A stretch of 64,000 nucleotides of DNA from an uncultured Actinomycetes bacterium (GCA_963754705.1 CAVWGZ010000005.1:162161-226160); one strand, 5' to 3'. Numbered from the stretch's first letter, positions 1 through 64,000 are shown. Program-made: numbers and translations. The notes: generated by a model from the sequence alone, not told the origin.

Positions 1-568
1 CCATCGCCAGCAGATCGTCGCCGGTGAGGAAGTGGTACTTGGCCATCTCCCCCAGCCCGCAACGCTGCTCCCGCTCGGGCAGGGTGGCCAGCGCATCGAG
101 GTCGCAGACGACGCCGTGTGGCTGCCAGAACGCTCCCACCAGGTTCTTTCCCTCGGGGAGGTTGACACCGGTCTTGCCCCCGATCGCCGCATCGACCATT
201 CCCAGCAGGCTGGTCGAGACGTGAAGGACGGCGATCCCACGGTGGTAGGAGGCGGCTGCGTAGCCGGCGACGTCGGTGACCATCCCTCCGCCGACACCGA
301 CGATCGCGTCGTTGCGGGTCATCCCCAGCCGAGCGGCGACGCGGCAGATCGCCTCGATCGTCGTGATCGTCTTGTGCTGCTCGCCGTGGCCGATCTCGAC
401 CGTCTCGAACGGCACCCCGGGATCGGCCTCGAACGGCAGGCCGGACTGGGTGACGATCAACGCCCGGCGGACGCTCGGCGGGACCAGCCCGGGCAGCTGG
501 GACACCGCGCCGTGGCCGACGACGACCTCGTAGCTGCGTTCGCCGAGCGGGACCTCGACCCGGATCAT
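1..568 (-). CDS. aroB: 3-dehydroquinate synthase, N-terminal part (runs off the left edge)
   Basis: Hand translation of the minus strand from ATG at 568 gives [20 protein letters not shown]...GVGGGMVTDVAGYAAASYHRG...IGGKTGVNLPEGKNLVGAF, which is AroB-like. There is an ATGA overlap with the aroK stop (565-568). It is absent from the ORF track because no stop lies inside the window. Confidence 0.85.
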   Translation of the reverse strand, partial: MIRVEVPLGERSYEVVVGHGAVSQLPGLVPPSVRRALIVTQSGLPFEADPGVPFETVEIGHGEQHKTITTIEAICRVAARLGMTRNDAIVGVGGGMVTDVAGYAAASYHRGIAVLHVSTSLLGMVDAAIGGKTGVNLPEGKNLVGAFWQPHGVVCDLDALATLPEREQRCGLGEMAKYHFLTGDDLLAM

Positions 569-1101
569 CGGTCGCCGCCTGTCGACAGGATCCGGGCGAG
601 CACCTCATCGGGTCCCAACCCGTCGACGTCGATCGTCCGGTCGGCGACCTCGGCGTACAACGGCGCCCGGTCGCGGTCCATCGCCGCCAACGTCCCCGCC
701 GGATCGTCGTCGAGCAACGGGCGGTGGTCCTGGGCGCCGACGCGGGCGGCGAGCAGCTCAGGGTCGGCACGGAGCCAGACCACGAACGCATCCGCGTCGC
801 GCAGGGCGCGCCGGTTGGCGGGATCGAGGACGACCCCTCCGGCGGCGGAGATCACCGCCGGCTGATCCTCGGCGAGGGCGTCGACGAGGGCGGCGGCCTC
901 GAGCTCGCGGAACGTCGCCTCGCCGTCGTCGGCGAAGATCTCGCGCACCGTCCGCCCGGTGCGGAGCTCGATCAGCTCGTCGCTGTCGACGTGGGTCCGC
1001 CCGAGTCGAGCGGCTGCCAGCCGGCCGACGGTGGTCTTGCCGGTGGCCATCAGCCCGACGAGGACGAGATGCTCGGTCTGGTCGAACTCGATCGTTCGCA
1101 T
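565..1101 (-). CDS. aroK: shikimate kinase
   Basis: The 178-aa ORF has the P-loop [12 protein letters not shown] and DSDELIE, and a typical AroK length. It is coupled to aroB. Confidence 0.9.
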
Positions 1102-1153
1102 CTGGCGAACCTACCCAGCGGACGCGCCGCCGGGACCGGCAGATCGTCGGCGC

Positions 1154-2873
1154 TCAGAGGTACTGGCCGGTCGCCACCCGTTCGATCGCCCGCCCACCGG
1201 CGAGCTTGTCGGAGTCGGTCTCCTTCTTGACCAGCGTGCGGATGAACACGATCCGTTCGCCCTTCTTGCCGGAGATCTTCGCCCAGTCGTCGGGGTTGGT
1301 GGTGTTCGGCAGGTCCTCGTGCTCCTTGAACTCCTGGCGGATGGAGTCGAGCAGGTCCTGGGTGCAGATGCCGCCGCGGACCGCCGGCGATGACCCGCTT
1401 GATCGCCAGCTTCTTCGCCCGCCGGACGATGTTCTCGATCATCGCCCCGGAGGAGAAGTCCTTGTAGTAGAGGACTTCCTTGTCACCGTTCTGGTAGGTG
1501 ACCTCGAGGAAGCGGTTGTCCTCGTCGTCGCGGTACATCTCGGCGACGGTCGAGTCGATCATCGACCGGATCTGCTCGTCGGCGGCGATCGGCAGTTCAT
1601 CGGTGAGGTAACGACCGAAGATCTGCCTCGCTGCGTCGCCGTTGGGACGCTCGATCTTGATCTTGACGTCGAGCCGGCCCGGCCGGAGGATCGCCGGGTC
1701 GATCAGATCCTCGCGGTTGGTCGCCCCGATCACGATCACGTTGCGCAATCCCTCGACGCCGTCGATCTCGGCGAGCAGCTGGGGCACGATCGTCGACTCC
1801 ATGTCCGACGAGATCCCCGAGCCGCGGGTGCGGAACATCGAGTCCATCTCGTCGAAGAAGACGATCACCGGCCAGCCCTCTTCGCTCTTCTCCCGTGCCC
1901 GCTGGAACACGAGCCGGATCTGGCGCTCGGTCTCACCGACGTACTTGTTGAGCAGCTCCGGGCCCTTGATGTTGATGAAGTAGCTGCGGCCCTTCTCGTC
2001 GCCGGTCTTCGCCGCGACCTTCTTCGCCAGGCTGTTGGCGACCGCCTTGGCGATCAGGGTCTTGCCGCACCCGGGCGGGCCGTAGAGCAGGATCCCCTTC
2101 GGCGCCGGCAGGCGGTGCTCGGCGAACAACTCGGCATAGAGGAACGGCAGTTCGACCGCGTCGGCGATCTGCTCGATCTGGCTGTCGAGGCCGCCGATGT
2201 CGGCGTAGGAGATGTCCGGGACCTCTTCCAGCAGCAGGTCCTCGACCTCCGGACGGGGGAGCTTCTCGAGCAGCATGCCGGTGCGGGTGTCGAGCCGGAC
2301 GGTGTCGCCGGAGCGGAGGTGGACGCCGCGCAGCACGTCGGCGAGCTCGCAGACCCGCTCCTCGTCGGCTCGGCCGACGACGACGGCACGCACGCCGTCC
2401 TCCATCAGTTCCCTGATCGTCACGACCTCGCCGACGACCTCGGCCTCGCGAGCGTGGATCACGTTGTAGCTCTCGTTGAGCACGACCTCGGCGCCGCGCT
2501 CGAGCGTCTCGTGGTCGATCTCGGGGTGGAGACTGACGCGCATCTTGCGCCCGTTGGTCTGGACGTCGACGGTGCCGTCGTCGTTCTTGCCGACGATCAT
2601 CCCGTAGGCACTCGGTGGTTGGGTGAGCTTCTCGACCTCTTCGCGCAGGTTGGCGATGTGCTCGCGCGCCTCGCGCAGGGTGTAGCTGAGCTTCTCGTTC
2701 TGGCCGACGGCCTGGGCCAGTTGGCCCTTCGTCTCCAGCAGCCGCTCCTCGAGGGCGCGGACCCGCTTGGGAGAGTCCGCCAGCTTGCGCCGCAAGGAGA
2801 GCACCTCGAGCTCCAGCAGCCGGATCTCTTCCCGCTGCTCGGTCAGCTCGGCGTCGTGCGATTCATCCGCCAC
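1154..2873 (-). pseudogene. arc: proteasome-associated AAA ATPase ARC/Mpa, one frame break near 1371-1385
   Basis: It has a coiled-coil N-terminus, Walker A GPPGCGKT and Walker [10 protein letters not shown]. After ...AIKRVIAGG the tracked ORF goes out of frame. Dropping one base restores [48 protein letters not shown]...ATGQYL*, with TGA at 1154-1156. The GTG at 2873 is preceded by GGAAGGAGG. The length of 1720 nt equals 3n+1. Confidence 0.9.
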
Positions 2874-3055
2874 TGCTGCCTCCTTCCCGAAATCGAGCGA
2901 TGTGCTCGCTCGGTGACCGCACGGGCGATCACTGTGGAAGCTACACGCACGATCGCCACGCGTAACGTCTTGCTTGTCCGTGTTTCCACCGCGATGGCCG
3001 TGTAATCTGACCCGGTCATCACCTCTCGATGCGTTCATGCGAGGAGCGACCTGAA

Positions 3056-3301
3056 ATGAAGGTCTGGATCGATCAGGATCTCTGCACCGGCGACGGTCTC
3101 TGTGAAGAGATCGCCCCGGACGTGTTCACCCTGCTTGACGACGGCTTGGCCTACGTCAAGGAGGGCGACAAGGTGTTCGCCACGGCCAAGGGCCTGCCCC
3201 AGGGCGCCGAGGGGCTCGCCGAGATCCCCGACGGGCAGCTCGACGCGGTGATCGAATCCGCCGAAGAGTGCCCCGGCGAGTGCATCTTCATCGAGCCGTA
3301 A
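3056..3301 (+). CDS. small single-cluster ferredoxin
   Basis: [24 protein letters not shown]...[10 protein letters not shown] shows a CxxGxC...CP cluster pattern. GAGGAG lies 10 nt upstream of the ATG at 3056. Confidence 0.8.
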
Positions 3302-3325
3302 CCGCTTCGTCTCGAACCACTGTTG

Positions 3326-3350
3326 AACGGACGCCCGATGGGCGTCCGTT
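3326..3350. terminator. bidirectional stem-loop between convergent ferredoxin and PPOX-like genes
   Basis: AACGGACGCCC-GAT-GGGCGTCCGTT forms a perfect 11-bp stem and is followed by TTTG. Confidence 0.65.
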
Positions 3351-3369
3351 TGCGCGTCCGCCGCTGGGC

Positions 3370-3900
3370 TCAGTGTGAGCTCGCGCTGAGATCGACTTCG
3401 CCGGCGGCGTCGAGCGGATGGCGGAGCACGTGCCACAGGGACATGCCGAGTGCGTAGGTGACGACCCGTGCCGGGAGCACGACCCGCAGGAAACAACCGC
3501 CGGCCAGGTCCAGCTCTCCGTGGGACGTGATCCGATCGAGCCGATGCGCGGCGGCGAGCCGGCCGATCTCGGGATCGTCGTTGGCGACGACGGCGGCCGT
3601 CGTCTGGAACTGGATGCTCGCCGGCGGACCGACCGGGAGCCGTCGCACGGCGATGCTCACGGCGGCGAGGCCGCACGCGGCGACGTTGCGGGCCTTGCGG
3701 CTGATGCGCGAGGTACTGATCAACAGTTCGTCGTCGACGAGTTGGTAGAGGACCGTCGCTGCGTGCGGGCGTCCGTCCGGCGTGACCGTGGCGAGCGTGG
3801 CGACCGAGCGTCGTTCGATCGCACGGCGCACCGAGCGCGGGTCGGGGCGGAAGATCGTCGGGTGGGCAGCGACGACGGGAACGGTGGAGGCGTGGGTCAT
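3370..3900 (-). CDS. pyridoxamine 5'-phosphate oxidase-fold (PPOX-class) protein
   Basis: VATLATVTPDGRPHAATVLYQLVDDELLISTSRISRKARN is typical of the PNPOx/F420-binding split-barrel fold. The start is taken at ATG 3900 (MTHAST). Confidence 0.65.
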   Translation of the reverse strand: MTHASTVPVVAAHPTIFRPDPRSVRRAIERRSVATLATVTPDGRPHAATVLYQLVDDELLISTSRISRKARNVAACGLAAVSIAVRRLPVGPPASIQFQTTAAVVANDDPEIGRLAAAHRLDRITSHGELDLAGGCFLRVVLPARVVTYALGMSLWHVLRHPLDAAGEVDLSASSH

Positions 3901-3935
3901 GCCGTCCACTCTCAGCCGTCGAATCGGCTGCGTCC

Positions 3936-4997
3936 ATGTCGATCCGTCCGCATTCCTGTGCCGATCGTCCCGGCCGGTGGCGTTGTGGTCGGTGCTCTGC
4001 AAACCTGACAGCTGTGCAGTCAGCCGGTGTCTCGGTGCCCGCCGTGGCCGAAGCGTTACGTCACATCACGATCACCGGCGTGTTCTACTGCCCGTCGTTC
4101 CTGAGGGAACCGTGGGGCGGGACGCTGCCACCGACACCGGGTTGCGTGTGGTTCCACGCCGTCACCACCGGGCGGTGCGAGCTGGAGGTCAGCGGGGAGC
4201 GATTCGAGCTGCACACCGGAGATCTCGCGCTCGTTCCACACGGCGCCGGTCACCGGATCCAGGCCGGGACACCGGCCGAGTACCCGTTGATCCCGGATCT
4301 TCCCCACGAGCAACACAGCGAGAACTACGCGGTGCTTCGTCATGGCGGCAACGGGCCGCTCACCGAGCTCGTCTGCGGCGGCCTTCGGCTCGAGCACCCG
4401 ATCGCCCGTCGACTCCTCGACGCCCTGCCGCCCGTGATCCACGTCCGCTCCCAGCGCCGATCGGCGCTCGGCGCCACGCTCGACGTGCTCGCCGAGGAAG
4501 CGCATCGCCACGACGTCGGTAGCGAAGCCGTGATCAGCCGCCTGTGCGACATCGTGGTGATCCAGGCGATCCGCGACTGGACGTCGAGCGCCGAAGCCGG
4601 CGGCTCACCCTGGCTGCGGGCGATGAGCGACTCGCAGCTCGGCCCGGCGCTCGCTGCGCTGCACGCCGACCCGGCCGCACCGTGGACGATCTCGACGCTG
4701 GCGGCGCAGGCGGCGATGTCGCGCTCGGCGTTCGCCGCCCGATTCAGCGAGATCCTCGGCCAGCCGGTGATCCGATATCTGTCCGATCTGCGGATGCAGC
4801 TGGCCGTCGATCTGCTCCATCGTGGCGATCGCAACGTCGCCGAGGTCGCAGCGGCCGTCGGCTACGAGTCGGACTCGTCGTTCAGTCGCGTGTTCAAGCG
4901 GCACACCGGCAGCTCCCCACGCGAGGCGCGTGCTGCCGGCCACGGTGGGTCCGAGCGACGTCGTGTCCTACCGCGTAACGATCAACCAAACAGTTGA
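3936..4997 (+). CDS. AraC-family transcriptional regulator with N-terminal cupin domain
   Basis: The C-terminal HTH pair reads TISTLAAQAAMSRSAFAARFSEILGQPVIRYLSDLRMQLA...VAEVAAAVGYESDSSFSRVFKRHTG. The start is uncertain, and GTG at 4035 or 4044 are plausible alternatives. Confidence 0.85.
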   Translation: MSIRPHSCADRPGRWRCGRCSANLTAVQSAGVSVPAVAEALRHITITGVFYCPSFLREPWGGTLPPTPGCVWFHAVTTGRCELEVSGERFELHTGDLALVPHGAGHRIQAGTPAEYPLIPDLPHEQHSENYAVLRHGGNGPLTELVCGGLRLEHPIARRLLDALPPVIHVRSQRRSALGATLDVLAEEAHRHDVGSEAVISRLCDIVVIQAIRDWTSSAEAGGSPWLRAMSDSQLGPALAALHADPAAPWTISTLAAQAAMSRSAFAARFSEILGQPVIRYLSDLRMQLAVDLLHRGDRNVAEVAAAVGYESDSSFSRVFKRHTGSSPREARAAGHGGSERRRVLPRNDQPNS

Positions 4998-5043
4998 CGA
5001 TCGCCGGTGGCCTCGGTACGGTGACCATCAACCAGACGGTTGA
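4982..5043. promoter_or_regulatory. two copies of a 16-nt inverted-repeat box upstream of arsR (candidate ArsR operator)
   Basis: TCAACCAAACAGTTGA lies at 4982-4997 and TCAACCAGACGGTTGA at 5028-5043, 16 nt before the arsR GTG at 5059. Confidence 0.4.
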
Positions 5044-5058
5044 GGGAACTGAATCGAC

Positions 5059-5448
5059 GTGAGCAGCCAGTCCACCACCGACCCGCTCGACGGAGACCAG
5101 CGCGTGTCGCGGGTGTTCGCCGCCCTCGGCGACGACACCCGACGCACCCTCGTCACCCGCCTCGCCGCAGGAGATGCCACGGTGGGCGAGTTGGCGAAGC
5201 CTTGTGCGATGTCGTTGCAGGCGGTGTCGAAACACCTCGCAGTGCTCGAATCGAGCGGTCTGGTGACCAAGACCAGAGACGGCCGCGAATGCACCGTCCA
5301 CCTCGAAGCAGAGGTGCTCGACCTGATGACCGCATGGATCGAGCGCTACCGGCGACGCGCCGAGGCGCGCTACCGCCGCCTCGACGACCTCCTCGACGAG
5401 ATCAACGATCGCCCACAGACCAACGACGACAAGGAGCAGTCAGCATGA
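5059..5448 (+). CDS. ArsR/SmtB-family transcriptional regulator
   Basis: VFAALGDDTRRTLVTRLAAGDATVGELAKPCAMSLQAVSKHLAVLESSGLV is a winged HTH. Confidence 0.85.
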   Translation: MSSQSTTDPLDGDQRVSRVFAALGDDTRRTLVTRLAAGDATVGELAKPCAMSLQAVSKHLAVLESSGLVTKTRDGRECTVHLEAEVLDLMTAWIERYRRRAEARYRRLDDLLDEINDRPQTNDDKEQSA

Positions 5449-5939
5449 CCACCCACCGGACCAGCGAAGCGACGATCGAGGCCGACCCGGCCCTGCCGAT
5501 CATCCGCATCACCCGAGACTTCCACGGCACCGTCGCCCAGCTGATGGCCGCCCACATCGACCCCGAGCTCTTCGTCCGCTGGGTCGGCCCGGACGGGCTC
5601 GAGACCAGGATCGACCGGTGGGACGCCCGAGACGGTGGTGAGTGGCGCTACACCGCCGTTGCCGATGGCACCGAGCACCGGTTCCGAGGCTGCTTCCATC
5701 AGCTCACCGACGATCGGATCGTCCAGACCTTCACCTGGGAAGGCCAACCCGACGAGGTCTCGCTCGAGACGCTGTGGTTCGAGGAGCTCGACGACGGCAC
5801 GACGCGGCTCCACGCCCAATCGCTCGTCGACAGCTTCGACGGCCGCGACGCCTGGTTGGCGTCCGGTATGGAGATCGGCGTCAACGAGGGGTACGCCAAA
5901 CTCGACGCCGTCCTCGCCGACCACGCCGCCAGGCAGTGA
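5445..5939 (+). CDS. SRPBCC / AHSA1-domain protein
   Basis: ATGA overlap with arsR. IRITRDFHGTVAQLMAAHIDPELFVRWVGPDG...FTWEG fits the family. The arsR + Aha1-like pairing is common. Confidence 0.75.
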   Translation: MTTHRTSEATIEADPALPIIRITRDFHGTVAQLMAAHIDPELFVRWVGPDGLETRIDRWDARDGGEWRYTAVADGTEHRFRGCFHQLTDDRIVQTFTWEGQPDEVSLETLWFEELDDGTTRLHAQSLVDSFDGRDAWLASGMEIGVNEGYAKLDAVLADHAARQ

Positions 5940-5950
5940 GCGACCCGCTG
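5930..5950. repeat. left copy of 21-bp perfect direct repeat CAGGCAGTGAGCGACCCGCTG
   Basis: Identical to 9504-9524. It covers the stop codon of the SRPBCC gene. Confidence 0.95.
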
Positions 5951-5985
5951 CCCGACGTCGATCGCAGGGAGCCGGTAGCTCGCTG

Positions 5986-6032
5986 CTCATAGCGGTCTCA
6001 CAGGTTCGGTTCCTAGGTTCCGCCGCTATGAG
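5986..6032. other. stem-loop just inside the left repeat (10-bp perfect stem, 27-nt loop)
   Basis: CTCATAGCGG (5986-5995) pairs with CCGCTATGAG (6023-6032). The loop contains GGTTC repeats and a CCTAGG palindrome. Confidence 0.4.
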
Positions 6033-6077
6033 TCCACAGACCATCCACTGTTCGGTCGAAGGCCGAGTGAGCCTCCG

Positions 6078-7229
6078 GTGAACATCTCCACCCGGCGCAT
6101 CGTCGCCGCTCTCGTACCTCTCGCGCTGATCGCCTCGGCGTGCGGCTCGTCCGGCGACGCCACGAGCGCATCGTCCACCGTTACCACCGAGACCACCGAG
6201 ACCACCGAGACCACCGTTTCAACCGAGACCACCGAGACGACCGGTTCCACCGAGACCACCGAGACCGCCGGTTCCACCGAGCCCGCTGCGTCGATCGGCG
6301 TCGAGCGGATGTCGCTGTTCGCCGACGGTGCGCTCACCGCCGACGCGAGCATCGTCGAGTGCACGCTCGACAACGGGAGCGAGACGACCTGTTACCAGCT
6401 CGAGGTTGCGAGTCTCCCCGACACGGTCGACACGGACGGTCCGTACTGCCCGGAGACCGTCGACGACGTCGGCGGCATCTGGGTCTGGGACGGCGACGAC
6501 CCCGGCCTGTACGCGCTCGACGCCGACTTCTGGGCGATGATGGAGGCGCAAGGCTTCGAGTTCGTCGACACCGACGGCAACATCTCGATCACCGACCCCG
6601 GCGCCGGGGCGGCTGACTCGTCGGGCACCGCCAACTCGTGTCTCGAGGCGACCGCCGACGGCTCGTACCACCTCCAGGTACTGCTGCCGACCACGCCCGA
6701 GTTGCTCGACGAGCCGACTTCGCTGTCGACGATCTCCCAGGTCGGCCTGGCACTCGACGGAGTGACGATCTTCGGCGACGCGCCGTCGGTCGCCGACCGC
6801 GGCGGCCTGCCTGCGCTCGACTCGTGCGGCGGGCACATCGACCCGTCCGGCTACTACCACTGGCACTTCGGCGCCGAGTCGATCCAGTCGAACCTCGACG
6901 AGGCGGGCGCCGAGGTGACCTGTGAGATCGAACAGGACGTCGAAGCGCTGATCGGGTTCGCCTACGACGGCTATGCGATCTACGGGCCCGAGGAGGACGC
7001 GGCGATCCCGTCCGACCTCGACGAGTGCTCGGGCCATTCGTCGGAGACCGACGAGTTCGGCGAGGCGTACCACTACCACCTCACCTACGACTCCCCGAAC
7101 CTTCCCGCCTGCCGGGTCGGTGCGACCGCGGTCGGCACGCTGACCAGCCCGGACAACCCGAATGCATCGCTGCCCAGCGGCGACGGTCCTGGCGCCGGGG
7201 GCGGCGGGCCCCCGCCGCAGGGCGGATGA
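6078..7229 (+). CDS. YHYH-domain lipoprotein with Thr/Glu-rich linker
   Basis: The lipobox is LIASAC. It carries the (TTE)n linker, GGHIDPSGYYHWHF and GEAYHYHLTY motifs, and a Gly/Pro tail. Confidence 0.75.
   Translation: MNISTRRIVAALVPLALIASACGSSGDATSASSTVTTETTETTETTVSTETTETTGSTETTETAGSTEPAASIGVERMSLFADGALTADASIVECTLDNGSETTCYQLEVASLPDTVDTDGPYCPETVDDVGGIWVWDGDDPGLYALDADFWAMMEAQGFEFVDTDGNISITDPGAGAADSSGTANSCLEATADGSYHLQVLLPTTPELLDEPTSLSTISQVGLALDGVTIFGDAPSVADRGGLPALDSCGGHIDPSGYYHWHFGAESIQSNLDEAGAEVTCEIEQDVEALIGFAYDGYAIYGPEEDAAIPSDLDECSGHSSETDEFGEAYHYHLTYDSPNLPACRVGATAVGTLTSPDNPNASLPSGDGPGAGGGGPPPQGG
6183..6281 (+). repeat. 11 tandem 9-nt units (ACCACCGAG and variants) encoding TTE/TTV/STE repeats
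   Basis: Counted unit by unit. The units are in frame with the YHYH lipoprotein. Confidence 0.9.
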
Positions 7230-7230
7230 G

Positions 7231-8375
7231 ATGAGGATCGCGACATCCCCCCCGACCTCGCCGAGCCGACGTCTGGCGATCATCGTCGCGCTGTCGGCGA
7301 CCGTGCTGGCGGTCCTCGCCGGAGCTGCGCCGGCGTCCGCCCACGACTCGACCGACGGCAGCACGGTGGTCACCATCGATGCCAGTCGGGTGATCGTCGG
7401 GGCATCGGTCGGCTTCACCGAACTCGGCTTCGTCGATACCTCGGGCGACGGAGTGCTCGATGCCGAGGAGCTCGCCGACCAGGAGGCCGGCGTGGCGTCG
7501 AGCCTCGTGTCGGTCGTTCGCGACCGGGTCGAGTTGACCGTCGACGGGGAACCGGTGGAGATCATCGGCGCCGGGGTGCAACTGCCGAGCGAGTCCAGCG
7601 CCGAAGACGCCACTGCGTCGCCGTACGTGATGCTCGCGATCGCATCCGACCGCCATGACGGCGACGTCGCCGACATCGAGCTCAGCTGGGGCTTCGACCG
7701 GCCCGTCGAGCACGGTCGTGCTCTCGTCTCCCGACGGTGCCGTGACCGGCGAGATCGGGGACGACGGCACCATCTCGTTCTCGCTCGACACCTGGTCGAG
7801 CGCAACCTCGTTCTTCGATCTCGGCATCGAGCACATCCGGTACGGGCCCGACCACCTGCTGTTCCTGCTCGTGCTCACGCTGGCGGTCGCCGGCACGACG
7901 GTTTCGACTGCGACGACGAAACGCACGTTGAAGCTGGTCACCGCGTTCACCGTCGGCCATGCGTGTCAGCCTCGGACTGGCCTACTTCGACCTGATCTCG
8001 ATCCCGACGTGGGTGGTCGAACCGGCCATCTCACTGTCGATCGTCGTCGCTGCGGTGCTCGCGATCCGCGGGCGTGCCGACGAGACCCGGCCGTGGATCG
8101 CCGCCGTCGTCGGCCTGGTCCACGGGCTCGGCTTCGCATCGAGCCTCGGCGGTCTCGGCGTCGCCACCGCGCAGCGCTTCGCCGCGCTCGCCGCGTTCAA
8201 CCTCGGCATCGACGTCGCCCAGACGGCGTTCGTCCTGCTGGTCATCGGCGCGCTGTGGGTGTGCGGTCGGCTCTTCGCCGGCCGCGTCGTCTGGGTCCGC
8301 GTCGCGGTGGCGGCGAGCGCGGCCGTGTTCGGCGTCGCCTGGACCGCGTCCCGGCTCGCCGAGCTCCCGATCTGA
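7231..8375 (+). pseudogene. HupE/UreJ-type membrane protein with secreted N-terminal domain, two frame breaks (~7705-7720, ~7955-7962)
   Basis: It has a signal peptide and the EF-hand-like loop DTSGDGVLDAEEL. After that come LGIEHIRYGPDHLLFLLVL, FTVGH and VGLVHGLGFAS, spread over three frames. Each step is +1. Confidence 0.75.
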
Positions 8376-8409
8376 GCTCCCGCTCGACATCGACGTCACA
8401 GGAGATGAC

Positions 8410-9496
8410 ATGACCCACCCGACCCGACGCAGGATCGCTCTTGCTGCCGTCGCGCTGCTCGCGCTCGCGTCCTGCGGTGGCGACGACACCGCCGACCCCG
8501 CCGTCGTGACGAACAGCGGTACGACGCCGACCGACACACAGGCGACGATCGTCGACCAGCCGGCCGACGACGACTCGAGCGGTCTCGACCCCACTGCGTT
8601 CTTCGACGGTGCGCTCACCGCCGATCCCGTGACCACGGACTGCACACTCGCCGATGGCACGCGACAGCTCGTGCTACCAGCTGACGGTGGCCGGCTTCCC
8701 GTCCACCCGCGAGACGATCGGGCCATGGTGTCCGGCGACCACGTCGGACGATGCAGCCGGGATCTGGTTCGACGGCGACGCCGTGTACGACATCGACGGA
8801 CAGTTCATCCTGGACCTGGCCGACATCTACGACGACCCGACCTGGAAGCTCTACGACGACGAGGGCAACGTCTTGTCGACCGACACCTCCGAGGAGTTCA
8901 ACGACCTCGTCACCGGTGGAGCCCAGGCCGACCCCGACGCCGGTGCGGTGAATCTCTGCGTCTACGGCGAGATCGAATGGGCCGACGGTGGCGGACCGAT
9001 CGCGGCGACGGTGGAGATCCCTGTCACCCCCGTCACCGCCGCCGGCCCGATCAGCGCAACCGGCGTCGTCGGCGTCACGCTCGACGGCGTGCTGATCGAG
9101 AGCAGCGCACCGATCGATCTCATCCTCGGCAACTACACCATCGGTGCATTCGACCCCTGCGGCGGTCACGTCAACCCGCAGGAGGGCTACCACATGCACG
9201 CCACCACCGGCTGCTCGGACTCCGCCGACGACGTCGCCGACGGCGAGACGGCGATGTTCGGCTACGCCCTCGACGGCTACGCGATCCACGCGCCGTACGT
9301 CGACGGCGCCGCACCCGCCCTCGACGAGTGCAACGGGCACGCGACGAACGAACTCGGCTACCACTACCACGCCAACCAGGTCGAGAAGAACGCAGTGCTG
9401 ACCTGCTTCAGCGGCGAGACGGCGGCGACGGGAGCCGACGGCGGTCAGCGCAGTGGGCCACCGGCGGGAGGTGCCCCTCCTGAAGCCGGCGGATGA
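8410..9496 (+). pseudogene. second YHYH-domain lipoprotein, one frame break (~8663)
   Basis: The lipobox is LALASC. CTLADGT/DSSCYQLTVAG is restored by removing one base. It also has CGGHVNPQEGYHMH and ELGYHYHAN, and is a paralog of 6078-7229. Confidence 0.7.
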
Positions 9497-9503
9497 TCGT
9501 CGA

Positions 9504-9524
9504 CAGGCAGTGAGCGACCCGCTG
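9504..9524. repeat. right copy of 21-bp perfect direct repeat
   Basis: Identical to 5930-5950. It starts 8 nt after the stop of the second YHYH gene. Confidence 0.95.
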
Positions 9525-9579
9525 ATCGGTTTCAGCGCAGCTGTCGCGAGGGATCACACCCGCGACCGGCCAACGATCA

Positions 9580-10669
9580 TCACGAGCCGATCCGGATCCT
9601 GATCCGATCCGCAGCGCTCGCCGTCACCCGGCCGATGACTGCCTGTGCCGGCGTGCCGTGCGAGACCAACTGTTCGATCAGGGCGCCGACCGCCGACGGG
9701 TCGCACGACAGCACGAGCCCGCCGGAGGTCTGCGCGTCGCTGAGGAGCAGCTGGGCCGTCCGCCCGAGCGAACCCCACCCGATCCGCCCCTCGGCCGATT
9801 CGTGGTTGCGAACCGTTCCCCCGGCGACCACGCCGGCATCGAGCAGGTCGATCACTCCGTCGAGTGCCGGAACGGCGTCGGCGTCGAGCTCGATCGCGAC
9901 ATCGGAGGCTTCGGCCAACTCGAGCAGATGTCCGATCAGTCCGAAACCGGTGACATCGGTGGCGGCGTGGACGGCCCCGCCGACGCCCACCCCGACCGCA
10001 GCCGCAGCTGCCGCCGCCGAGGCGTTCAACGTGGTCATCACCGCGATCGCAGCATCGACCTGCTCTGCGGAGGCCACTCCCCGCTTGATCGCGGTGGCGA
10101 TCACGCCGGAGCCGAGCGGCTTGGTCAGCACGAGGACGTCGCCGATCCGGGCCCCGGCGTTGGTCAGGATCCGCGCCGGGTCGACGGTGCCGACCACCGC
10201 CATCCCGTACTTCGGCTCGGGATCGTCGATCGAGTGTCCACCGACGACGAGACAACCGGCGGAGCGGGCGACGGTCGCGCCACCCTCGAGCACCCGGCCG
10301 AGGACGTCGAACGAGAGCACCTCACAGCGGCCAGGCGACGAGGTTGAGAGCGAGCAACGGAACGCCGCCCATCGCGTACACGTCGGACAGCGCGTTCGCC
10401 GCTGCGATCCTCCCCCAGTCGAACGGATCGTCGACCAGCGGGGTGAAGAAGTCGGTGGTGACGACGATCGCCAGACCGTCACGGAGACGGTAGACCGCAG
10501 CGTCGTCGGAGGTCCCGAGGCCGACGAGGAGGTTGGGATCGTCGCTGGCCCCGAGCCCGGGAACGGAGGCGAGCACGGCGCGCAGGTCGGTCGGTGAGAG
10601 CTTGCAGGCACAGCCCCCGCCTCGGGAGAAGGCCGTCAGTCGGAGCGGCTCGGCGGTCGTCGACATCAC
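9580..10669 (-). pseudogene. selD: selenide, water dikinase (selenophosphate synthetase), Cys-type, one frame break at ~10322
   Basis: The motifs are [17 protein letters not shown] and GGHSIDDPEPKYG. The junction reads ...VAWPL TGA G.... Removing the T restores WPLEVLSFDVLGRVLEGG. Confidence 0.9.
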
Positions 10670-10702
10670 CGCAACCTACCGATCGCAGCTAGCGTCTCCG
10701 CC

Positions 10703-10796
10703 GGAGGTGTCCGAGCGCCTGGTGGGCTCCGCCGCCTTCAAAGCGGTTGGAACGGGTATCCCGTTCGGCGGGTTCGATTCCCGTCCACCTCCGCCA
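10703..10796 (+). tRNA. selC: tRNA-Sec (anticodon UCA)
   Basis: The 94-nt element pairs the acceptor GGAGGTG with CACCTCC and encodes G-CCA. The anticodon loop is CTTCAAA. It has a long variable arm (TTGGAACGGGTATCCCGTTCGG) and the T-loop GGTTCGATTCC. It lies 34 nt from the selD start. Confidence 0.85.
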
Positions 10797-10909
10797 CAAC
10801 CTGCGCCGGTGGCGTCGAGACGGTGCTCGGGCCGGCGAGGACCCGGCGCACCATCGAGCAGGCGGTTCGGTCGGGATGGGCAAGGCCCGCTCGAGCCCGC
10901 GTTGGTCGC

Positions 10910-10946
10910 TTGACGCCCCTCGGTCACATAGTTAAGTTAGTGACCG
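10910..10946 (+). promoter_or_regulatory. candidate promoter with overlapping palindromic operator for the sugar operon
   Basis: TTGACG (10910-10915) is followed after 17 nt by TAAGTT (10933-10938). The palindrome CGGTCAC-N12-GTGACCG (10921-10946) sits in the only AT-rich patch upstream of ATG 10965. Confidence 0.4.
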
Positions 10947-10964
10947 AAGTAAGGCGACGGACGA

Positions 10965-11855
10965 ATGACGATGGTCGGACAGTCGGGGGTGAAGAAGGCG
11001 CTGACCGTCAGCGCGTTCCTCGGGCCGAGCCTGCTCGCCCTGCTCGCGTTCTCGATCGGCCCGATGGTCGGCACGGTGTGGGTGAGCCTCCAGGACTGGA
11101 ACCTGATCCGTGACGCCGAGGTTCATCGGCCTCGACAACTACCGCGAGTTGTGGGGCGACGACGACTTCCACCGGGCGTTGCTGAACACGCTCTACTACC
11201 TCGTCGGCTACCTGCCGCTCGTGATGGTCGGTGGCCTCGGCCTGGCGCTGCTGGTCAACAGCAAGCTGAAGGGCGTCGCGATGTTCCGCGCGATGTACTT
11301 CCTGCCGGTCGTGACGAGCTGGGTCGTCGTGGCCTTGCTGTGGAAGTGGTTGCTCAACCCGAGCGACGGGCTCGTCAACTGGGCTGCTCGGCCTGGTCGG
11401 CATCGACGGACCCGGCTGGTGGACGTCGCGGACGTGGGCGATGCCGTCGGTGATCCTGGCGTCGGCGTGGAAGGACCTCGGGTTCGTGATGATCATCCTG
11501 CTCGCCGGTCTGCAGTCGATCGACGAGACGCTGTACGAGGCGGCGAAGATCGACGGGGCCGGGGCGTGGCAGCGGCTGCGGTCGATCACGATCCCGATGC
11601 TGACGCCGTCGTTGTTCTTCGTCGACGGTGATCAGCCTGATCAACGGGTTCCAGGTGTTCGACCAGGTGTGGGTGATGACCGACGGCGGGCCGGCCGGTT
11701 CGTCGACCGTCGTCGTGGAGCAGATCGTGAAGAACACGTTCTCGTTCGGTCGGGCCGGGTACGCGTCGGCGATGAGCGTCGTGCTGTTCGTGATCATCCT
11801 CGTCGTCACGGCGGTGCAGATGCGGATGCAGAAGCGGTGGGTCTTCTATGGCTGA
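10965..11855 (+). pseudogene. carbohydrate ABC transporter permease (MalF/UgpA-like), 3 frame breaks
   Basis: Fragments lie in frames 0->1->2->0: SLQDWNLI / TPRFIGLDNYRELW...FRAMYFLPVVTSWVV / LLGLVGIDGPGWW...AAKIDGAGAWQRLRSITIPML / VISLINGFQVFDQVWVMT. Confidence 0.85.
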
Positions 11856-12774
11856 CCTCGCCATCGCTTCCGACCGCACCGCCCGACGATCGCGCTCGGC
11901 GCCGCGAGCCCGACCGGCTGAGATCAGCGCCGGACCGTCGTGGCTCGTCTGCCGACGGCGCGTCCGGCTGCGTCGGTCGCTACGTCGTGATGGTCGCGTG
12001 CGCGGCGGTGATGATCGGGCCGTTCGTCTGGATGGTGCTCGCTGCGCTCAAGACCGATGCCGACATCCGCAGCGTGCCGCCGACGTTCATTCCCGATCCG
12101 GTCACCGGCGAGAACTTCACGCGCGTCACCGACGCGTTCGACTTCTGGCGCTTCACCGCGAACAGCATCGGCATCGCGATCGCATCGACGATCCTGCAAC
12201 TCGTGACCGCGACGTCGGCTGCGTACGCCTTCGCCCGGATGGAGTTCAAGGGCCGCAACGCGCTGTTCGGGCTGTACCTCGCGACGATGATGATCCCGCT
12301 CCAGGTCGTGATCGTCCCGTTGTTCATCGAGATGCGCAACCTCGGCCTCGTCGACAGCTACGCCGGGTTGCTGCTGCCGACGATCGTGTCGAGCTTCGGC
12401 ACGTTCCTGATGCGCCAGGCCTTCCTCGGGTCTCCCGAAGGAACTCGACGAAGCAGCGTTCATCGACGGCGCCAACCACTTCCAGGTCTTCACCAAGGTG
12501 CTGCTGCCGCTCGTCAAGCCGGCACTCGCGACGTTCGCGGTCTTCGCGTTCATGGCGACGTGGAACTCGTTCCTGTGGCCGCTCGTCATCACGCAGGCAT
12601 CGGACCAGCACGTCACGCTGCCGGTCGGTCTCGTCTCGACTGAACGGTCGCTTCGGCACCGACTGGAACGTCGTCATGGCCGGCTCGGTGATCAGCATCG
12701 TCCCGATCGTCGCCTTCTACGCGTTCACCCAGCGATGGGTGATCCGAAGCGTCGCGTTCACGGGAATGAAGTGA
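11848..12774 (+). pseudogene. carbohydrate ABC transporter permease (MalG/UgpE-like), >=3 frame breaks
   Basis: The fragments are IGPFVWMVLAALKTD...ILQLVTATSAAYAFARMEFKGRN, then LPLVKPALATFAVFAFMATWNSFLWPL, then FGTDWNVVMAGSVISIVPIVAFYAF, in successive +1 frames. Confidence 0.85.
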
Positions 12775-12834
12775 CGCACATCGAACCAACCACGCCGGCC
12801 TCAGCTCGGACCACAACAGACAGAGGGGAACCAC

Positions 12835-14209
12835 ATGAGCAGCATCACGATCACCACACGAGCCGGGCGATCGCGCTCGCGCGATCGCTCGCGCTCGATC
12901 GCCGGCGCTGCGGCGTGCGACGACCGGCGCCTGCGGCACGCGACGACGACGCCGACAGCCGACGCCGACGCCGCCACCGACCCGACCGACCGCCGGACAG
13001 CCGGACCACCGTCGCCGAGCGTCCGGAGCGACGGGGACCGAGCCCGGCGTCCGACGAGGCAGGTGACGATCAGCTACTTCACGTTCTCGGCAGCCCCGGA
13101 CCACCTCGAGGACCTCGATGCGATCATCGCCGCGTTCGAGGCCGAGAACCCGAACATCACGATCGAGACCCAGACCGCGTCCTACGACGACTACTTCACC
13201 AGCCTGCAGACGCAGATCGCCGGCGGCACCGCACCCGACACGTTCGAGTTGAACTACGAGAACTTCGTCACCTACGCCCGCAGCGGCGCCCTGCTCGATC
13301 TCGGCGCTCGCCGGGATCGACACCAGCCGCTACTACCCGCTCGCGCTCGAGGGCTTCCAGGACGGCGGCACGCAGTACGGCCTGCCGGCGACGTTCTCCG
13401 ACGTCGTGCTGATCTACAACACGACGCTGTTCGACGCCGCCGGACTCGACTACCCGTCGCCGGACTGGACCTGGGAGGACGAGCGCGCCGCGGCCGAGGC
13501 ACTCACCGACGAGCCGACCGGCGTCTACGGATCGTTACCAGCCGGTCAGCTTCTTCGAGTTCTACAAGGCGCTCGCCCAGGCCGGCGGCGAGTTCTTCGA
13601 CGCCGACGGCAACGCCACGTTCAACTCCGAAGCCGGCGTCGCGGCCGCCGAGTGGCTGACATCGAAGCCGGGCACGATCATGCCGACGCTCGCCGAGATC
13701 GGCGGCACGCCGGACTTCGACACCAACCTGTTCCAGAGCGGCAAGCTGGCGATGTGGCACAACGGCATCTGGCAGTTCAACGGCCTGAACGAGTCCGGCG
13801 TCGACTACGACGTCGTCGTCGAGCCCGGCATGGAGCAGAAGGCGAACGCGGTGTTCATGAACGGCGTCGTCGCATCGGCCGACACCGACCATCCCGAGGC
13901 GGCCGCGAAGTGGATCGAGTTCTTCACGTCGTCGCCGACCACGGTCGACACCCGCCTCGCCTCGATCGTGGGAACTGCCCGCGGTCAACGACGAGGCGGC
14001 ATTCGCCAGCTACCTCGAGGTCACACCGCCGGCGAACCGCCAGGCCGTGCTCGACGCGCTCGACGACATCGCGCTTGCCGCCGGTGATCGAGCGCCAGGC
14101 GGAGATGCAGGAGATCGTCGGCCAAGCACTCGAGCGGATCGTGCTCGACGGCGCCGACATCCAGACGACCCTCGATGAGGCCGCAGCCGAAGTCGACGCG
14201 CTGAGCTGA
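12835..14209 (+). pseudogene. extracellular sugar-binding protein of the ABC system, ~4 frame breaks
   Basis: The fragments are FTFSAAPDHLEDLDAIIAAFEAENPNITIE..., YGLPATFSDVVLIYN..., GKLAMWHNGIWQF... and ...ERQAEMQEIVGQALERIVLDGADIQTTLDEAAAEVDAL. They follow frames 1->2->0->1->2. Confidence 0.8.
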
Positions 14210-14214
14210 ACGCC

Positions 14215-15354
14215 GTGACGGCGATGACCACCCCCGACTCGGCGCTCGACGCGCTCGTGCGCCGCAGTATCGAGGTCATCGCCGAGCACCAGGACGTCGG
14301 CGGGGCCTACCCGGCCTCGCCGACGTTCCCGGTGTACCGATTCTCGTGGTTCCGCGACGGCGCCTTCATCGCCGACGCCATGAGCCGGGCCGGACGACAC
14401 GACAGCGCCGACCGGTTCTTCGCCTGGTGCGCGCGCGATCATCAACGACCGGGCCGACAGATCGACGATCTGATCGACACGAGCTCCGCGACGGCGAGCC
14501 GGTCGGACGCGACGAACACCTCCCGACCCGCTACACGCTCGACGGCGAGCCGACAGGCGAGGACTGGTGGGACTTCCAGCTCGACGGCTACGGCACCTGG
14601 ATGTTCATGCTCGTCGCGCACCTCGAACGACACGCAACGGACCGTCGATCCGCCGATCCGAGATGCGGGCCGCCGTCGAGCGGCTGCGTCGACTACCTCT
14701 GCGAGTTCTGGCAGCGAACCATGCTTCGACTGGTGGGAGGAGCACGCCGACGGCGTCCACGTCTCCACCCTCGCGTCGATCGAAGCCGGGCCTGCGCGCC
14801 GTCGCCGCGACGTGGGCTCGCTCGACGGCGAGCGCGGCCGAGCGGGTCACGAGCCACAGCGCAGCGATCGTCGAGCACATCGAGCAGCGACGGCGTCGTC
14901 GACGGCCATCTCGTCAAGACGATCGGTCGCGACGACCGCGTCGACGCGTCGCTGATCGCAGCATTCGTTCCGTTCGGCACGTTCGACCCGCACCGGCGAC
15001 CTCGCCGCCGACGACGTACGACGAGATCGTCGCCGACCTCGCCCCCGACGGCGTCCACCGCTACCTCGGCGACACCTACTTCGGCGGCGGACGATGGGTC
15101 GTGCTCGCCGGGTTCGTCGGCGCGTTCGAGGCCGTCACCGGACGCACCGACGACGCCCGGCGACGTCTGGCGTGGATGTGCGACAGCAGACCGACGACGG
15201 GCTGCTCCCCGAACAGACGACCGATCATCCGCCTCGACGCACGCGTTCATCGACGAGTGGGTCGAGCGGTGGGGTCCGGTCGCAACACCGCTGCTGTGGT
15301 CGCACGCGATGTACATCACCCTCGCCGACGAACTCGGCGACGAGCGCGCGATGA
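14215..15354 (+). pseudogene. glycoside hydrolase family 15 (glucoamylase/trehalase-like), many frame breaks
   Basis: The motifs YRFSWFRDGAF, EDWWDFQLDGYGTW, CFDWWEEHADGVH, HRYLGDTYFGGG and PLLWSHAMY are scattered over all three frames. The end coordinate is approximate. Confidence 0.75.
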
Positions 15355-17603
15355 CGACCGACGTCGACACCGCCCCGCTCGGCAGCGGCCACCCGTACCG
15401 GATCGACCCCGACCAGCGCCACCCGATCCACCCGATCGTCGGCGAATCCGTCGAGATCCGAGTCACGGACACCCCGACGTCAACGGCGTCGACATCGAGG
15501 TCGTCGGCGCCGACGAGGTCGACGACGATCGCGATGCGACGCGCCGACCCCGACGACCTGTACGCCGGCAGCGGGCACCAGCGACGGCCACCTCGCGGCC
15601 GCGAGCGGCGCACGACCCGACATCGGCGACGACGCCGTCTGCGTCGCACCACGTTCGACCGCGCCGGCCGGACCGCCTTCCGGTACCGATTCCGACACGA
15701 CCGACGACAGTCACCGACTGGTTCGACACGCACCGGCGCCAGCTGGTCCGACACCGGCGGCGACCTCCGCACCCGACGGAACCGTCGGGCCGACCCGGTC
15801 GAGGTGCGATTGGCTGGTCGGTCGCCGACGGCCCGGTGCGCTGTCGCTTCGTGCTGCCGCTCGACGCCCGACGATCACGTCGTCGGCTTCGGCGAACGCT
15901 TCCACGCCCTCGACCAACGCGGCCATCGACTCGACGCCCGCGTCTTCGAGCAGTACAAACAGCAGGGCATACGCACCTATCTCCCGTCCCCGTTCGCCGT
16001 CGTCGCAGCCGGAGCGGTACCCGACGGGTGGGGGTTCCACGTCGACACCAGCCGCGTCACCGACGTTCGACGTCGGCCATACCACACCGGAACCAACTGG
16101 TCGTCGACGGTCGACGTCGACCCCGACCGACCCGACGGTCGACCTCCACCTCTACTCCGGCAGCCCCCGCGACGGTGATCGCCGCACACGTCGCCCGCAT
16201 CGGCGGCCTCGTGCGACCACCGGACTGGGTGTTCCGACCGTGGATGTCGGCCAATGAATGGAACACGCAAGCACGCGTCCTCGGCCGAGGTCGAACGCAG
16301 CGTCGAACTCGACATCCCCGTCGGCGCGATCGTGATCGAGGCGTGGAGCGACGAAGCGACGTTCGTCGCGTTCAACGACGCCGAGTACGAACCGACGACG
16401 ACGGCGCACCGATGCGGCTCGCCGACTTCACGTTCCCGCGCCGACGGCAGTGGCCCGACCCGAAAGCGATGGTCGACCGGCTCCACGAACTCGACGTCAA
16501 GGTGCTGCTGTGGCAGATCCCGATCGTGCCCATCGACCGCGACCGCGAGGTCTCACCGACCGCCGCCGCCCAGGTCGCGCGCCGACGCCGCCCACGCTCG
16601 ATCGACGACGGCCTGTGCGTGCACGAAGACGACGGCACCCCGTACCACAACCGCGGCTGGTGGTTCCCCGGCGGGCTCTGCCCGACTGGACCAACCCCGA
16701 CACCCGACGATGGTGGACCGACAAGCGCCGCTACCTGCTCGACGAGCTCGGGATCGACGGGTTCAAGACCGACGGCGGCGAACACGCATGGGGCGACGAA
16801 CTGCGCTACCACGACGGCACCCGCGGCGCACGCGACCAACAACCTGTTCGCCGAACCACTACGCCGACCGCGTACCACGACCTCATTCGCAGCACCGGCA
16901 TCGACGGCGTCACGTTCAGCCGCGCCGGCTTCACCGGCGCCGGCACCGTCCCGTGCCACTGGGCCGGCGACGAGGACTCGACCTGGGAAGCGTTTCGGGC
17001 GTCGATCACCGCCGGTCTCACCGCCGGCGTCAGCGGCGTCCCGTTCTGGGGTTGGGACATCGCCGGCTTCTCCGGCGAGATCCCGAGCGTCGAGCTCTGG
17101 GCGCGCGCCACCGCGATGGCCGCACTCTGTCCGATCATGCAGTACCACGCCGAGTACAACCACGGCCGAACACCGTCCAACGACCGCACCCCCTGGAACC
17201 TCGCCGAGCGACACGACGACGATCGCGCGATCACCATCTACCGGCAGTACGCGCACCTCCGCGAACGGCTGCTGCCGTACATCACGCGAGCAAGCCGACC
17301 TCACCGTCACCACCGGCGTCCCGCTGATGCGGCCACTGTTCATCGACCACACACGACCCGAGGTCTGGGACCACCCGTACCAGTACATGTTCGGCGACGA
17401 CCTGCTCGTCGCCCCCGTCTGCTGGGAAGGAGCCGACGAACTCGACGTCTATCTGCCAGCCGGCGACTGGGTCGACGTCTGGACCGGCCACACCGTCGCT
17501 GGCAGCCGATCGCATCGTCGAACCGCACCGCTCGACCGGATCCCGGTCTTCGCACGCCCCGGACGCAGCGACGCGGTTCCTCCGGACTTTCCAGACCAAC
17601 TGA
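15351..17603 (+). pseudogene. glycoside hydrolase family 31 (alpha-glucosidase/alpha-xylosidase-like), many frame breaks
   Basis: The motifs are GFGERFHALDQRG, PPDWVFRPWMS, IPVGAIVIEAWSDE, KVLLWQIP, DGFKTDGGEH, HWAGDEDSTWE and PLDRIPVFAR. A TGATAG double stop at 17601-17606 is taken as the end. Confidence 0.8.
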
Positions 17604-17639
17604 TAGTTTGCTCACCGAATCGAAGGACGAGGGCGTCGA

Positions 17640-18856
17640 ATGCAGACGTGTGAAGCCGGGCAGCAAACGGCTGATCCGAGAGATCAACGAAGCGATCATC
17701 CTCGACGCCGTCCGCACCCACGGTCAACGAGTCACGCGCACGACATCGCCGCCGACACCGGACTCAGCGCCCCGACCGTCTCCGGCATCACCGCCGACCT
17801 GATCGACCGGAATCTGCTCTACGAACACTCCACCGGAGAGTCCGCCGGCGGACGACGACCCGTCATGCTCGCCCTCAACGCGTCGCCGGATACGTCATCG
17901 GCGTCGAAGGTCACCGAGACCGCACGTCATCGCCGTGCTCACCGACCTCGAAGCCACCGTCGTCCACCGACGCCGCCGCAAGCTCCGCGGCACCGACGTC
18001 GACCACGTCGTCAAACTGATCGGCGAGATCACCGACGACCTCAGAGCGAAGGTCCCCGACACCCCGGTCTACGGACTCGGTGTGGGCACCGCCGGCGTCG
18101 TCGACAGCGTCCACGGCATCGTCCACCACGGCACCTACGCCCACTGGCGCGACATCCCGCTCGGCGACCTGCTCTACCAACGGACCGGGCTACCGACGAT
18201 CGTCGAGAACGACGTCAACGCACTCGCCGTCAGCGAGCACTGGTTCGGGGTCGGCAAGGGCGTCGCCAACCTGCTCGTCGTCAGCCTCGGACGCGGTATC
18301 GGACTCGGCCTGATCCTCGACGGACGTCTCTACCGAGGAGCATCCGGCGGCGCCGGCGAGTTCGGACACGTCAAGATCGCCGACAACGCCACACCGTGCG
18401 CCTGCGGCGCGACCGGCTGTCTCGAAGCCGTCGTCGCCGACCCTGCGCTGGAGTACCAGCTGCAACAGATCGACGGCACCGCGATCACCGTCGCCGAGGC
18501 GGCCGAAGGCGCCCGCGCCGGCAACGACGAGCTACCGCGCCGTCTTCACCGACGCCGGCATCCACCTCGGCCGAGCGATCGCCAACCTCGTCAACATCCT
18601 CAACCCCGAACTGATCGTGCTGTCCGGCGAAGGCTCCCACGCCGCCGACCTGATGATCGACACCCTCGCCGCCACGCTCAGAGCCCACACCTTCAACGGG
18701 CTCACGGACGACGCCAGCCTCGTCGTCGAACCATGGGACGACGAAGCATGGGCCCAAGGCGCGGCCAGCCTCGTGCTCGCCGAAGTCTTCCAACCATCGC
18801 TCCGCCCACACACCGGCAGCACCCGACCCAGCCTCCACGTCATCCAGGCGAGCTGA
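17640..18856 (+). pseudogene. ROK-family transcriptional repressor, >=6 frame breaks
   Basis: The pieces are MQT/VKPGSKRLIREINEAIILDAV, SRADIAADTGLSAPTVSGI, GVGTAGVVD, GGAGEFGH and the Zn motif CACGATGCLEA. The C-terminus lies in a further +1 frame. Confidence 0.85.
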
Positions 18857-18995
18857 ACCTCATCCGCACGGATTCGCTGAGCGACCATGCCGATGTTCAC
18901 GTCGTCGACGGTGGCGAAGCCAGCATCCGCGGCGTAGCGGCGCACGGTATCGGCCCGCATGACGGTCCCCGTTCCGGCGCCGCCATGTTGCAGAC
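18857..18995 (-). pseudogene. C-terminal fragment of a class-I SAM methyltransferase (remnant, no start, stop lost)
   Basis: LSLQHGGAGTGTVMRADTVRRYAADAGFATVDDVNIGMVAQRIR resembles methyltransferase C-termini. There is nothing upstream of it. Confidence 0.35.
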
Positions 18996-19164
18996 TCAGC
19001 TCGGCGCGTCCTTGAAGGTGATCGCATCGAGCCCCTGGTAGCTGCCTAGCATGTCGAAGACGCCCCAGTGCTCAATTATTTGGTCATTGCGACACCGAAA
19101 GACGTGTTCAGTGGTTCCGGGCATTTCTACTCCTTGCCCCTGTTTGGGTGGCACGTGTTCAAGC
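18996..19164 (-). pseudogene. C-terminal fragment of a SnoaL-like ester-cyclase-fold protein (remnant)
   Basis: HVPPKQGQGVEMPGTTEHVFRCRNDQIIEHWGVFDMLGSYQGL*. The N-terminal half is missing because it abuts the hydrolase stop at 19165. Local GC is about 55% by hand count over 19021-19200. Confidence 0.45.
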
Positions 19165-20079
19165 TCATCGGGCATCTCGAAGTCGGTGCCAGTCACGAAT
19201 GTGATCCGCGTAGCCGGTCGGGTCGTCGCACATGGGGAAGTGGTTGCCGCCCGGGACCGTCCAGTTCCGAGCGTGCGGGAACATCGCGTGCCATCGTGCG
19301 GCGAACCCGAATGGATCGTTCTTCTCACCGAAGATCGTCAGAACTCGAAGGTGCGCGAGGTTCGACTCGAGTGCGAGTTCTGCTTCGGCGAACAGCGGTG
19401 TCGCGTGCCGAGCGGATCGAAACACTCGGTGGAAGTTCCGGCTGGTCCTTCGGCTGCGATACGGCCCGAAGAAGGCGGCCCGCTCGGCCTTGTCGTAGTG
19501 GCGTCCGACACCGGATCGGGATCGCGATCCGCGAGCGACCACTCGAAAGGTTCCGAGCAAACCGCTCGCGAAACGGCTGCCGATGAATCCGAGCATGAAG
19601 TTGAGTGCTCGACGGTCTGGCGGCCAAGCGAACGAGTTGGTCACGACCAGCCCGTCGATCCCACCGGGTTGCCTCGCGGCTGCCACCACCCCGACGACCC
19701 CGCCCAGGTCGTGAACAACCAACGTCGATGACTCGACCCGTGCGTGCTCGAGCAGTCCGGTGACGATGGCCGGAAACTCGGCGAGATCGACGTCCGCCGC
19801 CTTGCCTCCGCTGAGCCCGGCGCCGGGAAAGTCGAGGGAGATGCACCGGAAGTCCGTGCACAGTTCGGCGATGACATCTCTCCAGACGAAACTCCACATG
19901 CCCGCATGCACGAAGACCAGCACCGGACCCGCACCTTCATCGGTGTAGTGAACGGCGAGGGGTTTCTGGCCGCAGCGATGGTGTTCGTACCGGCGCAGGC
20001 GGAATGGCCATTGCTCATGAGGCAGCCACGTCGGTCGGTCGAACACGGCGATTGCATCGTTCGTGTGCATCGTGGTCAT
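19165..20079 (-). CDS. alpha/beta hydrolase (haloalkane-dehalogenase-like fold)
   Basis: ATG 20079 (MTTMHTND) follows AGGAGA. The motifs are VLVFVHAGMWSFVW, VVHDLGGVVG (nucleophile elbow with Asp) and GGNHFPMCD. Confidence 0.8.
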   Translation of the reverse strand: MTTMHTNDAIAVFDRPTWLPHEQWPFRLRRYEHHRCGQKPLAVHYTDEGAGPVLVFVHAGMWSFVWRDVIAELCTDFRCISLDFPGAGLSGGKAADVDLAEFPAIVTGLLEHARVESSTLVVHDLGGVVGVVAAARQPGGIDGLVVTNSFAWPPDRRALNFMLGFIGSRFASGLLGTFRVVARGSRSRSGVGRHYDKAERAAFFGPYRSRRTSRNFHRVFRSARHATPLFAEAELALESNLAHLRVLTIFGEKNDPFGFAARWHAMFPHARNWTVPGGNHFPMCDDPTGYADHIRDWHRLRDAR

Positions 20080-20200
20080 CAGATTCTCCTGGTGCTGGGA
20101 TCTGATGTAGAGGACGATTGAGACCTGGCGAGGTGTGACATGGCCACGAAATGTCACGCCTCGATCGCGTTGACCGTCCTGTAGGCATGACGAGCGAAGA

Positions 20201-21238
20201 ATGCGCAGCATGATGAGCGAACTTCCGGATATCGAGGCTCTGTGGTTCGCCCATCGTCGCCGCCTGCTCGACATCGGCTACCGGATGCTGGGCAGTCTCA
20301 CCGACGCCGAGGACGTCACCGCCGAGGCCTACACCCGCCTGATCGCAGCCGATATCGACACGATCGATGACGTGGCCGGCTGGCTCATCACGGTTACCGG
20401 CCGGCTCTGCGTCGATCGGCTCCGATCGCACGAATCGAGCCGGCGGGCCTACGTGGGACCTTGGCTACCGGAACCAATTCTCAACCGCTCCGCCTCGGCC
20501 GGTTCGGACCCGGCGGAACGCATCACGCTGGACGACTCCGTTCGGATGGCCCTGCTCGTCGTGCTCGAACGCCTGTCGCCGGCCGAGCGAACATCATTTG
20601 TGCTCCACGACCTCTTCGGCCTGACGTTCGAAGAAGTCGGCGAGATCGTCGGCCGCTCCCCCGCGGCGTGTCGCCAACTCGCCAGCCGCGCCCGGCGACG
20701 CATTCGAACAGACCCAGAAACACCGCGCGGCAGCGTCGACCGAGCCGAACTCGACGAAGTCGCGCAGCGATTCGCCGCCGCATGTCGAGCCGGGGCGATC
20801 GAAGCCCTGCTCCACGTTCTCGACCCGAACGTTGTCGGCGATTTCGACTCCGGCGGAAAGATACCGGGAGCACCGAAGCGAGCCCTCGTGGGCTCGGACC
20901 ATGTCGCCAAGGTTCTGATCCACGCCTTCGCCGACCCGAGCCTCAGCGTCAGCTTCACGGTCGAGGACATCAATGGAGAGCCTGGTGTCGTCGCCCGAGT
21001 GCACGGGACGGTCGCGGCAGTCATCGCGATCGGCGTACGAAATGGCCATGTCGATCTCATCCACGCAATCGGCAACCCTGAGAAACTGGCCCGCCAGAAG
21101 CGTCGACGGCCGGTGCACCGCCTTGCCCGGGACCCCGGGGCCGAGGGGGAACGCATCGGCTCCATCGCACAGTGGCTCGCGATCGTGGCGCAAATTCGAT
21201 CGAGGATCGACAGCACGAGATGCCAGCATTGCGACTGA
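20201..21238 (+). CDS. ECF sigma factor of the SigJ/ECF41 type (C-terminal SnoaL-like extension)
   Basis: Region 2 reads GWLITVTGRLCVDRLR and region 4 reads LSPAERTSFVLHDLFGLTFEEVGEIVGRSPAACRQLASRAR. A long C-terminal domain ends ...IGNPEKLA plus a roughly 45-aa tail. The start is uncertain (ATG 20210 is also possible). Confidence 0.8.
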   Translation: MRSMMSELPDIEALWFAHRRRLLDIGYRMLGSLTDAEDVTAEAYTRLIAADIDTIDDVAGWLITVTGRLCVDRLRSHESSRRAYVGPWLPEPILNRSASAGSDPAERITLDDSVRMALLVVLERLSPAERTSFVLHDLFGLTFEEVGEIVGRSPAACRQLASRARRRIRTDPETPRGSVDRAELDEVAQRFAAACRAGAIEALLHVLDPNVVGDFDSGGKIPGAPKRALVGSDHVAKVLIHAFADPSLSVSFTVEDINGEPGVVARVHGTVAAVIAIGVRNGHVDLIHAIGNPEKLARQKRRRPVHRLARDPGAEGERIGSIAQWLAIVAQIRSRIDSTRCQHCD

Positions 21239-21252
21239 GCTGGAGATGAGAC

Positions 21253-22317
21253 ATGAAGGTTGATGGCGACACCCGTCCGCGCGGCGACCACGCCGGCGAC
21301 CACGACTTGGGCATCCTCGTCGACGCCATCGCCGCCGACGTGAGGTTCTCCGGCGTGGTCCGAGTCGATCGTGGCGGGTCCACCGTGTTGGATCGCGGCT
21401 ACGGCCTGGGAAATCGCGCCCACGGGATCACCAACCAGGTCGACATGCGGTACGCAATCGCCAGCGGATCGAAGACCCTGACGGCGTTGGTCGTGATGAG
21501 TCTGGTGGAATCCGGTGAACTGAATCTGCACACGCCGGCGCGGTCTGTGCTCGGCGGCGACCTGCCGTTGATCGATGATCGGGTGAGCGTCGAAGATCTC
21601 CTCGCCCACCGTTCCGGGATCGGCGACTACCTCGACGAGGACGAAGTCGACGACAGCAACGACTACGTGCTCACGGTGCCGGTTCACCAGCTCGTCACCA
21701 CTGAGCAGTTCCTGAGCGTCTTGGGTGGCCATCCGATGAAGCACGCTCCCGGCGAGCGCTTCACCTATTGCAACGGCGGTTACGTCGTTCTGGCACTGCT
21801 TGCCGAACGTGCGTCGGGAGTTGCGTTCCACGACCTCGTCGAGCAACGAGTGTGCCGGCCCGCCGAGATGAACCAGACAGCGTTCCTGCGTTCCGACGAG
21901 CTACCCGCAAACGCTGCGCTCGGCTATCTCCACGACGACGGCTTGCGAACGAACATCTTGCACCTTCCGGTGCGAGGCAATGGAGACGGTGGGATCTACA
22001 CAACCGCCGCCGACGTCCACGCCCTGTGGAGCGCTCTGTTTGCCGGGGACATCGTCTCGCTGGAAACCGTGGCGGAGATGACCCGACCGCGCAGCGACAT
22101 CCCCGACCAGTCGATGCACTACGGGCTCGGCTTCTGGCTCGACGACCTCACCGGCGCCGCACTGCTGATCGGCGGTGATGCCGGAGTCGGCTGTGTCTCC
22201 TCCTACCGCCACGACCACCGAATCACCGCCACCGTGATCTGCAATCAGACCCGAGGCGCGTGGCCATTCAGCCAACGTGTCAACCAGCTGCTGGCGGGCG
22301 ACGAGCAGTCATCGTGA
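21253..22317 (+). CDS. serine hydrolase, beta-lactamase (class C/esterase) fold
   Basis: It has the SxxK motif IASGSKTLT, the YxN motif YCNGGY and LLAHRSGIGDY. Confidence 0.85.
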   Translation: MKVDGDTRPRGDHAGDHDLGILVDAIAADVRFSGVVRVDRGGSTVLDRGYGLGNRAHGITNQVDMRYAIASGSKTLTALVVMSLVESGELNLHTPARSVLGGDLPLIDDRVSVEDLLAHRSGIGDYLDEDEVDDSNDYVLTVPVHQLVTTEQFLSVLGGHPMKHAPGERFTYCNGGYVVLALLAERASGVAFHDLVEQRVCRPAEMNQTAFLRSDELPANAALGYLHDDGLRTNILHLPVRGNGDGGIYTTAADVHALWSALFAGDIVSLETVAEMTRPRSDIPDQSMHYGLGFWLDDLTGAALLIGGDAGVGCVSSYRHDHRITATVICNQTRGAWPFSQRVNQLLAGDEQSS

Positions 22318-22362
22318 CCGATCGCTCGATCCGATGGCGGGTCGATCGAGGTTCGCAGCCGT

Positions 22363-23124
22363 TCACACCTTCGCCGGGTCGTGGCCGATCACGACGTCTT
22401 CGTGGTCGCCCAGCACGAAGCGGTGCAACGCGGCACCGAGCGCCGCACCGATGATCGGTGCCACCCAGAACAGCCACAGCTGACCGAGTTGATCGCTGCC
22501 GGCGAAGATCGCCTGGGAGGTCGACCGTGCCGGGTTGACACTGGTGTTGGTGACCGGGATCGAGATCAAGTGGATCAGCGTCAGCGTCAGCCCGATGGCG
22601 AGGCCGCCCATCGCGGGCGCCGCCTTCTTGGCGGTCGCACCAAGGATCATCACCAAGAACACGGCGGTCAGGACGATCTCCGCGAGGAGGGCGGCGCCCA
22701 TGCCGTAGCCGCCTGGTGAGAAGTCGCCGTAGCCGTTCGATGCGAACGCCCCTGGGCCATCGCCGATCTCGAAGCCGTCCTGGCCATTCGCAATGCCCAG
22801 GATCGTCGCTGCGGCGAGCACGCCGCCGACGAGCTGCGCCCCGATGTATCCAGCGGCGTTCTTGGGATCGAATCGTCCTGCGACGATCATGCCCACCGTC
22901 ACGGCTGGATTGAAGTGGCCACCTGAGATGTGTCCGAGTGCATACGCACCGGTCAGCACCGTCAAGCCGAACGCCAAGCTGACGCCGACGAATCCGAGGC
23001 CGAGACTCGACCCGTTGCCACCGACGCCGAAGTCAGCAGCCAGCACCGCTGCACCGCAGCCTCCGAGCACCAACCAGAAGGTGCCCACCAGTTCAGCGAC
23101 GAGTGGCTTGAGCCTGAAGTTCAT
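22363..23124 (-). CDS. aqpZ: aquaporin Z (MIP family)
   Basis: It has two NPA boxes (GGHFNPAVT and TSVNPARS) and six TM segments. Confidence 0.9.
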
Positions 23125-23335
23125 TCGTTCCCCTTGCCAACGTCCGTGTCTCGGTCCGGCGAGCAGGACGATAGGTCAGGCCCAGGCCCTGGGAACGGAA
23201 CCTCGCCCCGCGTCGCCCGCGTCGGCCGGTCGTGCTCCGCTGCGAGGCTGTGCCAGCGCTCACCATCGAGATCGCCGAGGGTTCGGCGTCGGCCGGCGAT
23301 GTCGGGTGGCCTGCAGGTCAGGTTGTTACGGTGGG

Positions 23336-24646
23336 ATGATGGCCGAGTCGGAGCAGCGCCGCCCGCCGTCGGTCGACCGCCTCGCCCGCAGCCTCGCGGG
23401 CTGCGGCCTGCCCCATCAGCTGCTCGTCGACATCGCCCGGTCGGCGATCGCCGCCGGCACTCCCGACGCCGCCGCGGACCTCGCCGACGCGGCGGTGCGG
23501 CGGCTGCTCCAACCGGTGATCAACGCCACCGGCGTCCTGCTCCACACCAATCTCGGTCGGGCGCCGTTCGCCCACGACCAGCCCGCCGCGGCGAGCAACC
23601 TCGAGCTCGATCTGCTCACCGGCAAACGCGGCGATCGTTACGCCGGGGTCGGACCGCTGTTCGCCGCCGGGTGCGGAGCCGAAGCGGCGATGGTCGTCAA
23701 CAACGGTGCCGCGGCGGTGCTCCTCGCTCTCGCCGCTGTCGCCGCCGGACGCGGCGTGGCGGTGAGCAGAGGTGAGAGCGTCGAGATCGGTGGGGGCTTC
23801 CGGATACCCGAGATCGCCGCCCAGTCCGGAGCCCGGCTGGTCGACGTCGGGACGACCAACCGCACCCGCCGCGACGACTTCGCCCGCGCCGTGCACTCCC
23901 CCGAGCTCGACGTCGGGTGCATCCTCCGGGTCCACCCGTCGAACTTTCGCGTCGAGGGATTCGCCTCTTCGGTGTCGATCGGCGAGCTCGCCGACCTGCC
24001 CGTGCCGATCATCGCCGACATCGGCTCCGGGCTGCTCGACGCACGCTGCCCATGGCTCGACGAGCCTCCACCGCTCTGGCTCGCCGGTGAACCTGCCGCC
24101 CGACAGACGCTCGCCGACGGCGCGTCACTGGTGACCTTCTCGACCGACAAGCTGCTCGGTGGCCCGCAGGGAGGCGTGATCGCCGGCTCGGCCGAGCTGA
24201 TCGAGCGGTGCCGCCGGCATCCGCTGGCGCGGGTGCTCCGGCCAGGGGCGACGATCCTCGGGGCATTGCAGGCGGTGATCCTCGACCATCTCCGCCGCGA
24301 CGTCCGATCGATCCCGCTGTGGCGGATGGCGACGGTCCCGCCCGACGAGCTCGAGCGCCGAGCGGAGGCGATCGTCCGGACGGCCACCGCCGACCACGAC
24401 GGCGCCACGCCGCCGGTGGTCGTCCCGACGACATCGATCATCGGCGCCGGTTCGGCACCGGGCGCCGGCCTCGCCTCGTTCGCGGTGGCGATCGACGGCG
24501 ACCACTCGTCGGCACTCCGCCGGCACACCCCGCCGGTGCTCGCCCGCGTCGAGCGCCACACCACGCTGTGCGACGTTCGGACGGTCGAGCCCAGCTCGGA
24601 TGCCGAGCTCGCTCGGGCGATCGCTGCGATCGGTCGACGCCGATGA
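23336..24646 (+). CDS. selA: L-seryl-tRNA(Sec) selenium transferase
   Basis: The motifs are VINATGVLLHTNLGRAP, VEIGGGFRIPE and FSTDKLLGGPQGG (PLP lysine). ATGA overlap with selB. Confidence 0.9.
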   Translation: MMAESEQRRPPSVDRLARSLAGCGLPHQLLVDIARSAIAAGTPDAAADLADAAVRRLLQPVINATGVLLHTNLGRAPFAHDQPAAASNLELDLLTGKRGDRYAGVGPLFAAGCGAEAAMVVNNGAAAVLLALAAVAAGRGVAVSRGESVEIGGGFRIPEIAAQSGARLVDVGTTNRTRRDDFARAVHSPELDVGCILRVHPSNFRVEGFASSVSIGELADLPVPIIADIGSGLLDARCPWLDEPPPLWLAGEPAARQTLADGASLVTFSTDKLLGGPQGGVIAGSAELIERCRRHPLARVLRPGATILGALQAVILDHLRRDVRSIPLWRMATVPPDELERRAEAIVRTATADHDGATPPVVVPTTSIIGAGSAPGAGLASFAVAIDGDHSSALRRHTPPVLARVERHTTLCDVRTVEPSSDAELARAIAAIGRRR

Positions 24647-26346
24647 CCGTCGTCGCCACCGCCGGCCACGTCGACCACGGCAAGAGCACGCTGATCATCG
24701 CCCTCACCGGCACCGATCCGGACCGCCTCGCCGAGGAGCAGGCGCGCGGGCTGACGATCGACATCGGTTTCGCCCACACGATGTTGGGCGATCGGGAGGT
24801 CTCGTTCGTCGATCTGCCCGGACACACCCGGTTCATCAAGAACATGCTCGCCGGCGTCACCGGCTGCGAAGGATGCCTGCTGGTCGTCGCCGCCGACGAC
24901 GGCTGGAAGCCGCAATCGGAGGAGCATCTGCGGATCCTCGACGTGCTCGGCATCGAGCAGGCGATCGTCGCGTTGACCAAGATCGATCTGGTCGACGAGG
25001 CCCGCCGGGCCGAGGTACACGCCGACATCACCCGACGCCTGCGGAGCACGTCGATCAGCGCTGCACCGATCATCGAGGTCGCCGCACCGAGCGGGATCGG
25101 GCTCGCCCGACTGCGCGACGAGCTGACCCAGCTCGTCGCCCGGCTCCCCGAGCCGACCCCTGGGCTCGGAGCGCGACTGTGGGTCGATCGCCGGTTCAGC
25201 CGCCGAGGTGCCGGGACGATCGTCACCGGGACGCTCGGCGGCGGGCGGATCTCGACCGGCGATCGACTCGTCGCCGAACCCGGCGGCGCGCCGCTGCGCG
25301 TCCGCCGGATCCAGATCCACGGCCGCGACCAGCCGTCGATCGGTCCGGGGCAACGCGCCACGCTGAATCTGACGGGCGCCGGGGTCGACGAGATCATCCG
25401 CGGCCAGTCGGTGATCGCCGCCGACTGCTGGCATCTGACCGACACCGTCGACTGCTCGCTGACCGTGTTCGACAACCTCGACCATCCGGTCGGCAGGCGC
25501 GGCGCCCACCTCGCCTACTTCGGCAGCGGCGAATGGCCCGTGCGCGTCCGCATCATCGGGTCCGGCACGATCGACCCCGGATCGTCGGGCTCGATCCGGC
25601 TCTCGTTACCGCACAAGCTGCCGCTGGTCCCCGGCGATCGTTACGTGCTGCGCGACGCCGGCCGGTGGGAGACGGTCGGCGGCGGGCAGGTCCTCGACGT
25701 CGATCCGATGCTGTCGCCCTCGCGCGCCCGGCCCGATCGTGACGTTGCCCGCGTCGTCGCCGAGCGCGGCTGGACCCGCGCCGAGGACGTGCGCCGGCTG
25801 ACCGGGGTCCGGCTCGCTCCGACGGTCGGCGAGTGGGTCGTCGACCCGGCAGCGCAGGCAGCGACGATCGAGTCGGTGGCGAGCCTGGGGCGCGCCGCGA
25901 TGCCACTCGGCACCGACATCGCGATCCTCGATCGGCACCAGCGCGCCGTGCTCGACGCCGGGCTGGTCCCCGACGCACGGGTGGCCAACGGGCGGCTGCT
26001 GATCGGCCCGGCGACCGACGCGCTCGAACACCACCCGTGGGTCCGCGGGTTGGCCGACGAGCTGTTCCAACCACCGCCGCCGGCGGGGCTGAGCACCAAC
26101 GAGGTCCGGATGCTGGCCCGCAGCGGGCTCGTCGTCGAGCGAGACGGGGTGTACTTCCACCGCGACGCGATCGAGCGTGCCGCGGTCGTCGTCCGGTCGA
26201 CCTACGCCGGCCCGGAGGGTTTCACCGTCGCCGAGTTGCGCGACACCCTCGCCGCCACCCGCCGAACGGTGCTGCCGCTGCTCGCCGAGCTCGACGCCCG
26301 CGGCGTGACGCGTCGCAGCGGCGATCGGCGAGTCGTCGTCGGCTGA
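24643..26346 (+). CDS. selB: selenocysteine-specific translation elongation factor
   Basis: It has the G motifs GHVDHGKSTL, DLPGH and TKID, followed by long C-terminal winged-helix repeats. Confidence 0.9.
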   Translation: MTVVATAGHVDHGKSTLIIALTGTDPDRLAEEQARGLTIDIGFAHTMLGDREVSFVDLPGHTRFIKNMLAGVTGCEGCLLVVAADDGWKPQSEEHLRILDVLGIEQAIVALTKIDLVDEARRAEVHADITRRLRSTSISAAPIIEVAAPSGIGLARLRDELTQLVARLPEPTPGLGARLWVDRRFSRRGAGTIVTGTLGGGRISTGDRLVAEPGGAPLRVRRIQIHGRDQPSIGPGQRATLNLTGAGVDEIIRGQSVIAADCWHLTDTVDCSLTVFDNLDHPVGRRGAHLAYFGSGEWPVRVRIIGSGTIDPGSSGSIRLSLPHKLPLVPGDRYVLRDAGRWETVGGGQVLDVDPMLSPSRARPDRDVARVVAERGWTRAEDVRRLTGVRLAPTVGEWVVDPAAQAATIESVASLGRAAMPLGTDIAILDRHQRAVLDAGLVPDARVANGRLLIGPATDALEHHPWVRGLADELFQPPPPAGLSTNEVRMLARSGLVVERDGVYFHRDAIERAAVVVRSTYAGPEGFTVAELRDTLAATRRTVLPLLAELDARGVTRRSGDRRVVVG

Positions 26347-27170
26347 GCCGTCGACCTGATCGGCGGGGACTCCAGATGGGTGTGGTCGGGTGCGACCCAC
26401 GGCAGTCCGGCGGCTCGCCAGGCGAGCACGCCACCGGCCAGGTCGGCGACGTCGGTGAAGCCGATCCTGACGAGATTGGCTGCCGCCAGCGACGAGCTGT
26501 AGCCGCTGTTGCAGACCACCACCAACCGCTGGTCGAACGACGTCACCGCCGGGTGGACATAGCCGTTGGACGGATCGAGATGCCATTCGATCAGCGTCCG
26601 CGGTACGTGGATCGAGCCGGCGATCACGCCGAAACGGCTCCTGTCGGTCGGCGTCCGCGAGTCGATCACCGTCGTGCCGTCCCCGACGGCCAGCCGGCCG
26701 AAGAGCTCCTCGGGAGTCACCCGACGGATCGTCGACCTCGCCTCGAACACCAGGTCGTGCACGGTCGTCCGGTCACCGCGGGCGAAACAGGCAACCGTAC
26801 GCCCCTCGAACAGCGCATCGCCCAACGGCCGCAGGTCGGCTGCGCCGTGCCCCTGGGCGAGGAACCATCGTCGATCCACCTCGACGAGCAGGAGCTGGCC
26901 GGCGGGTGCGAGATGCTGGATCGCGGTGTGGGCGACCGCTCGACGGATCCCGTCGTCGCCGACGAGCGCATCCGGACCGACGACGATCACGTCGAATCGA
27001 TCGGCGAGCTGGGCGGTGTGCAGCGCACTGCCGCGCAGCACGGTGGTCGTCGTCGCAGACCACCGCAACGACTCGGCGAGCGATCCCGCATCGTCACCGA
27101 GCTGGAGGACGTTCACCGGCCGGCCGGACGACTCGGAGCAGCCCGTCGCCAGGATCGACGACAGCTCCAT
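26202..27170 (-). CDS. degenerate methyltransferase-like domain fused to a rhodanese domain
   Basis: The N-terminus carries VLQLGDDAG...FDVIVVGP...APAGQLLLVE. The C-terminal rhodanese reads TVIDSRTP...VVVCNSGYSSSLAA...GGVLAWRAAGLP. The last 145 nt are antisense to the selB 3' end. Confidence 0.6.
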   Translation of the reverse strand: MELSSILATGCSESSGRPVNVLQLGDDAGSLAESLRWSATTTTVLRGSALHTAQLADRFDVIVVGPDALVGDDGIRRAVAHTAIQHLAPAGQLLLVEVDRRWFLAQGHGAADLRPLGDALFEGRTVACFARGDRTTVHDLVFEARSTIRRVTPEELFGRLAVGDGTTVIDSRTPTDRSRFGVIAGSIHVPRTLIEWHLDPSNGYVHPAVTSFDQRLVVVCNSGYSSSLAAANLVRIGFTDVADLAGGVLAWRAAGLPWVAPDHTHLESPPIRSTAQPTTTRRSPLRRVTPRASSSASSGSTVRRVAARVSRNSATVKPSGPA

Positions 27171-27272
27171 GCCCGACCATCGTAGAACGCGAGCGCGAAC
27201 GAGGATCTCACGATCCTCGAAACGTTCGCCAAACGGTGCGGAGCTGGTCATTCGATCTGGAAGGCTGCGCCG

Positions 27273-28220
27273 ATGATGCGCGTCGGACAGCTCGAGGATC
27301 GACTGCGCGGTCCGGCGATCGGCTCGGTGCGAATCCTCGCCGGCCTGCTGTGGCTCGCCAATCTGCATTGGAAGGTGCCCACCGATTTCGGTGAGTCCTC
27401 CGGGGGCGGGCTGTACAAGTACGTCGCCGCCGGCGCCGACAACGCGCCGCTCGCGCCGTTCAGGTGGGCGCTGCGCGAGCTGGTGCTGCCGAACTTCACC
27501 CTCTTCGGATGGTTCACCCTGATCAGCGAGACGGCGGTCGCCGCCTGCCTCTTGATCGGCTACCGCGCCCGGCTGGTCGCCCTGATCGGAGCGGCGATGG
27601 CGATCCCGATCGGCCTGACGGTGATCTACTACCCGCGAGCCGACGAATGGTCCTGGTCGTACTTGTTGATGATCGGCCTTCATCTGCTGCTCTGGGCGGC
27701 AGCGAGCGATGAACACCTCGCCGTCGACGGCGTGCTCGGTCGACCGCCGAAGCGGGCGAACGACGCGCTGCGGACGATCGGCATCGTCGCCGTCGTGATC
27801 GGGATCGCCGGGTTGTTCGTCGCCCGTTCGGTGGACTTCGTCGGCGACTCGGTCGCCCTGCTCGGCAGCGATGCGGGGTTCGTCGTCGACGACACGGTGA
27901 CCCGCCGGTGGGAGTTGAAGCTGCTCTGGTTCAACCCGTCGTGGGCGCTGTTGACGATCGCCTTCGGAGCGCTGCTGATCGTCGGAGTCCGGTACCGGGC
28001 GGCCGCGATCGCCGCAGTCGTCGGCTTCGCTGCACTGGCGGTGGCGGCGGCGATCGTCCAAACCTTCGACTATGTCCGCGACGACGGGTCGGTGCAGCGG
28101 ATCTCGACCGGCTCGAACGTCGCCGTGTGGGGAGGGATCGCGCTGGCTGCGGGCGTGATCGGCCGCCACGCGAGCGGTTCATCCGACGACGAGCGGGTGG
28201 GACCGACCGGCCCCACGTGA
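27273..28220 (+). CDS. polytopic membrane protein (DoxX/DoxD-like N-terminal half), function unknown
   Basis: It has about 8 hydrophobic segments. RILAGLLWLANLHWKVP is DoxX-like. Confidence 0.45.
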   Translation: MMRVGQLEDRLRGPAIGSVRILAGLLWLANLHWKVPTDFGESSGGGLYKYVAAGADNAPLAPFRWALRELVLPNFTLFGWFTLISETAVAACLLIGYRARLVALIGAAMAIPIGLTVIYYPRADEWSWSYLLMIGLHLLLWAAASDEHLAVDGVLGRPPKRANDALRTIGIVAVVIGIAGLFVARSVDFVGDSVALLGSDAGFVVDDTVTRRWELKLLWFNPSWALLTIAFGALLIVGVRYRAAAIAAVVGFAALAVAAAIVQTFDYVRDDGSVQRISTGSNVAVWGGIALAAGVIGRHASGSSDDERVGPTGPT

Positions 28221-28228
28221 ACCTACGT

Positions 28229-29080
28229 TCAACGGATCCCGAGGGTCACGTCGTTGCCGTCGGGGATCCCCTGGACCGCAGCCAGGAGGGCGTTGGCCGG
28301 CACCGAGAGCGGCAGGATCGTCCGGGTCAGGAGCAGGTCGGTGTCCAGCCGGCCGTTGCGCACCGTTGGCCCGAAGCTCCCCCAGAACGCGCCGTCGGCG
28401 GTGATGCACAGTTCGCTCGGGATGTCCTGCGCCCGGGCATCGAGCCCCAGGCCCCGCTCGTCGGCGCGTCCGCGACGAACGATCGGTCTGACGATGTGGT
28501 CCTCCGCGACGACGCCGAGCGAGGCCACCAGCGTGCGCAGCGGGTCGAGCTTCGGGCTGTCCAAGGCGCCGGCGGTGGTCGTCGCGATCCGCACTCGGAC
28601 GCCGAGTGCGACCAGCCGCGGCACGGCGTCGACGACCTTGGCGAAGTTGTCCGGACCGCGGGCCATGTCGTTGACGTCCGCCCGGTGTGAATCGAGCGAG
28701 ATCTGCACCGCGATCTCCGGGTGGGCGAGGGGGACGGCGCGCTCGATCCGATCGCCGACGAACAGCGTCCCGTTGGTCAGCAGTACCAGTGGGAGATGCC
28801 GAGCCATCTCGACCGCCGCCTCCGGGAGCCACGGCTCCAACAGCGGTTCGCCGCCGGTCACGCCGAGGCCGTTGAACCCGAGCTGCTTGGCTTGCTCGGC
28901 CACCGCGATCATCTGCTCGGCGCTGAGCTGGCGGCGTTCGCTGCGCGGTGAGGACTCGGTCAGGCAGTACGAGCAGCTCAGATTGCAGTGGTAGTTCGAG
29001 TACAGCCAGACCCTGCCGGGCAGCAGCCCGCTGAGCACGGCGTCGGCGATCGCCCCCTGCGTCGCCAGCTGCTCGCTCAT
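28229..29080 (-). CDS. radical SAM protein (no obvious SPASM/auxiliary Cys cluster)
   Basis: The motifs are YSNYHCNLSCSYC (CX3CX2C), GVTGGEPLL and LLTNGT. ATGA overlap with the upstream CMD gene (29077-29080). Confidence 0.8.
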   Translation of the reverse strand: MSEQLATQGAIADAVLSGLLPGRVWLYSNYHCNLSCSYCLTESSPRSERRQLSAEQMIAVAEQAKQLGFNGLGVTGGEPLLEPWLPEAAVEMARHLPLVLLTNGTLFVGDRIERAVPLAHPEIAVQISLDSHRADVNDMARGPDNFAKVVDAVPRLVALGVRVRIATTTAGALDSPKLDPLRTLVASLGVVAEDHIVRPIVRRGRADERGLGLDARAQDIPSELCITADGAFWGSFGPTVRNGRLDTDLLLTRTILPLSVPANALLAAVQGIPDGNDVTLGIR

Positions 29081-29643
29081 CCGCCGCCGGCCCGATCGGC
29101 GGCGCCGAGCGCGTCGGGGGGCGCCGGGAGCTGCATCGCGGTGGCGAAGCGGTTGAGGAACATCGTCGCCCCGACGGTGACCGTGACCTCGACCAGGGCG
29201 TGTTCGCTCCAGCTCGCCCGGGCCAGCTGCCAGATCTCGTCGGCGATCGCGCCGGTGCCACCGGCAAGGGCGTCGATCCAGCCGATCAAGGCCCGTTCCG
29301 AGTCGAGCGGGAATGCGTCCTCGATCGCCTGCGCACCGCGCAGCGCGCTGACCTCGGCGACGCTCAGACCGACCTCCAAGGCCACACCCGTGTGGGCGCT
29401 GATGCAGTAGCGGCAGTCCTGCAGGGCCGAGGTCCGCAAGATCGCGATCTCCTTCGCCCGCAGTCCCAGCGCACCGGCTCCGAGGGCGGGTCCGATGAAT
29501 CCCAGCGCCGGAGCGAGCAGCTCGGGCACGTTGGCCAGCGCGCCGACGATCGGGCCGGGATCGCCGTCGGAGAACAGGTGCCGGACACTGATCGGCGCAG
29601 TGGAAAGATCGAGCAGGTCCACACGCGACATGGGCACCATCAT
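29077..29643 (-). CDS. carboxymuconolactone decarboxylase / AhpD-like family protein
   Basis: EIAILRTSALQDCRYCISAH carries the CxxC-x2-H AhpD core. The start is one of ATG 29643, 29640 or 29631. Confidence 0.8.
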   Translation of the reverse strand: MMVPMSRVDLLDLSTAPISVRHLFSDGDPGPIVGALANVPELLAPALGFIGPALGAGALGLRAKEIAILRTSALQDCRYCISAHTGVALEVGLSVAEVSALRGAQAIEDAFPLDSERALIGWIDALAGGTGAIADEIWQLARASWSEHALVEVTVTVGATMFLNRFATAMQLPAPPDALGAADRAGGG

Positions 29644-29755
29644 GATCGGTCGACAGCACCGGGCAGAACGCCCGACAGAAAGTTCACCGATTGTTGAGCA
29701 CTCGCGGTCGGCACGCTCGCTGCCGTCCGGCTCGGCGATCCGATCGACGGCCGGG

Positions 29756-30610
29756 TCAAACGCCGATCAGCCGGGCAGCGGTGAGGAACCCGGTGTGGGC
29801 GACCATCCGGTGGTCGGGGCGGACCGCCTGGCCTTCGATGTGCCACCCGCGGTGGAGCACCTCGATCGTCCGCTGCCCGCTCCACAGCGGGGTCGCCAAC
29901 GCGTCGCGGACACGGGCGGCCTGGGTGATGCTCGGGGTGTAGGCGACGAGGATCCCGCCCTTGCGCATCACCTGCTGGGCATGGGGGACGACCCGCCAGG
30001 GCTCGGGGAGATCGAGCACCACCCGGTCGATCCGTTCGGCGTCGATCCCCTCGTAGCAGTCGCGCAGCTCGACGTGGTAGCGCTCGAGGGCGGCGGTGCC
30101 GAGGAACTCGCGGACGTTGGTCACCGCCCGGTTGAGGAAGTCCTCGCGCAGTTCGTAGCCGACGATCTCGGCGCCCCAACGGAGCATCGTCATCGACAGC
30201 GCACCGGAGCCGATCCCCGACTCGAGCACGCGCACGCCCGGTCCGATGTCGGCGAGCATGCAGATCGGGGCGAGGTCCTTCGGGTAGATCACCTGCGCGC
30301 CGCGGGGCATCTCGAGCACGAAGTCCTCGATCGTCGGACGCAGCACGAGGTACTTGGCGTTGCGTGTCGAGCGGACCTCGAACGCCTCGCCCTTACCGAG
30401 GAACTCGGCGTGAGGGACGAATCCGGCGTGGGTGTGGAACTCGCCTCCCTCTTTCAGCGTGACCAGGTAGCGGCGCTGCTTGTTGTCGAGCAGGAGCACC
30501 CGCTCGCCGTAGGCGAAGCCTCCGTCGGACGATGTGATCGTCGCCGGCTCGTCCGGCGCGCCGTCCACCGGGTTCGGCGTGACGTCGCCGAGGTCGTCGT
30601 GTTCGGTCAT
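29756..30610 (-). CDS. trmI: tRNA (adenine58-N1)-methyltransferase
   Basis: The motifs are RGAQVIYPKD, VLESGIGSGALS and LDLPEPW. ATGA overlap with the ttuA-like stop. Confidence 0.85.
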   Translation of the reverse strand: MTEHDDLGDVTPNPVDGAPDEPATITSSDGGFAYGERVLLLDNKQRRYLVTLKEGGEFHTHAGFVPHAEFLGKGEAFEVRSTRNAKYLVLRPTIEDFVLEMPRGAQVIYPKDLAPICMLADIGPGVRVLESGIGSGALSMTMLRWGAEIVGYELREDFLNRAVTNVREFLGTAALERYHVELRDCYEGIDAERIDRVVLDLPEPWRVVPHAQQVMRKGGILVAYTPSITQAARVRDALATPLWSGQRTIEVLHRGWHIEGQAVRPDHRMVAHTGFLTAARLIGV

Positions 30611-31572
30611 CGGCGACGCTTTCCTCCGGGGCGGCCGGCGCGGGCGAGGAGCTCGACCGGCACCGGTTGATGGGCAGCCGACTTCTCGACCAGACGACAG
30701 AACGCGCAGACCTCGCCGGGAGTCGGTGATCCGCAGCGCTCGCACGGATGGAGGTCGTCGGCCCCGCTGGCGGAAGCGGCGGCGAGCAGCGGGCTCATCT
30801 TCTCCAGGAAGTTGAGATAGAACGCAGCCTTGCTCCCCGGGGACTGGGCCTCCATCGTGTTGAGCACATCCTTGTACCCGAGGTGCTTGTTGCCGACGCT
30901 CATCGGGCACTCCTCGACCAGGTAGTCGATCCCGCGCACGACGCACCAGGCGGCGGTCTCGCGTTCGGTCAGGCGGACGAGCGGCTTGACCTTCTTCGGG
31001 AACCCGTTACCGCCGGGCAGCGCCGGCAATTGACGGGCGAGGTACTCGACCTCCCACCGCAGCGTGTTGCCGAGCAGCACGGCGGCCTCGTCGTCGAGGT
31101 TGTGGCCGGTGACGACGACGTCGTAGTTCCCCTCGCGGGCGGCTGCGTCGAACAGGTGGCGCTTGGACATCCCGCAGGCCGAGCACGGCGCCCGGCGGGT
31201 GGCGGCAGCTGCGGTCGGCACGTCGTAGCCGAGATCGTCGCGCAGCTTGATCACTCGCAGCTGGAGCCCGCGGGAGGTGGCGAAGTCCTCGGCGTAGCGC
31301 TGCGATTCGTCGCTGTAGTCACCGATCCCGAGGCCGAGGTAGAGCCCGTCGGCCTGGTAGCCGAGCTCGAGCAACAGATCCCAGACGGCGAGGCTGTCCT
31401 TACCGCCGGAGACGGCGACGAGGATCCGATCGTCGTGTCGGAGCATGTCGTGATCCTTGATCGCCTTGACCACCTGCCGCCGGCAGAGCTCGAGGAAATG
31501 CTCGGCGCAGAAGTTGGCGTTGTGGCGCGGCAGGTCGATGATCGCCGGCCCGCGGCAGACCCGGCACTTCAT
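30607..31572 (-). CDS. TtuA/Ncs6-like PP-loop tRNA 2-thiolase
   Basis: It has the N-terminal Zn finger CRVCRG...FCAEH, the PP-loop VAVSGGKDS, the cluster cysteines CSACG and ECP, and the C-terminal CERCG...CAFC. Confidence 0.8.
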   Translation of the reverse strand: MKCRVCRGPAIIDLPRHNANFCAEHFLELCRRQVVKAIKDHDMLRHDDRILVAVSGGKDSLAVWDLLLELGYQADGLYLGLGIGDYSDESQRYAEDFATSRGLQLRVIKLRDDLGYDVPTAAAATRRAPCSACGMSKRHLFDAAAREGNYDVVVTGHNLDDEAAVLLGNTLRWEVEYLARQLPALPGGNGFPKKVKPLVRLTERETAAWCVVRGIDYLVEECPMSVGNKHLGYKDVLNTMEAQSPGSKAAFYLNFLEKMSPLLAAASASGADDLHPCERCGSPTPGEVCAFCRLVEKSAAHQPVPVELLARAGRPGGKRRR

Positions 31573-31769
31573 CCCGACCCTCCGGAGATCACCGGGCGGA
31601 TCTCGATCGTGTCGGTCTCGGCGAGCAGCTCGTCGCCCGGGACGAGCGTGCCGTTGCGGATCACCAGGTGCGACTCGCGGTTGAGTCCGAGCTCGGCGAG
31701 CAGCGCGTGGACACGGCGGGTGCCGTCGAGCTCGAGTTCTCGCTTCGGATTGCGCAACACGACGATCAT
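31569..31769 (-). CDS. ThiS/MoaD-like ubiquitin-fold sulfur carrier ending ...ISGGSG
   Basis: The 66-aa protein has a beta-grasp-like sequence. Its Gly-Gly is followed by two residues. ATGA overlap with the thiolase start. Confidence 0.65.
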   Translation of the reverse strand: MIVVLRNPKRELELDGTRRVHALLAELGLNRESHLVIRNGTLVPGDELLAETDTIEIRPVISGGSG

Positions 31770-31807
31770 CAGCCGACCATTCTGGCGGCGAGCGGCACGA
31801 TGCGGAA

Positions 31808-32116
31808 CTACCCGACCCGCTCGGTGCGCCTGGGCTGCTTCGCCGGCTTGGCCCGGCGGGCACGCTTGGCGGCCTTGCGCTGCTTGCGCGTCGGCGGCGC
31901 GATCGCCCGGATCGTGACGAACTGACCGGGCTCGAGCACCTCGGTGGCGGCGAGTTCTTCCGACCGGCCGAGGGTCGATCGCAACGTCCGCCCGCCGTAG
32001 AACAGCGCGCCGAGGATCAGCCAGCCACGGCTCCCGCCGAGCAGACCCTTGTACAGACCGTTGCGCCGGATCAGTACCGACGCAGAGAGCACCCGCGACC
32101 GGCGGCGTCGAGCCAC
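31808..32116 (-). CDS. hypothetical protein with one TM segment and a Lys/Arg-rich tail
   Basis: The 102-aa ORF starts at a GTG and has good GC3. No motif was recognised. Confidence 0.4.
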   Translation of the reverse strand: MARRRRSRVLSASVLIRRNGLYKGLLGGSRGWLILGALFYGGRTLRSTLGRSEELAATEVLEPGQFVTIRAIAPPTRKQRKAAKRARRAKPAKQPRRTERVG

Positions 32117-32119
32117 TGC

Positions 32120-32326
32120 TCAGACCCGGCGAATCTCGACGATGGTCGTCTTCTTCTTGCCGCTGCGCTTACCGAGGGCGAAGACGAGGAACAGGATCAC
32201 GAGCCCGGCGATCGCCCCGGCGATCGCGATCGTCTGCTTCTTGTCGGCGACCGAGCCCTCGACCCCGCTCTGCAATGCGGCGAACTTCGCCTCCAGCTGA
32301 TCGCGGGTGACCTTCGTCTTGGTCAT
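32120..32326 (-). CDS. small C-terminally anchored membrane protein
   Basis: MTKTKVTRDQLEAKFAALQSG...IAIAGAIAGLVILFLVFAL. ATGA overlap with the upstream gene. Confidence 0.45.
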   Translation of the reverse strand: MTKTKVTRDQLEAKFAALQSGVEGSVADKKQTIAIAGAIAGLVILFLVFALGKRSGKKKTTIVEIRRV

Positions 32327-32652
32327 CGGCGAGACTCCTTCTGCAGCGTCTTCTTGTTCATCCGGGTGACGACGACGGCGGTGACGACCAGCAATGCCGC
32401 CAAGGTGATCACGTACGGCAGGATCGCCTTGGCGCCGTCGAAGGTGTCGGCCGCCTCCGTCTGGAGCAGGCGCAGGACGCCGAGGACGACGAAGAACAGC
32501 CCGATTCCCCAGGCGATCGCGCCGCCGATCCCTGCGCCCAGCCAACGCCCGATGCCCTTCAGCGGTCCGAGTGTCTCCTGGCGGACGTAGGTCTTGACGA
32601 GCTCGACCACCTCGCCGATGTGGGTCTCGTTGGAGTGGACGCGTTCGGGCAC
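32323..32652 (-). CDS. two-TM membrane protein resembling actinobacterial 'holin-X'/phage-holin-family proteins
   Basis: ELVKTYVRQETLGPLKGIGRWLGAGIGGAIAWGIGLFFVVLGV is followed by a second TM segment. Confidence 0.45.
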   Translation of the reverse strand: MPERVHSNETHIGEVVELVKTYVRQETLGPLKGIGRWLGAGIGGAIAWGIGLFFVVLGVLRLLQTEAADTFDGAKAILPYVITLAALLVVTAVVVTRMNKKTLQKESRR

Positions 32653-32686
32653 GGAGATAGTTCTTAGCAGGTCGGCAACTGTCGCC

Positions 32687-33313
32687 CTACGAATCGCTCA
32701 GTCGCGCGTGGAGTGAGAGCTGCGCATCGGCGACCAGTTCGGCGAGCAGTTCGAGCCGTCGCGCCGGCCCCGGCGCGGCGAGCAGCGCCTGCCGATCGGC
32801 GGGACCGAGCGGGGCGAGCTGGCTGAGGTGGTAGGAGGCGAGCACCGGAGCGGTGGCGATCTCGTCGGTGGTCGATGCGCTGGTGTCGCCGAGCTCGACG
32901 GCGAGCGCAGCTGCGCGCCGCACCACCGGTTCGAGGGCGGCGATCGTCGCCTCCAGCTCGCCCTCGCCGACGTCGTCGAGCTCGTCAGGCCACTCCTCGA
33001 TCTCCGCCTTCGGGTAGGGGTCGTCGTCGAGCCAGGTCTCGACCCGGATCCGGCGCGTCCCGACGCAGGTCATCGCATAGCGGTCGCCGGGGAGCTGGGC
33101 GAGCTGGACGATCCGGGCGACGGTCCCGAGCGTCGTGCGCACCTCGCCGCCGCCGACCTCCCGGCCGCGCTCGATCAGGACGACGCCGAACTCCGGTTCG
33201 TTGCTCAGGCAGTGGGCGACGAGCTCGCGGTAGCGCGGTTCGAACACGTGCAGCGGTAGCACTGCGCCGGGCAACAGCACGCTCCCGAGGGGGAACATCG
33301 GGATCGTCGGCAT
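32687..33313 (-). CDS. Lon protease N-terminal (substrate-binding) domain protein
   Basis: IPMFPLGSVLLPGAVLPLHVFEPRYRELV...FGVVLI is the canonical LON N-domain opening. Confidence 0.8.
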   Translation of the reverse strand: MPTIPMFPLGSVLLPGAVLPLHVFEPRYRELVAHCLSNEPEFGVVLIERGREVGGGEVRTTLGTVARIVQLAQLPGDRYAMTCVGTRRIRVETWLDDDPYPKAEIEEWPDELDDVGEGELEATIAALEPVVRRAAALAVELGDTSASTTDEIATAPVLASYHLSQLAPLGPADRQALLAAPGPARRLELLAELVADAQLSLHARLSDS

Positions 33314-33323
33314 GGCCGCCACG

Positions 33324-34544
33324 CTACGCCCCGGGAGCCAACTGCTCGGCGGTAGGGATCGGCGGCACCCGGCCGAGCGCATCGGCGAGCCGCGCCCAGG
33401 CCTCGTCGGCCCGAGCGGCGGCACCGGCGCCGTTGAGGATCAGGCTGAAGGTCAGCGTGTGCTCACCGGGAACGAACCCGGACAGGGCGCGGGCGCCGGT
33501 GAGGGTGCCGGTCTTGCCCCGCAGGACGTCCTCGAGCTCGGTGGCGAGGAAGGCGTCGCGCAGTGTGCCGCTCCGCCCGGCGATCGCCAAGCCGTCGAAC
33601 ACGGGTCCGGCCGCGCCGCTTCGTTCGAGCACCTCGGTCACCGTCGAGCACCGCAGACGATTGCGGTTGGCCAACCCCGAGCCGTCGAACAGCTCGACCC
33701 CGTCGAGCGGGATCCCCCACTCGCCGAGCACGTCGGCGACCACCGACAGCCCCGCAGCGGTCGTCCCCTCCAGCCGACGGACGAGCCCGATCTCCTTCAA
33801 CAGCAACTCGGCGGTGTTGTCGTCGCTGGTGGTGAGCATCTCGGCGAGCACTGCCGGCAGTTCGATCGAGGCCTCGGCGATCGTCGGCAGGTCGGCGGGT
33901 GCCGTCCCCCCGCCGGCGCCGCCGCCGACGGCGATCCCGTTTGCTTCGAGCACGGCGAGGAGGTGCTCGGCCGCACCCGCAGCCGGGTCACCCGACGGCA
34001 CGTCGGCTTCGGCATCCGGATAGCCGTCGTTGACCAGCGCCGCGGAGAACGGCCCCGCCTCCTCGCGGGCGATCCCGTCCTGCCACACGTCGAGATAGCG
34101 GACCGTGTCGTAGCGTGACTCGTCGGCGACGACACCGCCGGTGATCCTGGTGACACCCGCGTCGCGCAACTGGCGGGCGAGCCCGTCGAGCGACGTGTAC
34201 GGCGACTGGGGGAATCTGGCCACTGCGGGATAGCCGGCGAAGTCGTCGGTCGCCAGTGTTGCATCGCCTCCGCCGACGAGGAACAGGTCACCGTCGATCA
34301 CCGAACCGTTGCGGAGCCCGGCGAGGCGGGTCGTCAGCCGGTGATCGGCGCCGAGGACCTCGAGCGCGACGGCGGCGGTGACCAACTTCAGATTGCTCGC
34401 CGGTATCACCGGCGAGTCGTCACCGACGGTGAGCAGCCGGGTGCCGTCGAGGTCGGCGACGAAGCAGGCCTCAGGCGCGCCCGGTTCGATCACCGTCGCC
34501 AGCGCGTTGCGGTAGAGCCGGCGCCCGGTCTCGACGGCGAGCAC
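33324..34544 (-). CDS. dacB: D-alanyl-D-alanine carboxypeptidase/endopeptidase (PBP4, S13 family); true start unresolved
   Basis: The motifs are PASNLKL (SxxK), SALVNDGY and KTGTLTG. The frame stays open 195 nt upstream of GTG 34544 through a TM anchor (WSVAGLAVVGLVPTIALGGLYL), with no ATG, GTG or TTG. Confidence 0.8.
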   Translation of the reverse strand: MLAVETGRRLYRNALATVIEPGAPEACFVADLDGTRLLTVGDDSPVIPASNLKLVTAAVALEVLGADHRLTTRLAGLRNGSVIDGDLFLVGGGDATLATDDFAGYPAVARFPQSPYTSLDGLARQLRDAGVTRITGGVVADESRYDTVRYLDVWQDGIAREEAGPFSAALVNDGYPDAEADVPSGDPAAGAAEHLLAVLEANGIAVGGGAGGGTAPADLPTIAEASIELPAVLAEMLTTSDDNTAELLLKEIGLVRRLEGTTAAGLSVVADVLGEWGIPLDGVELFDGSGLANRNRLRCSTVTEVLERSGAAGPVFDGLAIAGRSGTLRDAFLATELEDVLRGKTGTLTGARALSGFVPGEHTLTFSLILNGAGAAARADEAWARLADALGRVPPIPTAEQLAPGA

Positions 34545-34726
34545 CTGCGGGGTGCGGCGCAGCGAGAGCAGCGCCGCCTGCGGCGCGGGCGAGCCATCGT
34601 CGAGCGGGACGTCGGCTGCGACACCGACGTTGCGGTCTGCGCGCTGATCGGACTGGAGGTAGAGGCCGCCGAGGGCGATCGTCGGGACGAGCCCGACGAC
34701 GGCCAGTCCGGCGACCGACCAGCGGC

Positions 34727-36890
34727 TCAGCGGTGCCCCCGGGTACGGCGGAACTCGGCGTAGCGATACAGGTGGCCGAGGGCGGTGACGGCTCGGTTGC
34801 CGCTCGGGTAGCAGAGCCGTCCGGTGGCCCGGACCGTTGCCGGACCGGCATTGCCCGGATCGGCCGTCGCCAGTTCGGTGGCGGTGAGGATCGGTTTGCC
34901 GGTCGCCCTCGAGATCTCGTCGGCCGCTTCGGCGAAGCGGGCGTCCTGACGCTCGTGATACGCGACGATCCGTTCCAGTCCGTGATCGGGGTAGAACGGG
35001 CCCTCGCGCATCAGCCGTGCCTGGTTCGACTGGATCCCGATCCCGAGATAGATCACCGCGTCGACCGACGGGTGACCGGCGACGATCTGGAGCACGTCGG
35101 GGATCGTGTCACGGGTCTCGCCACCGGCGCAGTCGACCGGGTTGTTCCGGCTCCATCGCGGCGGCAGCTTGCGGTCGATCTCGGCGAGCAGCTCGGCGGG
35201 TAGCTCCAACAAGCGCAACCGGCCGTCGCGGACGATCGCATCGGCGGTGATCACTCCCCATCCGCCGACGGTCGTGACGACGACGACGTTCGGTCCACCG
35301 GGCAGCGGCTGGGTGGCGAAGGTCGCCGCCGCCTCGAACGCCTCCTCGACGTTCGCCGCCCGCGTCAGACCGGCCTTGCGGCACGCACCGTCGAAGATCT
35401 TGTCGTTCGCCGCCAACGCCCCGGTGTGACTCGCCGCAGCACGCGCCCCGCCGGCGGTCGCCCCGCCCTTGAGCAGCACCAACGGCTTGCGCTCGGCCAC
35501 CTCGGCGCAGCGGGCGAGCAACGAGCGCCCGTCGACGATCCCCTCGACGTAGGCCAGCGCGACCGTCGTCGCCTCGTCGGTCGCGTACCACTCGAGATAA
35601 TCGGCGACGCCGACCGCGGCGGCGTTGCCGGCGCTGACGGCGCGGCTGACGCCGACCCCCGACGCCCGGGCGAGATTCTGGAACGACGACACGAAATTGC
35701 CGCTCTGGCTGGCGATCCCGATCCCTCCCGGCGGCGGGACGGGGGCGACGATCTGGGCGCAGAGCTTGGCCGGGGTCGAGACCACCCCCTGACCGTTGGG
35801 ACCGGCGAGCAGCATCCCGAGCTCGTCGGCCAAGGCGACCAACGCAGCCTCCGCCTGTCTGCCCTCCTCCCCCGCTTCGCCGTACCCGGCCGAAGTGATG
35901 AACGCAGCACCGATCCCCTTCGCCGCGCACGCCCGCAACAACGCCGGGTTGACCGACGCCGGCGTGCAGACGAACACCAGATCCGCAGCACCGTCGGGGA
36001 GCTCGGCGACATCGGCGACGGTCCGCACGCCGAGCACCTCCTCCCCGGCGAGGTTCGTCCCGAACACCGCCCCGCCGTAGCCGGCGGCGAGCAGGTTGTG
36101 GATCGAGACGAACCCGAACTTGCCCGGATGCGACGACGCCCCGGCGACGACCACCCCCTTCGGCTCGAACAACGCCCGGAACTGCGCGTCGCTCGGGCGT
36201 GGCCGGATCGGTGTCCCGTCGAGTCGGTCCGGCTCGCCCAGCTCGACCAGCGCATCGACCGCCACCGGGCGACCTTCGGGCGTCACGATCAGCGGATTGA
36301 GATCGACCGACACCAACGCCGGCGTCGCCACCGCCGCATCCGACAGCGCGGTCAACGTCGCCGCCAACGAGACCCGATCGACCGCCGCCTCACCGCGCAA
36401 CGGGCCGAGCAAGGCCTGCGTCGCCAACGAGTCGATCATCTCCGCCGCATCCAGCGCATCGATCGGCACCGGCCGGAACACGACATCGGCGATCGCCTCC
36501 GCCAACACCCCACCGACGCCGAGCATCACGTTCATCCCGAACTGCGGATCGCGGACCAACCCGGCGATCAACTCCCGATGACCGGACACCATCGGCGCGA
36601 TCAGCACCCCGACCTCGCCGTCGTCCGGTCGGGCGAGCTCGAGCAGCTCCTCCGCAGCAGCCGACACGGCCTCGGCGCTGTTCAACCGCAAACGAACCAG
36701 ACCACGCTCGGTCTTGTGCGCGATCGCGTCGCCGCACAACTTGGCGACCACCGGGAACCCGATCTCACCGCGCGGCCCGCACCGCTTCCCCGGCGCTCGC
36801 CACCACCCGCTCGGCGGCGATCGGGACGCCGAACGAGGCGAGCATCGACTTCGAATCGGCTTCCGACAGCGTTCGTGAGGTCCCGGTCAC
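34727..36890 (-). pseudogene. ADP-forming acetyl/acyl-CoA synthetase (ATP-grasp + CoA-binding + ligase domains), one frame break at ~36764
   Basis: The junction reads TLSEADSKSMLASFGVPIAAERVVASAGEAVRAAR TGA G.... Removing the T gives EIGFPVVAKLCGD. It also has GASSHPGKFG, IASQSGN and GALAAND. Confidence 0.8.
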
Positions 36891-36938
36891 GTCGGGCGAC
36901 GCTAATGGGGTGCGACCCCCGGCGGGCCGCTCGGTAAC

Positions 36939-37355
36939 GTGAGCCGCTCGATGAGCGGCCGCACCGATCTGCGCGAGATCCTCGAATCGTTGGAAGTGAT
37001 CCGTCGCCCGGGCGAGTTCGGGTACGCCTCGATTCCCGCCGGCGATCCGCTGCCGGAGATCTCCTTCGAGGCGTTGGTCGTCGAGGACGAGGGCACCACG
37101 ATCGTCGCCCGCACCGCCGAGCTGCGCAGCGCCGGACTGTCGCCGGTGTTCGAGGCCGCCTGGCTGACGATCGAGGCGCACACCGCACTCGAGGCGATCG
37201 GGCTCACCGCCGTGCTCGCGGCGCGGTTGACCGAAGCGGGGATCCCGGCGAACGTCGTCGCCGGCGCATACCACGACCATCTGCTGGTCCCCGTCGACGA
37301 CGCCACGCGGGCGATCGCTGCACTACTCGGGCAGCAGCGCCGCCCGGAACAGTGA
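36939..37355 (+). CDS. ACT-domain-like small-molecule-binding protein
   Basis: LEAIGLTAVLAARLTEAGIPANVVAGAYHDHLLVP is typical of the ACT_7-type fold. It overlaps the TetR 3' end by 33 nt. Confidence 0.6.
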   Translation: MSRSMSGRTDLREILESLEVIRRPGEFGYASIPAGDPLPEISFEALVVEDEGTTIVARTAELRSAGLSPVFEAAWLTIEAHTALEAIGLTAVLAARLTEAGIPANVVAGAYHDHLLVPVDDATRAIAALLGQQRRPEQ

Positions 37356-37955
37356 GATGACGTGCTCCAGACGCGCCTGGAGCGCTCCGGGCGCGAGCGG
37401 GTCCCGGTCGATCAGGCCGCCGAGGAACGGTGCGTCGGAGAAATAGCTCAGCAGCGCTCCGTAGCCGCTGATCACGAGTTGGACCGGGTCCTGGCGGCGG
37501 AGGTTGCCGGCGGCCATCTCGCCCTCGAAATAGCTGACCGCCCGATCGAACATCGGCCGGAGCACGGCGGGCAGGTCGACGCCGACATGAGCCCCGCCGT
37601 CGATCGCCTCCCGTCGGATCAACCGGACGTAGTCCTGGTTCTGTTCGAAGAAGCGGAATCCGGCGGCGAGCACCTGTTCGATCTTCGGCCAACCGCGCAG
37701 CCCACTGGCGATCGTCGCCGCCTCGACCCGTTCGAACCAGTCCGACATCACCCGCTCGAACACCTCGACGTACAGCGCATCTTTCGACGGGAAGTGGTAC
37801 AGCAGGCTCGGGCGGCGGATCCCGACCCCGGCGGCGATGTCGTTCAGCGACGTCCCCTCGTACCCGCCGGCGGCGAAGCAGTGCACTGCCTCGTTGATGA
37901 TCAGTTCGCGGGTCGACGCCGGACCATGCTGCGGAACTGCCGGCGGATCTGGCAT
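37323..37955 (-). CDS. TetR-family transcriptional regulator
   Basis: The HTH reads TRELIINEAVHCFAAGGYEGTSLNDIAAGVGIRRPSLLYHFPSKDALY. It is divergent from the desaturase. Confidence 0.85.
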   Translation of the reverse strand: MPDPPAVPQHGPASTRELIINEAVHCFAAGGYEGTSLNDIAAGVGIRRPSLLYHFPSKDALYVEVFERVMSDWFERVEAATIASGLRGWPKIEQVLAAGFRFFEQNQDYVRLIRREAIDGGAHVGVDLPAVLRPMFDRAVSYFEGEMAAGNLRRQDPVQLVISGYGALLSYFSDAPFLGGLIDRDPLAPGALQARLEHVISLFRAALLPE

Positions 37956-37984
37956 CGACGCGTGACACTACTGCCACCAGATTG

Positions 37985-38000
37985 CCTACTGACAAGTAGG
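37985..38000. promoter_or_regulatory. perfect palindrome CCTACT-GACA-AGTAGG in the TetR/desaturase divergent spacer (candidate operator)
   Basis: It lies 4 nt before the desaturase GTG at 38004. Confidence 0.4.
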
Positions 38001-38003
38001 TAG

Positions 38004-38790
38004 GTGGTGCTAGCGTTGGTCTCCGTGCTGACCACCGTGCTCACCGGGCTCGTCGCCGGCTTCGCCGTGACGATGCTGTCCAACTTCGCCACGACGATCT
38101 TCCTTCACCGGGCGCTGGCGCACAAGGCGCTGAGCATGCGCGCACCATTGCCGCGTCGCGTTCCGGATCTTCGTCTGGGTCGCGACCGGGATCCGGCCTC
38201 GCCAGTGGGCTGCGGTGCACCGCAAACACCACGCCTACACCGACGTCGAAGGCGACCCGCACTCCCCGGTGCTGCTCGGCTGGCTGAACGTGCAGATCCG
38301 CAACGTCGCGCTCTACCGCCAGGAAGCCGGCAACGACGAGACCGTCCGCAAGTACGCCAAGGATCTCCCTGCCGACCGCTGGGACCGGGTCCTGTTCGAC
38401 CACGCCCTGCTCGGTCTCGGCATCGGGATCGCGATGCTGGTGGCCGTGTTCGGCCCGTGGGCCGGGGTGATCGCAGCCCTCGTCCACGTCAACCTCTACC
38501 TGGCGACGAGCGCCGCGGTGAACGCGATGGGTCACCACTTCGGCCGCCGTCCGTACGACGACTGCTCGGCGACCAACCTCCAGTGGCTCGCCTGGCTGAC
38601 CGCCGGCGAGGGACTGCACAACAATCACCATGCCGCCCCGACCTCTGCGCGGCTGTCCCACCGACGCTGGGAGTTCGATCCGGGTTGGTGGGCGATCGTC
38701 GCCTTTCGCCGGCTCGGGCTGGTCAAGGTCCGGCTGAACGAGGTCGTGTTCCGCTCCTCGTCGAGAGCGTCGGCGAAGTCCGCCGCCTGA
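38004..38790 (+). pseudogene. membrane fatty-acid (acyl-CoA/acyl-lipid) desaturase, one frame break (~38140-38162)
   Basis: It has His boxes HRALAHK, HRKHH and HNNHH. The downstream part lies in the +1 frame. Confidence 0.8.
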
Positions 38791-38841
38791 GCGTCCCGGC
38801 GGGAACGACCGCCCCGGCCCGCGGCCGTTAGCGTTCTCGGG

Positions 38842-39237
38842 ATGCAGATCGTCTCGGCGCTGTTCACGGAGAATTTCAACCTGCGTCAGGCGCCCGGGCC
38901 GTCGACCCGGATCGACCTCACCGGTGTGTTCTTCTCGATCGCCGCCCCGTCGCCGGTCCCGGTCAGCCTCGACCCGCATCTGATCGCGCTGATCTACTGC
39001 TCGACCGACGAGCCGGGCAACGGCGTGTTCGAGGTCGTGTTCCGTCGCGGCGCCTCCGAGGACGACGAGCAGATCGCCCGCAACGTCAATCCGTTCACCG
39101 TCGAGCCGGGCAAGTTCACCTATCGGTTGGTCCGTGGCGAACTCGAGTTCAGCGAGTACGGCCAGATCTTCGCCCACTGCCGGATCGACCGCGGACCGTG
39201 GCACCTGGTGCCGTTGACGTTGCTCCCCCCGGCGTGA
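38842..39237 (+). CDS. hypothetical 131-aa protein, adjacent to the FIST gene
   Basis: It has coding-like composition but no recognised motif. Its stop lies 1 nt before the FIST ATG. Confidence 0.5.
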   Translation: MQIVSALFTENFNLRQAPGPSTRIDLTGVFFSIAAPSPVPVSLDPHLIALIYCSTDEPGNGVFEVVFRRGASEDDEQIARNVNPFTVEPGKFTYRLVRGELEFSEYGQIFAHCRIDRGPWHLVPLTLLPPA

Positions 39238-39238
39238 G

Positions 39239-40379
39239 ATGAGCCGGTTCGCCGCCGCCGTCTCCCGCCACGCAGATCCGCGGGTCGCGGTCGGCGAAGC
39301 GGCGGGCGAGCTGCTCGAGCGGCTCGGAGCGACGCCGAGCCTGCTGACCGTGTTCTTCACCGGCGCGCATCTGCGGGCCGCCGGCCAGATCGCGGCTGCG
39401 CTGGAGGTCCTGATCCGTCCGCAGACGATGATCGGGGCGAGCGCCTCGGCGGTGCTCGGCAACGGCGAGGGCATCGAGGGTGGTCCCGGACTGGCGCTGT
39501 GGGCAGCGGAACTGGACGGCGAGGTGCGACCGTTCCACCTCGAGGTCGAGCCCGTCGGCGACGCCTACCGCATCTCCGGACTGCGCGCCGAGGACCTCGC
39601 CGTCCAGCGCACGATGTTGCTCCTCGCCGATCCGTTCAGCTTCCCGGCGAGCGAGCTGATCGCCGGGCTGGCGGACGACCATCCCCGCCTGGGGGTGATC
39701 GGAGGGCTCGCGTCGGCCGCCGGTTCGCCGGGGGCAAACCGACTGCTCAATGGGACCGAAGTGGTCGCTTCCGGCGCGGTCGGCGTGCTCCTCGACGAGG
39801 CGAGCAGCCCGACCACGGTCGTCTCCCAGGGGTGCCGGCCGATCGGCCGGCCGTACACGGTGACGGCCTCCGAGGGGAACCTGATCGGTCAGCTCGGCGG
39901 TCGCCCGGCGTTGGACCGCCTGCTGGCGATCATCGACGGGCTCGATCCGGTCGATCGCGCCCTCGCCGCCGAGGGTCTGCACTGCGGGATCGTCGTCGAC
40001 GAACACCATCTCGAGTTCGAACGCGGCGACTTCCTCATCCGTGGCGTGCTCGGCGCTGACCGCTCGACCGGTGCGATCGCCGTCGGCGAGATCGTCCCGG
40101 TCGGGGCCACCGTCCAGTTCCAGGTCCGTGACGCAGCCACCGCCGGCGACGATCTGCATGCCCTGCTCGGCGATCGAGACGGTCGCGGCGCGTTGGTCTT
40201 CACCTGCACCGGGCGAGGCAGCGCGATGTTCGGGCGCGCCGACCACGACGCCGACGCGATCGTCCGAACACCTTCCCGCCGCCCAGGTCGCCGGAATGTT
40301 CTGCGGCGGTGAGTTCGGACCGATCGCCGGGCGCAACGCGATCCACACCTTCACCGCCTCGATCGCCCTGTTCCGCTGA
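39239..40379 (+). pseudogene. FIST (N+C) domain sensor-like protein, one frame break (~40265)
   Basis: The pieces are LLTVFFTGAHL, GVIGGLAS and ALVFTCTGRGSAMFG. The C-terminal piece QVAGMFCGGEFGPIAGRNAIHTFTASIALF lies in the +1 frame. Confidence 0.75.
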
Positions 40380-40424
40380 GCCCTCCGCGGCTCGCCGAAG
40401 CGGTGCGCGGGTAGCCTCGAAGGC

Positions 40425-42398
40425 GTGCCCCCCTCCATCGATGAGACGTTCGACCAGCAGGCCATCGCCGTGATCCGAGGTCTGGCGATGGACGCCCCGC
40501 TGAAGGCCAACAGCGGTCACCAGGGCACCGCGATGGCCCTCGCGCCGCTCGGTCACGTGCTGTTCAGCAGGGTGATGAACTTCGATCCGAAGGACCCGCA
40601 GTGGCCGGATCGAGACCGATTCGTGCTGTCCAACGGGCATGCCTCGATCCTCCAGTACGCACTGCTCTACCTCACCGGGTTCGGGTTGGAGATGGACGAC
40701 CTCCAGGCCTTCCGGCAGTGGGGTTCGATGACTCCCGGACATCCCGAGGCCGAACTGACCGTCGGGGTCGAGGTGACCACCGGGCCGCTCGGCCAGGGGT
40801 TCGCCAACGCGGTCGGGATGGCGATCGCCGAGGCCGATCTGCGCAGCCGGTTCGGGCCCGAGGTCACCGACCACCGCACCTTCGTGATCGCCGGCGACGG
40901 CTGCATGATGGAAGGTGTCAGCCACGAGGCCGCCTCGCTCGCCGGGCACCTCGGCCTCGGCCGGCTGATTGCGGTCTACGACGACAACCACATCACGATC
41001 GACGGCAACACCTCCCTCGCCTACTCCGACGACGTCGTCAAGCGCTTCGAGAGCTACGGCTGGCACGTCGAGCAGCTCGGCGAGGTCGCCGAGGACCTCG
41101 ACGCGCTCGAGCGCGGGCTGCGGCGGGCGATCGCCGTCGAGGACAAGCCGAGCCTGCTCGTCCTGCGCAGCCACATCGGGTTTCCGTCACCGGACCTGAC
41201 CGACGATCACACCGCTCACGGCAACCCGTTCACCCCCGAGACGATCGCCCGGACCAAGGCCGTGATCGGCATTCCGGACGAACCGTTCTGGGCGCCGGCT
41301 GAGGTCGTCGATACCTACCGCTCGCTGGCCGCGACGCGCGGCGCTGCGGTTCGCGGCGCGTGGGAGGAGCGACTCGCCAACTACCACGGCGATCGCGACG
41401 CATGGGCGGCGTGCTGGGCGGACGAGCCGCCGAGCGGATGGGACGCCAAGCTGCCGACGTTCGAGGAGGGCGCCAAGGTCGCCACCCGCCAAGCGGTGCA
41501 GCAGGTGTTCGTCGCCGCCGCCGAGCCGCTCGCCGGAATGATCTCCGGTTCGGCCGACCTGACCGGCAACACCGGGACGCTGCTCAAGGGTCAGAGCGTG
41601 CTGACCAAGGACAACCCCGGCGGTCGCCAGGTGCACTACGGCGTGCGCGAACACGGGATGGGTGCGGCACTGGTCGGGATGGCCCGCCACGGCGGCGTGC
41701 TGCCGATCGGCGGCACCTTCTTCGTCTTCTTCGACTACATGAAGCCGGCGGTCCGCCTCGCGGCACTGAGCGAGGCGCACTGCATCTTCGTCTTCACCCA
41801 CGACTCGGTCGGCGTCGGCGAGGACGGTCCGACCCACCAGCCGATCGAGCATCTCGCAGCGCTGCGTTCGATTCCGGGGCTGCAGGTGATCAGACCGGCG
41901 GATGCCAACGAGACCCGCGAGGCGGTGCGCGCCGCGGTCGAACATCACGGCCCGAGCGCGCTGGTCCTCACCCGCCAGGCCGTTCCGGTGTGCACCGATG
42001 GCTCGGCAGTGGAGCGCGGCGCTGCCGTCGTGCGATCCACCGACGGCGACCCGGCGGTCGTCCTGCTGGCGACCGGCAGCGAGGTCCATGTCGCTCTCGG
42101 CGCCGCCGAACAGCTGGCGGCGGAGGGTCTCGAGTGCTCGGTGGTCTCGTTCCCCTCCTGGGACCGCTTCGCCGCCCAGGATCTCGGCTACCGCCGAGCG
42201 GTGCTGCCCCCCGGCGTGCCGGTGCTGTCGGTCGAAGCCGGTTCGACCTTCGGCTGGGAGCGGTACGCCGACGACTGCATCGGGATCGATCGCTTCGGCG
42301 CCAGCGCCCCGGGCAGCGTGGTGCTCGAGCAACTGGGGATCACTGTCGACAACGTCGCCGAGCGCGCCCGAGCGCTGGCCGCGACCAGGAAGGACTGA
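40425..42398 (+). CDS. tkt: transketolase
   Basis: The 657-aa ORF is intact. Its motifs are SGHQGTAMAL, GPLGQGFANAVGMA, GDGCMMEG and GEDGPTHQPIE. Confidence 0.95.
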   Translation: MPPSIDETFDQQAIAVIRGLAMDAPLKANSGHQGTAMALAPLGHVLFSRVMNFDPKDPQWPDRDRFVLSNGHASILQYALLYLTGFGLEMDDLQAFRQWGSMTPGHPEAELTVGVEVTTGPLGQGFANAVGMAIAEADLRSRFGPEVTDHRTFVIAGDGCMMEGVSHEAASLAGHLGLGRLIAVYDDNHITIDGNTSLAYSDDVVKRFESYGWHVEQLGEVAEDLDALERGLRRAIAVEDKPSLLVLRSHIGFPSPDLTDDHTAHGNPFTPETIARTKAVIGIPDEPFWAPAEVVDTYRSLAATRGAAVRGAWEERLANYHGDRDAWAACWADEPPSGWDAKLPTFEEGAKVATRQAVQQVFVAAAEPLAGMISGSADLTGNTGTLLKGQSVLTKDNPGGRQVHYGVREHGMGAALVGMARHGGVLPIGGTFFVFFDYMKPAVRLAALSEAHCIFVFTHDSVGVGEDGPTHQPIEHLAALRSIPGLQVIRPADANETREAVRAAVEHHGPSALVLTRQAVPVCTDGSAVERGAAVVRSTDGDPAVVLLATGSEVHVALGAAEQLAAEGLECSVVSFPSWDRFAAQDLGYRRAVLPPGVPVLSVEAGSTFGWERYADDCIGIDRFGASAPGSVVLEQLGITVDNVAERARALAATRKD

Positions 42399-42403
42399 CG
42401 ATC

Positions 42404-43504
42404 ATGCTCAACCGTCTCCAACGGCTCTCCGCCGAGTTCGGGCAGAGCCCGTGGCTGGACAACCTCAAGCGCGGCTACCTGACCTCCGGCGAGCTGGCCG
42501 ATCTGGTCGCCGACGGGGTGCGCGGGCTGACCTCCAACCCGACCATCTTCCAGAAGGCGATCCAGGGGTCCCCCGACTACGACGAACAGTTCGGTCGTCT
42601 CGCCGCCGAGGGCGTCGGTGAGACCGAGCGCTATTGGGAGTTGGTGCTCGCCGACATCTCCGGTGCGCTCGACGTGTTCGAGGATCTCTACCGCACGAGC
42701 GACGGCCAGGACGGGTTCGTCTCGGTCGAGGTCGCACCCGATCTGGCCCACGACACCGACGGCACCTTCGACGCGGCCCGACAGCTGCACACCCGGATCG
42801 GGCGCCCGAACGTGCTGATCAAGATCCCGGCTACCGCCGAGGGCGTCGCCGCGATCCGCAAGATGATCAGCGAGGGTCGGAGCGTCAACGTGACGTTGAT
42901 CTTCTCCCTCGAGCGTTACGAGGAGGTGATCGACGCCTACATCGACGGGCTGGAGGCGTTCGCCGCCGATCCGAACGCCGATCTGTCCCGGGTCGCCAGC
43001 GTTGCCAGCTTCTTCATCAGCCGGGTCGACACCGAGGTCGACCGCCGACTCGACGCAATCGGTTCACCCGAGGCGCTGGCCTACAAGGGCACCGTCGCCA
43101 TCGCCCAGGCCAAGCTCGCATACCAGCTGTTCGGGCGGAAGTTCTCCGGCGACCGGTGGGCGGCGCTCGCCGCCCGCGGCGCTCGGGTCCAACGTCCGCT
43201 GTGGGCCTCGACCTCGACCAAGAATCCGGACTATCCGGACACGCTGTACGTCGATCAGCTGATCGGACCGCACACGGTCAACACCTTGCCGGATGCGACG
43301 CTCGCTGCGTTCGCCGATCACGGCACGCTCGCCCGCACGATCGACGCCGACGTCGGCACCGCCGAGGCGACGTGGAAGGCGCTCGCCGGGATCGGGGTCG
43401 ACATGGACGACGTCGCCGACCGGTTGGAGCGCGAGGGCGTCTCCAGTTTCCAGAAGAGCTTCGACGAGCTGATCACCGCCCTCGCCGAGAAATCGGCGAG
43501 CTGA
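42404..43504 (+). CDS. tal: transaldolase (long actinobacterial type)
   Basis: ATG 42404 is followed by QSPWLDNL, LTSNPTIF, the active-site Lys in VLIKIPAT, and SVASFFISR. Confidence 0.95.
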   Translation: MLNRLQRLSAEFGQSPWLDNLKRGYLTSGELADLVADGVRGLTSNPTIFQKAIQGSPDYDEQFGRLAAEGVGETERYWELVLADISGALDVFEDLYRTSDGQDGFVSVEVAPDLAHDTDGTFDAARQLHTRIGRPNVLIKIPATAEGVAAIRKMISEGRSVNVTLIFSLERYEEVIDAYIDGLEAFAADPNADLSRVASVASFFISRVDTEVDRRLDAIGSPEALAYKGTVAIAQAKLAYQLFGRKFSGDRWAALAARGARVQRPLWASTSTKNPDYPDTLYVDQLIGPHTVNTLPDATLAAFADHGTLARTIDADVGTAEATWKALAGIGVDMDDVADRLEREGVSSFQKSFDELITALAEKSAS

Positions 43505-43516
43505 TTGTGGGGCGAG

Positions 43517-43625
43517 GGTTGCGTTTCCGCCAACGCACCCCCGCCCGCACACTCATCCGGGGCGAACTTCCGCCGAGTTCGCCCCGTGGGTTCCCGCCCG
43601 AAAGGCGGAACGGCTCGGCGCCGAG
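43517..43625 (+). other. four consecutive GC-rich stem-loops after tal, three carrying TTCCGCC/TTCCCGCC
   Basis: The stem-loops lie at 43517-43541, 43559-43585 (perfect 9-bp stem GGGGCGAAC/GTTCGCCCC), 43590-43611 and 43614-43625 (palindrome CTCGGCGCCGAG). Confidence 0.4.
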
Positions 43626-43757
43626 GGGGCAACGCCGTCACCGTTCGAGCTGTTAACACGCCGGCTTGACGAAGTCATGACGTGACAGCGGCCCAACGAT
43701 GGGCCTGATGGGCCGTGCGACCCACCGCTCGACGGCGGACCGTAGAGTCGGCGCCGC

Positions 43758-44780
43758 ATGACCGCCGCTCCCGATCAGTGGACCCAGCTCCCCGCCCTGC
43801 TCGATTCGATCGCCGCACCGCGCGATCGACGGCTGATCGAAGAGCTGCTGTCGACCACCCTCCAACTCGCCGAGGAGCGGCCGGAGACGCTCAACCTCAA
43901 GATCGCCGCTGCCGCGCTGGCAGAGATGCGCGAGGCGTTCGAGATGTTCCAGCCGTACCAGGGGATACCGAAGGTGGCGATCTTCGGCTCGGCGCGGGTG
44001 CACGCCGACGATCCGCTCTACGCCCAGGCGCGGGAGGTCGCCGCCGACCTCGCCGCCGAGGGGTACATGGTGATCACCGGCGCCGGTCCGGGGATCATGC
44101 AGGCCGCGATGGAGGGCGCCGGCCGGGAACGCTCGATCGGGGTGTCGATCCGCCTACCGTTCGAGCAGGGCGCCAACCCGGTGATCGCCGGTGACCACAA
44201 GTACGTGGCGATGAAGTACTTCTTCACCCGCAAGCTGATGTTGATCAAAGAGGCGCGGGCGTTCATCTGCCTCCCGGGTGGATTCGGCACGCTCGACGAG
44301 ACGTTCGAGTTGCTGACCCTGACCCAGACCGGGAAGGGCACCCCGGCGCCGATCGTCTTCCTCGACACCCCTGGCGACACCTACTGGGCATCGGTCGCCG
44401 AGCTGGTCCGCACCCAGCTGGTCCCCCGGCGACTGGTCAACCCGTCGGACCTCGACCTGTTCCTCGTCACCGACTCCTGCGAGCGGGCGGTGCGGGAGAT
44501 CACCCGCTTCTACGCCAACTACGACTCGCTGCGCTACGTCGGCGACCGGCTGGTCATCCGCCTTCGCCACGAGCCCGATGACGCGCAGCTCGCCGAGCTC
44601 AACCAACGCTTCGGCCACCTCTGCGCCTCGGGGACGATCGAACGAACTGCGCCGCTGTCGATCGAGCTGCGCGAGGGCGATGCGGTCGGCCTCGGACGGA
44701 TCGTGTTCCACTTCGCCAAGCACGGGTTCGGCGATCTGCGGCTGATGATCGATCAGCTCAACCGCTTCGCCCCCGGCTGA
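43758..44780 (+). CDS. LOG-family (TIGR00730-type) nucleotide phosphoribohydrolase with C-terminal extension
   Basis: The motifs are VAIFGSAR, ITGAGPGIMQA and PGGFGTLDE. Confidence 0.85.
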   Translation: MTAAPDQWTQLPALLDSIAAPRDRRLIEELLSTTLQLAEERPETLNLKIAAAALAEMREAFEMFQPYQGIPKVAIFGSARVHADDPLYAQAREVAADLAAEGYMVITGAGPGIMQAAMEGAGRERSIGVSIRLPFEQGANPVIAGDHKYVAMKYFFTRKLMLIKEARAFICLPGGFGTLDETFELLTLTQTGKGTPAPIVFLDTPGDTYWASVAELVRTQLVPRRLVNPSDLDLFLVTDSCERAVREITRFYANYDSLRYVGDRLVIRLRHEPDDAQLAELNQRFGHLCASGTIERTAPLSIELREGDAVGLGRIVFHFAKHGFGDLRLMIDQLNRFAPG

Positions 44781-44788
44781 TCGCCGGT

Positions 44789-44839
44789 CGAAATCTGGAG
44801 ATCTGTGCGCACCCGTAGCGCACACTTCTGCAGATTTCG
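44789..44839. terminator. long imperfect hairpin between convergent genes
   Basis: CGAAATCTG pairs with CAGATTTCG as the outer stem, and TGTGCGC pairs with GCGCACA as the inner stem around a 7-nt loop. Confidence 0.55.
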
Positions 44840-44851
44840 GCTGTCGACGCG

Positions 44852-45064
44852 TCAGTCGTCGGCGGTGTCGCCACGGCGCAGCAGGTGGACGGCCTTCTCG
44901 ACGGCGCGGCGGGCCTGGGTGAGTTGCTTCTCCGTCGCGGGACGTCCGGCTGCGGACTTCGTCCGCAGCAGCGCCGCGGAGTTCGTCGATCGCCAGGTCG
45001 GCGAGCTCCTCGGCGATCGACTCGAGCCGATCGGCGAGCTCGTCGCGGCGCTCCGCGCTCAGCG
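44852..45064 (-). pseudogene. small helical hypothetical protein, one frame break, start unresolved
   Basis: SAERRDELADRLESIAEELADLAIDELR is followed by LLRTKSAAGRPATEKQLTQARRAVEKAVHLLRRGDTADD* in a shifted frame. Confidence 0.3.
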
Positions 45065-46240
45065 GAAGGCCTCGTCGAGCAGATCGACCGGATGGCGGAC
45101 CGTCAGCCCGGCGGCAGCGAGGTGCATCGCGCAACCGGGGTTGGCACTGGCGACGACGGTCGCCCCGCTCGCCGCCGTCGCACGCCCGATCGATGCCAGC
45201 TTGCGTTCGCGGATCTGACCGGCGAGCTCCGGCTGGAGCGCGCTGTAGGCACCGCCTGCGCCGCAGCAGACACCGTCGTCGTCGAGCTCGACCGGCTCGG
45301 CGACCAGCCCGAGCAGCGTCCGCACCGGGAGGTGGGCGCGCTGGACGTGGCGGAGGTGGCAGGGGTCCTGGACGATCACCGGACCGAGTCGTCGCGTGGC
45401 CACTGGTAGCCGCTCGACGCGCTCGGCGAGCCATTCGTGGATGTCGCGCACTCGGGCTGCGAACGCCTCGCTTTCGGCGGTGCCGAGGAGGTGGCCGTAG
45501 TCCTTCAGTTGGGCACCGCAGCCGGCGGAGTTGACCAGCACCGGGGCGTCGCCGGGCATCGCCGCGATCACCTCCTGGGCCAGGCGTCGAGCGTCGTCGA
45601 GCAGGCCGGCGTGGACGTGCAGCGCGCCGCAACACGGCGCAGCGTCGGTCACCCGGCTGCTCGCCCCGGCGAGCGCGACCAGGCGCTGGGTCGCCCGGTG
45701 GGTGTCGCGCTGCCAAGCGTCCATCACACAGCCGGTGAACAGCCAGACATCGTTGCCGGTCGAGCGCAGCGGTGCGCCACGCCTGAGCGGCAGCCGTCCG
45801 AGGCCGAGCCGGGCCGGCACGAGCTTGAGGCGCTGGCCGATCGCCAACAGGCTCGACCCGACGAGCAGCAGCCGATGGTTGCCGAGGACGCGGAATCCGA
45901 GGCGCTGCCAGCGCGGCGTGACCCGGTGGGCGGCGGCCAAGGCGGCACGGGTGTCCTCGACGAGATGACCGTACGGCACCCCCGATGGGCAGGCCGGTTC
46001 GCAGCCGCGACACTGGACGCAGGTCGAGATGAACGAGACGAAGTCGTCGTCGAGCGGCTGATCGCCGGACTCGACGGCGCGCATCGCCGCTATCCGGCCG
46101 CGAGGCGACAGCGCTTCTTCGCCGGTGACCCGGAACGTCGGGCAGTGCGGCAGGCACAAGCCGCAGCCGACGCAGGTCGCCAACTCGTCGGGCTGGAGGT
46201 GCAGGCGGCCGTCGTCGAGGAGACCGCGGCGTAACGTCAT
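45059..46240 (-). CDS. glcF: glycolate oxidase iron-sulfur subunit / (Fe-S)-binding CCG-domain protein
   Basis: It has CVGCGLCLPHCP and CVQCRGCEPACP, plus two CCG-type Cys-rich domains. Confidence 0.85.
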   Translation of the reverse strand: MTLRRGLLDDGRLHLQPDELATCVGCGLCLPHCPTFRVTGEEALSPRGRIAAMRAVESGDQPLDDDFVSFISTCVQCRGCEPACPSGVPYGHLVEDTRAALAAAHRVTPRWQRLGFRVLGNHRLLLVGSSLLAIGQRLKLVPARLGLGRLPLRRGAPLRSTGNDVWLFTGCVMDAWQRDTHRATQRLVALAGASSRVTDAAPCCGALHVHAGLLDDARRLAQEVIAAMPGDAPVLVNSAGCGAQLKDYGHLLGTAESEAFAARVRDIHEWLAERVERLPVATRRLGPVIVQDPCHLRHVQRAHLPVRTLLGLVAEPVELDDDGVCCGAGGAYSALQPELAGQIRERKLASIGRATAASGATVVASANPGCAMHLAAAGLTVRHPVDLLDEAFR

Positions 46241-46266
46241 GCGGCACAGAACCTAGCCTCGCTGAC

Positions 46267-47655
46267 ATGACCGCACTCGTCGACATCCCCGCTGCCGTCG
46301 CCACGTGCCGCGAAGGGTTCCGTCTCGGGGTGCTGCGCGGCCGTACCGAGCGACGGGCGCAGCTCCGCCAGCTCCGCCGACTGCTCGTCGAACGCGAAGG
46401 CGACCTCGCCGCTGCCCTGTTCGAAGATCTCGGCAAGCCGGAGATCGAGGCCTACGGAGCCGAGATCGGGTTGACCGTGACAGAGATCGACCACGCCCTC
46501 GACCACCTCGACCAGTGGATGGCGGACGAGAAGATCCGCGTCCCGATCCAACTCCGTCCGGGCAGCGCCCGGGTGGTCCGCCAGCCGAAGGGCGTGGTCG
46601 CGATCATCGGTCCGTGGAACTATCCGGTGCAGCTGATCCTCGCCCCGCTGGTCGCTGCGCTGGCAGCCGGCAACACCGCGGTGGTCAAGCCGTCGGAGTT
46701 GGCGCCGGCGACCTCGGCCGCGTTGGCGAAGGCGATCCCGGCGTACCTCGACGAACGGGCAGTGCAGGTCGTCACCGGTGGCGTCGAGGAGACCACCGCC
46801 CTGCTCACCGAGCGCTTCGACCACATCCTCTACACCGGCAACGCCGACGTCGGCCGGATCGTGCTCGAGGCGGCGGCGAAGCACCTCACACCGGTGACGC
46901 TCGAGCTCGGTGGGAAGAGCCCGGCGATCGTCCTCGCCGATGCCGACCTCGACGTCGCCGCACGGCGGATCGCCTGGGGCAAGTTCCTCAACGCCGGGCA
47001 GACCTGCATCGCCCCCGACTACGTGTTGGTCGAGGAAGCGGCCGAGGACCGATTCCTCGGGGCATTGCTGCGAGCGACCCACGACTTCTACGGCGACGAT
47101 CCGGCGACGACGCCCGATTTCGCCCGGATCGTCAACGTCCGCCATCACGATCGGCTGACCGAGCTGCTCGACGCCGGCGGCTACGAGGCGGTGGTCGCCG
47201 GCGGGCACGGCGACCGTGAACGCCGCTACTTCCCGCCGACGGTGCTCGCCGGGGTGTCACCGGAGGCAGCGGTGATGCAGCAGGAGATCTTCGGACCGAT
47301 CCTGCCGGTGCTGACCGTCACCGACGCCGACGCGGCGGTCTCGTTCGTCAACGCCCGCCCGCATCCGTTGGCGCTGTACCTGTTCTCCGGTGACTCGGCG
47401 CGCACCGAGCGGATCGTCGAGCGGACGACCTCGGGTGGGGTGGCGATCAACGCCACCATGCTCCACGTCGTCGCTCCGGATCTGCCCTTCGGTGGGATCG
47501 GCGCGAGCGGGTCCGGGGCGTATCACGGCGAAGCCGGTTTCCTGACGTTCACCCATCGCAGGTCGGTGCTCGACAAGGCCGTCCGCCCCGACCCACCGGT
47601 GCTCTACCCGCCGTACAAGTCGTGGAAGCAGAAGATCCTCCGCCGCTTGCTGTAA
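46267..47655 (+). CDS. NAD(P)-dependent aldehyde dehydrogenase (class-3-like)
   Basis: The 462-aa ORF is intact. Its motifs are GPWNYP, ELGGKSP, GQTCIAPDY and EIFGPILP. Confidence 0.9.
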   Translation: MTALVDIPAAVATCREGFRLGVLRGRTERRAQLRQLRRLLVEREGDLAAALFEDLGKPEIEAYGAEIGLTVTEIDHALDHLDQWMADEKIRVPIQLRPGSARVVRQPKGVVAIIGPWNYPVQLILAPLVAALAAGNTAVVKPSELAPATSAALAKAIPAYLDERAVQVVTGGVEETTALLTERFDHILYTGNADVGRIVLEAAAKHLTPVTLELGGKSPAIVLADADLDVAARRIAWGKFLNAGQTCIAPDYVLVEEAAEDRFLGALLRATHDFYGDDPATTPDFARIVNVRHHDRLTELLDAGGYEAVVAGGHGDRERRYFPPTVLAGVSPEAAVMQQEIFGPILPVLTVTDADAAVSFVNARPHPLALYLFSGDSARTERIVERTTSGGVAINATMLHVVAPDLPFGGIGASGSGAYHGEAGFLTFTHRRSVLDKAVRPDPPVLYPPYKSWKQKILRRLL

Positions 47656-47677
47656 TACGCCCCGCCCCGCCCCGCCG

Positions 47678-47712
47678 TCACCGACCCGGGTTCACCGACC
47701 CGGGTTCACCGA
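47678..47712. repeat. 2.5 tandem copies of TCACCGACCCGGGT
   Basis: Read directly from the sequence. Each unit contains the palindrome ACCCGGGT. Confidence 0.9.
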
Positions 47713-47823
47713 GCGTTCGGGCAGTTGCGTCGCCCAGAGGGCACGCTTGTGCCCGAACGCTCCGACACAGGGTTGGCGTTCGGGCAGTTGTGTACACCAG
47801 AGGGCACGGTTGTGCCCGAACGC
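47713..47823. repeat. two 48-nt REP-like hairpin elements (47713-47760 and 47776-47823)
   Basis: Both copies start GCGTTCGGGCAGTTG and end TTGTGCCCGAACGC, giving 11-bp perfect terminal inverted repeats. They lie between the convergent aldH and P450 genes. Confidence 0.85.
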
Positions 47824-47833
47824 TCGTGGACGG

Positions 47834-49033
47834 TCAGCCGACGGCTGGGGTCGGGGTGAAGCGGATCCGGACCTTGTCGTAGCCTCGGGTGAAGGTCGCC
47901 GGGACGATCTGCGGCTCGGTCGGATCGACCAGCTCCCAGTCGGGGATGCGGCGGAGCAGCTCCTCGAACAGGATGCGCAACTCGAGCCGGGCGAGCTGGG
48001 CACCGAGGCAGAGATGCGGGCCGAAGCCGAACGCCACGTGGCGGTTCGGCGAGCGGCCGACGTCGAAGCGCTCGGGTTCGGTGAAGACCCGCGGGTCGCG
48101 GTTGGCGGACGCGTACATCAGCAGCAGCTCGTCGCCCTCGCGGATCTGTTGGCCGTCGAGCTCGTGGTCCTCGGTGGCGGTGCGGCGCATGTTGAGGATC
48201 GGTGAGACCCAGCGGATGAACTCCTCGACCGCGGTGGCGATCAGCCCGGGGTCGTCGATCAGCCGCTGGCGCTGGTCGGGTCGGAGGGCCAGTTCGCGCA
48301 GGATCGCGCCGATCACGGTGCGGGTCGTCTCGGCGCCGCCGTCGAGCACGAGCAGCGTCTCGGAGAGGATCTGGGGGATCTCCCACCCCTCGGCATGCGC
48401 CCAGATCGACAACAGGTCGTCGCGAGGGTCCTCCTTGCGAGCCATGACGAGCCCGATCGTCGCCGCGGCGAATGCTTCGACCGTCGCCTGCATCTCGGGC
48501 CGGTACTCCGGCGGCGAGCCGTCCGGCGAGGTCTGCCCGGCGAGGTACATCGTCTCTTCTGACCACCGGCGGACCTCGGGCCACATCTCGCGCGGGTAGC
48601 CGATCAGCTCGGCGATCATCATCGCCGGCAGGCGGGAGGCGATCGCCTCGACCGCCTCGCACTCACCGAGTGGGGTCACCGCGTCGAGGATCTCGGTCAC
48701 ATCGGCGCGTACGTGGTCCTCGTGGTTCCGGATGCCGCTCGGCGTGAAGCGGCGGACGACCAGCGCCCGCTGATCGTGGTGGACCGGGTCGTCGAGATTG
48801 ATCATCGACCGGTCGTCGCGCTGATCGGTCTTCGGTCGCGACCCCGCCGACGACGTGTACAGCCGAGGGTTGCGCTCGATCGCGACGATGTCCTCATGGC
48901 GAGAGATCGCCCAGATCCGCTGCACCGGGTCCCAGAACACGGGCGCCTCGTCGCGCAGCCAGCGATATGCGTCCCACGGCTCGACGTAGAAGCTGGGATC
49001 GAGCACGTTGATCGCCGGTACGACGTTTGTCAC
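47834..49033 (-). CDS. cytochrome P450
   Basis: It has the heme loop FGFGPHLCLGAQLAR and the I-helix sequence LDGGAETT. The GTG start follows GGAGG. Confidence 0.9.
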   Translation of the reverse strand: MTNVVPAINVLDPSFYVEPWDAYRWLRDEAPVFWDPVQRIWAISRHEDIVAIERNPRLYTSSAGSRPKTDQRDDRSMINLDDPVHHDQRALVVRRFTPSGIRNHEDHVRADVTEILDAVTPLGECEAVEAIASRLPAMMIAELIGYPREMWPEVRRWSEETMYLAGQTSPDGSPPEYRPEMQATVEAFAAATIGLVMARKEDPRDDLLSIWAHAEGWEIPQILSETLLVLDGGAETTRTVIGAILRELALRPDQRQRLIDDPGLIATAVEEFIRWVSPILNMRRTATEDHELDGQQIREGDELLLMYASANRDPRVFTEPERFDVGRSPNRHVAFGFGPHLCLGAQLARLELRILFEELLRRIPDWELVDPTEPQIVPATFTRGYDKVRIRFTPTPAVG

Positions 49034-49136
49034 GGTTTACCTCCGGAAGTCCTGACTGCATCGAACCCGATCCCGTGCGAGCGATGCAACGCGGGCGTAC
49101 CCCACGTCGACGCTGCGACCAGAGTGACCGGCCCCG

Positions 49137-50003
49137 CTACGGCAGCGGGCCGAATCGGTTGTCCGGGTCGAGGGCGGCCTTGATCCGACGATGGAGCTGG
49201 GCGACGACCGGTGACATCGCCCGCCACGCCGGCGGGCGGGTGTGGTGGACGACGCCGATCCCGATCTCGGCGACGAACGGGGCCTCGCCATCGCGGGCGA
49301 GCTCGCGGAGGGTGTCGGGCGGCAGGGACCAGCGGCCGCCGGTGGGCAGCGGCGGCGGGCCGTCGGCCGGCAAGAGTGACGCTCCGGCGGCTTGCTCGGC
49401 GACGTCACGGGCATCGCCTTCGAGGCAGACCCAGGTCGACGTGCCGTCCCACAGGATCGAGGCCGGGCGGTAGAGGGCGACGAGCAGGGCGAACGGATCG
49501 GTTCCCGGAGCACCGACGAACCAACGCGAGACCGGCGGCAGCGGACGGGTGCGGAGGATCACCTCGCCGATGATCCCGAGCGTCCCCGACGATCCGACCA
49601 GCGCCCGGCAGAGGTCGAACCCGGTGACGTTCTTCACCGTCGGCCCGCCGGCGGTGATCAGCTCGCCGGCAGCAGACACGTAGCGGGCCTGGAGCAGGGT
49701 CTCGCGCACCGGACCGTGGCCGAGCCGGAAGACGTCGGACCGCCCGGCGGCCAACGCTCCCCCGACCGTCCCCGAGGGAGGCAGGGCGACACCCTGGCGG
49801 TGCTCGCCGAGGACGGCGAGGAGCTCGGCCACCGGCGTCCCGGCCCCGCAGCAGACGGTCATCTCGTCCGGCTGGAACCAGTCCAGCCCACGGGGCGCCG
49901 AAACCAGCGGCACCCCCTCACGAGCTCCGCCCCGGCTGCCGAGCCCGCTGACGCCCACCGGCCCCTCGCTGCCGACTTCGGCGGCCAGCCCGCTCAGATC
50001 CAC
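49137..50003 (-). CDS. glcE: glycolate oxidase FAD-binding subunit (short GlcE-like)
   Basis: KNVTGFDLCRALVGSSGTLGIIGEVILR fits the family. GTG 50003 overlaps the glcD stop by 10 nt. Confidence 0.7.
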   Translation of the reverse strand: MDLSGLAAEVGSEGPVGVSGLGSRGGAREGVPLVSAPRGLDWFQPDEMTVCCGAGTPVAELLAVLGEHRQGVALPPSGTVGGALAAGRSDVFRLGHGPVRETLLQARYVSAAGELITAGGPTVKNVTGFDLCRALVGSSGTLGIIGEVILRTRPLPPVSRWFVGAPGTDPFALLVALYRPASILWDGTSTWVCLEGDARDVAEQAAGASLLPADGPPPLPTGGRWSLPPDTLRELARDGEAPFVAEIGIGVVHHTRPPAWRAMSPVVAQLHRRIKAALDPDNRFGPLP

Positions 50004-51422
50004 GCGCCCTCCGGGAGGTGCTGCAACTCCCCGCAGCCGGCCCCGGTCGGCAGCACCTTGCCGGGGTTGGCCAGCCCGGCCGGGTCGAACGCCGAGCGCA
50101 GCGCCTCCTGGGCAGCGAGGCTCGGGCCGTCGAACATCTGCGGCATGTAGTCGCGCTTTTCCAGCCCGATCCCGTGCTCCCCGGAGAGCACACCGCCGGC
50201 GGCGACGCTGGCGGCGACGATCTCGCCACCCGCTGCGTGGACCCGTTCCCACACCCCCGGCTCCCGCCCGTCGAACACGAGCAGCGGATGGAGATTGCCG
50301 TCGCCGGCGTGGAACACGTTCATCACCAGCAGACGATGCCTGGCGGCGATCTCGTAGACCTGGGCCAACACCTCGGTCAGCTTGCGGCGCGGGACGACAG
50401 TGTCGTGGAGGTAGTAGTTCGGCTTGATCCGCGCGATCGCGCCGAAGGCCGTCTTGCGGCCCTTCCACAGCAGGGCACGCTCGGCCTCGTCGCGGGCGAT
50501 CCGGATCGTGCGCGCTCCGTGCGCTCGACCGATCGCGCTCGATCTGCTCGACCTCCACCGTCAAGCGGTGCTGCGGACCGGCGACCTCGACCAGCAGGAT
50601 CGCCGCTGCGTCGGTCGGCAACCCGGCGTGGACGTACTCCTCCACCGCCCGGGTGCACAGCTGATCCATCATCTCCAGCGCCGCGGGGACCATTCCGGCG
50701 GCGATGATCGCCGAGACGGTCGCCGTGCCGTGGGCGACATCGGTGAAGTCGAGCAGCATCGTTCGCACTGCCGGCGGATCCTGGGTCAGGCGGACGCAGA
50801 TCTTGGTCGCGATCCCGAACATCCCCTCCGAACCGACGAACATCCCGCGCAGGTCGAGCCCGTCCGGCTCCGGCTCCTCGCCACCGAGGAGGGCGACACT
50901 GCCGTCCGGGAGGACGACCTCGAGCCCGAGGATGTGCGCACTGGTCACCCCGTCGGCGAGGCAGTGTGGTCCTCCGGAGTTGTTCGCCACGTTGCCGCCG
51001 ATCGAGCACGACTGCTGGCTCGACGGGTCGGGGGCGAAATGGAGGCCGTGGGCGGCGACCGCCCGGGTCAGGTCGAGGTTGAGCACTCCCGGTTCGACCC
51101 ACGCCTGCCGGTTGACCGGATCGACGGACAGGATCCGGTTCATCTTGGTCGTGACGATCACGATCGCTGCGTCGAGCGGCGTCGCACCTCCGGCCAGTCC
51201 CGTCCCCGAACCGCGAGCGACGAACGGCCGTCCGAAGTGGTTGGCCGCCAGCACGCAGGCGCGAACCTCGGCCGTCGTCGTCGGGAAGCAGACCACACCC
51301 GCAGCGCCGTCGATGTTGGAGGCGTCCCGGCGGTACAGGGCGAGCTCCGCTGCACCGACCCGGACCCGCTCCGGGGCGAGTCCCCGGCGGAGCTCGGCGA
51401 GCAGCTGATCGTCGACCGTCAC
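49994..51422 (-). pseudogene. glcD: glycolate oxidase / FAD-linked oxidase subunit GlcD, one frame break (~50545)
   Basis: The motifs are ARGSGTGLAGGA and NNSGGPHC. The junction is ...VEVEQIE then (one extra base) AIGRAHGARTIRIARDEAERALLWKGRK...GEHGIGLEKR. Confidence 0.85.
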
Positions 51423-51568
51423 GCTCGCACGGTAGCGGCCGCGTCCGGACCGACCGGACGGCGACGACCCCGTCGAGCGGCGTGATCGCGCCCGATCGCG
51501 GCGCAGCGACTGCCAACATCGCCAGCACCGCGCCCGAGCGCAGCTGCGGGGACGCCACACTGCCGATC

Positions 51569-52510
51569 ATGGTCGACACCGCACGACGTGAGCGACGCGC
51601 TGCGGCGCACGGCTCGGCGGCCGCCTACCGACCGCTCGATCACCTCTACGTGCTCGGCTCGTCGGGAATCTGGGGGGCGTCGTTCGTCCTGATCGCGACC
51701 TCGCTCGAACATCACGGCCCCGGCGTGGTCACCTTCCTCCGGATCGCCGTCGGAGCTGCGGCGATGGGGCTCTACCGGCCGGCGCGGCGACCCGTCGACC
51801 GTCGTGATCTGCCGCGGGTGCTGCTCCTCGCCGTGCTCTGGTTGGCGTTCCCGATGACCCTCTACCCGCTCGCCCAACAGCACATCTCGTCCGGTCTGGC
51901 GGGGATGTTGGGTGCGTCGATCCCGGTGTTCACCGCCGCGATCGCAGCCGTGGTCCATCGCTTCCTCCCGGCCCCGATCCATCTGCTCGGGATCGGCGTG
52001 GGCGCGCTGGGGATCGTCCTGCTCGGCCTCCCGGCGATCGGCGAGGGCTCGAGCAGTGCCACCGGCGTGCTCCTGATCATCGCCGCCTGCGTGTCCTACG
52101 GGGCTGCGTTCAACGTCGCCGTGCCGCTCGTCCAGCAGTACGGGAGCGCGCCGGTGTTCTGGCGGGCGCTGCTCGTCTCGGTGCCGATGACGATGCCCTA
52201 CGCACTGTTCGGACTCGGCGACTCGAGCTGGGACATCACGTCGTTCGGGGCGAACCTCGTGCTCGGCGTCGCCGGCACGGCGATCGCCTTCGTCCTCCTG
52301 CTCAACCTCACCGCCCGGGTCGGGGCGACGCGCAGTTCGACGGTCACCTATCTCGAGGCCGGCTTCGCCTTCGTCCTCGGCACGCTGATCCGCCACGAGC
52401 CGGTGCAAGCACTGGAGGTGATCGGCTGCGTGGTCCTGCTTGCCGGAGCCTGGCTGGCGTCGCTCGCCGGTGGGCGAGAACCCGAGGTGCCACCGGAGCT
52501 CTCCGGATAG
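51569..52510 (+). CDS. EamA/DMT-family transporter
   Basis: It has 10 hydrophobic segments and duplicated EamA-like halves. The start is taken at ATG 51569. Confidence 0.75.
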   Translation: MVDTARRERRAAAHGSAAAYRPLDHLYVLGSSGIWGASFVLIATSLEHHGPGVVTFLRIAVGAAAMGLYRPARRPVDRRDLPRVLLLAVLWLAFPMTLYPLAQQHISSGLAGMLGASIPVFTAAIAAVVHRFLPAPIHLLGIGVGALGIVLLGLPAIGEGSSSATGVLLIIAACVSYGAAFNVAVPLVQQYGSAPVFWRALLVSVPMTMPYALFGLGDSSWDITSFGANLVLGVAGTAIAFVLLLNLTARVGATRSSTVTYLEAGFAFVLGTLIRHEPVQALEVIGCVVLLAGAWLASLAGGREPEVPPELSG

Positions 52511-52521
52511 GGTCCGCACGA

Positions 52522-53280
52522 ATGGCCACGCAGCGCATGCCCGCCGAACGTCCGCCCGACGACCTCCACGACTGGATCTCGTTCGAGGACCCCGACGAGC
52601 AACGCACCTGGGTGTTCGATGCCACGTTCCTCGGCTCGAACTGGTCGTGCATCTACGGCCATGGGTGCGTCGGCGTGCTGACCGCCCCCGCCCAGCACCT
52701 CCAGCAGGGCTGTTGCAGCTACGGCGCCCACTTCGTCGACGACGCCGACGTCGCCACCGTCGAAGCCGCCGCCGAGCGGTTGAGCAAGCAGCAATGGCAG
52801 TACCGCAAGGAGGCCAGGCGCGGCGGCCTGTTCGGCACCGACGAGGAGGGGGCGCGGATCACACGCGTTGTCGACGGGGCCTGCATCTTCCTCAACCGTC
52901 CAGGATTCGAGGGCGGGATCGGCTGCGCGCTGCACAGCGCTGCGCTCGCCGTCGGCGAACGGCCGATGGACTGGAAGCCGGACGTCTGCTGGCAGCTCCC
53001 CCTCCGCCTCCACGAGCACGTCGACGAGCACGGCTATGTCACCTCGACGCTGCGCGAATGGAAACGCCGCGACTGGGGTGAGGGGGGCACCGAGTTCCAC
53101 TGGTGGTGCACCGAGTCCGGCGATGCCTTCGTCGGCAGCCGGCCGGTGTACGACTACCTCCGCGACGAGATCACCGAGTACACCGGGCCGGCGGTCTATG
53201 CACTGCTGGTCACCCAGCTCCAAGCCCGCGCCCGGCGCGGCACCCCGGTCGCCCATCCGGCGCTCCGCCGGCGGAGCTGA
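52522..53280 (+). CDS. conserved Cys/Trp-rich hypothetical protein
   Basis: The 252-aa ORF is intact and contains CIYGHGC...GCCSYGAH...CIFLNRPGF...GCALH. The family is not recognised with confidence. Confidence 0.5.
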   Translation: MATQRMPAERPPDDLHDWISFEDPDEQRTWVFDATFLGSNWSCIYGHGCVGVLTAPAQHLQQGCCSYGAHFVDDADVATVEAAAERLSKQQWQYRKEARRGGLFGTDEEGARITRVVDGACIFLNRPGFEGGIGCALHSAALAVGERPMDWKPDVCWQLPLRLHEHVDEHGYVTSTLREWKRRDWGEGGTEFHWWCTESGDAFVGSRPVYDYLRDEITEYTGPAVYALLVTQLQARARRGTPVAHPALRRRS

Positions 53281-53282
53281 AC

Positions 53283-55135
53283 TCAGTTCTTCTTGTGGGC
53301 CTTGCGCCGTTCCTCGAGCGAGAGGTGACGCTTGCGGATCCGGATCGCCTTCGGGGTGACCTCGACCAGCTCGTCGTCGGCGATCCACTCGATCGCCGTC
53401 TCGAGCGTGTGGATCTTCGGGCGGCGGCAGCTTGACGGCGTCGTCGTGGCTGTGGGTGCGGATGTTGTTCTTCTCCTTCGCCCGCACGACGTTGACGACC
53501 ATGTCGTCGCTCGCGGCGTTCTCGCCGACGACCATGCCCTCGTAGACCTGCGTCGCCGGGCGCGACGAAGCAGCTCGCCGCGCTGCTGGAGGTTGTCGAG
53601 CGCGTAGCCGGTGGTCTGGCCGATGCGGTCGGAGATCATCGCGCCGCCGCGGCGGTCGGGCAGGTCGCCGACCCACGGCATCCAGCCGGCGTGGTGCTGG
53701 TGCAGCAGCGCGGTGCCACGGGTGGCGGTGAGCAGCAGCGAGCGGAAGCCGATCAGCCCACGCGCACGGCGCCTCGAAGGTGACGATCGGTGCGGCCGGT
53801 GTCGCCGGGGCGCATGTCGATGACCCGGCCCTTGCGCGGGGCGAGCGCCTGGGTGACGGTGCCGACGTACTCGTCGGGGACGTCGATGACGCCCCGCTCG
53901 AGCGGCTCGTGGCGCTTGCCGTCGATCTCCTTGGTGATGACCTCGGGCCGGCTGACCTGCAGCTCGTAGCCCTCGCGGCGCATGCTCTCGATGAGCACGG
54001 CGAGCTGCAGCTCGCCGCGACCGGCGACCTCGATGACGTCGGGCGAGTCGGTCTCGGCGAGCTTGATCGACACGTTGCCGAGCACCTCCTGGTTCAGCCG
54101 CTCGACGGAGTGGCGGCAGGTGAGGAACTTGCCGTCCTTGCCGGCGAGCGGCGAGGTGTTGACGCCGAAGGTCATCCGCAGCACCGGCTCGTCGACGGTC
54201 AGGCGGGGCAGCGCGCTCGGGGTCTCCGGCGCTGGCGATGGTGTCGCCGATCTCGACCTCGGGGAAGCCGGCGACGACGAACAGGTCGCCGGCGGCGCGC
54301 TGCGTCGACCTCGTCGCGGCTGACTCCCTCGAACGCCATCAGCTGGGCGAGCCGGCGCTTCGGCGGACGGCTGACCGTCGGCGAACTCCTCCTCGCGTCA
54401 GCCGGCAGACCGAGCCTGCTCGCCCTTGCGCAGCGTGCCGTGCACGACCCGGCCGATGGCCAGGCGCCCGAGGTAGTCGGAGGCGTCGAGGTTGGTGACG
54501 ATCGCCTGCAGCGGCGCATCGGGGTCGCCCCGTGGCGCGGGGATGGTCTCGAGGATGGCGTCGAGCAGCGGCGACGAGGTCGGCGTCGTCGGCGGGCATG
54601 CCGATCGCCCTGCATCGCCCTGCCCTCGCGGGCGACGGCCGAGATGATCGGGAAGTCGATGTGGTGGTCGTCGGCGTCGAGGTCGATGAAGAGCTGGTAC
54701 GATCTCGTCGAGGACCTCGTCGGCGCGGGCGTCCTCGCGGTCGACCTTGTTGATCACGACGATCGCCGGCAGGTCGGCGGCGAGCGCCTTCGACAGCACG
54801 TAGCGGGTCTGCGGCAGCGGACCCTCGGCGGCGTCGACCAGCAGCAGCACGCCGTCGACCATGCGCCAGCGCCCGCTCGACCTCGCCGCCGAAGTCGGCG
54901 TGGCCCGGGCGTGTCGACGAGGTTGATCTTGACGCCCTTCCACGTGACCGACGCGGCCTTGGCGAGGATGGTGATGCCCCGCTCGCGCTCCTGGTCGTTG
55001 GAGTCCATGACCCGGTCGACGACGGCCTGGTGGGCGGCGAACATGCCGGTGGCGCGCAGCAGGGCGTCGACGAGGGTGGTCTTGCCGTGGTCGACGTGCG
55101 CGACGAGCGCGACGTTGCGGAGGGATGCGCGTCAT
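53283..55135 (-). pseudogene. typA: translational GTPase TypA/BipA, >=9 frame breaks
   Basis: The pieces [62 protein letters not shown] and ...AIEWIADDELVEVTPKAIRIRK are spread over all three frames. Confidence 0.9.
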
Positions 55136-55217
55136 GACGTGTATTCCGATCCGAATGGGGCGCGTGCCGTCGTCGAGGTTCAGCGCAGCCGGCAGCGCCG
55201 CGGCTTCCGGCTGCCGA

Positions 55218-55444
55218 TCAGTCGTCGGTCGTCGTCCGCTTCGTCGTCCTCGTCGAACGTGACGCCGTACTTCTCGGCGAGCGCGGCGTACTCATCGTCC
55301 TCAGTAGGCCTCACGGTGACCAGTGCCACCGAATCCCAGGTCGAATGCGCTGGGACCAGCCTGCTTGAGCTTGCGCGCTTCTTCGAAGCGGCGATGACGA
55401 CCCTTCTTCACGAGCAGGGCTCCCGAACCTAGAGAGTCTGACAT
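55218..55444 (-). pseudogene. small basic-N/acidic-C hypothetical protein, 1-2 frame breaks
   Basis: The reading is [51 protein letters not shown].... Removing the T continues [25 protein letters not shown].... The end is uncertain (55218 or 55180). Confidence 0.35.
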
Positions 55445-55546
55445 TGGGCACGCAGTCTACCGGCCGGACGGGCACGCCGCGAGCGGCGTCAGACACCCGC
55501 CCCTGCCACCGCCGCGGCACGCCCGACTCGTACGCATGCGCCTCCG

Positions 55547-57131
55547 GTGGACCAACCGTGGTGGAAGACGCGCCGTCGTCGTACCAGATCTACCCGCGCA
55601 GCTTCGCCGACACGTGCCCGGCGACGGCGACGGGGTCGGCGACCTGCGCGGGCGTCACCGAGCGCCTCGACCACCTCGCCGTGGCTCGGCGTCGACGCGA
55701 TCTGGCTGTCGCCGATCTTCCGCTCGCCGATGGCCGACTTCGGCTACGACGTCAGCGACTACTGCGACATCGACCCGCTGTTCGGCGACGCTCGCCGACT
55801 TCGACCGGCTGGTCGCCGACGCCCACGCGCGCGACCTGAAGGTGCTCCTCGACTGGGTGCCGAACCACACCAGCGACCAGCACCCGTGGTTCGTCGAGAG
55901 CCGGTCGAGACCGCGACCAACCCCAAGCGCGACTGGTACGTGTGGCGCGACCGAGCCGGCCGAACAACTGGCAGGCGGCGTTCGGCGCCGGCGAGCCGGC
56001 GTGGACGTTCGACGAGCCGACGCGGCCAGTACTACCTGCGCTGCTTCCTCGCCGAGCAGCCCGACCTGAACTGGGACAACGCCCGAGCGTCGAGGCGGCG
56101 ATGCACGACACGCTGCGGTTCTGGCTCGACCGGGGCGTCGACGGGTTCCGGATGGACGTCGTCCACCTCATCGGCAAGGACGCTCGACACGCGACGACCC
56201 GCCCGAGGCCGTCGCAGCCGAACACGGCCACGTCCCGCTCAACGACGTCGCCGGCGCGCACGACCGACCTCCGCCGGATCCGCGGCGTGCTCGACGAGTA
56301 CCCCGGCGACCGGACCAGCGTCGGCGAGGTGTACCTGCTCGACGAGGCGGCGATGGCCGAGCTACTACGGCGACGACGACGAGCTGCACCTGAGCTTCAA
56401 CTTCCGCTTCCTGTGGGCCGCCGTTCGACGCCCGCCGAGCTGCGCCGGCGGATCGCCACCACGCTCTCGCACTCTCGACGCCAGCGCGGCGCCTGGCCGA
56501 CCTGGGTGCTCTCGAACCACGACGTCGCCCGCCACCGCCACCGCTACGGCGGCAGCGAGGACGCGCGCCCGGGTGGCGGCCGTGCTGCTGCTCACGCCTG
56601 CCGGGCACGCCGTTCCTCTACCAGGGCGAGGAGCTCGGGCTCGTCGACGCCGACGTCCCCGCCGACCGGGTCGTCGACCCCGGCGGGCGCGACGGCTGCC
56701 GGGCGCCGATCCCGTGGACTGCGCGACGACCGCCACGGCTGGCCGGCCGACGCCGTGGCTGCCGTTCCCGCCCGAGTCCGACGTGCGCAACGTCGCCAGG
56801 CGCAGCGCGCGACGCCGGACTCGATCCTCCACCTCTACCGACGGATGCTGACGCTGCGCCAGCAGTCGCCGGCGCTGCATCGGTGGTCGTCTCGCGCTGC
56901 TCGACGCCCCCGACGACGTGCTCGCCTTCGAGCGAGGCGACGACGGCGAGCGGCTGTGCGGTGTTCGTCAACCCCACCGTCGAACCGCGCCGCGATCGCC
57001 GTCGCCGAGTCGTCGGAGCGTGGTCCTCGCGACCCACGAGGCGACCCGCACCGAGCTTCGACGGCACGCTGGCCCCGGGCCAGGCGGTGATCGCCCGCCC
57101 GCCGAGTGTCGCTTCGAACCTGGCAGAGTGA
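55547..57131 (+). pseudogene. GH13 alpha-glucosidase / oligo-1,6-glucosidase-like, many frame breaks
   Basis: The motifs are [57 protein letters not shown] and QPDLNW, in alternating frames. Confidence 0.85.
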
Positions 57132-57137
57132 GCGGCC

Positions 57138-57909
57138 ATGGGTCGTACCGTCGCGCTGTTCAACCAGAAGGGCGGGGTCGGCAAGACCACCGTCACCCTC
57201 GGACTCGCCTCGGCCGCCTGCGGCCGCCGGAGCGCGCGTCCTCGTCGTCGATCTCGACCCGCAAGGGTCGAGCACTTGGGTGCTCGGCATGACCCGGCGC
57301 GAGGTGCGGTGAGTCGACGGCGGAGGTGCTCGACCGGCGCACGCTCGGCGAGGCGATCGTCGCCAGCACCTGGGGTGACAACGTCCACGTCCTCCCGGCG
57401 TCGCACCCGTCTGCAGACCAAGGAGCACGCGACCGGCAAGCAGCCGGCGCTCAAACTGCGCAGCGCACTGGCCGCAGCGCGACGACCTACGACGCGTCCT
57501 GATCGACTGTCCGCCGTCGCTCGGCAACCTGACGACCAACGGGCTTGACCGCAGCCGACCACGCGATCATCGTCGTCGAGCCGTCGGCGCTCGGGCTGCG
57601 CGGCATCGCCGCCGTCGCCGACCTCGATCGACGACGTGTGGGACGAACACAACCCGGACCTCGACCTCACCGGGGTGATCGTCAACAAGGTTCCCTCGAT
57701 CACCAGCGAGGCCGAGCGCCGCTTCGAGGAGCTCGACCCGGATCGTCGGCAAGCAGGCCGTGTGGAAGCCGGCGGTGCCACAGCGAGTGATCGTCAACCA
57801 GGCGCATCGGCGAACGCCGCCCGATCCACGCCTACGGCGCCCGCGCCGCAGACGTGATCGAGGCGTTCGATCAGTTGTGGGCAAAGCTCAAACGGGTCCA
57901 GCGCGGCTG
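57138..57909 (+). pseudogene. ParA/Soj-family ATPase, several frame breaks
   Basis: The pieces are VALFNQKGGVGKTT, VLVVDLDPQGSST, IIVVEPSALGLRGI and GVIVNKV. The C-terminus [16 protein letters not shown] ends with TGA at 57907-57909. Confidence 0.75.
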
Positions 57910-57937
57910 ACGAGAGCCGTTCGATCGGCGCTGTGGT

Positions 57938-60080
<2,143 letters not shown>

Positions 60081-60121
60081 CGCGACAGTCTCCCAACTCG
60101 GCGAGCTGTCGGACGGGTCGG

Positions 60122-61261
60122 TCAGGCGTCGATCAACTTCAGGCCGCCCCGGCCGTCGAAGGCGAGCGCAGCAGTCCCGGCGACCAGCCGGCCGAGATCG
60201 TCGCCGACCAGTTCTGCGCGCCAGCCACTGGCGAGCCGGGCGTCCGGATCGCCACGGAGGAAGGAGACCAGATCGGAGCGGGTGGCGAGCAGGGCGGTGT
60301 CGACCTTCTCCCGCCGGGCGAGCTCGCTGACCCAGGCGGACACGAGCGTGACCGCCGGGCGGAGCTTGCGGTCGAGCTCCTCGACGTCGTTCTGGGGCAG
60401 CTCGATCGGCTCGGCCAACCCGTCGCTGACCGCCTGCAGCAGATCCTTGCCGATCGAGCCACGGGTGTGGCGCTCGTCGACACCGCGCGCTCCGGACAGC
60501 TCGGTGATCGTCCGCGGCACCTTCTGGGCGATCCCGAGCAGGGCGAGGTCGGGGAGCACCTGACGGGTCGGCTGGTCGAGTGAGGCGGCGCGCCGCTCGC
60601 GCCAGGCGGCGACGGCGCGAGCGACGCCGCGGCTGCGCGGCTTGAGCGAACGTGCGTCCTTCAACCGCAACCAGGCGTCGTCCGGGTTCCCCGGGCCCTG
60701 GGGGCGGACCCGCAGCTCCTCGCAGGCGGCCTCCGCCCAGCCCAACCGGCCGGCATCGACGAGTTGGGCGACGATCCGGTCGTGGAGCTCGAGCAGGTGC
60801 TCCACGTCGGCTGCGGCGTAGGTGCGTTGATCGGCGGTGAGCGGGCGGCGGAGCCAGTCGGTCAAGCGGTCGCCCTTGGGCAGTGGGACGCGCAGCTCCC
60901 CGTGGACGAGATTGGTCAATGACGGCGTCGCGTAGCCGAGGAAGCCGGCGGCGAGCTGGGTGTCGAACAGTCGCGCCGGCACCGTCCCGCAGGCGTGGGT
61001 GAGCACGTCGAGGTCCTGTTGGGCGGCGTGGAGCACGGCCAGTCCGGGTCCGTCGAGCAGCCGGGCGAGCTCTCGGATGTCGCAGGCGAGCGGGTCGACG
61101 AGGGCGATCCCGTCGCTCCAGGCGAATTGGACGAGGGCGAGTCGCGGGTAATAGGTCCGCTCGCGATGGAACTCGGTGTCGAGCGCGTAGCGCTCGACAC
61201 CGAGCAGACGGTCGACCAGGGCGACGAGGTCAGCGGTCTGGTCGATCCACGCCGGGTTCAC
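60122..61261 (-). CDS. rnd: ribonuclease D (DEDD 3'-5' exonuclease + HRDC)
   Basis: The 379-aa ORF is intact. Its motifs are YALDTEF, LHAAQQDL and YAAADVEHLLEL. The GTG start overlaps the rhodanese stop. Confidence 0.85.
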   Translation of the reverse strand: MNPAWIDQTADLVALVDRLLGVERYALDTEFHRERTYYPRLALVQFAWSDGIALVDPLACDIRELARLLDGPGLAVLHAAQQDLDVLTHACGTVPARLFDTQLAAGFLGYATPSLTNLVHGELRVPLPKGDRLTDWLRRPLTADQRTYAAADVEHLLELHDRIVAQLVDAGRLGWAEAACEELRVRPQGPGNPDDAWLRLKDARSLKPRSRGVARAVAAWRERRAASLDQPTRQVLPDLALLGIAQKVPRTITELSGARGVDERHTRGSIGKDLLQAVSDGLAEPIELPQNDVEELDRKLRPAVTLVSAWVSELARREKVDTALLATRSDLVSFLRGDPDARLASGWRAELVGDDLGRLVAGTAALAFDGRGGLKLIDA

Positions 61262-61584
61262 GCCGGTTGCTCACCGGTGACGACGTCGCGCCCGCTGCTG
61301 ATCCAGCCCGTCGTCCCACCGGCGACGTTGATCGCCGTGACCCCGGCGCTGCGGAGGAACTCCGTCGCCCGCATGCTGCGTCCGCCGCTCTTGCAGATCA
61401 TGTAGACGTCACCTTCGGCCGGAAACTCCGAGACCCTCGACGGCACCTCGCCGAGCGGCACCAGCACGGCTCCGGGGACGTGACCTTCGGCGTACTCGTC
61501 CGGCTCACGCACGTCGAACAGCACTGCGCCGGCCGCCAGCGCGTCTTCCAGGTCGTCGACGGTGACTTCGATCTCGCTTGACAT
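61258..61584 (-). CDS. single-domain rhodanese sulfurtransferase
   Basis: The motifs are LFDVREPDEYAEGHVPGA and the active-site loop MICKSGGRS. Confidence 0.8.
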   Translation of the reverse strand: MSSEIEVTVDDLEDALAAGAVLFDVREPDEYAEGHVPGAVLVPLGEVPSRVSEFPAEGDVYMICKSGGRSMRATEFLRSAGVTAINVAGGTTGWISSGRDVVTGEQPA

Positions 61585-61594
61585 CCCCGGCACG

Positions 61595-62181
61595 CTACTG
61601 CGGCAGGTCCTCCGGGCGGTCGACGTCGCGCAAGGCCAGGGCCGCGACCGGCACGCCGACCACCTGCAACCCCCCGAGCGCGGTCTGCACCGAGCGGACG
61701 CCACGATCGAACGCCTCGCGCAGCGGGCCCTCGGCGCGTTCGATCAGCCACGCGGCACAAAGTGGCTCGCGGCGGTCGGTGAGGGCGACCGCGGCGACCG
61801 GTCCGGTGAGATCGGGGGGCTCGGCCGAGGGGTCGCCGAGGGCGTCGATCAGCGCCTGGTGGACGGAGCCGACCGTCGCCGCGTCGAGCCAGGGCAGATC
61901 GCAGGAGGTGACCACCAGCACCGCTGCCGGGCTCCAGGAAAAGCGGCCAGCACGCCGCCGAGCGGTCCCTCGCCGGGCCACAGATCGGCCACGGGGGAGA
62001 GTCCGAGCGCAGCCAGCCGGTCGCGGTCGCCTCCGATCGCGGCGATCGGCTCGACCCCGGCGGCGCGCAGCGCGTCGGCGACGCGCTCGACCATCGCCAC
62101 CCCGTCGACCTCGACGAAGGCCTTGTCGCGACCCATCCGGCTGCTGGCTCCGCCGGTGAGGATCGCTCCCGCCGCACCCAT
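61595..62181 (-). pseudogene. mobA: molybdenum cofactor guanylyltransferase, one frame break (~61925, looks like a missing base)
   Basis: AILTGGASSRMGRDKAF...GEGPLGGVLAAF is followed by WSPAAVLVVTSCDLPWL in a shifted frame. Confidence 0.8.
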
Positions 62182-62188
62182 CGGGACC

Positions 62189-62635
62189 TCAGCCCTCGGC
62201 GGGCACGCCGCTCGGTTCGAGCTGGAGGAGGAACAGCGCGCACCGCTCGGCCTCGTCCGTCTCGCCGATCGCGGTGGCGCTGTCGCGTAGGCCGCGCAAC
62301 GCCCGGAGGAAGCCCCGGTTGGTCTCCGCCGACCAACGGACGTAGCCACTCCCCCGCCAGCCGCTGGCGCGCAGCCGATCGAGCCCGCGGTGGTAGCCGA
62401 CCCGGTAGCAGGCGTAGGACTCGACCGAATCGCGTCCGAGGTCGCCGAGCCGGGCCCATCCGTCGAGGAACCGCGGCCAACGGCCGACGACGACGGCGAC
62501 CGCATCCCGGCGTTCGTCGACCGGCCCAGAGAGTGCCTGCTGGAGCGCGAGCAGGGCCTCGGGCGGCTCGGCGTCGAGCACCGTCGCCGGCGGTCCCTGC
62601 GAGCTGAGGTTGACCGGACGGCTCGGATCGCTCAT
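62189..62635 (-). CDS. DUF3151-like conserved actinobacterial protein
   Basis: The sequence is YACYRVGYHRGLDRLRASGWRGSGYVRWSAETNRGFLRAL...ERCALFLLQLEP. Confidence 0.6.
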   Translation of the reverse strand: MSDPSRPVNLSSQGPPATVLDAEPPEALLALQQALSGPVDERRDAVAVVVGRWPRFLDGWARLGDLGRDSVESYACYRVGYHRGLDRLRASGWRGSGYVRWSAETNRGFLRALRGLRDSATAIGETDEAERCALFLLQLEPSGVPAEG

Positions 62636-62701
62636 CCGGAGCACCCTAAACGCTCCCGACCCCGACACCCAGCTCCAAAACCCTCGACGTACAGTGACGC
62701 T

Positions 62702-62959
62702 GTGATCGCTCTCACCGTCGACACGGCGAAGAACATCGCCATCCTCGTCCTCGCTGCCGTCCTCGTCGCCGGCGTTCTCGCCGTCAAGATCACCAAGACG
62801 GTCACCCAGAAGGCGGTCGCGGTGGTGATCGTGCTCTGCATCGGGCTCGGGGTCTGGACCCAGCGAACCAACGTCACCGACTGCGCCGAACAGGTCAGGT
62901 CCGGTCAGGAGTCGTCGACCACCTGCACCTTCTTCGGCCAGGAGGTCACGGTGCGCTGA
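62702..62959 (+). CDS. small two-TM membrane protein
   Basis: A GTG start is followed by IAILVLAAVLVAGVLAV and AVAVVIVLCIGLGVW. Confidence 0.4.
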   Translation: MIALTVDTAKNIAILVLAAVLVAGVLAVKITKTVTQKAVAVVIVLCIGLGVWTQRTNVTDCAEQVRSGQESSTTCTFFGQEVTVR

Positions 62960-63710
62960 GGCGCCTCAGCAACGGTTCGACGAGTCGCTCGGCGAACTGC
63001 CCGGCGACACTCGAGTGGGCGTCGTGGTGGCAGTTGTCGAGGACGACCAGCTCGGCATCGGGCAGCGAGGCGGCGAGTTCGGCCGTTCCCCGGTGGTGGT
63101 GTGGCCGTGGATGGTCGCTGACCCCGACGACCACCGGGCACTCGACCTGGGCCGGCGTGAACGGGATGCGGAGCAGATCCTCGAGTTCGGCGACGAGCGC
63201 CGTGCCCTCTCGCCGGCGGACCTCGCGGGTGCGTTGGGGAAGGCCCTCCCAGCGTGCGTCGCCGATCAGCCGGCGCATGAACTGCTCCGCCGCCTCGGCC
63301 GGTGACGCATCGGCGGCGAGTGCGGCCGCACCGGCCGTCGTCGTCGGCCACCACGGTGTCCACGGCATCGGCGGCTCGAAGGCGACGACCCCGGCGACCA
63401 GGCTCGGGTGGGCAGCGGCGGCGGCCAGGGCGATCACCCCTCCGAGGCTGTGCCCGATCAGCACCGCCGGATCGCCGCCGAGCAGCTCGACGACGTCGTC
63501 GATGTTCCCGGCGACGGTGAACGGACCCGGGTGATCGATCCGCCGTCCGTACCCCCGACGATCGAAGCGGAACACCAGTGAGCTCCCGTCCAGCCGGCGG
63601 GCGAGCTTGGCCATCCCCGCCGCCCGATCCATCGCTCCGTGGATCATCACCAGCCGCTGCCCGTCGGCAGGACCGGTGACGCTCCACCACTCGGCCGGCA
63701 GCGTCGTCAC
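62946..63710 (-). CDS. alpha/beta hydrolase
   Basis: The motifs are LVMIHGAMD, the nucleophile elbow GHSLGG, and NCHHDAH near the C-terminus. The start is taken at GTG 63710. Confidence 0.75.
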   Translation of the reverse strand: MTTLPAEWWSVTGPADGQRLVMIHGAMDRAAGMAKLARRLDGSSLVFRFDRRGYGRRIDHPGPFTVAGNIDDVVELLGGDPAVLIGHSLGGVIALAAAAAHPSLVAGVVAFEPPMPWTPWWPTTTAGAAALAADASPAEAAEQFMRRLIGDARWEGLPQRTREVRRREGTALVAELEDLLRIPFTPAQVECPVVVGVSDHPRPHHHRGTAELAASLPDAELVVLDNCHHDAHSSVAGQFAERLVEPLLRRLSAP

Positions 63711-64000
63711 TCGACGGTGACGACGCGCAACACGTCGGTCGACGCTCCCGACGGCCGGTCCGGGGCGCCGGCGAGGACCAGCACCTGCTGGCCGGTGCGG
63801 ACGATCCCCTGATGGACGACCCGTTCGACCGCGTGCCAGACCATTTCGTCGGTCGAGTGATAGGTGTCGACGACGAGGGGGAAGACGCCCCACGAGATCG
63901 CCAGGCCGCGCGCCGAGGCAGGATCCGGGCTGAGGCCGATCAGCGGTGCGCCGGGGCGGAAGCTGGCCATCGCCCGCGCCGTGCGGCCGCTGCGGGTGCA
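63707..64000 (-). CDS. pyk: pyruvate kinase, C-terminal part (runs off the right edge)
   Basis: TRSGRTARAMASFRPGAPLIGLSPDPASARGLAISWGVFPL...VLVLAGAP... is the PK C-terminal domain. Confidence 0.8.
   Translation of the reverse strand, partial: CTRSGRTARAMASFRPGAPLIGLSPDPASARGLAISWGVFPLVVDTYHSTDEMVWHAVERVVHQGIVRTGQQVLVLAGAPDRPSGASTDVLRVVTVE

Follow-up and report, generated by a model that had tools for sequence, protein, structure and literature searches.

A target duplication of 21 bp is longer than that of most insertion sequence (IS) families. IS1630 produces duplications of 19–26 bp, those of IS1634/IS1549 vary from tens to hundreds of bp, and casposons combine a 14–15 bp duplication with terminal inverted repeats. 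In mycobacterial end joining, 5′ overhangs are filled in before ligation. In Sinorhizobium meliloti, heterologous DNA was found to be captured by Ku/LigD end joining where the genome had suffered a double-strand break, and this was proposed as a route of horizontal gene transfer (PMC6379672). Both ends of the captures described in that study were mutated, mainly by deletions, and duplications are never mentioned. Here, we report on a locus of an uncultured Actinomycetes bacterium where, within a 64-kb window (the whole stretch of DNA that was analysed), a 3,553-bp fragment of a metal-uptake-like gene cluster lies between two copies of a 21-bp repeat. As the locus bears no hallmark of a known mobile element, we consider it most likely to be the footprint of an illegitimate DNA capture: a linear cluster fragment would have been captured at a break staggered by 21 nt, through fill-in and end joining. 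We assign to this reading a probability of roughly 0.5.

The 21-mer, CAGGCAGTGAGCGACCCGCTG, occurs in exactly two copies in the 64-kb window, both on the + strand, at 5930–5950 and 9504–9524. No third copy was found in the window, even when up to three mismatches were tolerated. The bases outside the two copies differ on both sides, which gives the repeat sharp bounds. Both the exactness of the repeat and its sharp limits, as described in the first-pass annotation, were thus borne out. The same annotation had put copy 2 at 8 nt behind the stop codon of the YHYH2 gene; the close vicinity was correct, but the gap is 7 nt and the copy starts at the eighth base. Other, unrelated exact direct repeats are present in the window (one pair of 20 nt, three pairs of 18 nt and eight pairs of 17 nt), and by extrapolation about 0.1 pair of 21 nt is expected by chance per window, so that repeat length alone is weak evidence; the shuffle test, for its part, covers solely this particular 21-mer. 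The significance of the repeat comes instead from the homology of its flanks to the relative L001. Membership of a dispersed repeat family had been envisaged as a possible objection. The 21-mer is not a dispersed repeat (REP/MITE-like) in the 64-kb window, the JGI metagenomes, IMG/VR or the ten related cluster loci described below. Indeed, JGI gave one match, inside the coding region of an unrelated, lower-GC MFS transporter, which we took as a chance match and not as a true second locus. IMG/VR gave no match, and the ten cluster loci contained none within 5 mismatches.

Copy 1 lies at the end of a target operon (5059–5939, + strand) that has homologous operons in relatives and is made of an ArsR gene (5059–5448, +) and an SRPBCC/AHSA1 gene (5445–5939, +), both identified by Pfam and both intact. 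It comprises the last base of an Ala codon, an Arg and a Gln codon, the SRPBCC TGA (5937–5939) and the first five codons of a RibD_C relic, whose GTG is at 5936. Three relatives (L014, L015, L016) have an ArsR-SRPBCC-RibD_C operon in which the start of the third gene overlaps the stop of the second. The target belongs to this operon type, with RibD_C surviving as a gene-start relic of ~12 codons only. This relic (9510–9545, +) is the native continuation of the operon past copy 2, which is an exact match to the 21-mer: copy 2 and its right flank encode VSDPLIGFSAAV, and the same place reads MSELLVDFIASV in L001 and MRELMVDFITSL in L014. In a fixed register, 15 of the 21 nt to the right of copy 2 are identical to the L001 sequence after the SRPBCC stop (empirical P = 3e-5), as compared with 5 of the 21 nt to the right of copy 1. 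Since the right flank of copy 2 continues the RibD_C start and that of copy 1 does not, the order along the DNA is native-left / 21 / insert / 21 / native-right, and the repeat is a target duplication. When 5951–9524 is taken out, the window aligns colinearly with L001 over the SRPBCC end and the 21-mer and on to about 9545, and the insert-free site would read ...CACGCCGC-21mer-ATCGGTTTC. These alignments establish that the segment was inserted and that 21 bp of the target were duplicated on either side of it, and the target-site duplication proposed in the first-pass annotation was upheld. Two points of that proposal needed revision. The insertion, which had been placed exactly at the stop codon of SRPBCC, lies 11 nt downstream of it. 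Nor does the restored site have SRPBCC converging on selD over a plain spacer: SRPBCC is overlapped by the ~12-codon RibD_C relic instead.

The same evidence bears on the view that there was no single insertion, that is, that the two 21-mers match by chance or that mis-assembly stitched a cluster fragment into the locus. Such a view would be in keeping with the unrelated exact repeats of 17–20 nt found in this GC-rich window and with the frequent single-base errors of the MAG. However, the target operon is interrupted on both sides exactly where the same 21 nt have their outer edges, and the flank beyond copy 2 shows homology to the native operon (P = 3e-5), a coincidence of two features that neither chance nor an assembler would produce. 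Besides, long-read assemblers work with overlaps of kilobases, not of 21 nt. We hold this view to be very improbable.

The inserted DNA (5951–9503, +) showed ~80% DNA identity, over 6311–9416, to ten Ilumatobacteraceae/Acidimicrobiales loci. These loci contain a six-gene cluster, YHYH0-YHYH1-HupE-YHYH2-response regulator-histidine kinase, and by homology the insert is an internal fragment of this conserved chromosomal cluster, with the putative cluster promoter kept. Pfam agreed with the gene content first given for the segment, namely a predicted lipoprotein with a YHYH domain (YHYH1, PF14240; 6078–7229, +), a HupE_UreJ_2 membrane protein (PF13795; 7231–8375, +) and a second predicted lipoprotein with a YHYH domain (YHYH2; 8411–9496, +). 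The notion of a self-contained three-gene cassette, in contrast, had to be given up: no such 3.6-kb unit recurs at other loci, and relatives hold the six-gene cluster instead. Extra single bases break the frame twice in HupE (near 7698 and 7963) and once in YHYH2 (near 8661). We rejected the interpretation of these frameshifts as a pseudogene cassette in decay, because single-base indels are about as dense in highly conserved core genes, both those of the window and those of the relative L013, about one per 400–800 bp in this long-read MAG. The two extra bases in HupE are probably sequencing errors. Driven by its promoter, the three-gene insert is probably still functional and would serve to bind metal outside the cytoplasm and to import it, a function taken solely from the HupE/UreJ family name; a search for functional literature on the YHYH domain returned none.

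At its left end, the insert starts 36 nt upstream of a conserved motif, CA(C/T)AGCGGTCTCACAGG, which opens the putative promoter and leaderless-start region of the first gene of the cluster (5987–6035, +), with a −10-like TAGGTT at 6014–6019 and an ATG at 6028. This block is 76% identical to positions 8774–8822 of L006, and its conservation and position argue for a promoter. The ATG opens a 17-codon ORF (6028–6081, +), the relic of YHYH0, and the TGA of this ORF overlaps the GTG with which YHYH1 starts. About six YHYH0 codons are retained and ~1.1 kb of the gene is gone, the global alignment used for the endpoints of this deletion being unreliable past the 49-nt promoter block. A scan for consensus promoters and terminators, which is ill-suited to GC-rich actinobacteria, found none. 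We also considered a riboswitch or an operator in the 127-nt leader and dropped the idea, as Rfam gave no match, the fold was unexceptional (z = −1.75) and a 10-bp inverted repeat (5986–5995 / 6022–6031) was absent as a conserved feature from relatives.

The right edge of the insert, 7 nt past the YHYH2 stop, is located 10 nt before the position at which the regulator gene starts in L006. Native homology (TGA TCG(T/C)CGA) ends exactly at the 21-mer, and relatives run on with GGTGGGTTGAATGG into the regulator gene. Microhomology at this junction is zero: the insert ends in ...TCGTCGA and the target upstream of the 21-mer ends in ...CGCCGC. This is what is expected for a blunt ligation. It speaks against template switching (FoSTeS/MMBIR), whereby a nascent strand would have switched away from the SRPBCC/RibD_C junction to a cluster located elsewhere in the cell, used 3.55 kb of it as template and then come back to a point 21 nt upstream of its departure, copying these 21 nt again. 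Template switching would yield the identical product, native-left / 21 / copy / 21 / native-right without element ends, and it would account for the insert being an arbitrary sub-fragment of the cluster. Yet, besides the lack of microhomology, no second copy of the cluster is present within the 64-kb window, and the closest sampled relative of YHYH2 shares only 73–83% protein identity with it. We regard template switching as unlikely.

Turning to mobile elements, the Pfam domains of the insert are limited to YHYH and HupE_UreJ_2 and thus include no transposase, no terminal inverted repeats were found that pair the sequence from 5951 onward with that leading up to 9503, and no tyrosine or serine recombinase integrase is encoded between 3302 and 10800. 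On this point, we reached the same result as the first-pass annotation, which had seen no integrase, transposase or terminal inverted repeats inside. An IS/DDE transposon, MITE-like ones included, would leave a target-site duplication, and one of 21 bp is present according to flank homology. Several copies with the same ends were not found in the 64-kb window, nor did the clusters of relatives have flanking repeats: in L003, L006 and L007, the DNA on both sides of the full cluster shared only 10–13-mers, which is the background level. One may still picture a non-autonomous cassette whose cryptic ends were recognized in trans by a long-duplication transposase. A target duplication is the classical footprint of transposition, and one of about 21 bp is known for a few IS. 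This reading is nonetheless improbable, given an insert that has no transposase, whose ends at 5951 and 9503 lack terminal inverted repeats and are ordinary cluster sequence, and whose counterparts in relatives lack flanking repeats.

The two identical 21-mers are also what would be seen as the shared core of attL and attR, and an att-type crossover had been put forward early on. A decayed or cis-mobilisable island would then have integrated with the SRPBCC 3′ end as its 21-bp core, by means of an integrase encoded elsewhere; attL and attR are indeed typically identical direct repeats of ~20 bp by which the 3′ end of a gene is preserved. However, native cluster homology runs to the edge of the right 21-mer. 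The 7 nt between the YHYH2 stop and the repeat are native cluster sequence, as found after this stop in L006, and therefore leave no room for arm-type sites or other element-specific DNA. Moreover, the insert encodes neither integrase nor excisionase and is a truncated operon, not an element, and the core was not found reused elsewhere or in an attP (one chance match in JGI, none in IMG/VR or the related cluster loci). An att-type event is thus disfavoured and, in our opinion, highly improbable. As to integron cassettes, no attC was recognized, the 7 nt between the last stop and the repeat forming no imperfect palindrome, and no integrase is encoded nearby. No mobility genes were found within 10 kb of the L006 cluster, and the only match of the cassette to PLSDB plasmids was a 140-nt YHYH stretch on a Pseudooceanicola plasmid. 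Junctions free of homology and of element ends, as left by end-joining capture, were observed: this holds for the right junction, and the ends of the insert are ordinary cluster sequence.

The insertion is part of a larger variable segment of about 6.3 kb (3302–9579), which extends from a ferredoxin gene to selD and holds PNPOx-like, AraC, ArsR and SRPBCC genes, the RibD_C relic and the insert. Its right bound is selD (9580–10669, −), which has one frameshift near 10326 and is followed by tRNA-Sec (10703–10796, +). The closest and only syntenic relative, L013, is without the whole segment from about 3302 to 9579. A true empty-site genome was not found among the relatives compared: the anticipated relative, with a single 21-mer and SRPBCC convergent on selD, did not turn up, and what L013 lacks is the entire 6.3 kb. 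More distant selD relatives (L018, L019) were considered as guides to the ancestral state; they are not syntenic and were uninformative.

Under the capture model, a linear piece of 3,553 bp would have been cut from the chromosomal YHYH0-YHYH1-HupE-YHYH2-RR-HK cluster, keeping its own promoter. A break with a 21-nt stagger would have opened the target where the SRPBCC stop and the RibD_C start overlap. Fill-in of the two overhangs and ligation of the fragment between them would then have given rise to the 21-bp direct repeat. Ku/LigD-type end joining, or an equivalent combination of fill-in and ligation, may have carried out these steps, and the recombination would have been illegitimate and non-site-specific. 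Several points count against this model: a 21-nt stagger is unusual and no sign of its cause is seen in the sequence, the S. meliloti captures had mainly deletions at their ends, no empty-site strain was found among the relatives compared, and the event was seen only once, in a long-read MAG that has one single-base indel per about 400–800 bp. A 21-bp duplication spans two helical turns, and one could imagine that it was left by an integration machinery of Acidimicrobiia that acts in trans and is as yet undescribed (e.g. Cas1/casposase-like or a ruler-type integrase), inserting arbitrary, promoter-bearing operon fragments without any need for end sequences. The neighbourhoods of the YHYH/HupE cluster differ among related genomes, and these differences would then reflect the same process. 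We consider this the least probable of the explanations discussed here.

Natural insertions that depend neither on ends nor on homology are rarely found in bacterial chromosomes in a state where neither junction has been lost. At this locus, every base of the target can be reconstructed, the insert can be traced to a larger conserved cluster, and the 21-bp duplication would fix the geometry of the break. Should captures of this kind be confirmed by reads and recur in other genomes, they would be evidence from nature that operon fragments which are functional and bear a promoter are moved by illegitimate capture in Actinomycetota; to our knowledge, such capture has so far been shown only in laboratory assays. 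If the case is a single one, it amounts to a well-documented indel and nothing more.

Compared with known systems, the locus resembles integrative and cis-mobilisable elements bounded by attL/attR in having identical direct repeats of ~20 bp and a target gene whose 3′ end stays intact within one of them, but it has no integrase, arm regions or element-specific DNA, and its repeat is not found elsewhere. With IS1630 and IS1634/IS1549, it shares a direct target duplication of ~20 bp around the inserted DNA; unlike these elements, which possess a transposase and terminal inverted repeats, the insert has neither and consists of cluster genes only. Casposons are likewise multi-kb inserts with a duplication longer than is typical of DDE transposons, whereas here there is no Cas1, there are no terminal inverted repeats and the duplication has another length. 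Templated insertions made by MMBIR also bring in a distant segment together with a short target duplication, but microhomology is expected at their junctions and none is present at the right junction, the one that is readable here. The captures obtained in S. meliloti differ in that the breaks were I-SceI cuts and mainly deletions were left at both ends, whereas the present locus has a 21-bp duplication, with a break, a stagger and a Ku/LigD activity that we infer. The likeness between the two lies in a fragment without end sequences or target homology that is ligated into a chromosomal break, with no need for an enzyme of a mobile element (PMC6379672).

Two exact copies of the 21-mer CAGGCAGTGAGCGACCCGCTG lie on the + strand of the 64-kb window, at 5930-5950 (copy 1) and 9504-9524 (copy 2), and the bases flanking the two copies are unrelated on either side. 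The perfect, sharply bounded direct repeat described in the first-pass annotation was therefore found again, and no third copy was detected in the window with up to 3 mismatches permitted. Repeat length by itself is not convincing evidence against chance, since unrelated pairs of exact direct repeats are also found in the window (68% GC): one at 20 nt, three at 18 nt and eight at 17 nt. Unrelated inverted repeats of 19 nt are present too, and by extrapolation about 0.1 unrelated 21-mer pairs would be expected per window. Nor did the 21-mer behave as a dispersed repeat family: it was matched once in JGI metagenomes, within an unrelated MFS gene, which is consistent with chance given the size of the database, and it had no match in IMG/VR and none in ten related loci at up to 5 mismatches. 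What decides against chance is the flanks of the two copies.

Copy 1 contains the TGA of the SRPBCC gene. The closest SRPBCC homologues with context (L014, L015 and L016, 80-83% protein identity) lie in a three-gene ArsR-SRPBCC-RibD_C operon, in which the SRPBCC stop is overlapped by the RibD_C start. In a further related locus, L001 (SRPBCC 81%), the third gene is reduced to an ATGA-overlapped relic reading MSELLVDFIASV..., of about 17 codons (L001 10492-10576), so that ArsR-SRPBCC with a truncated third gene is found in two unrelated contexts, the window and L001. In the window, a GTG within the 21-mer opens the frame of the RibD_C relic; beyond copy 2 this frame reads VSDPLIGFSAAV, whereas beyond copy 1 VSDPL is followed by an unrelated PDVDRR. 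Compared with L001 in a fixed register, the 21 nt to the right of copy 2 were identical at 15/21 positions, a match equalled by 3e-5 of all window 21-mers, as against 5/21 for those to the right of copy 1. Once 5951-9524 was removed, the window and L001 could be aligned colinearly over the ArsR operators, SRPBCC and the 21-mer, up to about 9545. The copy-2 flank and this colinearity confirm a native-left/21/foreign/21/native-right structure, an insertion that duplicated 21 bp of its target, and thereby bear out the target-site duplication proposed earlier. The insertion point, initially placed exactly at the stop codon, lies 11 nt beyond the stop of SRPBCC and follows codon 5 of the relic.

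The inserted DNA (5951-9503) had been taken for a mobile three-gene cassette, which its relatives do not support. Scanning GTDB genomes with its first YHYH lipoprotein (YHYH1) yielded ten loci, in MAGs of Ilumatobacteraceae, Microthrixaceae and other Acidimicrobiales, many from one long-read soil project. DNA identity to these loci was about 80% across 6311-9416. Their conserved block is longer, namely YHYH0-YHYH1-HupE-YHYH2-OmpR-type response regulator-histidine kinase, and the window has the middle three genes only. On the right, the insert is homologous to the native cluster across the YHYH2 stop and the 7 nt after it (TGA TCGTCGA, against TGA TCGCCGA in the L006 cluster), and this homology ends exactly at the 21-mer; in relatives, GGTGGGTTGAATGG comes next and leads into the regulator gene. 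On the left, a motif begins 36 nt into the insert that in relatives precedes the first gene of the cluster: CACAGCGGTCTCACAGG, about 9 nt, (C/G)TACGTT, 7-8 nt, ATG (window 5987-6030; L006 8774-8817; L003 9307-9350; L010 9611-9623; also L007). From its position it may be a leaderless-type promoter, and it may hold a site for the OmpR-type regulator of the cluster. It is followed by about six YHYH0 codons in a 17-codon ORF (6028-6081) whose stop overlaps the YHYH1 GTG; the YHYH0 body is absent. The insert is thus a fragment of an ordinary chromosomal cluster with its putative promoter, not a self-contained cassette.

Cluster architecture is variable among L003 and L005 to L011, with 1-3 YHYH paralogues and the two-component pair either downstream or inverted upstream; L007 lacks YHYH2. 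The relatives' own flanks differ among themselves, without common genes though identity of the cluster DNA reaches 84%, and none of their flanking genes is shared with the window.

As the first-pass annotation had stated, no integrase or transposase domain (Pfam) and no terminal inverted repeats were found in the insert; a transposase acting in trans and making long duplications is quite unlikely. An att-type crossover, also suggested at first, is very unlikely: besides lacking an integrase domain, the insert leaves no space for att arms, native-cluster homology reaching the right 21-mer. There is no tRNA at the junctions, tRNA-Sec lying 1.2 kb off beyond selD. No repeats flank the cluster in L003, L006 and L007, no mobility genes occur within 10 kb of that of L006, and the cassette was not found on known plasmids. 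Among 5.8 billion proteins, the source's own entry aside, no YHYH2 homologue was closer than 73-83% protein identity; hence no recent donor lineage is sampled.

Gene calls and Pfam agreed with the earlier gene annotation: AraC (3936-4997), ArsR (5059-5448), SRPBCC/AHSA1 (5445-5939), YHYH1 (6078-7229), HupE_UreJ_2 (7231-8375), the second YHYH lipoprotein YHYH2 (8411-9496) and, on the minus strand, selD (10669-9580). No composition anomaly was seen across the segment. Two palindromic TCAACC-N4-GGTTGA sites upstream of arsR (4976-5040), the first overlapping the AraC stop codon, are conserved in L001 (~9530-9600) and are probably ArsR operators. In YHYH1, 12 units of a 9-nt repeat (ACCACCGAG, 6148-6300), arranged periodically, encode a TETTETTE linker directly after the lipobox. 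A hairpin GTCGCG-N12-CGCGAC (9541-9564), situated between the relic of RibD_C and the stop of selD, may be a shared terminator of the convergent genes. The selD N-terminus carries the active-site motif GGGCACK (10615-10630), with Cys instead of Sec, and the tRNA-Sec gene (10703-10796) lies directly upstream in divergent orientation.

Relative to L006, the insert has three single-base insertions, which break HupE twice (~7698, ~7963) and YHYH2 once (~8661). Frameshifts also affect selD (~10326) and a sugar-ABC permease gene (10965-11855), and the same breaks appear in the source's own database proteins (P0121, P0241). When core genes of the window were compared with those of the syntenic relative L013, both records showed 1-nt indels, one per 400-800 bp, highly conserved genes included. 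The frameshifts are thus most likely long-read MAG consensus errors, and the genes were not called pseudogenes. Such single-base errors cannot produce the insertion structure, and an artefact or chance is a very unlikely account of it.

L013 was the sole syntenic relative found (selD 75% protein identity). There, the ferredoxin and proteasome-ATPase genes, which the window has at 3301 down to 1, come immediately next to tRNA-Sec-selD, with an 88-nt, hairpin-bearing spacer between selD and the ferredoxin gene (L013 2857-2950), where the window is 6.3 kb longer. Against this one relative, the segment of about 3302-9579 is extra as a whole: PNPOx-like, AraC, ArsR, SRPBCC, RibD_C relic and insert. 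This site, which lies downstream of tRNA-Sec and selD, resembles a variable islet. The anticipated empty-site relative, with SRPBCC converging directly on selD, was not found, nor was any genome with the operon lacking the insert.

Since the two target breakpoints bound one and the same 21-nt stretch, the most parsimonious history would be a break staggered by 21 nt, the filling-in of each of the two overhangs and ligation of the fragment between the filled-in ends. The right junction, the only one readable against native sequence, has no microhomology, and so is more in keeping with blunt ligation than with microhomology-primed template switching, a route that we consider unlikely. In the mycobacterial end-joining pathway, 5' overhangs are filled in. 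Taken with the microhomology-free junction and a precedent in S. meliloti, this leads us to favour end-joining capture, with a probability of about 0.5, the enzymology being the main uncertainty. In S. meliloti, Ku/LigD end joining was demonstrated to capture heterologous DNA at a break in the chromosome (PMC6379672). The present case is an unusual footprint of illegitimate insertion, though a single one.
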